Part shown: piece after piece, positions 1 through 64,000 of the stretch | How the letters are laid out: the number at the start of each line of letters is the position of its first letter | How positions within the stretch are numbered: the stretch's first letter is position 1 | NCBI GenBank assembly: GCA_963761305.1 | Contig: CAVXGK010000002.1 | Span: 2,368,001 to 2,432,000, forward strand | Source of the DNA: an uncultured Gemmatimonadaceae bacterium | GTDB taxonomy: Bacteria; Gemmatimonadota; Gemmatimonadetes; Gemmatimonadales; Gemmatimonadaceae | Reading direction: 5' to 3' | Length of the DNA stretch: 64,000 nucleotides | Program-made: the position numbers and the translations under genes | The notes under the pieces: generated by a model | Told to the model about the DNA's origin: nothing | The model's input: only the letters and a program-made list of their open reading frames with translations | Databases searched by the model: none

Positions 1-43
1 CGAGTGCGGGTGGTACGAGCGGGGAACGCCGAGAGGAACTGAC

Positions 44-1012
44 GTGGGAACTTCTGCAACACTGGACTTCGAAAAACCGATCGTCGAGTTGGAAAAGCAG
101 ATCGACGAGCTGAAGCGGCTCGCCGGCGGCCAGCAACTCGACGTCAACGACGAGATCGCGCCGCTCGAGCGCAAGCTCGCCGATTTGCGCGGTGAGATTT
201 ACAAGAACCTCACGCCGTGGCAGCGCGTGCAGGTCGCGCGGAGCGCGAAGCGGCCATTCACGCTCGACTACATCCAACACGCGTTCACCGACTTCATCGA
301 GTTGCACGGTGACAGGGCATTTCGAGAGGATGCGGCCATCGTCGGCGGCTGGGCGCGCCTCGACGGCGAGACGGTGATGGTCATCGGCCACCAGCGCGGC
401 CGCGATACGAAAGAGATTCTCAAGCGCAACTTCGGGATGCCGCATCCCGAGGGGTATCGCAAGGCGCTGCGGCTCATGAAGCTCGCCGAGAAGTTCTCGG
501 TCCCTGTGATCACGTTCATCGACACGATGGGCGCGTGGGCCGGGCTCGGCGCCGAAGAACGCGGGCAGTCGGAAGCGATCGCGCGCAATCTGTTCGAGAT
601 GAGCCGGCTCGAAGTGCCGATCATCGCCACGGTCATCGGCGAAGGCGGCTCGGGCGGCGCGCTCGCGCTCGGCGTCTCCGACCGGACGAACATGCTCGAG
701 AACGCCGTCTACTCGGTCATCACGGTGGAAGGCTGCGCGTCCATTCTATGGAAGGACGGCAAGAGCCAGGAGCTACGCGAAAAGGCGGCGTCGGCGCTCC
801 GAATCACGGCACAGGACCTCCAGGAATTGCGCGTCATCGACGAGATTATTCCTGAGCCGCCCGGCGGTGCGCACGCCAACCACGAGGCCGCCGCGGCGAA
901 CGTGCACGACACGCTCGTCCGACAGCTCGAGGACCTGCGCCGGCACAAGCCGGACAAGCTCGTCCGACGGCGGCGTCAGAAGTTCATGCGCATCGGACAA
1001 TATCTGGAGTGA
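44..1012 (+). CDS. accA: acetyl-CoA carboxylase carboxyltransferase subunit alpha
   Basis: LDFEKPI N-terminus, [16 protein letters not shown] and [10 protein letters not shown] motifs; 322 aa. Confidence 0.97.
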
Positions 1013-1014
1013 CA

Positions 1015-1030
1015 GGTGGACCCGTCCACC
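1015..1030. repeat. minimal inverted octamer-family hairpin GGTGGAC-CC-GTCCACC
   Basis: perfect 7-bp inverted repeat 2 nt after the accA stop codon. Confidence 0.7.
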
Positions 1031-1037
1031 CGCATTC

Positions 1038-2270
1038 ATGTCTCACCTGATCGAAGTCGCCTTCAAGGGCAACCGAAAAGATTTCTTCCTCTGGGAGTCC
1101 GAGGATCCGCCGCCGCTCAAAGCCGCGGTGATCGTCGACGCCGACCGGGGTGAGGACCTCGGCCGCGTGCACGCGTTGGGCGAGCTCGCCGCCAAGCGAA
1201 ACGCCGGAACGCCGCACGGCTACGGCAACATGGGCACGACCAAGAAGGCGCGTCGCCTGGCGAGCAAGGACGACGAGCGTCGCGCGAGCGACCTACGGGT
1301 GCAGGACGACGACGCGCGGCGACGCGCCATGGAGCGCGTGAACGCCAACAAGCTGGCGATGAAGCTGTCCGACGCCGAATGGCAGTGGGACCGCAAGAAG
1401 CTCACGTTGTATTTCACCGCCGAAAAGCGAATCGACTTCCGCGCGCTCGTGCGCGAGCTGGCGTCGATGTTCCGCACGCGCATCGAGCTGAAGCAGATCG
1501 GCGTGCGCGACGAAGCCAAGCGTCTCGATGGCGTCGGCCGCTGCGGCCGCCAATATTGCTCGGCGTCGTGGCTCCCCGAGCTCCGTCCGGTGAACCTCGG
1601 CGTGGCGAAGGATCAGCGCTTGTCGCTCAACCCGTCGCAGATCTCCGGGGCATGCGGGCGGCTGATGTGCTGTCTGCGGTACGAACACGAGTTCTACGTG
1701 CAGAGCCGCAAGCGTTTCCCGAAGGAAGGCAGAATCGTGAAGACGAAAGTCGGCGAGGAGAAGGTCGTCGCCAACGACATCTTTCGCGAACGCGTCACGC
1801 TGCGCGGCGACGACGGCGAGCAACGCACGATTGCCTTGCTCGATTTGCGCGAAGAGGCCGAGTCAGTCGGCGCGCCGCTCCCCTTCGCGCCCGCGCCGGC
1901 GATCGTGACGCTCGACGAGCACGAGGAGGATATTGTCTTCGAGGAAGCCGTCGTAGCGGACAGGGTGGTCGTGGTGGAACCGGCCGAAGAAGGTGGACCG
2001 GTGGACGTGTGGACCGGTGAGCCGGGGGAAACCGCGGAAGAAGAAGAAGACGGTGAACCCGAGGAAACCGCTGAACCGTTCGAACCTTCCCGTGGTCCAG
2101 CCGTCAAGACGTCCACCCGTGAGGTCGGCCAGCCGGGCGAACACACACCGCCCGGGACCGACCACATCAAACGTCCCCGCCGCCGACGCGGTCGTCGCGG
2201 CGGACGACGCAACCGCCCGGGCGGAAATCGCGGTCCGTCGGACGGCACGCCACCGGCCAACAGCGATTGA
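1038..2270 (+). CDS. ricT: PSP1-domain protein (RicT/YaaT family) with long acidic then Arg-rich tail
   Basis: YFTAEKRIDFRALVRELA, RIELKQIGVRDEAK, CGR..C and ISGACGRLMCCLRYE motifs; ATG at 1038; upstream of metG. Confidence 0.88.
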   Translation: MSHLIEVAFKGNRKDFFLWESEDPPPLKAAVIVDADRGEDLGRVHALGELAAKRNAGTPHGYGNMGTTKKARRLASKDDERRASDLRVQDDDARRRAMERVNANKLAMKLSDAEWQWDRKKLTLYFTAEKRIDFRALVRELASMFRTRIELKQIGVRDEAKRLDGVGRCGRQYCSASWLPELRPVNLGVAKDQRLSLNPSQISGACGRLMCCLRYEHEFYVQSRKRFPKEGRIVKTKVGEEKVVANDIFRERVTLRGDDGEQRTIALLDLREEAESVGAPLPFAPAPAIVTLDEHEEDIVFEEAVVADRVVVVEPAEEGGPVDVWTGEPGETAEEEEDGEPEETAEPFEPSRGPAVKTSTREVGQPGEHTPPGTDHIKRPRRRRGRRGGRRNRPGGNRGPSDGTPPANSD

Positions 2271-3835
2271 TGGCCAAGTTCTACCTCACGACCGCGATCG
2301 ACTACGCGAACGGCGAACCGCACATCGGCCATGCGTACGAGAAGATCGGCGCCGACACGATCGCGCGGTATCACCGCATGCGCGGCGACGACGTCTATTT
2401 CCTCACCGGACTCGACGAGCACGGCCAGAAAGTCGCGCAGGCGGCAGCCGAGCGCGGCGTGTCGCCGCAGCAGTTCGTCGACTCGATCGCCGGGCGCTTC
2501 GAGGACATGTGGCACCGGCTGTCCATTTCGTACGACCGCTTCATGCGCACGACGGGCGAGGACCACAAGCGCGGGGTCCGCGCGCTCATCAAGCGCATCC
2601 ACGATGCCTCGCCCGACGACTTTTATGAGAAGTCGTATGAAGGCTGGTACTGCGTAGGCTGCGAGCTGTTCAAGCGCGACGACGAGATCGAGAACGGCCA
2701 CTGCGTCCTGCACCCGACGCGCGAGCTGCAGTGGACCACGGAGCGCAACTGGTTCTTTCGACTCACGCGCTACGAACCGTTCCTGCGACGGTTGTTCGCC
2801 GAGCGCCCGCAGTTTCTCGAACCCGAGACGCGGCGCAACGAGATCCTGTCGCTGATCGAGCAGGGACTCGAGGACATCTCGATCACGCGATCGCGATTGT
2901 CGTGGGCGATTCCCTTCCCGCTCCAACTCTCGAACGGCGAAGAGCAAGGCACGTGGGTCTGGTTCGACGCGCTGCCGAACTATCTCACGGCCACCGGATT
3001 TCCGGAGAAGCGCTACCACGACCGCTGGCCCGCGCAGTTGCACGTCATCGGCAAGGACATCACGCGGCTGCACGCGGTCGTCTGGCCGGCGATGCTGCAG
3101 GCCGCCGAGCTGCCGCTCCCGGAGCGCGTGTGGGCGCACGGATTCGTGTTGCTCGGCGGCGAGCGGTTCAGCAAGTCCGCCGGCGTTCGCCTCGACGTCG
3201 ACGAAGCGATCAACCGATACGGTGCCGACGCGCTCCGCTATTTCCTGCTCCGCGAAGTCGCCTTCGACACCGACGGCAGCTTCTCCTTCGAGCGCTACGA
3301 CGAGCGCTACACGTCCGACCTCGCCAACTCACTCGGCAACCTGGCGAGCCGCGCGATCTCGATGGTCGAGAAGTATTGCGAAGGCGTCGTCCCACAGGGC
3401 TCGGCGATGGAGATCGACCGTGCCGACGCCGCCGATCTCGCCGAGTATCACGCGGCGCTCGACGGCAGCCGCGGCTACATGCTGCACGATGGACTCAAGC
3501 GCGTGATGTCATCCGTGGCGCGGGGCAACGAGTTCGTCCAGGCGCAGCAACCGTGGGCGCTCGCGAAAAAACCCGAGTCGCGCCCCGATCTCGATCGAGC
3601 CCTCGCCGCGATCGTCCGACAGCTGGCGCGTCACGCCATCCACCTCGCGCCGTTCATGCCGAACAAGACGCAGGAGCTGTGGATGCAGCTCGGCGGCCCG
3701 GGCCGCGTCGAAGATCAGCGTTTCGATTCCGTCGCCGCGCTCGACGTTACCGGTTGGCACGTCGCCAAGGGACCTGCCTTGTTCCCGCGACCCGAATCAC
3801 CGGGAACCGCCGCTCGGGCTGGCAACAACGATTAG
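2270..3835 (+). CDS. metG: methionine--tRNA ligase (short form, no C-terminal tRNA-binding domain)
   Basis: YLTTAIDYANGEPHIGH, GLDEHGQK, CVGCE zinc knuckle, WFDALPNY, IGKDI; KMSKS appears as RFSKS; TGATG overlap with ricT. Confidence 0.96.
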   Translation: MAKFYLTTAIDYANGEPHIGHAYEKIGADTIARYHRMRGDDVYFLTGLDEHGQKVAQAAAERGVSPQQFVDSIAGRFEDMWHRLSISYDRFMRTTGEDHKRGVRALIKRIHDASPDDFYEKSYEGWYCVGCELFKRDDEIENGHCVLHPTRELQWTTERNWFFRLTRYEPFLRRLFAERPQFLEPETRRNEILSLIEQGLEDISITRSRLSWAIPFPLQLSNGEEQGTWVWFDALPNYLTATGFPEKRYHDRWPAQLHVIGKDITRLHAVVWPAMLQAAELPLPERVWAHGFVLLGGERFSKSAGVRLDVDEAINRYGADALRYFLLREVAFDTDGSFSFERYDERYTSDLANSLGNLASRAISMVEKYCEGVVPQGSAMEIDRADAADLAEYHAALDGSRGYMLHDGLKRVMSSVARGNEFVQAQQPWALAKKPESRPDLDRALAAIVRQLARHAIHLAPFMPNKTQELWMQLGGPGRVEDQRFDSVAALDVTGWHVAKGPALFPRPESPGTAARAGNND

Positions 3836-3838
3836 TAA

Positions 3839-3953
3839 ACGGACACAAACGGATTAGACGGACACAGACGGAAACGGCGCCTGGTCAAAAGCCGAAAAAA
3901 CTTTGTTGTTGCAGTCTCCGCGTGTGTCAGCAGTTCAATCCGTTGGTGTCCGT
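3839..3953. repeat. intergenic hairpin element of ACGGA-containing 9-10 nt units
   Basis: ACGGACACAAACGGATT (3839-3855) pairs 16/17 with AATCCGTTGGTGTCCGT (3937-3953); lies between convergent genes. Confidence 0.7.
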
Positions 3954-4010
3954 GTATCAATCGTTGATGCCAGATCCCACGACTGGCACGAAGGACGATA
4001 CAGACCTACC

Positions 4011-4598
4011 CTATGGCTTTGCCGGCGGAGGCGTCGTCGCCGGTTTCGAGAAATCAACCGTCGGCGGCCCTTGCTGAGCGTTCGCGGTCGCCGTGAAGTA
4101 CGTGCGCGGCTTGGCTCCGGTCACCTTCGCGGTGAAGACGGCCGGGAATTGCCGGATGTACGCGTTGTACTGGTTCACGGCGTTGTTGTAGTCGTTGCGC
4201 GAGACCGCGATCCGATTCTCCGTGCCAGTGAGCTCGTCCTGCAACCGGATGAAGCTCTGGTCGGCCTTCAAGTTCGGATACGCTTCGACGTTGATCATCA
4301 GCCGGCTGAGCGACGACGTGAGCTTCGCGTCCGCGTCGGCCATCGTACCGGCGTCGTGCGTTTGCAGCGCGCTCACCAGCCCGGCGCGCGCCCGCGTGAC
4401 CTCCTCGAGCGTTTCCTGCTCGTGCGTCGCGTAGCCCTTCACCGTGCTGACGAGATTCGGAATCAGATCGGCGCGGCGCTGCAGCTGCACCTCGATCTGT
4501 CCCTGCGCCGAATTGGCCTGCTCGTCGAGCCGCTGAATGGTGTTGTACCCGCACGAAGCCAGCAGGGGCAGCAGCAAAAGGGCGAGCCAGCGTTTCAT
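4011..4598 (-). CDS. lemA: LemA family protein (lipoprotein-like N-terminus)
   Basis: LASCGYNTIQRLDE, QLQRRADLIPNLVSTVKGYA, VEAYPNLKADQSF..LQDELTGTENRIAV. Confidence 0.93.
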   Translation of the reverse strand: MKRWLALLLLPLLASCGYNTIQRLDEQANSAQGQIEVQLQRRADLIPNLVSTVKGYATHEQETLEEVTRARAGLVSALQTHDAGTMADADAKLTSSLSRLMINVEAYPNLKADQSFIRLQDELTGTENRIAVSRNDYNNAVNQYNAYIRQFPAVFTAKVTGAKPRTYFTATANAQQGPPTVDFSKPATTPPPAKP

Positions 4599-4675
4599 GG
4601 TCGTGCTCCGAGAGACGAACTGTGGGTGGAAGCCTGCGCTCACACTACGTAACACGCTCGAGCCGGGTGCCAACA

Positions 4676-5395
4676 TCACCCAACCGGCTGGAAATGATCG
4701 AGATACGACACCAAGCGCTCCATGCCCCGCAGATAGCCGGCCAACACATCGCCGGCCTCGGCCGCCCGGAGCGCCGGTTCGTTTCGGATGTGCTTCACCA
4801 CGCGAACGAACGGCGCCGCGTCGAATCCGGCGCGCTGCCCCACCGCTTCGACGAGTTGAACGTTGTCCTTCGGCGGCTGCGAAGCATGCAGCCGGAGAAA
4901 CGCGCGGAAGAGGACGAGTATCGGACTCAGGCTCTCCGACAACAGCTCGAGCTCGCGATCCTGATCGTTGCCCGCGCCGAGCAGTCCCTGACGAAGACGG
5001 AGCAGCTTGCCCATCGTCTCCTGCTCGACCTGGAGACGCAGATCCCGCGGGTCGACGCGGATTCCGTCGAACGGCGGCTCGCCGTGCAGCACGCGATGCC
5101 GGTCGAGAATGTCGGCGTACTCCATCGGGAAGATGTCGGCCGAGCCGAGCCACTCTTCCCGCGTGAGAGTGAGCGGCGCGTGGTTGCCGGCGTCCACCCA
5201 CGCGCGCGACGCCGCCGACGCCGCGCGCAATCGCGACGCGTCGAGCGAGTCGACGATGACGAGCACGTTGTGATCCTGCTTCTTGGCGCCCGCCTCACCC
5301 CCCGCCGACGAGCCATACAGCACGATCGATCGAAGCGCGGTGCCGTACGCCGCGCGCAGTTGCTTCACCAGTTCGTCCAATGTCATTCGCGCCAT
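4676..5395 (-). CDS. nucleotidyltransferase-fold protein of the TPM-NT-LemA cluster
   Basis: SIVLYGS....G....D.NVLVI motif and DIFPMEY..I.....VLHG. Confidence 0.7.
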   Translation of the reverse strand: MARMTLDELVKQLRAAYGTALRSIVLYGSSAGGEAGAKKQDHNVLVIVDSLDASRLRAASAASRAWVDAGNHAPLTLTREEWLGSADIFPMEYADILDRHRVLHGEPPFDGIRVDPRDLRLQVEQETMGKLLRLRQGLLGAGNDQDRELELLSESLSPILVLFRAFLRLHASQPPKDNVQLVEAVGQRAGFDAAPFVRVVKHIRNEPALRAAEAGDVLAGYLRGMERLVSYLDHFQPVG

Positions 5396-5398
5396 GGG

Positions 5399-6241
5399 TC
5401 ACCAAGATCCGCTGGAGCCGCCACCGCCGAAACCACCGCCACCACCGAAACCTCCGAATCCGCCACCACCACCGCCGCCGAACCCGCCGCCCCCCCAGCC
5501 ACCGCCGCCACCGCCTCCCCTCCAGCCGCCACCGCCTAAGGGCAGGAAGATCGGCAAGCACCCTCCGCCACGACGGCCTCTGGTCACCAACGATATGATG
5601 AAAAAGAGCAGGAAGAACCAGACGATCGGCGGAATGCCACCACCTGAGTTGCTGCGTCGCTGCACCGGCTGAACGTCGATTTGCGGCTGGACGTTCGGAT
5701 TGACCTGGAAGTTGAATTCGTTCGCGAAATGGGCGGCGATGCTGTCGACCATCAACAGAATGCCGGAGCCGTAATCACGATTTTTGAAATAAGGAATCGC
5801 GAGGTCGCGGAACTCGCCCGTCGTCGCGTCGGTGAGGAATCCTTCGGCGCCGAAGCCGACCTCGGTGCGAATGTGGCCTTGCCCATCGGCGCTCGTTTCC
5901 TTCGGCACCACGAGCAGAATGACGCCGGTGTTCTTCGCCGGCTGGCCGGGATTGCCCTTCTTGCCCACGGCCCACTGCCGGCCGATCTCGAGTCCCACCT
6001 CTTCGACCGGCCGCCCTTTGAGATCCGGCAGCGTGACGACGACGATCTCACCGCCCGACTTGGCCTTCACATCGTCGATGATTGCCGAGATGGCGGCGAC
6101 TTTGTCCGGAGGAATGACGTGCGCGAAGTCGTTGACGTAGCCGACCGGCGCGGGAAGCTGGAGCGCCTGCGCCTGGGCGCTCCCATGCACCACCGCGGTC
6201 AGCGAGGCGAGAATCCAGAGCGCGAGCGAGCGGATGTGCAC
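5399..6241 (-). CDS. TPM domain protein (YgcG-like) with Gly-rich C-terminus
   Basis: GYVNDFAHVI, EIVVVT, RTEVGFGAEG, one TM helix, GGGGFGGGGSSGSW end. Confidence 0.92.
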   Translation of the reverse strand: MHIRSLALWILASLTAVVHGSAQAQALQLPAPVGYVNDFAHVIPPDKVAAISAIIDDVKAKSGGEIVVVTLPDLKGRPVEEVGLEIGRQWAVGKKGNPGQPAKNTGVILLVVPKETSADGQGHIRTEVGFGAEGFLTDATTGEFRDLAIPYFKNRDYGSGILLMVDSIAAHFANEFNFQVNPNVQPQIDVQPVQRRSNSGGGIPPIVWFFLLFFIISLVTRGRRGGGCLPIFLPLGGGGWRGGGGGGGWGGGGFGGGGGGGFGGFGGGGGFGGGGSSGSW

Positions 6242-6370
6242 GGTCGAAGGCTACCCCACTCGTTCCCTTCGTGGAAGCGGCCTTGCGGCGAACGCAGGGG
6301 CAGCCCGCGCAGCGACCCAGCACGGCAACCAAGGAATTGGCGGGTCCCCTGTACGCGCGTAGATTCATAG

Positions 6371-7093
6371 ATGACAATGTCATACCGCTCACTGGGAAGA
6401 CCGAAACGCACTGCCGTCGCGCTTGCCGCGACCGCCTTTCTGGCCCTTGGCTGTTCTCGCGGCGACGCCGCCGGCGGCGGTGGCAAGTCCGCCGCTGCAC
6501 CTGCCACGACGGTGGCCTCGGCCGCCCCTGCCGCGAATCCCGCCCAGGATTCGGTCGCCGTGAAAGCAGATCGCGGCCGGATACTCGGCGACTCGGCGGC
6601 GAAGGTCTGGCTCGTCATGGCCAGCGACTTTCAGTGTCCCTTCTGCAAGCAATGGCACGACGCGTCGTTCGCCAACGTCGTCCAGAAATACGTGAAGACC
6701 GGACGCGTGCGCATGGCCTACCTCAACATGCCGCTCAGCATCCACCCGTTCGCCAAGCCGGCCGCCGAGGCGGCGATGTGCGCGTCGGCGCAGAGCAAGT
6801 TCTGGCCGATGCACGACTCGCTCTTCGCGACGCAGCGAATCTGGGAGACGCTACAGAGCCCCAGCTCGTTCTTCGACACGTTGGCGAGCCACAACCACGT
6901 CGACATGGCGAGCTGGCGGACGTGCGTGACGCAGCATCTCACGATGCCGCTCATCGACGCCGACTACGAACGCGCGCACAACGCCGGCGTCATCTCGACC
7001 CCGACGTTCATCATCGGCGCGACGAAGCTCGCCAGCGCCGATGCCGACGTCGCCGGTGCGCTCGACTCGGCGCTCGCGAAAGTCAAACCGTAG
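6371..7093 (+). CDS. DsbA/DsbG-like thioredoxin-fold lipoprotein
   Basis: lipobox LALGC, SDFQCPFC active site, GVISTPTFII cis-Pro motif. Confidence 0.9.
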   Translation: MTMSYRSLGRPKRTAVALAATAFLALGCSRGDAAGGGGKSAAAPATTVASAAPAANPAQDSVAVKADRGRILGDSAAKVWLVMASDFQCPFCKQWHDASFANVVQKYVKTGRVRMAYLNMPLSIHPFAKPAAEAAMCASAQSKFWPMHDSLFATQRIWETLQSPSSFFDTLASHNHVDMASWRTCVTQHLTMPLIDADYERAHNAGVISTPTFIIGATKLASADADVAGALDSALAKVKP

Positions 7094-7110
7094 TCGACCG
7101 TCACCACTGC

Positions 7111-8391
7111 GTGCGCTTTCCGGTCCAGCTCGGATATCGCGCGCTGGCGCAGATCGCCCGCGGCGCGGCGCTCGTCACGCCGAACAGCAACTCGAAGGTG
7201 CTCCGCTCGCTGCGCGCGCGACGCGGTATTCGCGCGCGTTACCGGCGATGGGCTGACGCGCACCGCGACGCAAATCGTCCGCTGCTCTGGATGCACGCCC
7301 CGTCCGTCGGCGAAGGATTGCAGGCGCGTCCGATCCTCGAGCTGGCGCGCTCGCGCCGTCCGGACGTTCAGATCGCCTACACGCACTTCTCGCCGAGCGC
7401 GGCGGCATTCGCCCGCTCGCTCGACGTGGACTTCGCCGACTATTTGCCGTTCGACACGCCCGGCGACGCCCGCGCCGCGCTCGACGCGCTCCGGCCCACG
7501 GCGCTCGTCTTTTCCAAGCTCGACGTCTGGCCGATGATCACGCGCGAGGCACGCGCGCGAGGCGTTCATCTGGGCCTCGTCAGCGCCACGCTCGCCCGCG
7601 GATCGTCCCGCCGTTCGCTCGGCGCAAGCGCGTTGCTGCACGACGCCTACGCGGCGCTCGACGTCGTCGGCGCGATCGACGAAGCCGACGCGGATCGACT
7701 CGTGCAGCTCGGCGTCCGCCCGCAGACGATCGTCGTCACCGGCGACACGCGCTACGACCAGGTCTGGAGTCGTGCGCAGCGCGTGGATCGGGAGGCGCCG
7801 ATGCTGGCGCGGCTCAGAGACGCGCGACCGACGCTCGTCGCCGGCTCGACGTGGCCACCCGACGAAGCGGTGCTGCTTCCCGCGTTCGAATCGCTGCGCC
7901 GCTCCGGAATCGACGTCCGTCTCGTCATCGCACCACACGAGCCGTCCGCACAGCACGTGGCGGAGCTGATCGCGTGGGCCGAGCGTGGCTCGCTACGCGG
8001 CGCTCGGCTCGACGACGCGACGAGCGACTCGGACGTCGTCGTGGTGGATCGCGTCGGAGTGCTCGGCGATCTCTACGCCGTCGCCGACGTCGCATTCGTG
8101 GGCGGCGGCTTTCACGCGGCCGGTTTGCACTCGGTGCTGGAGCCGGCGGCTTTCGGCGCGCCGGTGTTGTTCGGTCCGCGCTTTCAGAACAGCCGCGACG
8201 CGGCGCTTCTCGCGCAGCGCCACGGCGGCGCGGCGATCGGCGATACAGCTGAAGCGGAGCGGCGGTTGCGCTTCTGGCTCACGGATCCCGGCGGGCGCCG
8301 CGAGGCCGGTGACTTTGCGCGCGCCCTGGTCCGCAGTGGTGTCGGCGCCGCCGAACGATCCTTCGCGTTGGTCGATCGGCTCCTGCGGTAA
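7111..8391 (+). CDS. waaA: 3-deoxy-D-manno-octulosonic acid (Kdo) transferase
   Basis: LWMHAPSVGE, YLPFDTP, VTGDTRYD, AGSTW..DE, AFVGGGF..GLHSVLEPA; GTG start approximate. Confidence 0.9.
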   Translation: MRFPVQLGYRALAQIARGAALVTPNSNSKVLRSLRARRGIRARYRRWADAHRDANRPLLWMHAPSVGEGLQARPILELARSRRPDVQIAYTHFSPSAAAFARSLDVDFADYLPFDTPGDARAALDALRPTALVFSKLDVWPMITREARARGVHLGLVSATLARGSSRRSLGASALLHDAYAALDVVGAIDEADADRLVQLGVRPQTIVVTGDTRYDQVWSRAQRVDREAPMLARLRDARPTLVAGSTWPPDEAVLLPAFESLRRSGIDVRLVIAPHEPSAQHVAELIAWAERGSLRGARLDDATSDSDVVVVDRVGVLGDLYAVADVAFVGGGFHAAGLHSVLEPAAFGAPVLFGPRFQNSRDAALLAQRHGGAAIGDTAEAERRLRFWLTDPGGRREAGDFARALVRSGVGAAERSFALVDRLLR

Positions 8392-8524
8392 GGCCCTACC
8401 GCCGCGCGAGCCACCATCGCACAGCGGCTAAAGTTGAACGCAGATGCGTTGGTCGACCGGCTCCCTGCGGTAAGCTCCTAACCGCCGTGCGAGCCACGAT
8501 CGCGTAACGGCTAAAGTTGAACGC
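8365..8524 (+). repeat. imperfect tandem duplication (~78 bp x2) including the waaA 3' end
   Basis: GCGTTGGTCGA.CGGCTC..TGCGGTAAG...GGCTAAAGTTGAACGC at 8365-8441 and 8446-8524. Confidence 0.8.
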
Positions 8525-8560
8525 CCTACGGCGTGGCCCACGCGGCGGTAAGCGGCCCAA

Positions 8561-8809
8561 CTACAGCGCCGAGGCGCGCTCCGTCACGACACGCACGACG
8601 TTGTCGACGACCTGCAAAAACCCGCCGTCGACGTTGAACCGGCGACCGCTGTCGCCGCCGAGGCGCAGCACGCCTTTGCCGAGGAGCGCCATCATTGGGG
8701 CGTGGCCGGTGAGGATGCCGACCTCGCCGTCGAACGCCGGGGCGACGACGGAATCCGTCGTGCCCTCGTACAGCACGGCCTCCGGCGAGATCACTGAAAC
8801 GTTCAGCAT
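8561..8809 (-). CDS. atpC: ATP synthase F1 epsilon subunit (short, N-terminal domain only)
   Basis: VSVISPE, GEVGILTGHAPM, VDGGFLQV; follows atpD. Confidence 0.93.
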   Translation of the reverse strand: MLNVSVISPEAVLYEGTTDSVVAPAFDGEVGILTGHAPMMALLGKGVLRLGGDSGRRFNVDGGFLQVVDNVVRVVTERASAL

Positions 8810-8820
8810 CGTTCTCAGCT

Positions 8821-10290
<1,470 letters not shown>

Positions 10291-10328
10291 CTAGTCGTCA
10301 GCGTCAGCAACAGGAGGCAGGAACTGCC

Positions 10329-11192
10329 TCACCCTTGGAGGGCCGCGGCCCCGCCGACGATCTCGGCGATTTCCTGCGTGATGTTGGCTTGGCGTGCTCG
10401 GTTGTACGTGCGGCCCAGGATCTTGAGCATGTCGCTGGCGTTGTCCGTCGCATTTTTCATCGCCGTGCGTTGGGCGGCGTAGAACGCGGCGGTCATCTCG
10501 ACCAGCGCGCGATACACCGAGTTGCGCACGTAGAGCGGAAGCAGCTCGCCCAGAATCGCCTGCGCGTTCGGGGCGAGGATGTAATCGCGGCGCTTGGCAT
10601 CGGTCGCCGGCGGCGTCACCGGCAACACTTGAACGGTGGCCGGCGGCGAAGACAGGACTGACTTGAAATTGGGATAAACCACATAAACAGCGTCGATCTC
10701 GCCACGCGCGAACGCGTCGGTGAGATCGTTCACCAGCTCGGCGGCATTCTGGGCCGTCGGGCGATCGCCGAGGTCCGTGCGGCTGCTCGCGACCTTGCGG
10801 CCCACGTAGCGGAAGTAGCCGAGTCCCTTGCGGCCGACGGCGTGAATGTCGACCTCGACGCCGTCGCGCTCGAGACGCGCGATCGTCGCGCGCGCTTCCT
10901 TGATCAGGTTCGCGTTGAATGCTCCGGCCAGTCCGCGGTTTGCGGTCAGCACCATCACCGCCGCGCGCTTCACCTTTGTGGGCTGGCGCAGCAGTGGAAA
11001 CTGTTCGGCGAGATCCGGCGAGTAGAGGCTCGCGATCACGTCGCGCAACGCCTGCGCATACGGACGCGCTGCGGCGACGCGATCCTGCGTCCGCTTGAGC
11101 TTGGACGTCGCCACCATCTCGAGCGTCCGCGTGATCTTCCGCGTGTTCTCGACGGACTTGATGCGACCCTTGAGCTCGCGACCCTTAGCCAT
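10329..11192 (-). CDS. atpG: ATP synthase F1 gamma subunit
   Basis: RIKSVENTRKITR, RGLAGAFN, AMKNATDNA, RQANITQEIAEIVGG. Confidence 0.97.
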   Translation of the reverse strand: MAKGRELKGRIKSVENTRKITRTLEMVATSKLKRTQDRVAAARPYAQALRDVIASLYSPDLAEQFPLLRQPTKVKRAAVMVLTANRGLAGAFNANLIKEARATIARLERDGVEVDIHAVGRKGLGYFRYVGRKVASSRTDLGDRPTAQNAAELVNDLTDAFARGEIDAVYVVYPNFKSVLSSPPATVQVLPVTPPATDAKRRDYILAPNAQAILGELLPLYVRNSVYRALVEMTAAFYAAQRTAMKNATDNASDMLKILGRTYNRARQANITQEIAEIVGGAAALQG

Positions 11193-11231
11193 GGACCCGT
11201 CCGGCCGAGTGTGTCGTGGCGAACGTCTTCA

Positions 11232-12836
<1,605 letters not shown>

Positions 12837-12881
12837 ACGGAGGGATGGTAATCGAGGGGCGTGGGTGGGTGGCCTGGGGGC

Positions 12882-12899
12882 TTGTGAAAAATATCACAA
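12882..12899. promoter_or_regulatory. palindromic operator TTGTGAAAAATATCACAA (Rex- or CRP-type box) upstream of atpA
   Basis: one mismatch to TTGTGAA-N4-TTCACAA, exact TGTGA-N6-TCACA; AT-rich island 45 bp upstream of the atpA start. Confidence 0.7.
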
Positions 12900-13035
12900 G
12901 CAGCCGATTCGAGCAAGCACGAGTTCTCGGCCGAGGCGGAACGCGGGTGCTAAATCGCTGTTCCCCCATGAATTACGGGCGGACCGGCGGATCGGGGCCA
13001 GACCGAGGCCGGCTTCGATCGGCGTCGGAGCAAAA

Positions 13036-13135
13036 TTCAACGCAGATGCCGCGGATCATGACTGCAATGCCGCAGATCAAACCCATTGGGTCATCCGTGG
13101 GAATTGTCGTTCTGATCTGCGGCATCTGCGTTGAA
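13036..13135. repeat. hairpin element of CGCAGAT-type 9-mer units
   Basis: TTCAACGCAGATGCCGCGGATCA (13036-13058) pairs 22/23 with 13113-13135; extra internal ATGCCGCAGATCA copy. Confidence 0.8.
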
Positions 13136-13323
13136 CTCTTCTTGCCCGGCAATCGTAGCCGACGGGGCGCAATGGAACGATCCCGGTCCCCGGGCAGATC
13201 GGTAGACCGCGACTAAGCCGACCATCCACGCACTCGTTTGCCTGCCCTCGCACTCAAACGATGACGCAATTACTCGGAGCGGCCCCAAACTACACGCTCA
13301 CTCGTCGCCCGCGCTGGCGCGCC

Positions 13324-13389
13324 GCCGTCAAAGCCGTCAAGCCGTCAAGCGCCCGCTGTTCACCCGTCCACCCGTCCACCTGTCCACCC
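13324..13389 (-). repeat. octamer arrays in the leader of the four-helix-bundle gene
   Basis: GCCGTCAA x3 then CGCTGTTCACCCGTCCACCCGTCCACCTGTCCACCC, ending 6 nt before the ATG. Confidence 0.85.
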
Positions 13390-13395
13390 ACCCCT

Positions 13396-13806
13396 ATGGC
13401 CGGCACAGTTCGCGACCTCAAAGTCTGGCAAGAAGCCGTCGCGCTTGCCGCGGAAACCGTTCGCTCGGCCCGACAATCGGCCAAACGCGAAACCAAAGTG
13501 GTCACGGACCACATCATGTTGTCCGCGTTGTCCGCCGCGGGCGCCATCGCCGACGGCTACGGCCGCTACACAGCGCCCGAACAGCGACAACTCTATCGCA
13601 CCGCCAAACGCGAGCTGCTCAAGCTCGAGACGCAACTCGCCATCGCGCGCCAAGCGGACCTCGTCTCGGCTCACACACACGCGGATCTCTCGGCGCGCAT
13701 CCAAGGAGTGAACCGCCTGCTCGGCGGCTACCTCGTGTACCTCGAGCGCCAACTGGAGGCCGCCAACCAAGCGCGTGAGTCGCCGGCCCAGCACCCACAA
13801 CAGTAG
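13396..13806 (+). CDS. four-helix-bundle protein (23S rRNA IVS / Avd-like family)
   Basis: RDLKVWQEAVALA, SALSAAGAIADGYGR, AKRELLKLETQLAIA; 136 aa. Confidence 0.85.
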   Translation: MAGTVRDLKVWQEAVALAAETVRSARQSAKRETKVVTDHIMLSALSAAGAIADGYGRYTAPEQRQLYRTAKRELLKLETQLAIARQADLVSAHTHADLSARIQGVNRLLGGYLVYLERQLEAANQARESPAQHPQQ

Positions 13807-13868
13807 ATGTCCGATTTGCCTGAACCCGACGACTCCGGCACTTGCCGCTCCTCAGCCTCGGCGCCGCT

Positions 13869-14687
13869 TTAACCCCGACTCCGCCCGTGTCCTTTCACGA
13901 ACCTGTCCACCAGATCCACCGTCCGCAGTCGCGTCAGCGATGCCGCGCGCGTTCCCACGACTCGCGAGGCCGTGCTCGCCAGGTGGGACGACGAGGCGAA
14001 CCCCAGTACGTTCGCCACATCTCGCAGATCATACCCGGGGTTCTTCGCCAGCTCTGCCGCCGCGATGATGCGCACGAGGTCGATGATGCGCTTCAAGTTC
14101 GGGGCGCCGCCGGCGGCGAAAGAACGGGAGAGATGCTCTCGCGTCACCTGCAGGACTTTGGCGAGCGACGACGTGCGCACCGGCCGCCCGGCGTGCGACA
14201 CGACGAAGCGCCACGCCGACGACTGAAGCGGCGAGTCGAGTGCGAGCGGCCGAGGGGGGCGCTCGAGCGCGCGCGCGAACCGCGACGAAAAGGCGAGTGG
14301 CTGCACCATTTCACGCGCGGCGGCTTCGTCCACGCCATCGACGAGCACGTCGGCAAATTCATACGCCGCGCACTGCGCGACCGCCGGACCGTCGGCAGTT
14401 CGCAGCGCCGCCAACCCGAAGAACGGAATGCTCGGATACTCGCGCGCGAGCGACGCTACGCGCCACGTGTCCTCGTGCGCGCTCCCGATGTCGACGACCG
14501 CGGCGTCGACGAGCTCGGACTTGAACACGGCTTGAAAGTCGGCGGCGGTGCGCGTGAGCAGGACGCGCGCGCGACGTCGTGGGAACGCCGCCTTCATCAA
14601 GTTCCGCGTTCGGTCGCGTTGCGCATACACGACGATCGCCGAAAGCGGCAGTCCGCTCTGCGTCGAGTGGTCCGCATGCATGTGCAT
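13869..14687 (-). CDS. AraC-type HTH regulator with degenerate receiver-like N-terminal domain
   Basis: LAKVLQVTREHLSRSF and VANVLGFASSSHL double HTH; N-terminal VDAAVVDI. Confidence 0.75.
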   Translation of the reverse strand: MHMHADHSTQSGLPLSAIVVYAQRDRTRNLMKAAFPRRRARVLLTRTAADFQAVFKSELVDAAVVDIGSAHEDTWRVASLAREYPSIPFFGLAALRTADGPAVAQCAAYEFADVLVDGVDEAAAREMVQPLAFSSRFARALERPPRPLALDSPLQSSAWRFVVSHAGRPVRTSSLAKVLQVTREHLSRSFAAGGAPNLKRIIDLVRIIAAAELAKNPGYDLRDVANVLGFASSSHLASTASRVVGTRAASLTRLRTVDLVDRFVKGHGRSRG

Positions 14688-14698
14688 CTGTCCGGGGC

Positions 14699-15527
14699 TC
14701 AGTTTCGCCGGTCGGTGCCGGCTCGGCGGTCGAACACCGCCTGAGCCTCTTCCCGGAAACGCTCGGTCGTGTCGCGGTCCGGCCCCTCGTCACTGTCGAG
14801 ATTCGGCCTGCCTTCGATGAACTGACGCACGATCGGATCAGCGGTGTTCCTGACCTCGGCCACCGTGCCGACCTGGCGAACTCGGCCTTCGTAGAGCATG
14901 GCGATGCGGCTGCCCACCGTGTAGGCGCTCCGCATGTCGTGCGTGATGACGATGCCTGTGACGCCGAGTTTCTCGCGCATGCGGATGATGAGCTGGTCGA
15001 TCACCGCGCTGGTGACCGGATCCAGTCCTGTCGTCGGCTCGTCATAGAGGAGGTACTTGGGCCGCAAAGCGATCGCGCGCGCGATACCCACGCGTTTGCG
15101 CATGCCGCCCGACAGCTCGGCTGGGTAGCGATCGACGACCGCCGGAAGATCCACCAGCTCGAGCGCTTCCATGACCCGTTGCTGGATCTCGTCCTCCGAA
15201 AGCTCCTGCTGTTTACGCAGGCCCATCGCCACGTTCTCGCCGACAGTGAACGAGTCAAAGAGCGCGGCGAACTGAAAGACGTAGCCGATGCGCGCCCGGA
15301 GCGCGTAGAGATCACGCCGGCTGAGGTGTGGCACATCGTGAGTCGTCGACGATGACCTCGCCCGAATCGGGCTCGAGCAGGCCGACGATGTGCTTGATGG
15401 CGACGGACTTTCCGGTGCCGGAATAGCCGATGATGACCATCGTTTCACCCTCGACGATGTCGAGCGTGAAGCCTTGCAGGACGTGCTTGGGTCCGAACGA
15501 TTTATAGACGTCGACGAGACGGATCAT
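14699..15527 (-). CDS. mlaF: ABC transporter ATP-binding protein, MlaF/Mkl family (apparent frameshift near 15340)
   Basis: GYSGTGKS in ORF 15312-15527; FQFAALFDS, LSGGMRKRVGIARA, LLYDEPTTGLDP, ITHD in ORF 14699-15448. Confidence 0.85.
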
Positions 15528-15605
15528 TTCGCGTGGGTCGCCATGCGCGGCGCAGAAATGTGATCCCGACGTCGTCGCGCGGCTAGTGCAGCGCCGCGGA
15601 AAACG

Positions 15606-15636
15606 GAAAGGACCGGCGCGAGGCCGGCCCTTTCTT
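15606..15636. terminator. putative intrinsic terminator downstream of the sigma factor gene
   Basis: GAAAGGACCGGC-GCGAG-GCCGGCCCTTTC hairpin with A/T-rich flanks. Confidence 0.5.
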
Positions 15637-15666
15637 TGTTATTGTATTCGAATCGCTTACGCGAAA

Positions 15667-16554
15667 CTACGCCGCGAAGCTGCCGAGCGCGCGGCCGACG
15701 TCGCCTTCGCGCAGGCGCTTGAGCGCGCGGTCGCGCAACTGGCGAACGCGCTCGCGCGTGACGCCGAGCATCGAGCCGATCTCTTCGAGGGTGTGCTCGC
15801 GTCCGCCCTCGAGGCCGAAGTACAGCCGGAGGACCTTCGCGTCGCGCGGCGGCAGGGTGCCGAGCGCCTGCTCGATCTCGTCGGTGAGGAAGCGGTTCAT
15901 GGCTTCCTCCTCGGTGTCGGGCATCTCGTCGGCGACGAAGCGCTCGATGAGCGACCGGTCGCCTTCCGGATCCATGGGCGCGTCGAGGCGGACGTCGCTC
16001 GTGTTGAGCGCCGCCAGCGACTGGACGACGTCCACCGAGAGGCCGGTGAGCTGGGACAGCTCCTCGGGGCTCGGCTCGCGGTTCAGCTTCTGCCGGAGGA
16101 TCTCCGACGCCTTGATGATTCTCGAAAGGTCGGCGGTGCGGTTGAGCGGCACGCGAACCGTTCGCCCCTGGCGGGCCAGGGCCGAGAGGATCGCCTGACG
16201 GATCCACCACACGGCGTACGAGATGAACTTGACGCCCTGGTCGGGATCGAACTTACGGGCGGCCGTGAGCAGCCCGACGTTGCCTTCACCGATGAGATCG
16301 ATGAGGGGCAGTCCCCGGTTCTGGTACTTCTTGGCGACGGAGATGACGAAGCGCAGGTTGCGCTTGACCAGCTCCTGGAGCGCGTCCTGGTCGCCGGCGC
16401 GGATTTTCTTCGCGAGGTCGATCTCCTCGGTTCCCTTGAGCAGCGGATACGTCGACACCTCGTAGAGATACTGGTCGAGGATGTCGCGTTCGGGTTCGTT
16501 CGGAGCGATCCCAGCGGGGGCCGTGCGGCGGCGTCGACGCTTGAGTTCGGTCAT
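15667..16554 (-). CDS. RNA polymerase sigma-70 factor, RpoD/SigA family lacking region 1.1
   Basis: NLRFVISVAKKYQNRGL, DLIGEGNVGL, KFISYAVWWIRQAI, TLEEIG..LGVTRERVRQ. Confidence 0.93.
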   Translation of the reverse strand: MTELKRRRRRTAPAGIAPNEPERDILDQYLYEVSTYPLLKGTEEIDLAKKIRAGDQDALQELVKRNLRFVISVAKKYQNRGLPLIDLIGEGNVGLLTAARKFDPDQGVKFISYAVWWIRQAILSALARQGRTVRVPLNRTADLSRIIKASEILRQKLNREPSPEELSQLTGLSVDVVQSLAALNTSDVRLDAPMDPEGDRSLIERFVADEMPDTEEEAMNRFLTDEIEQALGTLPPRDAKVLRLYFGLEGGREHTLEEIGSMLGVTRERVRQLRDRALKRLREGDVGRALGSFAA

Positions 16555-16880
16555 GATTGCGGATTGCCCTCGCGCCCTGGGGCGCGATTGGAGTCGTATC
16601 GGTCGTTGAAGGAGCGGCGGCCCAAACCTACGATACCGCGCTACGGTCTACTATGCTGCACTGCTCTGCTGTTCCGCTGTGCTGCGGTACACAGCACGCG
16701 CGCGGCGTCTGATCCTATCGACCAGACCGACCAGACCCACTGCATTGACACTACGCGCACCCTTCGAAGCGAGTTACGAAAGGCGCTGCAAAATACCGGC
16801 CTTTCAAATTTGCGCCAGTCCCAATTCGTTGACACTCGCGTATACCCACGGCTATACTTGGTGGTTCCTGTTGAAAGGCT

Positions 16881-16988
16881 GGTGGACAGGATGACAGGTG
16901 GACGGGTGGACAGCGAGCAAGTGATCGTTTGTGTCTACGCGTCGTCAGCAGTAGCCGTTCACCCGTCGAGCCGTCCACCCGTCCACCC
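16881..16988. repeat. inverted pair of octamer arrays directly before tRNA-Ala
   Basis: forward ...CAGGTGGACGGGTGGACAGCG (16881-16915), reverse GCCGTTCACCCGTCGAGCCGTCCACCCGTCCACCC (16954-16988). Confidence 0.8.
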
Positions 16989-16993
16989 AAGTC

Positions 16994-17066
<73 letters not shown>

Positions 17067-17176
17067 TGGCGAGGCGAATCGAGAAGGCTTTACGCCTCGC
17101 TTGGGATCGAGCTGATAAGTTGGGACGAGGTGTGGGACGAGTGGTTGGCGAACTGTAGTTGACGTGATTCGGCATT

Positions 17177-17249
17177 GCGGGAATAGCTCAGTTGGTAGAG
17201 CACAACCTTGCCAAGGTTGGGGTCGCGGGTTCGAGTCCCGTTTCCCGCT
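17177..17249 (+). tRNA. tRNA-Gly(GCC)
   Basis: GCGGGAATAGCTCAG..., anticodon loop TTGCCAA, GGTTCGAGTCC. Confidence 0.96.
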
Positions 17250-17311
17250 CTCCACGTCGGCGGGGACTCGAGTCGTCTGAGCAATGGTCGGCTTCGGTCT
17301 CCGCGGCTTTC

Positions 17312-17385
17312 GGGCGGTTAGCTCAGTTGGTTAGAGCGCCACGTTGACATCGTGGAGGTCACAAGTTCGAGTCTTGTACCGCCCA
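17312..17385 (+). tRNA. tRNA-Val(GAC)
   Basis: CCACG-TTGACAT-CGTGG anticodon arm, GTTCGAGTC T loop. Confidence 0.95.
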
Positions 17386-17386
17386 T

Positions 17387-17460
17387 GCGCCCATAGCTCA
17401 ATTGGATAGAGCATCTGACTACGGATCAGAAGGTTGGAGGTTCGAGTCCTTCTGGGCGCG
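17387..17460 (+). tRNA. tRNA-Arg(ACG)
   Basis: TCTGA-CTACGGA-TCAGA anticodon arm; 1 nt after tRNA-Val. Confidence 0.95.
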
Positions 17461-17499
17461 CTTACGGCGGTTGGCTCGCCGGCAGTTTGGAAAAGTCGG

Positions 17500-17576
17500 C
17501 GGGGCGTAGCTTAGCCCGGTAGAGCGCCTGCTTCGGGAGCAGGAGGTCGCTGGTTCGAATCCAGTCGCCCCGACCA
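17500..17576 (+). tRNA. tRNA-Pro(CGG)
   Basis: CGGGGCG acceptor, CCTGC-TTCGGGA-GCAGG anticodon arm, encoded CCA. Confidence 0.95.
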
Positions 17577-17634
17577 TTCCATAAAGAAGTACAGAGAGAC
17601 TGAAAGACAGAAGTCGCGGTTCGAACGGCGAGAG

Positions 17635-17665
17635 TGGCTCGGCTGAAAATCGCCGAGCCATTTTT
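17635..17665 (+). terminator. intrinsic terminator of the tRNA cluster
   Basis: TGGCTCGGC-loop-GCCGAGCCA followed by TTTTT. Confidence 0.75.
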
Positions 17666-17837
17666 CGTAGCGCGGCCCCCCCGACGATCCTCGAGGCAAC
17701 CAACCCCGTATCTCCCGGCGGGCGCTTCAACCCGGCGGAACCGTAGCGCCAGACGCCGGTACGAATTGCTGACACACCGAACTCGATCACGTGCCGACAC
17801 AAAGCCCCCTCACCACCGACGAAAACCGAGCGTGACC

Positions 17838-18437
17838 ATGAGCATGGCCCGAATCGCGACGCTTGGCGTCGCCGCCTCACTGGCCGCGTGCGCCGGCGGA
17901 TCAGCCCCGTCTCAGCAAGGCGGCGTAACGACGTCAGCTCCAGCGCCCATCTCGAAAGAGGACCGGATCGATTTCACGCGGCAACTGCGGGAGCAGCTCT
18001 CGCTCACGCCGGCGGAAATCCGGTCGCTCCAATTCTACCTCTCCAAGCCCATCACGCTGCAGCGCGAGCTGTCGTCAGGAGAGCGTCAGGTGAGCCACGG
18101 AAAGCTGGTCACCAAGGACGGCAAGCAAATCGAGGAAGTCGACGTCGTCGACGGGACGCCCGGCGTTGCGGTGAACGTCAACGACGACGGCAACACGATC
18201 GACGTCAGCTTCGAGTCGGGCACCAAGCTGCGCTTCACCGGCTACTCGTTCACCCTGCTGGCCGACGCCTGGGGCGGAAAGGATGGCTCGGGCAAAATCA
18301 CCTTCGACGGCCGCGTGTACGACGCGATCGACCACAGCTACCTGGCGCACCTCGTCATCGATCGGCAGGCCGTCTCCAAGATCGAGACCCAACGCCGAGT
18401 GCTGAAGGGAGTCCGGGTCGACACGCTGACCCGATAA
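17838..18437 (+). CDS. hypothetical lipoprotein
   Basis: lipobox SLAAC; GC3-biased codon usage; no recognised family. Confidence 0.75.
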   Translation: MSMARIATLGVAASLAACAGGSAPSQQGGVTTSAPAPISKEDRIDFTRQLREQLSLTPAEIRSLQFYLSKPITLQRELSSGERQVSHGKLVTKDGKQIEEVDVVDGTPGVAVNVNDDGNTIDVSFESGTKLRFTGYSFTLLADAWGGKDGSGKITFDGRVYDAIDHSYLAHLVIDRQAVSKIETQRRVLKGVRVDTLTR

Positions 18438-18446
18438 CCGCCCCGC

Positions 18447-20039
18447 CTACGGGCGCTGCGCCGCCTTCCAGCTTCTCGGCGCCTGATCGCACCCCGGAAC
18501 GCGCATCGGCTGGCCGGTTCGCGCATCCGTCGGTGGCACTCGCCGCACACGTGAGACGAACGTCGGATCCTCCGACGCCTGGTACGCGAACATCGCCACC
18601 AGCGTCGCGTTCCGCTTCACCTCGTCGAAGTTGATCTTGTCGTAGGTGTCGCGGTTCGTGTGCCACGTGTAGTCGGTGTACGACCAGTCCGACGACGACA
18701 GGAAGAACGCCGGCGCGTCGCGGCAGTCGAACGCGTCGCTGTCGGTGCTCTCGTCATGCGCGATGCCGGGGAACATGAGCGTGACGTTCTTCGTCAGATC
18801 CGCCGGCATGCGCGACATCCAGCGGGCGAGCGCCGGCGTGGCGTCGACGAAGCCGTTGGTCTGCACCGAGTCGATCTCGCCGGTGCCGTTGTCCTGGTTG
18901 AACAGCGCCTGCAATCCCTTGATGACCTCCGGATGGTCGGCGGCGAACGCGGTCGACCCGATGTCGCCCTCCTCTTCGCCGCTCCAATGCCCGACCAGAA
19001 TGGTGCGCTTGGGATTCGGGTACGCCGTCTTCAGGATGCGCATCGCCTCGAGCATGGTGATCGTGCCGGTGCCGTTGTCCGTCGCCCCGCTCCCGGCGTC
19101 CCACGAATCGAGGTGGGCCGAGAGCATCACGTACTCGTTGGGCTTCTCCGAGCCATTCATGCGCGCGACGGTGTTGAATACCGGCGACTCATTCCCTGCG
19201 AGCGACGCCTCGGCGAGAGCGTGCACGCGCGGGTGCTGCCCGTTGGAGGCGAGGCGCGCGAGCAGGCTGTAGTCCTCGCACGACACGTCGAACGACGGTA
19301 TGAGCGACGCGCGCGCGGATTGGATCTTGTCCACGCCCCAGCCGTGCGACCACGTGTTGGACAGAAGCCCGGCCGCGCCGGCGCGCTCGAGGATCGGACC
19401 CAACACCCGCGCGTTGAGGTGCGCCGCGACGAGTCGCGCGTTCCAATCGGCCTGCACGCTGTCGCGCTGTGCGACGGCGTGATGATAGACCGCTGAGTCG
19501 GCCCAGAATCGAATGTCGGAGTCGGGACGACACGAAGGCTGCGGCATGCTCACCAGCACCAGCTTCCCTTTCACGCCGCCGAGCCACCGCACGAACCCCG
19601 CGCTGTCGCCGATCTCGCGGGCGGGCGGAACGATCACCACGTCGGCGGTCACGCCTCCGGAAGGCGTGGTGGCGCTCCACGCGTGCATCGTCGCCTCGAG
19701 CACACGTTCCCGCGGCGAAACGAGCTCGAGACCGCTCGGGCCGCGCGTCCAGTCGCGCCACGTGCCGTACTGCTCGTTCTTGGCGTCGATTCCCCACGCC
19801 TTGTAGGTCCGCAGCAGCCAGTCATTCGCGAAGCGGTTGGCCGGCGAGCCGGTGAGCCTCGGCCCGATCGAGTCCATCAACACCTGGGCGAGCTGCGGCG
19901 CATGCGAGCGTCGCATGCCCTCCTCGTAGATCTTTTGGACGATCGGGTCGCCGGTAGGATTGTCCTGCGCCAACGCGCGCGCGGGCATCGCCGCTCTTGC
20001 AACGCATGCGACGAGTGAGACAGCCAGAATTGTTCTCAT
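18447..20039 (-). CDS. secreted M28 family peptidase (carboxypeptidase Q-like)
   Basis: DSIGPRLTGS, SAHLDSW, GATDNGTG, WSGEEEG, WHTNRDTYD; signal peptide. Confidence 0.92.
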   Translation of the reverse strand: MRTILAVSLVACVARAAMPARALAQDNPTGDPIVQKIYEEGMRRSHAPQLAQVLMDSIGPRLTGSPANRFANDWLLRTYKAWGIDAKNEQYGTWRDWTRGPSGLELVSPRERVLEATMHAWSATTPSGGVTADVVIVPPAREIGDSAGFVRWLGGVKGKLVLVSMPQPSCRPDSDIRFWADSAVYHHAVAQRDSVQADWNARLVAAHLNARVLGPILERAGAAGLLSNTWSHGWGVDKIQSARASLIPSFDVSCEDYSLLARLASNGQHPRVHALAEASLAGNESPVFNTVARMNGSEKPNEYVMLSAHLDSWDAGSGATDNGTGTITMLEAMRILKTAYPNPKRTILVGHWSGEEEGDIGSTAFAADHPEVIKGLQALFNQDNGTGEIDSVQTNGFVDATPALARWMSRMPADLTKNVTLMFPGIAHDESTDSDAFDCRDAPAFFLSSSDWSYTDYTWHTNRDTYDKINFDEVKRNATLVAMFAYQASEDPTFVSRVRRVPPTDARTGQPMRVPGCDQAPRSWKAAQRP

Positions 20040-20083
20040 GGACGGGACGTTAGTGAGATGCCCCGGACCGACGCTAGTTGTCG

Positions 20084-21268
20084 CTAGTTGTGGTTCGGCG
20101 GCCGGCTGAGGACGAGCGTGAGCGGCACTGTGTCGGCCGGCGAGATCGTCACGGTGAGCGTCGTGTCGCGGTAGCCGTCGAGGTGCAGGCGAAGCGGGCG
20201 CGCGCCAACCGGAACAAAAAAGAGCGAGACGGTTCCGGTGCCCGTGGTCTTGGCGCTCGTGCGCGTGAGCGTGTCGATGACGTCGACGTTGGGGAGCGGA
20301 TCACCAGTCCCGCCGTCGAACACGCCGACCACGCGAAAGCGATAGCGCGGCAGCGAGTCGAGATCCGATGCAATGCTGCGGCGCGGACGGTCGGCGATCA
20401 CATAGGATCCGACGCCGTCGTCGTAGCCGATCCCATCCTTCAACACGATGAACATCGCCATGGAGTCGTGCGCCTTCCCGACCGACATGTCGAAGCAGTC
20501 GTGGTAGGTGATCTCGGCGATGTGCTCGGGTTTGATCGAGTGGAGAATCGACAGCACGGTGTCGATGTGGCTGAACTGCGGGAAGGCCGGGCGCAGCGGC
20601 GGCGGCGCGCCCGAGCGAGAAAGCCGCGGATTGGGACGAGTCGGCGGGGTCGAGATGCCGAGCGCGGGCTTGCGGCCCGCGACGTACTGCGAGTCCACCA
20701 CGGGAAGCACCACGCGCCGCCCGTTCACCCACACGTTCTCGATCCAGCCGTTGTGATCGGTCCACGGTATGGCGCAGGCTTGCGCGCCGCCGCGGCTCGT
20801 CATCATGTCGGGCCGGAGCTTGAAGACATCCGATGCGTCGAGAATCGTGCGACTGCTGTTCTCGATGTCTTCGGCGTCGAGGTGGTAGCTCTTGCGCTTG
20901 AGATCCTCTTGCGCCGTGACGTTCACCGCGGCCAGCGCGGTGACGGTGCGTGACAGCGTCACCGTCATGGTCGTGCTGTCGGCGCTCGGCGAGTTGAAGA
21001 AGCGGTAGAACGGCTGGTAGCCGATCTTCCGCGCCACGAGCTGAAGGTTCGCTTCGCCGGCCGGCACGGTGAGCCGCGCACGACCGGCGGCGTTGGTCGC
21101 CGTGTGCGCGACAACGCCAGAAATGCCCCGCACCACCGAAACGTCCGCGTCGGCCACCGGCGCGTTCGCCGAGTCAGCGACGCGAACGGCGATGACGACC
21201 GTCGGCACCGCCTGCCCAAACGCCCGCGCCGGGAGAATGGCGAGAAAACAGAGAGCAAGCACCCTCAT
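20084..21268 (-). CDS. secreted protein: carboxypeptidase-regulatory-like domain, plug-like domain, second beta-sandwich
   Basis: signal peptide, PVADADV..TNAAGRARL..ARKIGYQP, LAAVNVTA, VWVNG..IAEITY, C-terminal GDPLPNVDV..GYRDTTL. Confidence 0.75.
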   Translation of the reverse strand: MRVLALCFLAILPARAFGQAVPTVVIAVRVADSANAPVADADVSVVRGISGVVAHTATNAAGRARLTVPAGEANLQLVARKIGYQPFYRFFNSPSADSTTMTVTLSRTVTALAAVNVTAQEDLKRKSYHLDAEDIENSSRTILDASDVFKLRPDMMTSRGGAQACAIPWTDHNGWIENVWVNGRRVVLPVVDSQYVAGRKPALGISTPPTRPNPRLSRSGAPPPLRPAFPQFSHIDTVLSILHSIKPEHIAEITYHDCFDMSVGKAHDSMAMFIVLKDGIGYDDGVGSYVIADRPRRSIASDLDSLPRYRFRVVGVFDGGTGDPLPNVDVIDTLTRTSAKTTGTGTVSLFFVPVGARPLRLHLDGYRDTTLTVTISPADTVPLTLVLSRPPNHN

Positions 21269-21276
21269 CGTGCGAT

Positions 21277-24271
21277 TCACCGCTTTATCGGTCCACCGGT
21301 CCACCCGTCCACCCGTCCACCCGTCCACCCGCTTACGGTCTCCCGCCGCGCCCCACCGGGCTCCCCGCCTGCACCGCACGCCGCGCCGGGCGCGTTCGTT
21401 CCATCCTTTAGAATCTTCTGACGCGCCAGGTAGGACTCGCCGTCGGTGATCCACGACGCCGGCGGATCGCCCTTGAGGAAGTAGCCGAACCACTCGAGCT
21501 GGCGGTGCAGATAGTCGGCTTGGCTCTCCGGACGCGCGACGTTGTGGTTCTCGCCCTCGTACACGAGATACACCACCTGCTTGCCGAGCCGCCGGCCGAA
21601 GTTGTAGAGCTCTTCGCTCTGGAAGTGGTTCACGTTGCCGTCGGCGTCGCCTTCCTCGAGCAGCAGCGGCGTGTGGAGCGAATCCACCGCGTAGACGGTC
21701 GAGTTGCGGATGTACGCCTGCGGATCTTCCCACAGCGGGACCTGCATGCGCTCCTGACTCGTCTCGTAGTGGCCCGTCTCGGGAAGCCCGCTGTTGCCCG
21801 ACGTGTAGCCGTACATGCTGATCAAGTCGGTGAGCGGCGCGCCGGCGATCGACGCGGCGAACGTGCCGTGGTTGTGCACCGCATAAAACGCCGACTGATA
21901 GCCGCCCCACGAGTGTCCCATGTTGCCGACGTGCTTCGGGTCGATGTCGGCGACCTTCGCTTCGACGGCGGCGACGGCCGACGTCACGCAATCGAGCCCG
22001 GAATATCCCGGATTGCGCGCCTGAAACACGATGTCCGGCCGCAGCACGAAGTAGCCGTTCTGGCTGAACACTTCTGTGTTATAGGGATTCCGCTCGTTGG
22101 GCATCAGATACTGATGGAATCCCTGCGACAGCTTCTCATAGTAGTAGACGACCATCGGATACTTCTTGCCCGGCTCGTAGTTGGCCGGATACGTCAGCAT
22201 CATCTGGAGCTTGTCGCCGCGCTTGTTGGCGTAGTTCATCAGGACCTGCTTGCCCCACGCGTAGTCGCTCTGGAAGGCGTTCGTCGCCGACACGCGCTTC
22301 CCGTCGGCCAATGACGCACCGGCGACGTAGTAGTTCGGCGCCTCCTCGGCCGTCTGTTCCTCGAGCAGGAAGACGTCGGCGTTTTCGGCACGCCGGAGGC
22401 CGGTCACGCTCTTGTCGAGCCACACGAGCGGTTGCGCAGGCTGGCCGATCGTGAGCCGCGAGTATCCGCTCTTCTTGTTGTACTCGCCGGTCGCCGAGAG
22501 AACGAGCGGCTTCGACGCGTCGATTGTTCTTCCTTCTCCGTCGAGTTGACACGGCGTCGAGCGGGCCCCGGCCCCGCCTCGTCCTCCGCGGCCGCCGCCA
22601 CCGCCGCCGAATCCACCACCTTCGTTCACGCATCGAAAGACCGTCGAATCCTCTCGGCCGTGCGTCAGACGCGTGGCCGACGATCCATCGATCGCGATCT
22701 GCCAGAGGTCGAAGCGGTCGTTCACCAGCACCGACTTCTCACCGGTGGTGAATCCGGCGAGCCCGTACGCGCGGCGCTCCGGCACCGGATGGTCGTCCTC
22801 GGCGTTCACGAAACCGACCTTGAGCTTGCCGGTGAGATTCGTGCGCGTACCGCTCTGAAGGTCGAGCACCATCCACTGGCCGTCCTGCTGGTACGTGGCG
22901 TAGCGGCCGCTCGGGCTGAGCGTGGCGCCGTAAGGCGACTTGGTGAGGATCTTCGTGCGCTTGCCGGTGCCGACGTCGACCGAATAGACGTCGCGAACCT
23001 GGCGGCCGGACATGAACTCCTTGGCGTACGGGCCTTCGTCGCTCGCCAGAGCCACGGCGCCGTTCTCGGAGAGCTGCACCGTCTCGAGCGGATCGTCGCT
23101 CAGCCGCACGACCGACGGGCCGCCGACGTGCCAGGCGACGAGCGTGGTGCGCGAGCGATCCTGGCCGGCGCTCACTTCCTGCTGGTGGAACTCGCGGACG
23201 TCCTTCCAGTGCCACACCTGCACGCGTGCCGGCGGCAGCTCACCCGGTGCGCGGCGCTCGGCGGGAGGCGCCTTCGCTTCCCGCGGTGCGACACCGAAGA
23301 ACAGCGTGGCGCCATCGTCCGACCAGCTCGGCGCGCGATACGCGGCGACGCGGAGTCCGGCCGGGAACGAGTGATCGTTCGAGAAATCATATGTCTGTTT
23401 CGCGGCGGAGGCGCCGACGCCGTGCCAGGCCAGAACGGCGTAGGCCGTGTCGGCGAAACGCGCTGTCCGTCTTGCTGCGCAGGGCGACGAGGTCGGCGGA
23501 ATGCGACCGCCACGTGAGGCCCGTGTAGAGCGCGTCGCTGGCGTCGAGCGAACGGACGACACCAGTCTTTGTCTCGAGCACCTGGACGCCGTTCCCCGTG
23601 TGGCCGTCGACGTCGATCGTCATGGCGAGCATCGACCCGTCGTCGTTCCACGCGCTCTCGGACACGTTGCCGAACGCCAGCTCGGTGCCCGCGTCGAGGT
23701 CGCGCACGATCACGTCGGCGGCGCGTCGGCCGGCCGCCGGATAGCGGCGCAGCGCCACGTGCGAGCCGTCGCTGCTCAGCGTGTACGACTGGATGTCGTC
23801 GAGCGTGGTGAGCGTTCCCGTGCGCAGATCGACCACGCCGACCTTGTTTCGATTCGGAGCGGTGCCGCCTTCGGCTGCCGGTTCACCGCCGCCGCGACCG
23901 CCGCGACCACCGCCGCCGCCGGCGCGTCCGCGCCCGCCGCGACCGCCCGCGGTGTCGGGCGTGATCGTGTAGAGCAGCCAGCGGCTATTGCCGGTGAACT
24001 GCGGATTCGTCGCCGAGCGCGCCGTCGTTTCCTTGTCGGTACCGACCGCGCGGTAGTGAAGCTCGGTCGATCCGTTGCCGCGCCGCAGATCGAAGGCGAG
24101 CCACTTTCCGTCGGGCGACAACGCGCCGGCGCCGAGTGTCTCCCATTTCGCGTAGTCGGCGCTGGTGAGGGTCGGCTTCGCCGGAGCGTGTTGGGGGGGC
24201 TGTTGCGCGGCGAGGGGTGCCGCGAGGATCGCGGCGGCGGCGATGGTGGAGAAGCGAAGTGCGCTCGACAT
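21277..24271 (-). CDS. secreted S9 prolyl oligopeptidase family peptidase (apparent frameshift near 23460)
   Basis: beta-propeller SPDGKW repeats, GHSWGGY nucleophile motif, GDADGNV, YEGENH; C-terminus reads into an octamer array, true stop possibly TAA at 21333. Confidence 0.88.
21290..21331 (-). repeat. octamer array (~5 units)
   Basis: GGTCCACCGGTCCACCCGTCCACCCGTCCACCCGTCCACCCG. Confidence 0.85.
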
Positions 24272-24384
24272 GGAACGCCTCAGTGAGAATGGCTCGGGCG
24301 ACGGGGGGCGGGGGCGATGGATTCGTTCGGATCATACGTCCCGGGCGACGCGTTGACAAATGGACTCGCGCCGGACGGGTGGCT

Positions 24385-24422
24385 GAAAAACAATCAACCC
24401 GCGGCGACCGCCGCGGGTTGAT
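24385..24422 (-). terminator. intrinsic terminator after SusC/SusD pair 1
   Basis: 13-bp stem ATCAACCCGCGGC/GCCGCGGGTTGAT followed on the minus strand by TGTTTTT. Confidence 0.7.
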
Positions 24423-24444
24423 CGAAACTAGGGTCGAGCGGATG

Positions 24445-25836
24445 CTACGCGTTGCGATCGAGGCATCCGTGGAACAGCGGATTCACCTGCTCGCTGTTCG
24501 GCACCGGCAAGTTCACGTCGGTTCCGAATGAACCGCCCTTGAAGTAGCCGCCCGTCGGGAAGACGTTGTCCTGCGTCCGCTTGTACTGGTAGATCAAGCG
24601 GCGCAGGTCGGGAAGCCGTTCGCCACGTCCGAACGTCCAGAACGCCTTCTCCCGGAACAGGAGATTGGTAGCGCTGTTCTGGTCGGCGGGGGTCGCGCAG
24701 CGCCGGCAGCGCCGGGATCGCGATGTTGCCGATGCGTCGGCTTGGCCGCGCGCAGGGCGTTGAGGATCGTCATCATCCCCGGAATGTCATTCGCCTGCAG
24801 CCTGGCTTCGGCCTCGTACAGTCTGGCGTCGATTCCCGAACCGAGCACGACCGGGTCGAACTGGTTTTTGATGAGGAGGTTGAGGAACGATTGGCGTGGA
24901 CTGATCCTCCGCGCCAATGACCGGGCTGGATAGCTTGCCGCTGATCGTCGGCACGCGCGGGTCGTTCGCCGAGACGAACGGAAGCGCGTTCTTGATGACC
25001 GTCGGCGACCCGTTCACGATGTCGACGCTGTCGCCAACCGTGACGCGCGCGATGGAGTTGACGAGGCTCCAGATGCCGTTGTTCCACCGCCCGTGGCGGA
25101 GAACGTCATCGTGTACTGGAACGGTCGTCGGGACGTTCGCGGTGACCGCGGCGACGGCGCCGAAATTCCCCTTGTCCACCAGGATTCTCGCCTTCATGAT
25201 CGCCGCGAAGTTGTGGATGCCGACCGTTCCGGCGTCGGTCGCAGTCGTGAGAGCGAGCGCTGAATCGAGGTGAGCCGAAGCGCTGTCGTACACCTGCTGG
25301 GTCGTCAGCGGAGCGCCGAAGGTCTGCACACCGCTGATGGTGTGGCCGAGCGGAATGCCGTTGCAGAAGTTGTCGGCCAAGGTCATCTCGAGGTATCCCA
25401 GCTCCGCCCACAGTTCGCCGCGGAGGCCGGTGCTGTCGGGCAGGAACGTCTTCATCGCGGTGATCGCGTCGCGAACGAATCCTCGGGACTGCGTGATCGC
25501 CGGGTACAGGCCGCTGGTGATGCCGTTGGCCGGATCGATGGTGCGTTGATCGACGTCCACGCGATCGGTCAAGAAATCGGAGTTCTTGTACTCGTCGGCG
25601 AGCGTTCCGCCGTATTCCCAAACCGCCTCGGTGCCGTCGGCGTTCGTGAGCTGCTTGTAGCGGCTGAGCGCGCCGACACGAAGTGCCAGCGCCGCCGTCG
25701 GCGTGCCTACCGCCGACGGGTCGATGATGCCGGGGTTCTGCGGCTGCAGCAGCTGGTCCTTCACATTACAGCCGGTGAGCGCCACGAAGGCGAGCCCGGC
25801 GACCGCGCACAGAGCGGCGTGCGTCTTGTTCACCAT
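24445..25836 (-). CDS. SusD/RagB-like outer-membrane lipoprotein (frameshifted)
   Basis: lipobox LTGC, LADEY, LADNFCNGIP, ARILV, ARLYEAEARL, FREKAFWTFGRGERLPDLRRLI; ends CLDRNA. Confidence 0.85.
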
Positions 25837-25855
25837 GGTTTCGTCCTCGAAAGGG

Positions 25856-28800
25856 TCAGTACTTCAGGTTGAGTCGAGCGGTGAGGTACGTCGGCTGCGG
25901 TGCGGTGTTGAACTCGTTCTGACGCTTCGGCCGCGTTCACGCCGTAGTTCGACTCGGGATCGAGACCCGGTGAACTTCGTCCACAGGTGCAGGTTCCGCG
26001 CGCCGAGCACGATCGTCGATCCCGGACCGCCGCGCACCATGTGCAGGAGCTGCGGCGGGAGCGTGTACGTGATCGACAACTCACGCCAGCGCCAGAACTG
26101 ATCGCTCACGTAGTAGCCGAGCGTCGTCTTCGTGCGTGGTGCCGTTGTATGAGGGAGCCGAGCGTTGCGGCCACGGCGCGCGCCTGCATCCACAGCGGAG
26201 CCGTCGGGATCCATGTCTTCCTGGCATCCCTGCGGCGCCGACGTGCAATCGAATCCGTTCGTTCCGTCGACAGTGTTGCCGCCGCTGCGGTAGTCGAACA
26301 GCGCCGAGATGCGGAGTCTTGCGATGGAAGAGATCGATGCCGTTCTGGATCGAGACGACGTCGCGCGGGAAATTGTAGCCCGGTGTTGAACCGCGCCGGA
26401 TCGACCGTGATTTCGGACCGCTGGATCACGCCGTCGTGGTTCGCATCGGCCCAGTGATAGGCCTTGATACCACTGCGCGTTCAGGGCGGAAGCCCTGGCG
26501 TTGCTCGGTCGTGAGGCCGGCGCCGATGATACGCTCTGACGCCCGTCGTCGGATCGATGCCCAGCTCGAGCCACTTGTTGCTGTTGTGCGACGCGCTGAG
26601 CGTGACGTCGTAGCCGAACGCCGGCGCGTCCACGAGCTGCGCGTTGGCCTGGAACTCGTGACCCCAATTGCGCGTGGAGCCAACGTTCTGGAGAAGGCTC
26701 GTGACTGGCGACGCGACCGACGCCGCGATCGGCACGCTGATCAGGGCATTCGAGGTCTTCTTGTCATAGTACGTGTAATCGAGGTGCAGCCGGCGGTTGA
26801 GCAGGTCGGTCTCGAAACCGCCCTCGAATTCCGCCGAGGTTTCCGGCTTGAGGTTCGCGTTGCCCGGGTTCGATGGCGACCAGCCCCGATTGGTCCGAGT
26901 CGCCGTCGTCGTTCCGACTTTCGACAAGCTCGTCGTGGCGGCCGAGAACGTCTGCAGCGCCGCCGTGGCGCCCGGCTGCACGCCATTCTGCGCCATACGC
27001 GCTGCGGAGGCGGAAGGAGTTCAGCCAGTCCAATTTCGGGAAGAACGACTCGTCGGACATGAGCCAGGAGACGCTGACCTTCGGATAGACGACGTGCTGG
27101 AAGTTCGAGCCGAACGCGCTGTTCTGGTCCGTGCGAACCGCGCCGGTGAGGAACAACCGATCGCGAAGAGCAGCCTGCTCCTGCACGTAGAAGCCGAGTG
27201 TCTTGACCGCCGTCGGCTCCTGCGCGCTGAAACTGACGAACCGTGGCCGTTGCGCCGAGGCTCGACGCGCCAGGCGCGAGGCCGCGACCCTGGGCGCTTT
27301 CACAGTCCGATCTCAGCGTTGGTATAGTCGCCGCCAACCGACGTCTTGAGGTTGGCCCATGGTTTGGCCTGCCATGATCGCCGTGCTGGCGAACTTTGCG
27401 CTGAGGGTTCGGAAGTTGTTGTTTGTCGTCGAACACGTTGCCGGCGGTGGACGTAGCGCCCGAGTTCGGGCACTCGTTCAAGCGGCAGATGTGGTACGTG
27501 TCGTTGATCGCGAGGTCGACGCCGACCGTGCCTTCGTTCTGCATCCACGAGAAGGGCCGCCAGTTCGCGTCCAGGCTTCCGGTCGTTCGCTGCACGTCGA
27601 CGGGCGTGTCGGTACTGCATGACCGAGCCCGGCGCGAACGAGTTGTAGTCATGGAGTGGGAAACCGGTCGGATCGGTGTAGGGCTTGTCGAGGCCGCAAC
27701 CCGGTGTTCTGGGTTCCCGCCGGACATCCCTTGTAGCCGTAGTTCGCCTGGCCGAGATAGAGGGTCGATATCAGCAGCGAGTTGTCAGGCTCGATCGAGT
27801 TGTCCGACTTGCCGAAGCCGGCGTTCGCCGTAAGGTCAAACTTGGGGCTCAGCGCCGCCGACAGGTTGGTGCGGAAGTTCAGCCGCTGCTGGTTCCGCGG
27901 GTGCAGCATGTCCGACGTCACGGGCGTGTGCAGCGAATCCTGGAAGAACCGGATGTCCTGCGCCGGCATCTGGATCGGGCCGAACTCGTTGTCGACATCC
28001 GCGCTCGTGAAGTAGCGAATTAGATCGTTGCCGCCACTGACGTTCATGCCGAACAGGCTTCCGCGACCCAACCCGATCATCGTGTTGGTGGGATCGCTGA
28101 ACGGATCGTAGTGCGTGAGGCTGTCGGAGATGCACGTGGCGCCCTGCGCGATGGAGAAGGCCGACGTCTGCATCTGCGGTAGCTGGCAGCGAATCTCCTT
28201 CGAGGGGTTCGTCGGCGTATGGCCGAAGTTGGCGTACTGGGCCTGGTAGTGGGTGCGGTCGTCGATCGTCCGCGTCTCTGCCGTCCAGTTCCAGTGGGTC
28301 GCGCCGGCGCGGCCCTTTTTCGTCGTGATGACGATGATGCCGTTTGCCGCGTTCGTTCCATATAGCGTCGCGGCCGACGGACCTTTCACGATCTCGACGT
28401 CCTCGATCTCGTTCGGGTCGAGGTTGTTGAGCAGTGAGATCGGCGTCTGGCCAGCGGATGTATTCGGGGCGGAACCGTTCGGGTTCGATACGTTGTAGCG
28501 AACGCCATCGACGTAGAATATCGGCGAATTGCTCAAGCGAGATCGACGAGATTCCGCGCACGCGAATCACCGGCGCGCCGCCGAGCACGGGGCTCGGGAG
28601 GACGCTGACGCCAGGCGCCTTCGCGACCATCAGGTCGGTGATGTTCGAGATCTCGGTCTGCTCGACTTTAGTTCCGACGTCGCCGAGCGTGGAGAGCGCG
28701 TTTCCGAGCTCCACCTTTCGCTGCTGGCCGGTCGCCGTGGTCACGACGTCCTCGAGCTGTGTGACTGCGACTTCGAGTGCGAAGTCGCTCGTCGTCGTAC

Positions 28801-29092
28801 CGCCGGCCGTAACCTCGACCGTCCGTTTGACCGACCGATAGCCGACGCGCAGCACCTGAATCTGCAGGCTGCCCAGCGGCACGTTGCGCAGAGTGTATTT
28901 ACCGTCTTCGCCGGTATTGGCGGACAAAGTGCCGCCGATCACGATGATGCGGGCGTCGACGAGAGGCCGTTCACCGTCCTTCGAGGTGACGTGTCCCGTA
29001 ACGGTGGCTCCCTGCGCGGCCAAGCGGCCACCGAGGGAAGTGAGGGCGAGCGCTGCTCCTGCGACGGCGAGCTTCCAGCGTCCCAAAGTCAT
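25856..29092 (-). CDS. SusC/RagA-type TonB-dependent receptor (several frameshifts)
   Basis: LEDVVTTATG, IRVRGISS, IEDVEIVKGPSAATLYGTNAANGIIVITTKKG, GNANLKPETSAEFEGG; ends RLNLKY. Confidence 0.9.
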
Positions 29093-29519
29093 TGTCACTC
29101 CTGTGAGGAGGTCGAGCGGGGGGAACGACCTGAACAACGCAAGGCGGCCAACAAAACCGGCCCCGGTTCCGATGGCGGTGGGGCAGGTCGATGGTGAACT
29201 GCAGCTCTGATTGTTGTGTTGCCGGGGGACTGCGAGGACGGCGGTGGCGTTCAGGTGGGACTGCGGTGGACTGCGGGGGTGGACTGCCACGGCACCAACA
29301 GGTCCGAACCGGGTCGTTTCGCGGGCTTCGGATGGCGGAGACGGTACCGGCTCGACGAATCAACGTCAAGAACCACCAAGGAGAGCAAATCCGTCACATG
29401 GCAGATGTAAGCCATCTGCGGTGGTTCGGTTCCCGTCTCGCGTGGTGCTGGTGTGTTGGCTCATCACGCCGCATTTTCGCATCGTCGCACATACGAATTT
29501 TCCTTTCGAGGAGACCACG

Positions 29520-32240
29520 ATGTCCCCCCAGCGGATCGCGCGTCGCACCCGAATGCTGTTTCTACCGATGGTCTACCGATGGCTCTGCCCATCGCTCTGT
29601 TCGCCGCCGCCTCGGCCGCGGCGCAACACGCGCCCGCCGGCGCAGCGTCGTCGCTCCCGACACCCGAGTCGGTGTTCGGGTTTTCCGTCGGCGCCGACTA
29701 CAAGCTTTTCACATACGACCAATCGATCGACTACTTCCATAAGCTCGCCGCGGCGAGCAACCGGATTCGTCTGATCACCGTCGGCAAAACAGCATATGGA
29801 AAGACCTGGACGGCGGCGATCATCTCCTCGCCGGCCAACCTCGCTCGGCTCGACAAGATCCGCGAGAACAACATGCGCCTCGCGCATCCCGGCGAATCTC
29901 ACCGACGCGCAAGCGCGCGACCTCGCGCGCCAGGGACGCGCGATCGTCGACATAAGCGGCGGGCTGCACGCGTCGGAGATCGCCGGGTCGCAGCACACGC
30001 CGCAGGTCGCCTACGAACTGCTGTCGCGCGCCGGCGAGCCGGAGATGAAGACGATCCTCGACAGCGTCGTGTTCTTCCTCTGGCCGTCGATCAATCCCGA
30101 CGGACAGGACATCGTCGTGAACTGGTGCCGTGCCAACGAGCCGGATCCAGAGCACAACACCCGCGGCGTGCCGATGGAGCTGTACGAGAAATACGTCGGC
30201 CACGACAACAACCGCGATTCATACATGCTGAACGTCATCGAGTCGCGCGTCATTCAGCGCACGTGGCGCGAGTGGGAGCCGGACGTGATCTACGTGCAGC
30301 ACCAATCGTCGCCGTTTCCGACGCGCATCTGGATTCCGCCGTTCGCCGATCCGGTCGGATTCCGCGTGCCGCCGATCATGGCGCGCGAGGTGAACGCGAT
30401 CGGCACGCGCATCGCCGAGCAGCTCGACGCCAACGGAATGCCGGGCGCCGTGTCGCAGCTCGAGACGTACGACGCGTGGTACCCGGGCTACATCGACTAC
30501 ATGCCGATGTACCAGAACATCCCGGCGTGGTGGACGGAGACACAGGGCGGCGACTGCGCCAGGCCGCGCACGTCGACGGTCGCCGACCTGCCGGCCGACT
30601 ACGCCGACCTGCGCCCGACGTCGCTCTACTCGAGCCCGTGGGCCGAGGGCAAATGGGGTCTGCGCGACGCGGTGAACTATATGGTAAGCGCTGACCTCAC
30701 CACGCTCGACTACGCGGCGCGGTTCAAGTCGGAGCTGCTCTACAACCGCTATCAGGCGGCGCGAAACACGATTCAGCAATTCAAGACGAGCGCGCCGTAC
30801 GCCTACTTCATCTCGCAGGACCAGCACGACCGCGTGGCGCCCGTCGAGCTGCTGCGGCGCCTGGCGTTCATGGGCGTCCACGTGCGACAGCTGAGCAAAG
30901 ACGTTTCCTATGGAGGGGCGTCGTACCCCAAGGGAACCTGGGTCATCCCGATGGACCAGGAGTACGCGCAGCTCGTTCGAGAGCTGTTCGAGCCGCAGAA
31001 GTATCCCGAGTCGGGCTCTGACCCGACGCCGTACGACGCTGCCGGATGGACGCTTCCCTTCCAGATGGACGTCAACGTCGTCGAGGGGAAATCGCCGCTC
31101 ACCGACGACATCCGCGCCGCACTCGCGCCGCTGCATGGGACGCCGGTCGACTGGCACACCGATCCCAACGAGCCGCTCACGACAAACGCCGAGGCGGCGG
31201 GCATCGTCCCGGCACCGGGCGGTATCACGGGATCAGGCGACGCGCTGTTGCTCGATCCGGCGCAGAACAACTCGTTCAAGCTGATCAACCGCGCGCTCGC
31301 GGCCGGCGCGTCGCTGCACTTCTCGGCGGCAGCCGGTGGACAGCCGGCGCGTTACGTCGTGACCGGGCTCGACGCCTCGAAGGCGGACGCGTGGGCGAAG
31401 GAACTCTGGGTCACCGCCGAGCGAACGTCGTCGCCGCCGGCGTCGGTGAACACGGCAACTCGCATCGCGCTGTTCAAGTCGCAGCCCGGCGTGATGGACG
31501 AAGGGTGGACGGAGTGGCTCTTCGACACGTACGGCGCGAAGTACACGCTCATCACGCCCACCGATCTTCACAGCGGAAACTTGGCCAGCCGGTTCGACGC
31601 GATCGTCGTCGGATCGCAGAACGTGGGTGGTCGCGGCGGCCGCGGCGGTGGAGGTGGAGGAGGCGGCGGTGGACGCGGGGGGCGCGGCGGCGCCGCGCCG
31701 GACAGTTCGGCGGTGGAAGAGCAGCGCGCGCTCGATGAATTCGTGAAGGCGGGTGGAACCGTGGTGGCGTGGAATCAGGGCGCCTCATCGCTCGTCAACA
31801 CGCTGCGGCTTCCAGTGCGAAACGTGGTCGCCGGCCTCAGTCGAAAGGACTTCTTCACCGGCGGATCGATCATGCAGGTCATCACCGATCCGACGCATCC
31901 GGTGATGTCGGGAATGCCCGAGCACGCGGACGTGATGGTCTTCAATAGTCCCGTGTTCACGACGCTCGACGGATTCGAGGGCGCGGTGATCGCCAAATAC
32001 CCGAGCGACGTGTCGCCATTGCGGTCGGGATTCCTGAACGGGCCGTCCCACATGCAGGGATACGCGGCGGCGCTCGACGTGAAGCACGAGAAGGGTCACG
32101 CCATTCTGTTCGCCTTCCAGCCGGAGTGGCGTGGCCAGCCGACGGGGACGTTCCGCGCCGTGTTCAACGCGGCGTTCTTTGGGCACGAAGTCGCCGATCA
32201 GGCAAAGGGCGCGGCCGGGTTCTGGACGGCGAAGCCCTGA
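29520..32240 (+). CDS. secreted M14 zinc carboxypeptidase with C-terminal GATase-like region (frameshifts near 29580 and 29890)
   Basis: GGLHASE, INPDG, YVGHDNNRD, YDAWYPGY, MDEGWTEWLFD; GAGGAG RBS before ATG 29520. Confidence 0.85.
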
Positions 32241-32380
32241 CGACGGCCGCCGACGGCCGCCAACGGCTCGGCGACCGACTCAGCTTATAGTCAAAAGCTT
32301 GAGTCGAGTCGCCGAAGCCGGCATGTTTCGTTAATGTTGGCAGTGCGTGCGGCGGGCCAAGAAGCGCAGTCGCACCGTTT

Positions 32381-32454
32381 GCGCGCGTAGCTCAGCTGGA
32401 TAGAGCGTCGGCCTCCGGAGCCGAAGGTCACAGGTTCGAATCCTGTCGCGCGCG
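32381..32454 (+). tRNA. tRNA-Arg(CCG)
   Basis: GCGCGCG acceptor, TCGGC-CTCCGGA-GCCGA anticodon arm, GGTTCGAATCC. Confidence 0.96.
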
Positions 32455-32630
32455 TCTCCCCTCCCCCTCCCTCCCCCTACCCCGCCGTCGGGCACGCCTG
32501 AGCTACTGCTCAAACCGCCCTCCCCGTTTACCCGTCTAGCTGTCCACCCCGCTCCACGCTGGCGCTGAACTCGCAACGGAGTTCTAGGGCCATCGGGTCA
32601 TTCCCCCCCACACTCCGCTCCGAGCAGGCG

Positions 32631-33909
32631 ATGGGCCTCCCTGTCGCACAAACGTCCTTGAACATCGCGGAACTGAAGCGGAAGTCCGTCCCCGAGCTTC
32701 AGGAGCTAGCCACGTCCTATCTCGTGGATGGCGTCGACGGTCTGGGTAAACAGGATCTCATCTTCCGCATCGAGCAGAAGCTGCTCGACGTGAACGTCGC
32801 GCTCACGGGCGAGGGCGTGCTCGAGATTCTGCCCGAGGGCTACGGTTTTCTCCGCAGCCCCGACTGGAACTACCTGTACGGCCCCGACGACATCTATGTA
32901 TCGCCGTCGCAGATCAAGCGCTTCGATCTCAAGACCGGCGACATGGTGTCGGGACAGGTGCGCCCTCCCAAGGAATGGGAGCGCTACCTCGCGCTGCTCA
33001 AAGTGGAGACGGTCAACGACGATCCGCCCGAGGTCGCCAAAGGGCGCGTCACGTTCGACAATCTGCGGGTGCGTCTATCCCGAAGGCCGGCTGCGCCTCG
33101 AGACGAAAGACGGCGACGTCAGCATGCGCATCATGGATCTGATCGCGCCGATCGGGAAAGGGCAGCGCGGCCTGATCGTCTCGCCGCCGCGCGCCGGAAA
33201 GACGATTCTCCTCCAGAAGATCGCCAACGCGATCGTCGAGAATCACCCGGAGGTCACGCTCATCATGCTCCTGATCGACGAGCGGCCCGAAGAGGTGACC
33301 GACACGCTCGCCAACGTCGACGCCGAAGTGATCGCGTCGACGTTCGACGAAGAGGCGACGCGCCACGCGCAGGTGTCGGACATGGTCATCGAGCGGGCGA
33401 AGCGGCTCGTCGAAAGCAAGAAGGACGTCGTCATCCTGCTCGACTCCATCACGCGTCTCGCGCGGGCGCACAACACGGTGACGCCGCAGTCCGGCAAGAT
33501 TCTTTCGGGCGGCGTCGACGCGAAGGGACTCGAGAAGCCGAAAAAATTCTTCGGCGCGGCGCGCAACATCGAGGGCGGAGGGTCGCTCACCATCATCGCC
33601 ACCGCGCTCATCGAGACCGGCTCGCGCATGGACGAGGTGATCTTCGAGGAGTTCAAGGGCACGGGCAACATGGAGCTCGTGCTCAGCCGCAAGATCGCCG
33701 AGCGGCGCGTGTATCCGGCGATCGACATCGGCAAATCCGGCACGCGAAAGGAGGAGCTGCTGTTCAGCCAGGAGGAGCTCAACCGCGTGTACCTGCTCAG
33801 GAATTTCCTCGCCGACATGCCCGAGGCGGAAGCGATGGAGTTCCTGCTCAAGCAGATGGGCCGCTCGAAGAACAACAAGGAGTTCTTCCAGCAAATGGCG
33901 CAAGGGTAG
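32631..33909 (+). CDS. rho: transcription termination factor Rho (apparent frameshift near 33070)
   Basis: [66 protein letters not shown] across two frames. Confidence 0.96.
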
Positions 33910-33972
33910 GACGAGTGCGGCGTACGGTGTGCGGGGTGCGGGGAACTGCTGCCTCTCGGTGGGGGCGGCGAC

Positions 33973-34440
33973 GTGCCGAATGAAGCGCGCGGACGGCTGA
34001 TGGCGATCGACTATGGAGAGCGCCGCGTCGGGCTGGCGATCAGCGATCCGACGGGAACGATCGCGTCGCCGGCGGGAGCGATCGTGCGTCGCGCCGGCAA
34101 GCGGCCGCCGGTGGCCGAGATCCTGCGACGAGCGGAAGCGCTCGAGGCGAGAGGGTTCGTCGTCGGCTTGCCGCTCGACGGCAACGGCGACGAGACGCCG
34201 CGCTCGCGCGAGGTGCGGCTCGTCGCCGAGGCCATCGAAAAGCGCTCGGGAAAATCGGTCGAGCTCGTGGATGAGCGGTACACGACGGCCACGGCGTTGC
34301 GCGCGATCCACGATATGGGGGGCTCGACGCGTGGGCGCAAAAGCGATGTCGACGCGCTGGCCGCCGCCGTGTTACTGCAACGGGTGCTGGATCGACAAAC
34401 AGAGGTGGACAGGTCGACAGGTGGACGGGTGGACGGGTGA
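33973..34440 (+). CDS. ruvX: RuvX/YqgF pre-16S rRNA nuclease / Holliday junction resolvase-like
   Basis: AIDYGERRVGLAISD, VVGLPL, VDERYTT, VDALAAAVLLQ. Confidence 0.92.
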   Translation: MPNEARGRLMAIDYGERRVGLAISDPTGTIASPAGAIVRRAGKRPPVAEILRRAEALEARGFVVGLPLDGNGDETPRSREVRLVAEAIEKRSGKSVELVDERYTTATALRAIHDMGGSTRGRKSDVDALAAAVLLQRVLDRQTEVDRSTGGRVDG

Positions 34441-34447
34441 AACGGCG
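34404..34447 (+). repeat. octamer array forming the ruvX 3' end and mltG 5' end
   Basis: GGTGGACA GGTCGACA GGTGGACG GGTGGACG GGTGAAAC GGCG. Confidence 0.85.
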
Positions 34448-35471
34448 AGCAACGGCTTTCCGGCGAACCTCCATGCGCGGGGTCGCGTTGATCGCGGCCG
34501 CGGCGAGCATCGTCGCGTGCGGCGGCGGCACCGGGCCGGAGGTTCGCGTCACGATTCCTCAGGGCGCCTCGATGCGTGTGGCGGCCGAGTCGTTGTCGCG
34601 GGCGCACGTGATCTCGTTGCCGAGCGGCTTCAGGCTCTACGCGTCGCTGCGCCACGACGACCGGGGCATTCGCGCCGGCACCTACATGCTCCACCGCAAC
34701 GCCAGTTGGAGTTACGTGCTCGACGCGTTGCGCGCCGGCAAGGGACTGGTGCACATCGTCACGATTCCCGAGGGCTTTTCGCTCTCCCAGATCGAGACGG
34801 CGCTGCAAAGCAAGCTCGGGGCGACCGACGATTCGGTCGCCGCGGCGGCGGGTGACACGACGCTCCTTCGGGCGCTCGACGTGCCGACGCCGACGCTCGA
34901 GGGCTACCTCTTTCCCGACACGTACATCTTCCCCGAAGGCACGACGGCGCGTGGCGCCGTCGCGCTCATGGTGCACCGTTTCGAGCAAGTCTGGAAACCC
35001 GAGTGGACCGCACGGCTCGACACGATTCACCTTTCTCGAAACGAGGTGGTAACGCTGGCGTCGCTCGTCGAGAAAGAAGCGCGCATGCCGGAGGAGCGGC
35101 CGGTGATCGCCGCTGTCTACCTCAACCGGTTTCGCGCGGGTGAGCTGTTGCAGGCCGATCCCACCGTCCAGTACGCGCTCGGCAAGCACGTGGCGCGCGT
35201 GTATTTCAAGGATCTCGAAGTCGATTCGCCTTATAACACGTATAAACACAAGGGACTTCCGCCCGGCCCGATCGCGTCGCCGGGAAAGCCCAGTCTCGAG
35301 GCGGCGCTCTACCCCGCCAACGTGCCCTACAAGTACTTCGTCGCGTTCCCCGACGGGCACCACGAGTTCCGAAACGACCTCGCCGCGCACGAGCGCGCCG
35401 TGGCCGAAGCGCGCCGAGCGTGGGACTCGGCCGACGCGACGCACCGCGGCGACACGATTCGTCCCAAGTAG
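34437..35471 (+). CDS. mltG: endolytic transglycosylase MltG
   Basis: VTIPEG, LEGYLFPDTY, LASLVEKEA, LQADPTVQY, SPYNTY..GLPPGPIASPG; start could be ATG 34473. Confidence 0.95.
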   Translation: MKRRATAFRRTSMRGVALIAAAASIVACGGGTGPEVRVTIPQGASMRVAAESLSRAHVISLPSGFRLYASLRHDDRGIRAGTYMLHRNASWSYVLDALRAGKGLVHIVTIPEGFSLSQIETALQSKLGATDDSVAAAAGDTTLLRALDVPTPTLEGYLFPDTYIFPEGTTARGAVALMVHRFEQVWKPEWTARLDTIHLSRNEVVTLASLVEKEARMPEERPVIAAVYLNRFRAGELLQADPTVQYALGKHVARVYFKDLEVDSPYNTYKHKGLPPGPIASPGKPSLEAALYPANVPYKYFVAFPDGHHEFRNDLAAHERAVAEARRAWDSADATHRGDTIRPK

Positions 35472-35572
35472 CGTCCCGAGTAGCGGCAGCGTACCCCCCT
35501 TTGGGACAGTGGCGCGCCCGTGAGGCGGCTCCTATCTTGGCCGCGGGTCTTCACTCGAACGAAGGACGCACG

Positions 35573-36364
35573 ATGCGGTGGGTCACCGCTGTGCCGCGAC
35601 GGTTGGCAATACGCGAGGTTCGCCTGCTCGCAGCGTGCGCATGCCTGCTCACGTCGGCGACACGGCCGAGCGCGGCCCAATCCGGTGTGTTGCGCGGCGT
35701 CGTGGTCGACTCCGCCGACGGTTCACTGCTCGAGAACGTCGGCATCCTGTCCGAGGCGCTGCGCAAGGTCGCGCGCACCGATTCCAAAGGCCGGTTCACG
35801 CTCACCCAGATGCCGGCGGGCGAAGTCGAGCTGTCGATTCGCCGCCTCGGGTACAAGCCGCAGCGTCAAACGATCGTGCTCTCCGGCGGCGTCAACGATT
35901 CGGTGAAGGTCGTGCTCGTCGCGCAGCCCGAGGTATTGCAGGCGGTCGCGGTCGACGAGTCGGAGCGCCACCACCGCCAGGGCATCGAAGACTTCTACGT
36001 GCGCCGCGCGCAGGGCATCGGCACGTTCATCACGCGCCAGCAGTTGGAAGATCTGCGCAGCACGCAGCCCACGGACGCCCTGCGCATGGTCCCGGGGATA
36101 CAACTCCGCCGCTCGCGCAACGGCGAGAATACGGTGCGGTTCACCGGCACGACGTCGATCAACCACCGCGACTGCGCGCCGACGCTCTGGCTCGACGGTG
36201 AGCGCGTGCCGAACATGGAGCTGGACCAGATCCCGGCGCAGGACATCGAAGGCATCGAGTTGTACCGCGGCGCATCGACGACGCCGGCGCAGTTCTGGCA
36301 AGGCAACTCGAACTCCACGTTGTGCGGCACGATCGTCGTTTGGAGTCGTCTCCCCGGCACGTGA
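35573..36364 (+). CDS. secreted carboxypeptidase-regulatory-like plus TonB-plug-like protein without barrel
   Basis: RTDSKGRFTL..IRRLGYKP, GTFITRQQLE, DALRMVPGI, CAPTLWLDG, IEGIELYRG, CGTIVVWSR. Confidence 0.82.
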   Translation: MRWVTAVPRRLAIREVRLLAACACLLTSATRPSAAQSGVLRGVVVDSADGSLLENVGILSEALRKVARTDSKGRFTLTQMPAGEVELSIRRLGYKPQRQTIVLSGGVNDSVKVVLVAQPEVLQAVAVDESERHHRQGIEDFYVRRAQGIGTFITRQQLEDLRSTQPTDALRMVPGIQLRRSRNGENTVRFTGTTSINHRDCAPTLWLDGERVPNMELDQIPAQDIEGIELYRGASTTPAQFWQGNSNSTLCGTIVVWSRLPGT

Positions 36365-38214
36365 CGGCACGCCAAGCGACGAAGCGCCGCGCCTGGCTCG
36401 TTCCACTCGCGGTCGCGGCGGCGACGTTCGTCGCGTTCCTGCCCGCGCTGGACAACGGGTTCGTGAGCTGGGACGACGAAAAGAATTTCGTCAACAACCC
36501 GCACTTCCGCGGCCTCGGTCCGGCGCAGCTGCACTGGATGTGGACCACGTTCCACATGGGCCACTACGTGCCGCTGTCGTGGATGACGTTGGGCCTCGAC
36601 TACACGCTGTGGGGGATGAACCCGCTCGGCTACCACCTGACGAGCCTCCTCCTGCACGCGGCGAACGCCGTGTTGGTCTACGCCATTGCGCGCCACCTGT
36701 TGCAGCGAAGCGAATGGACGCGGCTTCGAGGCCGAGAGGATCTGGTGACGCTCGGCGCAGCCGCGGCAGCGCTGTTGTTCTCCCTCCATCCGCTGCGCGT
36801 GGAGTCGGTGGCGTGGGCCACCGAACGGCGAGACGTTCTCTCGGCGTTCTTCGCGCTGGCGACCATTCTCGTCTACCTGCGCGCCGTCGAAGAGGCGCGG
36901 CCAAGCGCCGGCCGGCGCTACTGGGCGGCGGTCGCACTGTTCGTCTGCGCGCTGCTGTCCAAGGCGACGACGATGACCGTTCCCGCCGTGTTGGCCATCT
37001 TGAATGTGTATCCGCTCAAGCGACTGGGCGGCGACAAAGGATGGTGGAGCGACGGCGCGCGTCGCGTTTACGCTGAGCTGATCCCCTTCGCGATCCTGTC
37101 GGCCGGCGCCGCCGTACTGTCGATCGTCGCGCTGCACCCGCCCGGACAGCTGGGTCCCGCGCAGAAGCTGGCCGTGTCGGCGTTCAGTCTCGCGTTCTAT
37201 GTATGGAAGACGATCGTGCCGATCGGGCTCTCGCCGCTATACCAGATGCCGCAGCACGTCGACCCGGCGGAGCTTTGGTTTCTCGTGAGCTACCTGGCGA
37301 TCGCCGGGTTGGCTCTCGTCGCCTGGCTGGCGCGACGACGGGCGCCCGCGGTCACGGCGGCGCTGGTGGTTTTCGTGGTGATCACGCTGCCGATGCTCGG
37401 CGTGGTACAGAACGGACCGCAGATCGCCGCCGATCGATACACCTATCACGCGGCGCCGGCGCTCGCGATGCTGGGTGCGATGGCGTACCTGTCGCTACCG
37501 CATCCGCGCGCGCTGGTATCGATCGTTGGACTCTCGGCCGTGCTCGTGATCCTCGGCACGTTGACGTGGGCGCAGACCAGAGTGTGGCGAACGTCGGAAT
37601 CACTCTGGGCGCGTGTGATCGAAGAAGACAGCACGTCGTCGATCGCGCTGGCCGCGATGGCCAACATTCGGTTCACACAGGATCGTGTCGCCGAAGGAGT
37701 CGCGCTCAGCGAGCGCGCTGTCGCGTTGGCGCCCGGCTCGTCCGAGGCGCATAACACGCTCGGCGTCGGCTACGCGCGCACCAATCGTGGCCCCGACGCA
37801 ATCGCCGAGTATAGGCGGGCGATCGAGCTCAAACCGGAATACGACGAGGCGGAGAACAATCTTGGGATCGCGCTGGCGAGCAGCGGCGCGTTGGACAGCG
37901 CGATCGCGCACTATCGTCGAGCGTTGGCGATCAACCCGGATCTCGCCGGCGCGGAGATCAACTGGGGCAACGCATTGGTGCGCGGCAACCGGCCCGCCGA
38001 GGCCATCCCTCACTACGAGCGCGCGTTGTCGGTGCAACCGGCGAATGCCGACGCCCATCTCAACTGGGGTGTCGCACTGGCGACCGAAGGCAAGTACGCC
38101 GACGCCGTCGAGCAATTTCGCGCGGTGCTCGCGATCGAGCCGGAGAATCGGGAGGCGGCGGGGTACCTCGAGCGCGCGACGGGGTTGATGCGCGCCACTC
38201 CGCCGGGCGCCTGA
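36361..38214 (+). CDS. TMTC-like GT-C membrane protein with C-terminal TPR repeats
   Basis: NGFVSWDD, HYVPL, GYHLTSLLLHAAN, HPLRVESVAWATERRD, ALLSK, ADRYTY, about 5 TPRs. Confidence 0.85.
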   Translation: MTARQATKRRAWLVPLAVAAATFVAFLPALDNGFVSWDDEKNFVNNPHFRGLGPAQLHWMWTTFHMGHYVPLSWMTLGLDYTLWGMNPLGYHLTSLLLHAANAVLVYAIARHLLQRSEWTRLRGREDLVTLGAAAAALLFSLHPLRVESVAWATERRDVLSAFFALATILVYLRAVEEARPSAGRRYWAAVALFVCALLSKATTMTVPAVLAILNVYPLKRLGGDKGWWSDGARRVYAELIPFAILSAGAAVLSIVALHPPGQLGPAQKLAVSAFSLAFYVWKTIVPIGLSPLYQMPQHVDPAELWFLVSYLAIAGLALVAWLARRRAPAVTAALVVFVVITLPMLGVVQNGPQIAADRYTYHAAPALAMLGAMAYLSLPHPRALVSIVGLSAVLVILGTLTWAQTRVWRTSESLWARVIEEDSTSSIALAAMANIRFTQDRVAEGVALSERAVALAPGSSEAHNTLGVGYARTNRGPDAIAEYRRAIELKPEYDEAENNLGIALASSGALDSAIAHYRRALAINPDLAGAEINWGNALVRGNRPAEAIPHYERALSVQPANADAHLNWGVALATEGKYADAVEQFRAVLAIEPENREAAGYLERATGLMRATPPGA

Positions 38215-38290
38215 GCCTGTCTGCGATGGGAGACGGGCGAAAACTGACGGAACTGAGTTCCGCATTCCTGCGTGTGATGGCGGTGATCGT

Positions 38291-39007
38291 GTGAACTACC
38301 ACGGCGCCGCCATTCGCTTCAGATGCCGGCGGGTCCGTGTCGCGTTGACGTCGTCGTCGAGCACGAGGAGACGACGCTTGCGATCGAATCCGTGTCTTCG
38401 AATACCATGGGGTCATTCAAGCGCAGCTCGCCCGCGACTGCCGCCGAGCGAGTCGCCCAGGAATCGCTGGTGCCTTGGCGCGGCCGCTATGGGTTTGGCG
38501 ATGTGCTCCACTCCCCAGCCGCCGCCAACGAGAGCGCAGGACTCCGTCGAGATTGCGCGCGACTCCGCTGCGGCGGCGACGGACCAGGGCTATCAAGCGC
38601 AATTGGCGAGATACCGTCACGATGAGGCGATAGTCGACTCGATCACGCGTGTAGCGAGGCAGGACCCTATTCTACGGAATGACTCGCTTTACAGAGTCTA
38701 CCGGTGGGCGCTTCGGCCGCAGGGTGTAACTGTCGCCGACGTTAACATCCTGAGTTGCCTCGAGACCGCGCTGGCCATCCGCTACGGAATTGCGGCATCA
38801 GATCGCGTCGTCAAGCAGTTGCGAGACACGGTCTTTCGAGATCGGGGCATTACGAATGCAGTTGACTATTACTGGAGTCGCGCCCCGAGCCGCGGGCGGC
38901 TGGATTCGGAAAACTGTATGCGAGAACAGAGCCCTCATCCTGATGAAATCGATGGAACGTCATTGAGCCGTGAGCCGAGTCCGCCGCGGTTGAGTCCCAG
39001 CCGCTAG
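38291..39007 (+). CDS. hypothetical exported protein, paralog A (true start probably downstream)
   Basis: colinear similarity to 39486-40145; hydrophobic LGAAAMGLAMC segment; atypical codon usage. Confidence 0.6.
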   Translation: MNYHGAAIRFRCRRVRVALTSSSSTRRRRLRSNPCLRIPWGHSSAARPRLPPSESPRNRWCLGAAAMGLAMCSTPQPPPTRAQDSVEIARDSAAAATDQGYQAQLARYRHDEAIVDSITRVARQDPILRNDSLYRVYRWALRPQGVTVADVNILSCLETALAIRYGIAASDRVVKQLRDTVFRDRGITNAVDYYWSRAPSRGRLDSENCMREQSPHPDEIDGTSLSREPSPPRLSPSR

Positions 39008-39227
39008 CGAAACGGCGACCGTGTCATCTTTCATTGGCGCGCTCGTTGCGCTCAAGCCTCGACCAGCGCGTATCGGGTCGACTTCACGTTACGGTACGAG
39101 GAAATTCGCGTCGCGCTCGAGGTGGATGGCTTCGAGTTCTACAGCTCGCAACAGGCGATGCTCCGCGACTATCAACGCACGCGGCGGCTCCAGTTAGGCG
39201 GCTACGTCGTCGTCAGATTTGCGGAAG

Positions 39228-39336
39228 TGGAGTTCACCCGGTTTAGTAGACACCTTGGCTAGCTGACTTTGCTCATCTCTGCTTCGAACTGCACGGGTGA
39301 ATCGTAGCCGAGCGATGAGAGCCGCCGCTGCCGATC
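39228..39336 (-). mobile_element. IS3-family remnant: OrfB C-terminus plus right end
   Basis: minus strand reads RQRRLSSLGYDSPVQFEAEMSKVS*, followed by an end-like TGGAGTTCACCCGGTTTAGTAGACAC. Confidence 0.7.
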
Positions 39337-39485
39337 CGCCGTGGTTCGACGGCCCAGCTCTTATGGGTCGCTCATCGTTGCACTCTCCCCACCATTGGTC
39401 GATCGCGCACTGAGCGTCCTACATCGATGATGATCGCAGTCAGGCTGACGCCGAACGCGGAGTTGCCCCCGACTCGATTGACAAG

Positions 39486-40145
39486 GTGTCCCTGGCTATC
39501 AGCCGGGGGGTGAAGATCGACGTCAGGACGACAAATACATTCAAGGAATTCTGTCGGAACGGGTGCCTCATTCTTCCAGCAGCTTTACTCGAGGTGTATG
39601 AGCCTTCAAAACCAGTGAGCTGTAGCATTCTGGCGATCGCGCTATGTGTCGCCGTTTCAGCGTTCGCGCAGAACTGCCGGTCCGCCGGGGCCGGCGGTTC
39701 TGGCAGTTCGTCCGGCGCTTCGGCTAGATCTGGCGCGGACTCACTTTACCGCGTCAGACTTGCCAGATGGCTCCGTGACTCGATCGTTCTCGATTCCATG
39801 ACGGGACTGGTGCAAACCGACTCACTCTACCGACTCTACCGACACGCAGTCGAGCCGACGGGCGTGAGCGCTGCCTTAGTACAGGCCGTTTTTTGTGAGG
39901 AGCATCGCTTGGAGATCCGGCACGGTTGGGTGCCGTCCAATCGGGCAATCCACGCTATGCTCGACACCGTTTTTCAGGACCGAGGGATCCGGGACGGTTT
40001 TGCGTATTTCGCCGCTCGCGCGCCAGCCGAAGGACACGTCGAAGGCGGCCGGAGCGTTTGCGGCCCGTATCCACCGGCGGCTCCGCTCACGATCGGCGAG
40101 ACCCGCTTGGACACGAAGTTGCCGCCGAGGCCGCGTGCGCCGTAG
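39486..40145 (+). CDS. hypothetical exported protein, paralog B (likely start near 39615)
   Basis: signal-like ILAIALCVAVSAFA; shares LAR..D....DS, DSLYR.YR, DTVF.DRGI and RAP motifs with paralog A. Confidence 0.65.
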   Translation: MSLAISRGVKIDVRTTNTFKEFCRNGCLILPAALLEVYEPSKPVSCSILAIALCVAVSAFAQNCRSAGAGGSGSSSGASARSGADSLYRVRLARWLRDSIVLDSMTGLVQTDSLYRLYRHAVEPTGVSAALVQAVFCEEHRLEIRHGWVPSNRAIHAMLDTVFQDRGIRDGFAYFAARAPAEGHVEGGRSVCGPYPPAAPLTIGETRLDTKLPPRPRAP

Positions 40146-40168
40146 AGGCGACCGGGCGACGTAGCGGG

Positions 40169-40370
40169 TGAATCGCCCCGGGATTGTCGGAGGCTCCAAC
40201 TCGTGAGTGAACCGCCCCGGGGTTCGTCGGAAAGCTCGTTACGTGAGTGGTGCCTCAACGACGTGAGTACTGTCCGTCGCGGAAAATTCGAGCCTCGCAA
40301 ACTCGACTTCCTCATCGCCGCGCCCGGCGCCGCGGCAATGAATCAGCTCAGTCTTGAACAGGCCGACGAT
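40169..40370 (-). mobile_element. IS3-family (IS51/IS6110-like) remnant: two terminal repeats plus degraded OrfB
   Basis: TGAATCGCCCCGGGATTGTCGGAGGCTC and TGAACCGCCCCGGGGTTCGTCGGAAAGCTC; minus strand reads IVGLFKTELIHCRGAGRGDEEVEFARLE. Confidence 0.8.
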
Positions 40371-41206
40371 GGGCGCCTAAGACTTTCTTGGGCGGGAGAC
40401 GGGCGAAAACCGACGGACCAGAGGCGCCCCTTTGCGACGGTCGCCTCGCCGCTGGCGGCGATCGAATATTCTCCGTTTCACTCGGCTGGCGAAGAATTCC
40501 AGTGCGCTGACAACCGTGACCGTTGAGCCGGCGGCGTCCGAATGGAGACCCGACGACGGGTTGCGAACCTCTGCCATCGGCGACAAGTCCCCCGTTCGGT
40601 GAACAAACACCCCGGGACTCGCGAGAAGGTCCGGTAGACGAACTGAATCGTTGGCCCGCGCTTTCGATTCAACCGCCTGCCCGCGCGGTCGAGTGGCTTG
40701 AACGCTCGGACCCAATCGATGGACGGCGCGCGCCGATGGCGTGATCGAAGCAAACAGTGACTTGACCGGCGCGACCAGTCCGCTGGTCGCCGCGACCGAA
40801 GACCCGCCCGCGAGGTCCAATGCGGTGAATCAGATGGAAAACCCGGCGAGATCGGCGCGACTGGAACGGTGGCGAGGAGGAAAATACGCGCGTCGGCCCG
40901 GCGGCCAGCGAATCCCGCGTGGAACGGACCGCTGACTGTTGTTTCCGGTCCGCTGGCAGCGCGGAAGCCCGAAATCGCATTTCGATACGCTGGGGGATCC
41001 GATGGATCCCGAGGAGTCCGGCCGAGAGAACGCGAATGCGAGCCCCTCTACTAGTATCTTATCCGCCGACGCGATTTTGACTACATCGGGCGGCAGCTTA
41101 GACGGTTACAATCGTCATGCAGGCGTCAGCCCGACGCGGATCCAGGCGTTCTTGACGACTCCATGACGCCAGAGCGATTGTTAAGTCGATGAAGGCGCGG
41201 TTAAGA

Positions 41207-41221
41207 AAAGTGTAACACTTT
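41207..41221. promoter_or_regulatory. perfect 7-1-7 palindrome AAAGTGT-A-ACACTTT
   Basis: lies in an AT-rich promoter-like stretch ~55 bp upstream of ORF 41278. Confidence 0.45.
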
Positions 41222-41277
41222 GTTATATAGCCAACATCGCTTCCGCGGATAAGACACAAGTAGGAGGGCTCGCGTCG

Positions 41278-42291
41278 ATGAAACGATCATGCCTGGTGGG
41301 ATTGTGCCTCGGTCTTTCGGCCCTCATGGGCCGGAGCGCGTCGTCGCAACAACCGGCGCCTCCCAAGCCTGCAGGACCCAAGACGCTGGTGGGTTTGGTG
41401 ACCGACACGATCGGCAACCCGGTCGACAGCGTCGAACTGCTCATCGCGGCGATCAAACGACACGCGATGACCGGCGCCGACGGCACGTTCCGCTTCGACG
41501 ACCTCAAGCCCGGGCCGTACCAAATCGTCGCTCGGCGGCTCGGCTTCATTCCGACGGTTCAGTCGGTGACCGTCGGCGACAAGGGCGGTGTGGTCTCGTT
41601 CTCGATCATTCAGGGAATCCGGGCGCTGCCGCCGGTGGTGACGTCGGCCGCGCGCGGCGGATTGAGCGGCGTCATCGGCGACACGTCGTACAACATCGTC
41701 GAAGGGGCGCAGATCGCCGTGATCGCCAGCGACCATCGAGCGCTGAGCGATTCAATGGGCCGTTTCTTCCTCGACCTCAACCCGGGCAAGTACATGGTGA
41801 ACGTCACGCGCCCGGGCTACCGGTCGCGCCTCGTGAGCGTGACGATTCCGAACGACAGCGGCCGGCGCATGACCGTGTGGCTCACGCCGTCGAATCGCGG
41901 ACAGAGCGCGCGCGACGGGTTCGCCTACGACGCGCTCGCGCTGCGGCTCGAGAATCGAAACCCTGTCTTCTCGACGATCTTCACCCGAGAGGACATCAAC
42001 CGACTCGGCATCGAGGACGGCTCGCAACTAGCGAAGTTGGGATCGAACTCGCAGTTCGGACCGCCGGACGACCAATGCCCCGCCATCATCGACGGCGGGC
42101 CGACGACTCTCCCTCTCTGGGCGATCGACGCCGCCGACATCGAGGCGATGGAGACCTATGCGCCGAAACCGAAAACCGGCGCGGTCACGAGCATCGGACG
42201 CAATCGACCCATCTCCACGCAGGGCTCGAACAGCGCGCAGGCGCAGGCGCCGTGCAAGGGAGTGCGGGTGTACGTCTGGCTGAGGAAGTAG
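41278..42291 (+). CDS. secreted protein with two carboxypeptidase-regulatory-like domains and a plug-like C-terminus
   Basis: TGADGTFRFDDLKPGPY..ARRLGF, SDSMGRF..PGKY..RPGY, FTREDI, CPAIIDG, IEAMETY, C..VYVWLRK. Confidence 0.8.
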   Translation: MKRSCLVGLCLGLSALMGRSASSQQPAPPKPAGPKTLVGLVTDTIGNPVDSVELLIAAIKRHAMTGADGTFRFDDLKPGPYQIVARRLGFIPTVQSVTVGDKGGVVSFSIIQGIRALPPVVTSAARGGLSGVIGDTSYNIVEGAQIAVIASDHRALSDSMGRFFLDLNPGKYMVNVTRPGYRSRLVSVTIPNDSGRRMTVWLTPSNRGQSARDGFAYDALALRLENRNPVFSTIFTREDINRLGIEDGSQLAKLGSNSQFGPPDDQCPAIIDGGPTTLPLWAIDAADIEAMETYAPKPKTGAVTSIGRNRPISTQGSNSAQAQAPCKGVRVYVWLRK

Positions 42292-42324
42292 GTGGACGGG
42301 TGGACGGGTGGACCGGTGGACAGC
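42291..42324 (+). repeat. octamer array (4 units) overlapping a stop codon
   Basis: GGTGGACG GGTGGACG GGTGGACC GGTGGACA GC. Confidence 0.85.
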
Positions 42325-42332
42325 ATCGCCGG

Positions 42333-44096
42333 CTATCGCTGGCGATACGGCGTGCTCACTCGAATGGAACCGGGCCTCGCGCCGGCGCGGCGCGCGCTGT
42401 CCGTGAGCTGTCGAAGAATCTGCAACATGGACCGTCGTTCCCCAGGGGCGCCGGCGGGAGACTCGTACGCGGCCCACTTCGCGGCCGAGTCGTAGTCTCC
42501 CATGGCCAACAAGGCGGAGATCAACTCCACCCTCACTTCGTCCTGGGTCGAATCCAGCGCGAGGCTGGTGCGAAGTTGGACGACGGCGGCCGAGTCCGCG
42601 TTCATCGCCAGAAGCAAATAGGCTAGCGTATCGCGCACGCCGGCGGGGTTTGCGGCGGATGCGATGGCTGGCTCGAACTCTTGTGTCAGTTCCAGCACGG
42701 CTCGGCCCCTCGCGCTGCGGACTCGTTTGCTCTTCGGAGCATCGACGGCCGCGGTTCGCCAAAAGCTGGCGCTATTGCGCCACGTGGTCTCACGCTGCGC
42801 GCTTCGCGCCACGCCGAGAACGACGAGCAGGCAACAGCCGTATGCCGCAACCGTTTCGGGGGGGGGCCGGAACCGACGAAGGGCGGGCCATCGCAGAACG
42901 AGGCCGACGAGCCCGACGCAAGCGATCAGGAAGCCAACGCTCGGGAGAAACAGGGTACGCTCGGCGACGGTGATGCTCGTCGGAACGATGTTGCTGACCG
43001 GGAAGAGAGCGACGCCGCACCACGCGAGGCCAAACGCGACTGTCGGCGCGACTCGTCTCGATCGCACAGCGATCACCACCACCATCACCAACAAGACGAG
43101 GCCCGCGGCCTCCGCGGGGCCGAATGAGGTCGACGCAATCACCTCGTCGGGGGAGTAGTCCATCTTCAAATGCGCGGGCCACACGAGGAGGCGGGCCCAA
43201 ATCGGCACGACCTTCAACATCGTGAGCAGCCGCCCCCCCAAGCCGAGTCCTTGGAGAGCGTTGGCAGTGAACGCGCCGACGACATTGCCGAGCACCAGAC
43301 TTCGGATTGCAACGAGCATCAGCCCGACCACGGCGAGAATCGCAAAGCCGCCCCACGTGTTTCGGAGGCGATCGCCGAGCGTTGATTTGTCGTCGGCGAT
43401 GACCAGCTCGCAGGCCAACAAGAGACCCGGAAGCACGAATCCGTTTTCTTTCGTGAGGCTGGCTACCACGTAGAGTGAGGCGAGCACCGCCCAATCCCGC
43501 TTGCTCAACCGTCCGGTCGTCCTGCGACGGTCGATGTAGAAGCTGGCCGCGTAGCAACTGAGGATGGCGACGAGCAATTCGCCCTGATTGGCGCCCAGCG
43601 CGACGGCTTCCACGTGCACCGGATGAGCGGCGAATAGGGCGGCGGTGGCGAACGCGAGACGCGGTTCCAATACACGCCTCGCCAGGCCGAACACCGCCAG
43701 TGTGGCCGCGCAATACAGCAGGTAGCTCACCACTCGGAAAACCAGTGGCGACCCTCCGCCGACAACGAACTCGACCGCCATCGTCATCGATGCGATTGGG
43801 CGATAGAGGTCGGGTACGTTTGGCGGTTGCCAGTACGACGAAGTGAAGAATGCGCCCCAGTTTTCGAAGTTCGTAAATCGGTTGTCGTGCAGGATCAGCG
43901 GGATGTCGTCGTAGACGAAGTCGTTCGCGAGGCCAACCACGCAAGCGGCGAGGGCGATCACCGCGAGCGCAGCCTTGTGGCTGTAGGTGGCCGGCGCGCG
44001 GCTGGCCGGCTCGGGAGTTTCGCCTTCCAGAGCGCGCGATGGTTGGCGACCCGACTTGGGCCGGCCGACGGTCGGTTCGGCGCGCTTTTTCGTCAT
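42333..44096 (-). CDS. TMTC-like GT-C membrane protein (short TPR-like tail)
   Basis: NDFVYDD, LYRPI, HPVHVEAV, LTKENG, WPAHL..DY, AERTLFLPS. Confidence 0.82.
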   Translation of the reverse strand: MTKKRAEPTVGRPKSGRQPSRALEGETPEPASRAPATYSHKAALAVIALAACVVGLANDFVYDDIPLILHDNRFTNFENWGAFFTSSYWQPPNVPDLYRPIASMTMAVEFVVGGGSPLVFRVVSYLLYCAATLAVFGLARRVLEPRLAFATAALFAAHPVHVEAVALGANQGELLVAILSCYAASFYIDRRRTTGRLSKRDWAVLASLYVVASLTKENGFVLPGLLLACELVIADDKSTLGDRLRNTWGGFAILAVVGLMLVAIRSLVLGNVVGAFTANALQGLGLGGRLLTMLKVVPIWARLLVWPAHLKMDYSPDEVIASTSFGPAEAAGLVLLVMVVVIAVRSRRVAPTVAFGLAWCGVALFPVSNIVPTSITVAERTLFLPSVGFLIACVGLVGLVLRWPALRRFRPPPETVAAYGCCLLVVLGVARSAQRETTWRNSASFWRTAAVDAPKSKRVRSARGRAVLELTQEFEPAIASAANPAGVRDTLAYLLLAMNADSAAVVQLRTSLALDSTQDEVRVELISALLAMGDYDSAAKWAAYESPAGAPGERRSMLQILRQLTDSARRAGARPGSIRVSTPYRQR

Positions 44097-44144
44097 TGAA
44101 TGAGAACTTGCACGTCCAGCCCCTGATGGCTAGCTGACGCCAAG

Positions 44145-47100
44145 TCAGCGCCTGACGACGATCTCATTCGCGCCGGCGGGCACCGGCGTACGCGTCTCGC
44201 CACCGCCCGGCCAGCGCACCCACACGGCGGTCGGCGTACCGGATAGGCCTAACACCTGCGTCGCGCCGTTCTGCGACCAGTAGCCCGATCCGGCCTGAAT
44301 CTCGCGCACGGGCCCCATCTTGTCGCCGTAGACGATGCGCACCTGCGCGCCGACCGCATCCGGATTCGACGCCGGACCTATCACGCGCACTCGCAGTCCC
44401 GGCTTCGCGCCGCGGTTGTGAAAGAGGCGCGTCGTCGAACCGTTCTGCGAGACGACGAGATCGAGCCGGCCGTCGTGATCGTAGTCGGCGTACGCCGCGC
44501 CGCGCTGGTCGCCGTACACCTCGATCCCCGATCGCGCGCCGGACATCGGCGTGAGGCCGCCCTTGCCGTCGCCGATCAGCAGCAGGCCTCGGCCGTTGTC
44601 GTAGCGCGGCAGACCGACGGCCGTGGGGAAGAAATTCTGCGTGAGGAACACGTCCTCGTTGCCGTCGCCGTCGAAGTCGGCGATGCCGGCGTACGAGGCC
44701 GGCGCGAGCTGCGCCTCCATCGGCAACGCGTGCGCCTCGAAGTGGTCGCCGCGATTCAGGAACACCATGTTGTCCAGCGTGACCGCCGACCGGCGCTGCA
44801 CTTCCTCGAGGTGCGGGCCGAGCACCTGGTCGAGCGTTGCGTCGGCGTACGCGCTGAACGTGGTGATGCGCGTCGCGAGATCGGGCATGACGCTTCTCAC
44901 ACGCGCGTAGCTGTTGAGCGGCGCCAGTCCCTTGAGCCGCGGGTCCTGCTTCGCCAGCAGCATCTCCTCGGCGGCGCCGGGGGCGAACTTGCCGTAGACC
45001 ATCACCAGCGGATCGGCGCTGTCGGCTTTCGCCGGCACGTTGCGGCCCCAACTCGTGGCGACGAGGTCGAGCCGTCCGTCGCCGTCGAGATCGCCGGCCG
45101 CGATGCCGATCCAGCGGCTCGTCCAGCGACCAAATCCCCACGAGTCGGGGGCCGGGACGAACTTGCCGTTCTTGTTGAGCAGCACGAGGATCGATCCCCA
45201 CTCGCGCGCCAGCACGAGATCGGGGTGGCCGTCGCCGTCCATGTCGGCGAACATCGCCGCCGACACCATGCCGACGTCCTTGAGCGTCTGCGTATTCGCC
45301 GTGTCGAGCACATATTTACCGCGGATGTTGCGATAGAGCGCGGAAGACGCCGGCAGCGGATACTGCCCGGGAATCGCCCGGCCGCCGACGAACAAGTCGA
45401 GCGTGCCGTCGCCGTCGTAGTCCGCGACGGCGATCGGTCCGGTGGCCGAGCCGAGCGACGGCACGATCGACGTGGCACCGGCGGACACGCCCTGCGCACC
45501 AGCCGACACAGCGATCGCGGAGGGCACGTCCTTCCCTTCCCAGCTCGACACGCCGAGCAGGATGTTGCTCGTGCCGTTCCCCGCGACCCCGACCACGCCG
45601 GTGAAATCCGCCGGCGCGACGGGCCCCTGCGACGGCTTGGGAACGAGTCGCCCGTGCTCGTTATGGAACACGCCAAGCCGTCCGCCGCTCCCGGCGCCGA
45701 CTAGCAAGTCCTCATAGCCATCGCGATCGTAGTCGAACCACGCCACGCCGGGACCGAGCTGCGATAGCGAGTTGGGAAGCAGGAATTGCCGCTCCCAGTC
45801 ATCGAACCACGGATCGACGTGGCTGTGTCCGCCGAGTTCGGGCGTGGCGTCCGTAAACAAAGTGGAATCATCGGTGGACCGGTGGACCGGTGGACCGGTG
45901 GACCGGTCGACCGGTAACTGCGGAGAGGCGGTTGCTTGAGAGATTTCGTATAGGCGGTTTGGCTTGACTCCGTGCAGCGTGGTTCGCCGACCGTCGCGCC
46001 AATCCACTTCGAGCGTCGCGGTGTCGGAGGTGCCCATGGCGAACGTCGCTTCGTAGTCGCTGTGCGACATGTACAGTCCGCCGACCACGACCTCGCGCTC
46101 TTGCCTCGGGACCGCGCCGCCGAGGAGGCGGATCTTGGCGCCGACGGCCTGCGTGTTCGGCGCGTCGCCGAGGAGACGGACCGCGACACGCGGGGCCGAT
46201 GCGTTGTTGCGCAGGATCAGCGGCGGGCGCGCGGAGGCGATTGATGACGACGTCGAGATCGCCGTCGCCGTCCAGATCCGCGACGGCGATGGCGTTCGAG
46301 TAGTCGGCCGTCGGTGCCGAAGTTCCACTTCGCGCTCGCGTCCTCGAACGTCAGGTCGCCGCGGTTGCGCAAGGCGACGTTCTTGAGAGCGAGCGGCGGA
46401 AATTGCCAACGCGAGCCGCTGCCAAGGAAAGCTCAACAGGCGATTCTGGAGCGCCTCCTGAACGTCGGCGTCCATGATGTCCCAGAGGTGGCCGTTGGCG
46501 ATGAGAATGTCCGGCCGGCCGTCGAGGTCGACGTCCATGAACAGCGTGCCCCACGACCAACCGCTCGCCTGCACCCCGGCGTACATGCCGACTTCGGCGA
46601 ACGTGCCGTCGCCGCGGTTGAGAAAGAGCGTGTTGCGCTGCTGCTGGAGCTCGGTCTCGATGTCGCCCGGCTTCTTGGGCAGCGCGGTGTGCGTGGGGAT
46701 CTGCGTGCGCAGCCGATGCGTGTCGTTGCTCAAGCATGTCGACTTCGAACAAGTCGGGCAGGCCGTCGCCGTTGATGTCGGCGACGTCGGCGCCCATCGC
46801 CGAGTTGCTCGTCTGGCGCTGCGCGGTCCAGTCGGCGCGCTTGAAGTGGCCGTGGCCGTCGTTCCACCACAGCTCGTCGAGATCCTCGAAGTCGTTGCCG
46901 ACGTAGAGGTCCGGCGCGCCGTCGCCGTTCAGGTCGACGAGCTTCGCGTCGAGCGTGAACGACTCCGCCGCCTCGGTGATCGGCTTGCCCTGCGGATCGA
47001 GAAAGCGGCCGCCGGTGAATGGAACCCTGGTGAAATGACCGTGGCCGTCGTTGAGATAGAATTCGTTGGGCGCGGCGCGCTGCGTCATCCGCGTGCCGCC

Positions 47101-47853
47101 CATGTCCGGCCGCGACACGATCTTGTAATCGTTCTTGAAATCCGGCACGACCTCGAACTTGTTCGGTCCGACCTGGCGCACCATCTGGTTGAACTGGCGG
47201 CGCTGCGGCGGGATGCTGTCGTCGATGTTGTACGCCTTGTAGTTGGCGACGTACATGTCGAGGTGTCCGTCGCCGTCGACGTCGGCCATGGCGATCGTCG
47301 TGCCGCCGTTGCCGGTCGTGTCGAGGCCGAGGTCCTTGTGCTCGGTGAAGTGCCCGTGGCCGTCGTTGAGGAAAATCGAATTCGGCCCGCGCGTCGACAG
47401 CAGGATCAGGTCGAGCGTGCCGTTGCCGTCGACGTCGGCGAACGCGGCGGCGGTCGAGTTCCGACCGCACGCGCCGACACCCGCCGATTTGGTGATGTCC
47501 TCGAACTTCCAGTTGCCAAGATTCTTGTAGAGCGCGCTGCAGCCCTGCGTCTTGGCGAGGAAGATGTCAGGCAGCCCGTCGCCGTCCACGTCGCCCATGG
47601 CGACGCCGGCGCCCTGGCCGAGGATGCGATTGCCGAGCAGCAGCGAATCGCTGACGTCGTTCTCGAAATGGATGCCCGTCTTGCTCGCGGGCATCTCGGT
47701 GAAACCGGGCTCGCCGCTCGGCACGACGAGATCGCGCCAACGGTAGCCCGTCTCCTGGTGCCACGGCGGCGGCGGCGACGGTGCATTGCACGCGCCGGCC
47801 CAGGTGAACGCGGCCGCGCACAGCACGAACGCCGCGGCTCGACGCCGCGTCAT
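44145..47853 (-). CDS. CRTAC1/ASPIC-UnbV family FG-GAP repeat lipoprotein (frameshifts near 46210-46400 and 46730)
   Basis: many DxDGDG..D repeats, AVGAKI and AVGAQV ASPIC/UnbV domains, GSGYWSQ, VRWPGG; lipobox WAGAC. Confidence 0.88.
45872..45915 (+). repeat. octamer array inside the CRTAC1-like CDS
   Basis: CGGTGGAC x4, CGGTCGAC, CGGT; translated on the minus strand as PVDRSTGPPVHRST. Confidence 0.85.
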
Positions 47854-47890
47854 GGCCGCGTTTCCGACGATCAGCGAATCGATCCGGGTT

Positions 47891-48448
47891 TTAATGTCCC
47901 GACCCACCACCGGTTCCGGGGCCGCTGCCGAATTTGTCCCGGATCATGTCGTCGGCCTCGGTCTTCTGCTTTTGGACGAGATCAGTCGCCTGCTTCTGTT
48001 GGGTCGGATCGAGCGTCGCGATCGCTTCGTTGGCCGCGTCGTCGTACTGCGAACGAACTCCGGCGAGGACGAGGGCGAACTGGCGGCGCGTATCCATCAT
48101 TCGCGCCCTGTCGCCTTCATCCGCTGTGCGGCCGGCAGGCGCGGCGACGCGGCGCAGCGAGTCGAGGGCGCCGAACGAGGGCTTCATCGACTCCTTGAGT
48201 TTGTCTTCGCGGTCCTTGAGCTTCGCCAACTGGTCGTCGGTGAGCTTGAGGTCCTTGCGTTTGTCGATGAGGAGCTTGAGAGGACTGACGTTTTCGAGGT
48301 CCTTGTTCGACAGCTTGATCGTGCTGCCCGAGTTGTTGAAGGGACTACTTGTGTCGCTGCGCATACCCCTGCTGCCGCCACCGCGCTGCGCCAGCGCGAG
48401 AGCGGGGAGCGAGATCATGAGAGCGATAGAGAGGGATCGTTTGTACAT
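47891..48448 (-). CDS. hypothetical periplasmic helical protein (Spy/CpxP-like)
   Basis: signal peptide ALALAQ, LKLTDDQLAKL and LDPTQQKQA motifs. Confidence 0.65.
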   Translation of the reverse strand: MYKRSLSIALMISLPALALAQRGGGSRGMRSDTSSPFNNSGSTIKLSNKDLENVSPLKLLIDKRKDLKLTDDQLAKLKDREDKLKESMKPSFGALDSLRRVAAPAGRTADEGDRARMMDTRRQFALVLAGVRSQYDDAANEAIATLDPTQQKQATDLVQKQKTEADDMIRDKFGSGPGTGGGSGH

Positions 48449-48563
48449 AGGGGAAAGTCCTCTGGAAGGGACTGGGCAGCCGACGGGTGGGGATCGACCG
48501 GAATTGGCGAGATGCAGACGGTGGGAAACGCTGTGCGATGGAGCGGCGTTCGTCAATCCTGCA

Positions 48564-48591
48564 GTTGACGGGTGGACGGGTGGACGGGTGA
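48564..48591 (+). repeat. octamer array
   Basis: GTTGACG GGTGGACG GGTGGACG GGTGA. Confidence 0.8.
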
Positions 48592-48653
48592 GGGCAACGG
48601 CTCATTAAGTGCCGGCCACTCTGAGGTCCGGCGCGGTAGTTGGTTCGGCTTCG

Positions 48654-48807
48654 CGCTCGAAATCTGAGGTCAGACGTCTGACGTCAGATGTCAGACCATG
48701 CGTGACAAGGGAGAATCGAGGGAACGGGGTGGCCCGCTGTCGAGTGCGGGCCTGGCGAGTGCCTGTCTGACGTCAGATATCTGAAGTCAGACGTCAGACT
48801 TCGAGCG
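48654..48807. repeat. heptamer TC(T/A)GACG hairpin element
   Basis: two arrays of five heptamers around a ~65 bp spacer; ends CGCTCGAAATCTGA / TCAGACTTCGAGCG are inverted. Confidence 0.8.
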
Positions 48808-48862
48808 AACCACGTGCCCAGCCAGGCCACAGCGCCACGCGACTGGCCGCGATCCCCCGCCG

Positions 48863-49549
48863 TTAGGGGTTCGAGGCTTCGGGCGAAAACCGGAAGTCGT
48901 ACTCCAACTTGATCGAATCCGCCACGCTCAGGAGAACCGGCACTTTCGGTTGATCGAGCCCGAAGTCCTTGAACGTGAAGATCGTCGCCGCTGAGCCGAC
49001 GACGTCGGCGCCGTCGGCGTGGGCGGTGACTTGCCACGTCGTCGGGTGTGTCGTGCCGTGAACCGTGAGGTCGCCGATGACCGAGAAGGTCTTGGTCGTT
49101 CCGGCCGGAATGGGCTCGCTGAGTCCCTGAAAGGCCGACGGGACGAACTCCACCTGAGGATACTTCACCGTCTCCAGCGTGTTGTGCTGCACGTACCCAT
49201 CTCGGCGGGTCTTGTCGCTCTTGAGGCTCGTCACCTGGATGATGATGCGCGAGCTGTCGCGCAGGACCTTGCCGTCCTTGGCGACGACGAGTCTGCCGGT
49301 GATGTCCTTGGTGACGCCGACGGCGTCGTTGGGGAGATCGAACCCGACGAGCTGTTCGCGGACGCGGTAGCGCGCCTCGTTGCCGGTGGGCGCGACTATG
49401 AAGTGCAGTTCGTTGGTGGCACCCGTCTGTTTCGACGGCGTCGGGACGGGGCGTCGGGCCTGTCCGGCGGCCGGCGCCGAGAGCGCCGTGACGCACACGA
49501 GGCACAACGCAACCGCATATATAGCTGCTTTAGCTGCACGACCGCTCAT
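48863..49549 (-). CDS. YceI-like secreted lipid/polyisoprenoid-binding protein
   Basis: ARYRVREQL, SLKSD..RRD, LET.KYP, GDLTVHGTT, DFGLDQP. Confidence 0.85.
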   Translation of the reverse strand: MSGRAAKAAIYAVALCLVCVTALSAPAAGQARRPVPTPSKQTGATNELHFIVAPTGNEARYRVREQLVGFDLPNDAVGVTKDITGRLVVAKDGKVLRDSSRIIIQVTSLKSDKTRRDGYVQHNTLETVKYPQVEFVPSAFQGLSEPIPAGTTKTFSVIGDLTVHGTTHPTTWQVTAHADGADVVGSAATIFTFKDFGLDQPKVPVLLSVADSIKLEYDFRFSPEASNP

Positions 49550-49627
49550 CGACTGTCTCTTCGGATGGGGGGGAACGGGGTCTTTCTTCATACGCGACGC
49601 GCCGCGCCCCCGCTGACCGGTCCCCCC

Positions 49628-50815
49628 CTAGGCCGATTTCGCTGACTTCTTGCCGGGCTTCTCAGCGGGCACGACGTGGGCGAACAGGTCCTTCCGCACC
49701 TCGGGGTTGCTGATCTTCCAGATCACGCCGTCGGTGAAGTAGTGGTGGATGTTGATGAACATCAGGAGCAGGATCGGGGCGGCGTTGGCCGGCTGCTCGC
49801 CGAAGACGTTGCCGATGACGCTCATCGCGCCGCCGGGCACCAACTGCGTGACCACGACGCTCACCACGAGCAGGGCGAGCCCGTAGAGCACCATGTGGCG
49901 GGCCAGCCGAGTCGCGCCGCGGGCGCGGTCGGCGAGGGTGCGGTTGATCTCGACTCGCACCGGAAACGCCATGTACTGGAGCGCGTGGGCGATCTGAATC
50001 CAGAAGATCGCCTTGGGATCGCGCGCCATCATCGCGTACCAGACGAACAGCGCGAACCAGGCGACAAGCGTTTTCGTAGGCGGCATCATGCCAGTGCGGC
50101 GCCACATACGGAACAGGCCTACCGCCCCGAGCAGGAACGCGAGGCCAATCCCCGCGCTCACGATCAGGTAGACCGGGCGCACCGCCGGACGGAATGGTTC
50201 GGCCAACTGCGTGTAGACAAACCAGCAAACCTGCCACACGAGAAGGATCCGAAGCCCGGTTCGAATCAGCAGCCGCTCGGACTTCTCGAACTTGGTGCCG
50301 GCGAGGAAGGCGTACGACGCCATCATCCCCCACACCTGCCCCGTGTAGTGCCAGGCGAGGTACCCGCTGGCCACGGCGATGAGCAGGGTTACGAGGAGGG
50401 AGCGGCACTCGGGTCCGGCGAGGTGCGACTGAAGCGCCGCCGTGCAGCCTTGGGGCAGGAAGTACTGAACCTCGATCACCGCCAGCACGATGTAGGCGAT
50501 CAAGATCAACGGCACGTAGATCGACGCCCACTTGTGCTTGAGGATCGTCGCGCGGTCGCGATAGACGAGCCGGTACGAGGCCATGAAGTGCGGCATGTTG
50601 ATCGCCGTCCCGATCCATGCTTGCGCACCCGCGCCGACGAGCACCAGATCCGTTCGTCCGCTCAGCAGCAGTGGAACGAAGACGATCAACGACAATCCAC
50701 CGACCAGCAGCAGGTCGACCAGCGGCGACAAGATCGAGCGCGCGCCGGCAGTCGTCGTTGCGACTGCCGATGCCGACTGAGTTTGGGGCGGGGGCGCTGC
50801 GACTGGAGAGCTCAC
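49628..50815 (-). CDS. hypothetical polytopic membrane protein with four His motifs
   Basis: about 9 hydrophobic segments; PHFMASY, WHYTGQ, HALQY, IHHYFTDGVIW. Confidence 0.75.
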   Translation of the reverse strand: MSSPVAAPPPQTQSASAVATTTAGARSILSPLVDLLLVGGLSLIVFVPLLLSGRTDLVLVGAGAQAWIGTAINMPHFMASYRLVYRDRATILKHKWASIYVPLILIAYIVLAVIEVQYFLPQGCTAALQSHLAGPECRSLLVTLLIAVASGYLAWHYTGQVWGMMASYAFLAGTKFEKSERLLIRTGLRILLVWQVCWFVYTQLAEPFRPAVRPVYLIVSAGIGLAFLLGAVGLFRMWRRTGMMPPTKTLVAWFALFVWYAMMARDPKAIFWIQIAHALQYMAFPVRVEINRTLADRARGATRLARHMVLYGLALLVVSVVVTQLVPGGAMSVIGNVFGEQPANAAPILLLMFINIHHYFTDGVIWKISNPEVRKDLFAHVVPAEKPGKKSAKSA

Positions 50816-50822
50816 TGAACTG

Positions 50823-51053
50823 CGGGTGGACGGGTGGACGGGTGGACGGGTGGACGGGTGGACGGGTGGACGGGTGGACAGGTGGACGGGTGGACGGGTG
50901 AACAGCGAGACGTCTGACGTCTGACGTCAGACATCTGACGTCAGATTTCTCGAGTTGTGCCGTTGGCCTTGCCGGTCTACCGGTCTACCGGTCTACCGGT
51001 CCACCGGTCCACCGGTCCACCGGTCCACGTCCACCCGTCCACCCGTCCACCCG
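50823..51053. repeat. composite element: 10 forward octamers, heptamer hairpin, ~10 reverse octamers
   Basis: CGGGTGGA-type x10 (50823-50902), GACGTC(T/A)-type x6 (50909-50950), CCGGTCTA x3 / CCGGTCCA x4 / CCCGTCCA (50972-51053). Confidence 0.95.
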
Positions 51054-51468
51054 CCTCAAACGTAGTGTCCGCGTTGAGCCGGCGGAGCCGGATGATCAGC
51101 GTGACCAGGGTCGCCATCTGGCCGAACTGGTTTTGAGACTCCGTGGGACCGAGATACCGCACCTCGTCGACATTCCCCGCGGTCAGGTTGCGCAACGTCT
51201 CGACGCCACCGATTCGCCGCTGATCGATGTAGACGGTGATGCCTTGGGGCGCGCTGCCGCGCTGAATCCCCAGCGGCGCCTCGAGGAAATGCGGCCGAAG
51301 GGCCTGAAGCACCTCGAACAGGTCCAAGCCATCCTTGGCATTGCTCACGATCTCGGCGTGCGTGAGCAGATCGCGGTCGCGCGGTGTGAGTGCACCTGGC
51401 GGCGGCTGGCCGCAGCCCGACGCGGCCAGCATCAAAGCCGCTGCCGCGCCCGTCATCCAACGAGCCAT
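50977..51468 (-). CDS. small lipoprotein, free-standing TonB-plug-like domain
   Basis: lipobox ASGC, LLTHAEI, EVLQALRP.FL, VYID, VDEVRYL; C-terminus reads through the octamer array. Confidence 0.7.
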   Translation of the reverse strand: MARWMTGAAAALMLAASGCGQPPPGALTPRDRDLLTHAEIVSNAKDGLDLFEVLQALRPHFLEAPLGIQRGSAPQGITVYIDQRRIGGVETLRNLTAGNVDEVRYLGPTESQNQFGQMATLVTLIIRLRRLNADTTFEAGGRVDGWTWTGGPVDRWTGRPVDR

Positions 51469-51579
51469 GGTCTCCCCCCTTCCCGTTCGTGGTGGCGAAT
51501 CGGGCCGTCAAAGTGAGAAGGCCGCCGGGCAAGCGCCCGACGGCCAATCTCGCATCCTACCGAGCCGTGACGCGAGTCG

Positions 51580-52493
51580 TCAGGTGCCCGGCGGATTGGG
51601 CGGACGGCGATCCCACATCGTCACGACGTTCGGAATCGAGAACGCGGCCGTCTGCGGGCGTTCTGGCACCAGCCACCGAACGCGGGAACACGATTACCGA
51701 GACAGCGGATCCGGCCACCAACGTTCCGGGCACGGCGACGATGTCGATCTTGCCGCCGGCGCCGGCGCTGGAGAATGCCGGCGCACCTGGCAGCGCCTGA
51801 CGGTCGGCGAACATCGCCGTCGTCCCGCCGGCCGCGCGAACGTTGTAGTCGATCATACCCGGCGCTTGAGTCACCCACGTCGTGGCGCTAAACGGCGCCA
51901 CGCTCGCCCAAGTCGGCGCTCGCGGGAACTGCGCTGCCGCGAGCGTAGGCGCTCCCGTCGATCGGGGCGCTGGTCGCGTTGATCAGGCGAAGACCGACCT
52001 GCGTGCCCGGATCCTGCGGCGCTTCATCGATGACGCTCAGGTGCATCGCGTCCGCGGCGCCCTTTGCCGAGCGGCCGTTGCCCCAGAGGATGAACGTATA
52101 GTTGTGGGTCGCGACGAGGGTGACCGTCGAGTCGACGACGACCGTCGAGGCGATCGACTGGAGCGTGTCGCTCAGGAAGATGCGGAAGTGCCGTGATCCC
52201 GCCGCCGCATCCTTGAACTGGATCGCCGTGCCGACCACCAGCGTATCCGTCGTTCCGGTCGTGACGGACTGACTCGGGGAGTTACGGAAGGTGATGCGGA
52301 ACTGGGCGTTCGACTCGACGATGTCGACGAAGCGAAAGTCGAAGCCAAAGGCTCCCGAGCTGTCCGGCACGGCGTTGATGAATCGAACGCCCGCTGCCGG
52401 CGGGGTGTTCGTGGGGACGGTCGAGTCGGGATAGCACGCACTCACGACGCCTGCGGCGAGGCCAAGCACCGAGAGTTGGTAGATGCGACGCAT
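51580..52493 (-). CDS. DUF4397-like lipoprotein (frameshifted)
   Basis: lipobox VSAC, VRFINAVPD, HNYTFI, LRLINA; ends WDRRPPNPPGT. Confidence 0.7.
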
Positions 52494-52529
52494 GACGTAC
52501 TCCGTGAAGGTTGGCGACGTTGCCCGCGT

Positions 52530-53009
52530 TCAGGGCCTGCGACGAGTGGATTGAGCGGTGTCTCCAGGCTGCTTCCCACCTTGATCGGTCGACCCACCGC
52601 CGACGAGAGAGCGGCCAGCAAGCGCTGCCACGATCCCCACGCCGACGGCACCGAGAGCAACCGACTTTATTGCCGAGAACTTTTTCTCGTAGACCGACGA
52701 TACGTACTCTGACTTGATGCGGACCGGCTCTTTCGCCCACACCTGCTCACCGCCCCGCAGCATGTGCACTGACGACACCGCGACCAGATAGTCCGCGGCT
52801 CCTTTCTCCACCAACCGACCCTCGATCTGCGCGATCTCGGGGCCCATCGAGCCGCCGAGCGCAACGCGCCCGGCGTCGTTGATGTCGAAGGCGATTTCGG
52901 TTCCTACCGCCGGCGTCGGTCCCTGGACGGGCTCGTACTCGTAGCAGCCCACCGTCAGGACCGCCGCCAGCACACCAGCAAATCTGCGAAACGTTTGACT
53001 GCGAAACAC
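52530..53009 (-). CDS. hypothetical lipoprotein with C-terminal hydrophobic helix
   Basis: lipobox TVGCY; co-oriented within SusCD locus 2. Confidence 0.75.
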   Translation of the reverse strand: MFRSQTFRRFAGVLAAVLTVGCYEYEPVQGPTPAVGTEIAFDINDAGRVALGGSMGPEIAQIEGRLVEKGAADYLVAVSSVHMLRGGEQVWAKEPVRIKSEYVSSVYEKKFSAIKSVALGAVGVGIVAALAGRSLVGGGSTDQGGKQPGDTAQSTRRRP

Positions 53010-53020
53010 TCGAGGAATCT

Positions 53021-54771
53021 CTACCAGCCGTAGGTTGTCGGACCGACTGCGATCGAATTCGGCGCATTGCCGGCACCGGGACCCGTTCCGTAAATCGCGC
53101 CGAGCGACTTGCCGCGTGCCTGGAGATCCTGGTACGGCGTCGCCCAGTACAGCGGCGAGTTGGCCGGCATATCACCCCAGCCGCGCTCGTCCAAGAACCA
53201 TGGCGAGAAGGACGTGTACGCGGTCTCGATGTACTTCTCGTACTTGATCGCGTCGAGCAGTTTGCCGCACGCGACGGTCTTGAAGTTCCCCGCCGGCACC
53301 TTCGGAATGCAGTTCGCGGCCGAGCCGGGAACCGGCGACGTCGCGTCGAACGCGGTGATCGGGGGCAATCCGTTCTTCACGCGCGTGATGTTCACGAGCG
53401 CCGCCGCCGCGGCGTAGTTGCCCTGGCGATACAGACCTTCCGCCTGGAGCATGTCGATCTCGGGCTTCACGAAGATCGGCGTCGTGCCGTTGCGTGCCGC
53501 TGCCGGCGTCGCCGTTGTGCGCCCAGCCGTGGAACCGCGCGAAGTCGTACTGCGAGAAGCCCCAGCCCGGGACCGGCGAACTGGTCGTTGCCGGTCGGGC
53601 GGTTCACGAAGTAGCGCTTGCAGCTGTAATCGCGAACGAGTCCGCCGCCGTAGTTCACACCCGCGGCCTGCGGTATCTCGCACTGCTTGACCGTGAAGTC
53701 CGTCTGCTGCGCCGTTCGGTTGTCGCCCTGCGGGAACCGCAGGTCCGGCGTCGCCATGAAGAAGTTCGTTGTTGCCAGCGCCGCGGGCGCCCAAGGTCGT
53801 GTGCGATCCACGCCGCGTAGCTGCCCGACGTGTCGGCCCATGCCGATGATGAAGGGCGGCATCTGGTGCCATGTGCTGAACGCGTCGTACTGCGAGCGCC
53901 AGCCGGACATGCTCGGACCGGACGTCGTGTTCGACGTGACGTTCTCGTCCGACGTGATGCCGTTCTGCGCGTCGGCAACGACCGACGCCCAGTCGACGGC
54001 CGCACGCTCGGTTGGAGTCCGCGCGAGGTTCGCGCGAATTCTCGCCCGATAACTGCGAACGAGCTTGACGAATTCGGCCTGCGTGTAGCTCGTCGGCGAA
54101 GGGATCCAGGTCGCCGGGATCGGGAACCCGTCGGCTGCGCGGGCGGCGACGCTGTTGGCAAGGTCGATCGCCGCCTGGAGATGCGCCAGCGCCGAGTCAC
54201 CCGCAGCCTTGTAGCTGATCAGCGTTCCGGCGATCCTGCGTGCTCTGGTCGGTCGAGACCACGCCGAGCGAATCGTACAAGAGCGCGACGTAGCCGATCG
54301 AGATGCCGTTCAGGAACTCGGCGAACGCCTTGTCGCGGTTGTCACGAGTTGGCCGAACCGAGCGTCAGCCCGCCCGCCTCGGCGGTGAGGAAGCTCGACG
54401 CCACGCGATTGACTTCGCCCATGATCGCGTACAGGCGCTGCTGCTCGCCCAGACACGTGTTGCCCGGCGAATTGAAGTTCGTGGAGGTGGAGAATGGATA
54501 GTGTGAGTTCTGACAGTTGTTCGCCAGGCTCGACATGTTCATGAGGGACGAACGTGTTGGCCATGCCCTCGATGTCGGTGGTGCTGCCGTACATGCCGAC
54601 GACCCACCGCTTGAAGTACGTGCCCAGCAGGTTCTCGGCGTCCGTCGGCGAGCCGAGAACGCGCTTGGTGTCGCCAGCGTTCGGGTTCTGCACCGCCAGC
54701 GAGTTGTCACTACACGCGCCGACGGCGAGGGCCGAGGCCAGGACTCCGAACCGGATCAGGTTGCGAATCAT
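53021..54771 (-). CDS. SusD/RagB-like lipoprotein (frameshifted)
   Basis: lipobox VGAC, EIDMLQAEGLYR, VNITRVKNGLP, AIKYEKYIET, RGWGD. Confidence 0.82.
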
Positions 54772-54783
54772 GTGTGCTGGCTC

Positions 54784-57700
54784 CTAGAACCGCGAGGACA
54801 GGGAAACCGTGTACGTGCGGAGCGTCGGATAGCCGAAGGCGTCAACCTGGTTGATCAGGCCGGAGCCGGCGTTGCCGCCGTCGACGCCGACTTCGGGGTC
54901 GTAGCCCGAGTAATGCGTGAACGTGAACACGTTGCGGCCGATCAACGAGAGTGTCCAATCGCCGCCGACGCCGCGCACGCGTCCGACCCTGTAGCTCACG
55001 CTCAACTCGCGAACCTTGGCGTACGAGCCGTCTTCGGTGTTGTAGTTGTTCGGACCGAGCAGGTCGTAGAAGCCGCCGTCGCCCGCGCCTTCGGGCGCAC
55101 CGGCGCGCCAGCCGTAGCCTACCGGCTTCGCGGTCTCGACCGACTTGCTGCCCTGGTCGAAGTAGTTCGACGCGAAGTCGAGGAGTCCCCAGCCTTCACC
55201 CTGGTTGTTGATGTGGTTGCCGACGGTGCCGTCGAGCAGCCCGTAGAACGTCAGGCGCTTGTAGGTGAGCGTGTTGTTCCACGTGAAGCGGTAGCTCGGG
55301 AACGCGTTGCCGATAATGCTCATGGTGCCGATGCCTTCACCCGGCTGGCCACGGAGCGGACGATTGACGATCGGGTGACCGAAGTAGAGCGGATAGTTCC
55401 ACGGCGACTGCGAAGCCGGGAGCTTCGTGTCCCAGAGGTTCTTGGTGATGCCGTCCTGCCAGTTGTTTCCGTTCCCGCCGGTCCAAACGACCCAGCCCTG
55501 GTCGTTGACTTGATACGCCTTGCCGGCACCGCACTGGGACTGCACCGAGGCCGGAAGGTCGCTGCAGGTCTTGTAGAACGTTCGGCCCCAGATGCTGCCG
55601 TACAGGTTGAGCGGCACGCCGGAAACAGGCTCCTTGTCTCCCCGCGCGGAGATGAAGAAGAAGCTGCCGGTGCCTTGCCCCGTGCCACCGCTCTCGAAGT
55701 ACTCGGGAACGAAGAGCTGCGTGATGTAGCTGCGGGTGCGGTCCCACGTGCCCTTCATGTTCCAGCTGAAATCACGCTTGGTGATGACCGGCAGGTTGGC
55801 CGCCAACTCCCACGTGTGGTTGTCGAGCGTGCCGGCGTTCTGCCACTGGTTGGTGAAGCCGAGGTCCGACGGCGTCGGAACGTTGAGGATCTCGTTCTTG
55901 GTGCGCGAGTCGGCCTTGGTGAGCTCGATGCCGAGACGGTTGAACAGCGTGAAGTCGGTGCCCAGTTCGGTCTCCGACGTCGTCTCCGGCTTGAGGTCGC
56001 GGTTACCTGCCTGCGCCAGCGAGCAACCGCTGGTGCTGCAGTTGTACGTCTCGTACTGCGCCGCGAACGACGGCGTGTTGCCGGCTGTGCCGTGCGACCC
56101 GCGGAGACGGAAATCGGTGATGTGCGGGACCTTCCAGAACGACTCTTCGGACACGCGCCACACACCGGACACTCGGCCGAACGGCGCCCAGCGGTTGCCG
56201 GCTCCGAACAGCGAGCTGCCGTCGTAGCGGTACGTTCCGTCGACGATGTACTTGCCCTTGTAGTCGAGCTGGCCGCCGGACACGAATCCGACGTCCTTGA
56301 TCAGCTGGCTGCTCGAGGTCGCGTTCAGGTTCTGGCTCGTGTTGCTGAGCGTGAAGACGTCCTTCACGACGAACTGTTGGCCCGACCCGCCGCTGAGGAG
56401 TTGTTGCGTCTGATCGAACTGGCCGCGGAGGGTCACGCGGGCGGTCAGATCGCTCGTGACGTTCTTGCGGAACAGCGCACCGTAGCTGCCGTTCATCGCT
56501 TCGATGTTGCTGTTAGTCAGGTTCATGTTGCCGAGGTTCGTGTTCGCGTTGAGCCGTCGGCCGACAGCCGTCCGGAAGTCTTTCGCTTCGTTGAAGTTGT
56601 CGTAGCGCGAGCGCTTGTCGTACGCGAACGTGCCGTCGAACGTGACCCAGTCCGCCGGGAAGTACGTGGCGGTGAGGGATCCGATGTAGCGGCCGGCGAT
56701 CAACTGGTCGGTCGACGCCGAGAACGGATAGAGGAACGCGTCCGCGCCGTTGCCCGTGCCGCGGATGCCCGCGCCGCCGCCCTGGAGGATCGGCCGGCCC
56801 AGCGTGTCGTTGGCGAGGTAGTTCGTGCCGGCGGGCGCACCGCGGAGCAGCGAACCAAAGAGGCCGAAGTCCAGCGCGCGCTCATCGGTCGTCTCCTTGT
56901 CGTACACGGTGCTGAGGGAGACGAGGAAATTGCTGCGGACGTCGTAGTCGAGGTTCACGCGGGCGCGCGACTGGATGTCGCCCTGGAGCTGCTTAAGCGC
57001 GCCGCCGTTGTTCGTGTACTGGCCGCTGGCGAAGAAGCGCACCGTGCCGATCTTGCCGGTCGCGTCGACGGAGCTGAGCTGCGTCGGGGCGGAGGTGGAG
57101 ACCTGGGCGAGCGTGTTGTAGTACTGGTTCGGCCAGATGTTCGACTGAAAGACGTTTTCCAGCGACCCGTCGGTGTTGTTCAACGCGTTCCACTGGAAGC
57201 TCTGCGGCGTGCGGTTCGTGTCGGCGTTGACGTTGTTGATGCGGAGGATTTCCGTCATCCAGTCGACCGTCTTGGAGCACGGAGCCGACGTCGAGGTGCC
57301 CGAGATGCAGAACCGCTTGCCCGTCTCGTCGAGCTGGAGGTGGACGTTCACGGGCTCGCCGTAGCGGGCGCTGTTCAAGTCGCCCACGCCGTACTCTTCG
57401 CGGACGTTGAACTGGATGCCGTCGCTGTTGGCGCCGCGCTTCGTCTTGATCGTGATGACGCCGTTGGCCGCCGTCGTTCCATAGAGTGACGCGCCGGCCG
57501 CGCCCTTGATGACTTCGATCGACTCGATGTCGAGTCCGCCGAGCTCACCGAGGTTGCCGACGTTCATGACGACGCCGTCGACGACGATCAGCGGGCTGCC
57601 GGCTGCGTCCCGTGAGGTTGAGCGACGTCGGGCCGCGGAGCATGATGTCCGGGGTCGATCCGGGCTGGCCGCTCGTCGACGCGATGCGTACGCCGGCGAC

Positions 57701-58192
57701 TTTGCCCTCGAGCGACGTCATCGGATCGAGCGACGGAACCGGAAGCTCTTCCGACGTCACTCGGCCGATGGCGAACGGCACTTTCGCGCGCTCAGTCGCC
57801 TCGATCGATCCCGTGACGACCACCTCGTTGAGGCGGTTCACGTCTTGTTTGAGCGTGAAGTTCTGTGTTTGCGTTCCGGCCGTGACGCGAACCGGAAGGA
57901 TGCCTGGCTGGAAGCCGATCGCGCGGACGCGAAGGTTCACGGCCTGACCCTGCACACGAGCCGCTGGAATCGTGATCGTGAACACGCCCTGCGCGTTCGT
58001 CCCCACCGAGATCGATAGATCATTGATGTAGACGTTGGCTTGGTCGACTGGCTGACCAAACTCGCTCATCACCTTACCGGTGATGACCGCGGCGGCCTGG
58101 GCTTGTGCGTTGGCTGCCGGCACTGCGAGCCAAAGGCTCAGCAATGACGCGGCGACCACTCGAGCACGATGCAACGTGGTCCTGGTCGTCAT
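54784..58192 (-). CDS. SusC/RagA-type TonB-dependent receptor (frameshift near 57600)
   Basis: LNEVVVTG, LEGKVAGV, IESIEVIKGAAGASLYGTTAANGVITIKTKRG, RYDGSSLFG, DLKPETT, YSGYDPE; C-terminal F. Confidence 0.93.
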
Positions 58193-58616
58193 CTCACTCC
58201 CTCGTGGGGAAAAGGGGGACTGCCACTCTGCACCTACGGTCGGTTCGCCTGCTGTCGTGCGAGGTATTTCCCTGCAACCGCGATCTTCACCAGCGTTCTT
58301 CAACCGCGATGGTGTCGCGAACTCCCGCGGACACCGCAACGAAAACCAGCAAAGCCGCCGCAATCGCGGCGGCGCTCAATCAGCGCGTACGACGTGGATT
58401 CTGGGCGTGTGATGTCAACCGGTCGTAATAACTCGGAGGGTATGACAAAGCGTCACATTGAGTGCGCCGGGGGGCCGCGTGGTGCTGCGGGCCGCCCGGG
58501 GTTGGATCAAGCGGGCGAGAACGTAAGGCCCGGTCTAAAGTGCCGCAAGATCAACTCGAATACATTCAAGTCCGTTCCACGGTCCTTTACATGCCCCGCC
58601 ACGATCACTGCATCCA

Positions 58617-59783
58617 ATGAACGAAGCGGCGCACGTTTCGGCCCGCGCAGCACACCGTTGGTCCCTCGGCCATCCGTGGATTTTTCGGAGCGATGTGACG
58701 GTTCGTCCCGACCGGCCGGCGGGAGGGGTGGTGGTCCTCGACCACCGCGGCAAGAAGATCGGCGTTGCGCTCTGGAGTCCGGCGTCGGAGATCGCGCTCC
58801 GCATGGTCGACGCGAATCCCAACGCGGCCCTCGACGCCGCCTGGTGGCTCGCACGCATTCGGGCCGCGGCCGCCCGGCGCGCTCCCCTCGACGGTGTCGC
58901 CAATGCCTACCGCGTCGTCCACGGCGAAGCGGACGCCTGCCCGTCGTTCGTGTGCGACCGCTACGATAGATGGCTCGTCGTCCAACTATTGAGTGCAGGC
59001 CTCGAGGCGTTTCGCGCGCCGATCGTCGACGCGCTCGCGAGCGTGCTCTCGCCCGCCGGCATTCTCGCCCGCAACGACGTCCCGGTGAGAAAGAAGGAAG
59101 GACTCGCCGTGGACGTCGAGCTGCTCGCCGGCGACGTTCCGCGTGAGATCGAGGTGAACGAGCACGGCGTGCGCTACCTCGCCGCACCGTGGACAGGACA
59201 GAAAACCGGGGCCTTCCTCGACCAGCGCGAGAACCGCGTCCTCATCGGCGACCGGGCGCGCGGACGCGCCCTGGATTGCTTCAGCTACCACGGCTCGTTC
59301 GCGCTGCACCTGGCGCGGCGCGCGCAGTCCGTCGTGGCGGTGGACGTCTCCGCCGACGCGCTACGCCGCGCCGAGGAGAACGCGGCGCGGAATTCACTGG
59401 GTAACATCTCGTTCGTCGAGGCCGACGTGTTCGACTACCTGCGAGAGCTCGAGCGTTCGCGCGAGCGTTTCGACACCATCGTCGTCGACCCGCCGGCGTT
59501 CGCGAAGACGCGCGCCTCGGTGCCGGCGGCGCTCCGCGGTTACAAAGATGTAAATCTTCGCGCGATGCGCGTGCTCGCTCCGGGCGGGCTGCTCTTCACG
59601 GCGAGCTGCAGCTTCCACGTCGGCCGCGCCGAGTTCAACGATATGCTCCGCGCCGCTGCGGCAGATTCAGGGAGACGGGTGGCGGTTCGGGCACTCACCG
59701 GGCAACCGCTGGATCACCCGGAGGTATTGACGATACCTGAAACTGGATACTTGAAAGGCGCTCTACTGGAAGCGCTGGACTGA
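58617..59783 (+). CDS. RlmI/RlmK-like class I SAM-dependent rRNA methyltransferase
   Basis: GHPWIF PUA domain, GQKTGAFLDQRENR, LDCFSYHGSF, VVDPPAF, SCS, YLK. Confidence 0.9.
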   Translation: MNEAAHVSARAAHRWSLGHPWIFRSDVTVRPDRPAGGVVVLDHRGKKIGVALWSPASEIALRMVDANPNAALDAAWWLARIRAAAARRAPLDGVANAYRVVHGEADACPSFVCDRYDRWLVVQLLSAGLEAFRAPIVDALASVLSPAGILARNDVPVRKKEGLAVDVELLAGDVPREIEVNEHGVRYLAAPWTGQKTGAFLDQRENRVLIGDRARGRALDCFSYHGSFALHLARRAQSVVAVDVSADALRRAEENAARNSLGNISFVEADVFDYLRELERSRERFDTIVVDPPAFAKTRASVPAALRGYKDVNLRAMRVLAPGGLLFTASCSFHVGRAEFNDMLRAAAADSGRRVAVRALTGQPLDHPEVLTIPETGYLKGALLEALD

Positions 59784-59818
59784 AAGGACCGGTAGACCGG
59801 TAGGCCGGCGACCGACGT

Positions 59819-60592
59819 CTACGCCTGGCAGGACGGGCAGAAGTATGTCGACCTTCCCGCCTGAACCATTCGCTCGATCGGTGTTCGGCATCGACGGCAA
59901 GGTTTGCCTTCGCGATCGTACACCGCGAGGCGCACCGTCGAGTCGTCGGTGTAGCGCGCGCCAGTCGCGCGGCGAATCACGAGACGAATGGCCGAGAGCA
60001 GTGCGGTGGCCTGGCGCGTGGAGAGCGAGGATGCGCGTGCCGTCGGCGAGATGCGCGCGTGCCAGAGTGACTCGGCGGCGTAGATGTTTCCGATCCCGGC
60101 GATCACGCGTTGATCGAGCAGCACCGGCTTGATCGGCGCGCGGCGCTTCGCCAGCGCGGCGGCGAATGATTTCGCGGTGAGCGAACGATCGGTCGGATCG
60201 GGGCCGAGGTCGAGCGCGGGTGATTCACCGGCGGCGTGGAGGTCGAGCACGCTCAGCGCGCGCGGATCGTCGAGGACGACGCGCGTGCCGTCGTGAAAAT
60301 CGATCGCCGCGCGCGCGAAGCGCGGCAACGGATCGCCCGAGCTGTCGATCGTCCAATCGCCCGTCATACGGAAGTGCGCGTGCAGCACTCGGCCGTCGGC
60401 GAGCGAGATCAGTTGGTGCTTTCCTCGACGCTCGACGGCGCGAACCAGCGCGCCGCGCAGCGATCGGCGCTGTGCCGGCGTCAGCCGTCGCATCAGCGAG
60501 CGGTGCCGCACGTCGACGCGCTCGATGCGCTTGCCTTGAATGGCGCGGCGAAGCCGCCGGACGGCGCTCTCGACTTCGGGAAGCTCTGGCAT
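59819..60592 (-). CDS. mutM: formamidopyrimidine-DNA glycosylase
   Basis: MPELPEVE, RRGK, HFRMTG, LLDQRVIAGIGNIYAAESL, C-terminal CxxC...CxxCQ zinc finger. Confidence 0.95.
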   Translation of the reverse strand: MPELPEVESAVRRLRRAIQGKRIERVDVRHRSLMRRLTPAQRRSLRGALVRAVERRGKHQLISLADGRVLHAHFRMTGDWTIDSSGDPLPRFARAAIDFHDGTRVVLDDPRALSVLDLHAAGESPALDLGPDPTDRSLTAKSFAAALAKRRAPIKPVLLDQRVIAGIGNIYAAESLWHARISPTARASSLSTRQATALLSAIRLVIRRATGARYTDDSTVRLAVYDREGKPCRRCRTPIERMVQAGRSTYFCPSCQA

Positions 60593-60657
60593 GGGGGGGA
60601 TCGCGGTTGACCGGAAGTTCGACAGCGGCGCAAGTTGCACGGGTGAGTGCACCCAGG

Positions 60658-61569
60658 ATGACGCCGCCGGCCACGCCTTCCCCCTCCCCCACCCGCGCCG
60701 TGCGTGCGCCCGCCGACTGGGCCGGGGTGCGGCACGCGCTGGTCGTGGTGCTCCTGCTCAACGGCGTGCTCGCGGGAGTGAAGGTCGTCGTCGGCATCCG
60801 CACCGGCTCACTGACCGTGCTGGGCGCCGCGCTCGAGTCGGCGCTCGACATGCTCAACAACATCATCGGCGTGGCGGTCGTCGGCGTCGCCGGACGTGCG
60901 CCCGACGAAGACCATCCCTACGGCCACGACAAGTTCGAGACGCTCGGTGCGCTCGCCATCGTCGGGTTTCTCTCTATCTCGTGCTTCGAGCTGCTGCGCG
61001 AAGGCGTCACCGAGCTCGTCGTGCAGCACCGCGCGCCCATGTCCATCGAAGTTGGCGACATCGGCGTGATGGCCGCGACGCTCCTCGTGAACGGATTCGT
61101 CGTGTGGTTCGAGCGGGCGCGGGGCCGCGCGCTGGGAAGCGCGTTCCTGCTCGCCGACGCGTCGCACACGGCGGGCGACGTCATGGTCACGCTGCTCGCG
61201 CTGGCGACCTTGGTGTTGGCGCACCTCGGCTGGTCGTGGCTCGACGCACCGCTGGCCATCACCGTGGCGCTTGTGATCGCGTGGAGCGGCGTCGGGATTC
61301 TGCGCCGGTCGATCCCGATTCTCGTCGACCAGCGGGCGATCGAGAGCAACGCGCTGCGGGCCGTTGTGCTGGGCGTTCCGGGCATTCGCGACATCCGGAA
61401 GGCGCGATCGCGCTCGACGGCGTCGGGCCAACTCTTCGCCGAGGTGACGATCGTCGTCGGCGGCCGAACGTCGGTGGACGACGCGCACAGGCTGGCCGAC
61501 GCGGTCGAAGAGGCGATCGAGCGGGCGTTCGGCACGTCGGAGGTGACCGTGCACGTCGAGCCGGCATGA
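60658..61569 (+). CDS. cation diffusion facilitator family transporter
   Basis: DEDHPYGHDKFE, ADASHTAGD, LDAPL, VTVHVEP. Confidence 0.92.
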   Translation: MTPPATPSPSPTRAVRAPADWAGVRHALVVVLLLNGVLAGVKVVVGIRTGSLTVLGAALESALDMLNNIIGVAVVGVAGRAPDEDHPYGHDKFETLGALAIVGFLSISCFELLREGVTELVVQHRAPMSIEVGDIGVMAATLLVNGFVVWFERARGRALGSAFLLADASHTAGDVMVTLLALATLVLAHLGWSWLDAPLAITVALVIAWSGVGILRRSIPILVDQRAIESNALRAVVLGVPGIRDIRKARSRSTASGQLFAEVTIVVGGRTSVDDAHRLADAVEEAIERAFGTSEVTVHVEPA

Positions 61570-61590
61570 GCACTTGCGATCGACGATGTG

Positions 61591-62427
61591 ATGTCTAGCT
61601 TTACCGGCGGTCGCCCCAGTTTTCCCCGGCCCCATCGACCTACGCGCTCGCTCAGGCACGAGTATCACCTGTACGTCGAGCAGGAGATCGAGAACTACAA
61701 GGAGTCGGTCGCGCGCAGCGTGCTGCTCGCCATCGGCGACGAAGCGGTGTCGGTCCTCGCCGCGGCTCCCCAGTTCGCGCTGACCGAGCTGCTCCTCTGC
61801 GAGGAAGTCGACCGGATCATCGTTCGACGCCTGCGGCTTCCGGCGTACGACACGTGGCGCCGCCGCCGGGTGAGGCTCATCGAAGAGCTGCGCCGGCCGG
61901 AGCACTGGGGACTTCCGCCTGACGACGTCCTCGTTCGCGCGCTGCAGCCGTCGAGCGACGGCCGCGTGCTCGTCGCCGGGGCGGCGGATGAAAGCTCCAC
62001 GCTCTACTTCGCCGCGCACGGCTGCGACGTGACGACGCTCGGCGAAGAGATCGACGCCGTCGAGCGTGTGATGCAGGCGGCGATCGGAGCCGGGCTCGCG
62101 GGGCGCGTGCACGCGGAGCTGGCCGATTTGTCGTCGTGGATACCGCCGCAGGAGCGCTTGCTCAACGCGGTGATCGTGAATCCGGCGGCGCTCGATCGGT
62201 TGTCGGCCGACGAACGCGCGCGGGTGATCGCCGACCTGCAACGCGCCACGCTGGAAGGCGGCGTGCACCTCGTGCGGACGATTTCTCCGGCATCGCGCGG
62301 CGGGAACGACAGCGGCAACGCAGTCTCGCTCGAGGAACTGCGCAGCCGGTACAAGGGCTGGCAAGTGACTGTCGAGCGCTCCGAGGGGCGCGCGAAGACG
62401 TTCTTCGCCAGAAAAGGCGCGGCCTGA
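61591..62427 (+). CDS. hypothetical protein: helical N-terminal domain plus degenerate SAM-methyltransferase-like fold
   Basis: RVLVAGA..YFAAHGCDVT, RVHAELADLSSW, ERARVIADLQRATLEGGVHL resemble TehB-type folds. Confidence 0.65.
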   Translation: MSSFTGGRPSFPRPHRPTRSLRHEYHLYVEQEIENYKESVARSVLLAIGDEAVSVLAAAPQFALTELLLCEEVDRIIVRRLRLPAYDTWRRRRVRLIEELRRPEHWGLPPDDVLVRALQPSSDGRVLVAGAADESSTLYFAAHGCDVTTLGEEIDAVERVMQAAIGAGLAGRVHAELADLSSWIPPQERLLNAVIVNPAALDRLSADERARVIADLQRATLEGGVHLVRTISPASRGGNDSGNAVSLEELRSRYKGWQVTVERSEGRAKTFFARKGAA

Positions 62428-62704
62428 CCCGGTAAGCGGGCGCGTCTCGATCTGACGCTGCTGTGTCAGATTGCCTTGTGTCTGAGCGACACCTGGGGCC
62501 GGTTCTGGAGGCGGCTGATTTTTCGTAACCGTTTGAGCCGCTGTCATTTACTCCATCGGGCCGAGTTCGGCACCGGGAGTGCAAAGGGGGGCGGGTGAGC
62601 CCGGCGAATCCGCCGAGGCCATCGCGGGGCCCGTTGCGGCGAACCGTTCTCGCCGCCGGGCCAGCATGATCAGCCTCACGTTGCAGAAGCGGGATCCTAC
62701 CTAT

Positions 62705-62851
62705 ATGAAGGCAGCGCGCAGCACCGCCTCGCAGGAACCGATCGGCATCATCATCTCGCCAGGAGCGTCGCAAGAGATCGCGCCGGCGAGGTTCGCCTAC
62801 ATGTGGGCGCCGCCGCCGGACGAGAAAGACCAGGAAAAGCGGAACGGTTAA
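62705..62851 (+). CDS. putative small protein (48 aa)
   Basis: MKAARSTASQEPIGIIISPGASQEIAPARFAYMWAPPPDEKDQEKRNG; coding-like codon usage, fills the intergenic gap. Confidence 0.4.
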   Translation: MKAARSTASQEPIGIIISPGASQEIAPARFAYMWAPPPDEKDQEKRNG

Positions 62852-62902
62852 CTGCTGGCACGTTCCTCGGCGGCTGGTTACTCTCGGCCAAGCCCCGCCG
62901 AG

Positions 62903-64000
62903 ATGCGAAAGAAGAATTCGCTGAAGGACTCTCCAAAAAAGAATTCGAATCCCAAGGCTCGCACGGCACCGCCGGCGAGCGGGAATCCTGTTTCGCACCG
63001 CGCCGGCGCGGCGCTGGTGTGCGCGGTGGCGATCGCGGCGAGCGTCGCGGGGATCCTGAACGAATTCACGCAGGACGATCTCTCGATCCTCGTCGAGTCC
63101 GCGCGACTGCACGGATTTGCGGCGCTGAGAGACATCCTCACGCTTCCGTATTGGCCGCCGCCGGCGGCGCCGGACCTCTATCGTCCGTTCGCGTCGATTC
63201 TGTTGGCGATGCAATACGCAATCGGCGATGGCGCGCCGATCGTGTTCCGAATCGTGAGCTACGCGTTCTACGCGGCGGCGAGCGTCGGATTGTATCGGCT
63301 GGCGCTGCGACTCGTGGCTCCGCGGATCGCGCTGGCGGTCGGCGTTTTGTTCGCGGCGCATGCCGTGCACGTGGAAGCCGTGGCGCTGGCCGTCACGCAG
63401 AACGAGCTCCTCGTCGGCGCGCTCGCGACGGTGATGGTGACGTTGTACGTCGACCGGCGACGTGCGGGTGACGGCATTCTCTCGGCGCGCGATTGGGCGA
63501 TTCTTGGCGCGTGCTACGCGATCGCCGGTTTCTCCAAGGAGCAGGGACTGTTGCTGCCGGCGTTTTTGGTTCTCGCCGAGATCTTCCTTTCACCTGATCG
63601 ACCGTTGAGTGCGCGCGTAGGCGCGTTGTGGCGTGGATTCGCCGCGCTCGCGGTGATCGCCGCCGCGATGATCGCGATTCGAACTGCTGTATTGAGCGGC
63701 GTCGTCGGTCCGACGATGATCGCCGAAGCGCTGCGCGGTCAGACGATGGGCGGTCGATTGCTCACGATGCTGAAGATCGTTCCGGAGTGGGCGCGCCTGT
63801 TCGTGTGGCCGGCGCATTTGCGCGCCGAGTATTCGCCGCGCGAATTCGTCGCGTCGACGTCGTTCGGCGGAGCGGAAGCGTCGGGACTCGCGATCGTCGC
63901 ATTCGTCGCACTCGTCATCTGGACGACTCGGCGCAGCGCACCGACGGTGGCGTTCGGCCTCTCATGGATGTGCGTCGCGCTGTTTCCCGTGAGCAACGTG
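62903..64000 (+). CDS. TMTC-like GT-C membrane protein (partial, runs off the window; paralog of 42333-44096)
   Basis: own translation: NEFTQDD, YWPPPAAPDLYRP, HAVHVEAVAL, SKEQG, MGGRLLTMLKIVP, WPAHLRAEYSP, LFPVSN. Confidence 0.85.
   Translation, partial: MRKKNSLKDSPKKNSNPKARTAPPASGNPVSHRAGAALVCAVAIAASVAGILNEFTQDDLSILVESARLHGFAALRDILTLPYWPPPAAPDLYRPFASILLAMQYAIGDGAPIVFRIVSYAFYAAASVGLYRLALRLVAPRIALAVGVLFAAHAVHVEAVALAVTQNELLVGALATVMVTLYVDRRRAGDGILSARDWAILGACYAIAGFSKEQGLLLPAFLVLAEIFLSPDRPLSARVGALWRGFAALAVIAAAMIAIRTAVLSGVVGPTMIAEALRGQTMGGRLLTMLKIVPEWARLFVWPAHLRAEYSPREFVASTSFGGAEASGLAIVAFVALVIWTTRRSAPTVAFGLSWMCVALFPVSNV

Follow-up and report, generated by a model that had tools for sequence, protein, structure and literature searches.

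The four-helix-bundle gene in our window (the whole 64,000-nt stretch of Gemmatimonadaceae DNA that we analysed) is very probably a vertically conserved PF05635 gene without repeat arms, fixed between an AraC-type regulator gene and atpA. In the same reading, the array in its leader is a late solo arm that likely comes from another paralog.

We refer to the source genome (5.2 Mb; contigs C1 and C2) as G000, to genomes of relatives by other G numbers and to compared loci by L numbers. The ortholog set comprises 51 loci: L001 to L029, including that of G000, and L080 to L102 minus the duplicate L090. Loci L061 to L079 were excluded as duplicates. The features are collected in Table 1.

Table 1. 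Position of the resident gene, its neighbours, the repeats of its leader and the distant partner of the leader array
Feature	Position	Strand	Basis or remark
atpA, head of atpA-atpG-atpD-atpC, divergent neighbour	11232..12836	-	named from translations; synteny
Rex-operator-like palindrome upstream of atpA	12882..12899		consensus likeness; predates the four-helix-bundle gene
Hairpin element, AACGCAGAT family, stem about 13036-13135	13003..13195		folding; alignment with relatives
GCCGTCAA x3.2 run	13324..13350	+	reverse complement of TTGACGGC left arm (paralog in G017, G022, G024); second right-arm-type trace
Solo C-rich array, GTCCACCC x about 4, 'right arm' orientation	13354..13389	+	GGTGGACN octamer family; loop-side GGTGAACAGCG junction on - strand
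Resident four-helix-bundle gene, 136 aa	13396..13806	+	PF05635 / TIGR02436 HMMs; arm-less clade in part of Gemmatimonadaceae
AraC-type HTH regulator gene, convergent neighbour	13869..14687	-	PF12833 above cut-off
Gene-less nested inverted pair	50823..51051		G-rich octamer arm 50823-50904; C-rich octamer arm 50972-51051

The sequence-only reading had assigned the gene to a four-helix-bundle family, and the assignment stands: the 136-aa protein exceeds the curated cut-offs of both PF05635 (64.5 vs 33.8 bits) and TIGR02436 (53.4 vs 24 bits). TIGR02436 also matches every one of the 32 aligned orthologs (E ≤ 0.01). Matches in the ESM Atlas fall into PF05635 clusters only. At E ≤ 1e-20 there are 805 matching protein clusters, which may include non-orthologs. 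The only solved relative returned by a profile search is 2GSC, a weak match (E 5e-5). The suggested likeness to Avd did not survive, with scores far below the cut-offs of NF033474 (16.4 vs 80 bits) and PF22296 (14.5 vs 40 bits). A longer reading frame (ATG at 13261, 181 aa) was dropped because the orthologs align from 13396. The gene is oriented against the surrounding operon.

The position of the gene is conserved. In all 51 distinct orthologs atpA lies divergently upstream, and the AraC-type gene follows in 24/29 and 23/23 ortholog loci. Beyond the orthologs the gene is sparse: in our phylum sample (E ≤ 1e-20) it occurs in 9/53 genomes of its own family and in 0/197 genomes of other families. 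We matched the AraC-type protein in nine of ten searched genomes, and in six of them atpA is directly next to it. These six AraC-atpA loci contain no four-helix-bundle match at E ≤ 1; the site is empty. Since one of the six belongs to another family, the comparison makes a gain of the gene at this site the simpler reading.

Selection acts on the protein as well. Against G000, dN/dS is about 0.02-0.12 in 12 ortholog pairs, with dS near saturation; for armed paralogs (below) it is 0.13-0.29 in four pairs. Across 32 orthologs 30 columns are invariant. These values indicate that the resident gene is under purifying selection.

A gene so firmly placed might instead be kept for its position, either through co-regulation with the ATP synthase operon by the Rex-like box or because it shields atpA from read-through, and the protein itself may then matter little. 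The fixed position in 51/51 loci agrees with this idea, as does the box, which resembles the Rex operator consensus in the relevant passage of PMC5355995 and is found in 29/29 and 23/23 ortholog loci. The genome also has a rex gene. However, the box is present in 5/6 loci without the four-helix-bundle gene. It therefore belongs to atpA, and we dropped it as a feature of the four-helix-bundle gene. Moreover, low dN/dS and the invariant columns demonstrate that the protein itself is selected. We regard retention for position as extremely improbable.

The genome has three Rex-operator-like palindromes: the one before atpA (12882-12899), G000:C2:379346 and G000:C2:555557. Of the latter two, one stands before an unidentified gene and one beside rex itself. 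Just past the stop region of atpC, window positions 8365-8524 hold an 83-nt direct duplication (87% match) with AACGCAGAT. An ABC ATPase gene at window positions 14699-15527 and the four-helix-bundle paralogs G000:C1:31056 and G000:C1:1510584 appear frameshifted, and several of the genes at 23-30 kb and 52-58 kb of the window were called in pieces. Such frameshifts and fragmented calls may be assembly indel errors.

The 400 bp upstream of the gene carry traces of three repeat families, and what had been described there was largely recovered. Read on the opposite strand, 13354-13389 is identical to 50872-50907 (36/36, no extension possible on either side), and it ends 6 nt before the ATG at 13396, both as claimed. 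The reported threefold GCCGTCAA is present as the run in Table 1. Further octamer variants had been placed at about 12987 and 13193; degenerate octamers lie at 12978-12993 and 13200-13209, the second a few bases off. The upstream hairpin also proved real: a stem at about 13036-13135 folds with -63.4 kcal/mol (z -9.5, 0/200 shuffles as good). The element around it is absent from this site in four aligned close relatives and is 81% identical over 196 nt to the sequence that immediately precedes a GxxExxY gene at G000:C1:1120087. Folding of 13300-13400 is no better than that of shuffles (z +1.4); the array and the GCCGTCAA run therefore do not give the leader a stable fold. Both of these short arrays have the right-arm orientation, which is what a host gene would show if a cassette remnant lay ahead of it.

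The distant partner of the array lies in the gene-less inverted pair at 50823-51051, inside which GACGTCT heptamers run from 50909 to 50945. This heptamer is the arm unit of the paralogs G000:C2:78536 and C1:31056.

To judge the 36-nt match, the octamer family as a whole has to be considered. The genome holds 145 arrays of at least three GGTGGACN-type units. An exact stretch of at least 36 nt is common to an array and a distant one in 66/145 cases, and in 13/145 such a stretch includes at least three off-period positions. The full 36-mer occurs at two sites only, its last 28 nt at three, and the junction of GGTGAACA with GCG ends 5/145 arrays. Hence the match, put forward for its unit variant and terminal motif, is real but ordinary for its repeat family. 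The identity probably reflects a common subfamily junction and a few frequent unit variants; direct copying between 50872 and 13354 is superfluous as an explanation, though it may have occurred. As first posed, the finding is an ordinary one: a dispersed repeat ahead of a gene.

The placement of the array is just as common. By our own rough gene calls (4083 genes), 26/145 arrays are C-rich and end no more than 15 nt from a predicted start, a placement that the leader array thus shares with 25 other predicted genes; for G-rich arrays the count is 0. Arrays that begin no more than 15 nt from a stop are mostly G-rich (39, and 17 C-rich). Counts made without a gene caller give 22 C-rich vs 4 G-rich arrays at starts and 44 G-rich vs 22 C-rich at stops. 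If arrays of at least two units are counted and merged, there are 217, and neighbouring pairs no more than 1.5 kb apart face inward in 33 cases and outward in three. We envisage that gene-less hairpins land at gene boundaries and may then lose one arm, while the number of units would shift by slippage.

Most orthologs have nothing of the kind. A short-unit array stands upstream in 7/51 orthologs and is missing in 44/51. The octamer is found in three (L001, L004, L005), a GAGACCA/GGTCTCT hairpin in L002, L003 and L006, and AGGACCG in L024. Hence the orthologs mostly lack the repeats, which is one of the outcomes that the sequence-only reading had named as refuting it. The array likely landed long after the gene. 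Six of the seven closest orthologs (L001-L006) carry some array here, compared with 18/593 divergent spacers that hold the octamer family, although these seven are close kin. Because their share exceeds that of divergent spacers generally, arrays may land here preferentially, as at a hotspot, or some selection may act on the site.

Outside the seven closest orthologs, 0/44 have a Shine-Dalgarno-like word and 38/44 have a T at -8. The pattern hints at a -10 box some 7 nt ahead of the start codon and at a transcript that lacks a leader. In the seven-ortholog subclade, arrays would have arrived between promoter and ATG. Lineage-specific repeat runs of other units also occur between the gene and the AraC-type gene in L010, L011, L014 and L016, and in the empty spacer of L142.

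Most other members of the family look different. PF05635 matches ten times in the genome, at nine loci, since two matches belong to one frameshifted gene. Each of the eight loci besides the resident gene has an array on its upstream side and the reverse complement of that array on its downstream side; seven different units occur among them. We quantified this with an arm score: the 260 nt after a gene were reverse-complemented and aligned locally with the 330 nt before it, and the best alignment was scored. Among 4082 control genes of the genome the median is 19 and the 99th percentile 30, a value that 43/4082 reach. The eight paralogs score 58-129, whereas the resident gene scores 16, below the control median.

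A score of at least 30 is reached by 26/29 non-orthologous family loci in relatives (31 loci minus one with a short flank and one own copy). In other phyla it is reached by 27/36 family loci (38 minus two with short flanks), to whose base composition the control is not matched. Most other members thus sit between a G/purine-rich left arm and a right arm that is its reverse complement, and each has a unit of its own. Only 1/51 orthologs reaches 30 (L002, score 52, where a gene-less hairpin stands on either side), and at the resident gene we found no remnant of an arm. The proposals that protein and repeat form one system, and that repeats are enriched near four-helix-bundle genes, are consequently supported for the family, as arms around its members, but not for the resident gene and most of its orthologs.

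The resident gene is likely a domesticated cassette gene, to judge from its relatives. An ancestral cassette would have inserted at this site, which is empty in related genomes, and lost its arms, while the gene would have been kept by the host. In a quick tree the orthologs form one group (SH-aLRT 91), within which analysis the nearest armed relative is not resolved.

The octamer array likely belongs with a different paralog, as the distribution of both suggests. On the other contig, the gene at G000:C1:1510584 lies between (CCGGTGGA)24 and (GTCCACCG)4. Octamer triples occur in eight of 32 genomes, and homologs of this paralog with at least 74% identity occur in 6/8 of the octamer-bearing genomes and 0/24 of the others. 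The close homologs include L151-L154, and five of six have GGTGGAC arms. In G015 the homolog has another octamer in its arms, though the genome is rich in GGTGGACN. All 21 octamer matches of G004 are on one contig, together with a truncated homolog that has the octamer upstream; this contig may be misbinned. In G024 (61% complete) we found no close homolog. Because the genomes are close kin, the co-occurrence amounts to no more than one event or two, and simple linkage would be enough to account for the co-inheritance of octamer and paralog. In G017 the octamer-armed cassette occupies another site, and the matching site of G000 is empty. More distant homologs (58-60% identity; L159, L165, L166) have TTGACGGC left arms.

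Alternatively, the resident protein could itself bind or spread the octamer repeat, with the leader array as its own autoregulatory site, as for RAYT and REP. The array abuts the ATG in G000, L004 and L005, a search of the genome (93% complete) gave no Y1 transposase, and single copy, vertical descent and purifying selection are RAYT-like as RAYTs are portrayed in the pertinent sections of PMC5581495. However, the octamer family is missing from 21 of the 29 genomes, among the 32, that carry the four-helix-bundle gene. Where the proteins are 95-97% identical (L002, L003, L006), a heptamer stands in place of the octamer, and L007, 90% identical, has no array at all. The placement before a start is widespread, and the octamer forms the true arms of another paralog. 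The array as this gene's own partner, which the sequence-only reading had favoured, is very unlikely.

Other arm-bearing loci were seen along the way. At G000:C2:793963-794177 there is a gene-less CAGCATC-type hairpin where G015 and G019 (L037, L038) have a GGTCTCT-armed cassette; one spacer has been reused by different repeats. Two small ORFs that look alike (77 and 88 aa, at G000:C1:1277347-1277580 and G000:C2:3395411-3395677) both have DPIPALK near the start, and each is enclosed by long inverted arms (scores 128 and 85). They are possibly a further armed cassette with different cargo. C1:1727483 and C1:1728370 have another arm family in common. TIGR04256 (GxxExxY) matches six loci, including G000:C1:1120087, where AACGCAGAT hairpins lie on both sides of the gene; three of the six reach an arm score of 30.

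The loss of arms goes together with changes in the protein. We compared the 51 orthologs with 73 other family members in one alignment, from which one short row was dropped. The orthologs keep D7-L8-x-V10-W11-Q12, E32, G54 and R57. Five residues that are nearly invariant elsewhere are gone: R42 (1/51 orthologs vs 68/73 other members), N50 (1/51 vs 70/73), G72 (0/51 vs 68/73), S73 (0/51 vs 69/73) and E76 (1/51 vs 73/73). Three more are lost in part, namely Q39 (21/51 vs 73/73), S46 (14/51 vs 70/73) and E53 (20/51 vs 73/73). Conversely, the orthologs have gained near-invariant residues of their own: Y58, Q63, Y67, R72, Y115 and Q119. Because family-invariant residues are replaced, the cassette function has likely been lost, and the protein probably has a new RNA, DNA or protein partner.

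Such a protein could be a host-captured controller of the armed cassettes that is independent of their units, and its leader would then sample whichever repeat is active. It may, for example, enter the oligomers of the cassette proteins as an inactive subunit and dampen them, or it may bind hairpins broadly. An inactive competitor might well keep the N-terminal DLKVWQEA and IAxG-xR and lose the invariant core, as observed. The solved member of the family, which our protein matches at E 5e-5, is a homopentamer according to the passages of PMC4990558 that deal with it. Three repeat families meet in the leader, and the genomes compared have 3-12 family matches each. Against this, 44/51 orthologs carry no upstream short-unit array, genomes of other families have armed paralogs without the resident gene, and hetero-oligomers with armed paralogs are conjecture. 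We consider a captured controller unlikely.

A broader version is bolder. Here the host would have domesticated the cargo of a transposase-free, repeat-armed cassette of wide distribution as an inactive or re-targeted subunit, which controls cassettes or reads gene-less hairpins, and the replaced R42, N50, G72, S73 and E76 would mark the functional core of PF05635. We offer it as a rather doubtful proposal. Whatever the function, the search for the residues on which the armed proteins rely should begin with those that disappeared along with the arms. The arm-less clade is a natural negative control for cassette proteins and for the question of S23p-type function, and the octamer with G000:C1:1510584 is a matched pair of protein and repeat for a binding comparison.

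How does the resident gene compare with known systems? With Avd of diversity-generating retroelements it shares a distant similarity. We rejected this identity: the only RVT_1 match of the genome is on the other contig (G000:C1:821086), and the neighbours of the resident gene are atpA and the AraC-type gene. The RVT_1 locus (G000:C1:821086-824212) adjoins a transposase-like ORF with short inverted ends.

S23p, or 23S_rRNA_IVP (PF05635, TIGR02436; XCC0516, PDB 2GSC), is the same protein family by HMM, and the profile matches 2GSC weakly. ORF-bearing 23S rRNA intervening sequences carry S23p-family proteins, as stated in the part of PMC4990558 devoted to them. Unlike these, the resident gene lies outside an rRNA gene and lacks terminal inverted repeats, and unlike its S23p relatives it is a single fixed copy with family-invariant residues replaced. 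An rRNA intervening sequence was rejected: the gene neighbours protein genes, there is no Rfam match within 12800-13900, and its arm score is that of an arm-less gene.

RAYTs and their REPs and REPINs are likewise single-copy, vertically inherited and likely derived from a selfish element, with dispersed hairpins, in the account that the corresponding sections of PMC5581495 give. Unlike RAYTs, the resident protein has no HUH domain, and in most orthologs repeats do not flank the gene. RAYT membership was rejected, with no Y1 Pfam match in the protein, PF01797 in 0/1 genome and upstream arrays confined to the seven orthologs above.

The octamer arrays have close counterparts elsewhere. GGGAATC in Xanthomonas and GGGGA(C/T)T in Nostoc form oriented intergenic 7-mer arrays, and the sections of PMC4692102 on their placement put the G-rich strand just past stops and the complement just ahead of starts, with convergent pairs frequent. 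TAACTGA arrays of Beggiatoaceae show a start-codon bias in the corresponding section of PMC4679880. The placement rule in these accounts is like that of the G000 arrays, whose unit, unlike theirs, is an octamer and whose host is a member of the Gemmatimonadaceae. The term 'helix bundle' has 0 occurrences in the two papers; therefore neither ties its arrays to this protein family under that name. Literature searches over mostly open-access texts turned up no publication that ties PF05635 proteins to flanking arrays or describes the clade.

A further comparison is with the armed four-helix-bundle cassette. The eight paralogs fit it, and the leader arrays are arm units of such cassettes. Unlike them, the resident gene is arm-less and immobile; it behaves like a gene of the host that has a leftover arm ahead of it. 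Its score of 16, the single ortholog that reaches 30, the same site in 51/51 orthologs and the lost core residues all set it apart from an armed cassette. Repeats such as the one in the leader are of a familiar type; the resident clade, diverged and arm-less, is a new variation within its family.
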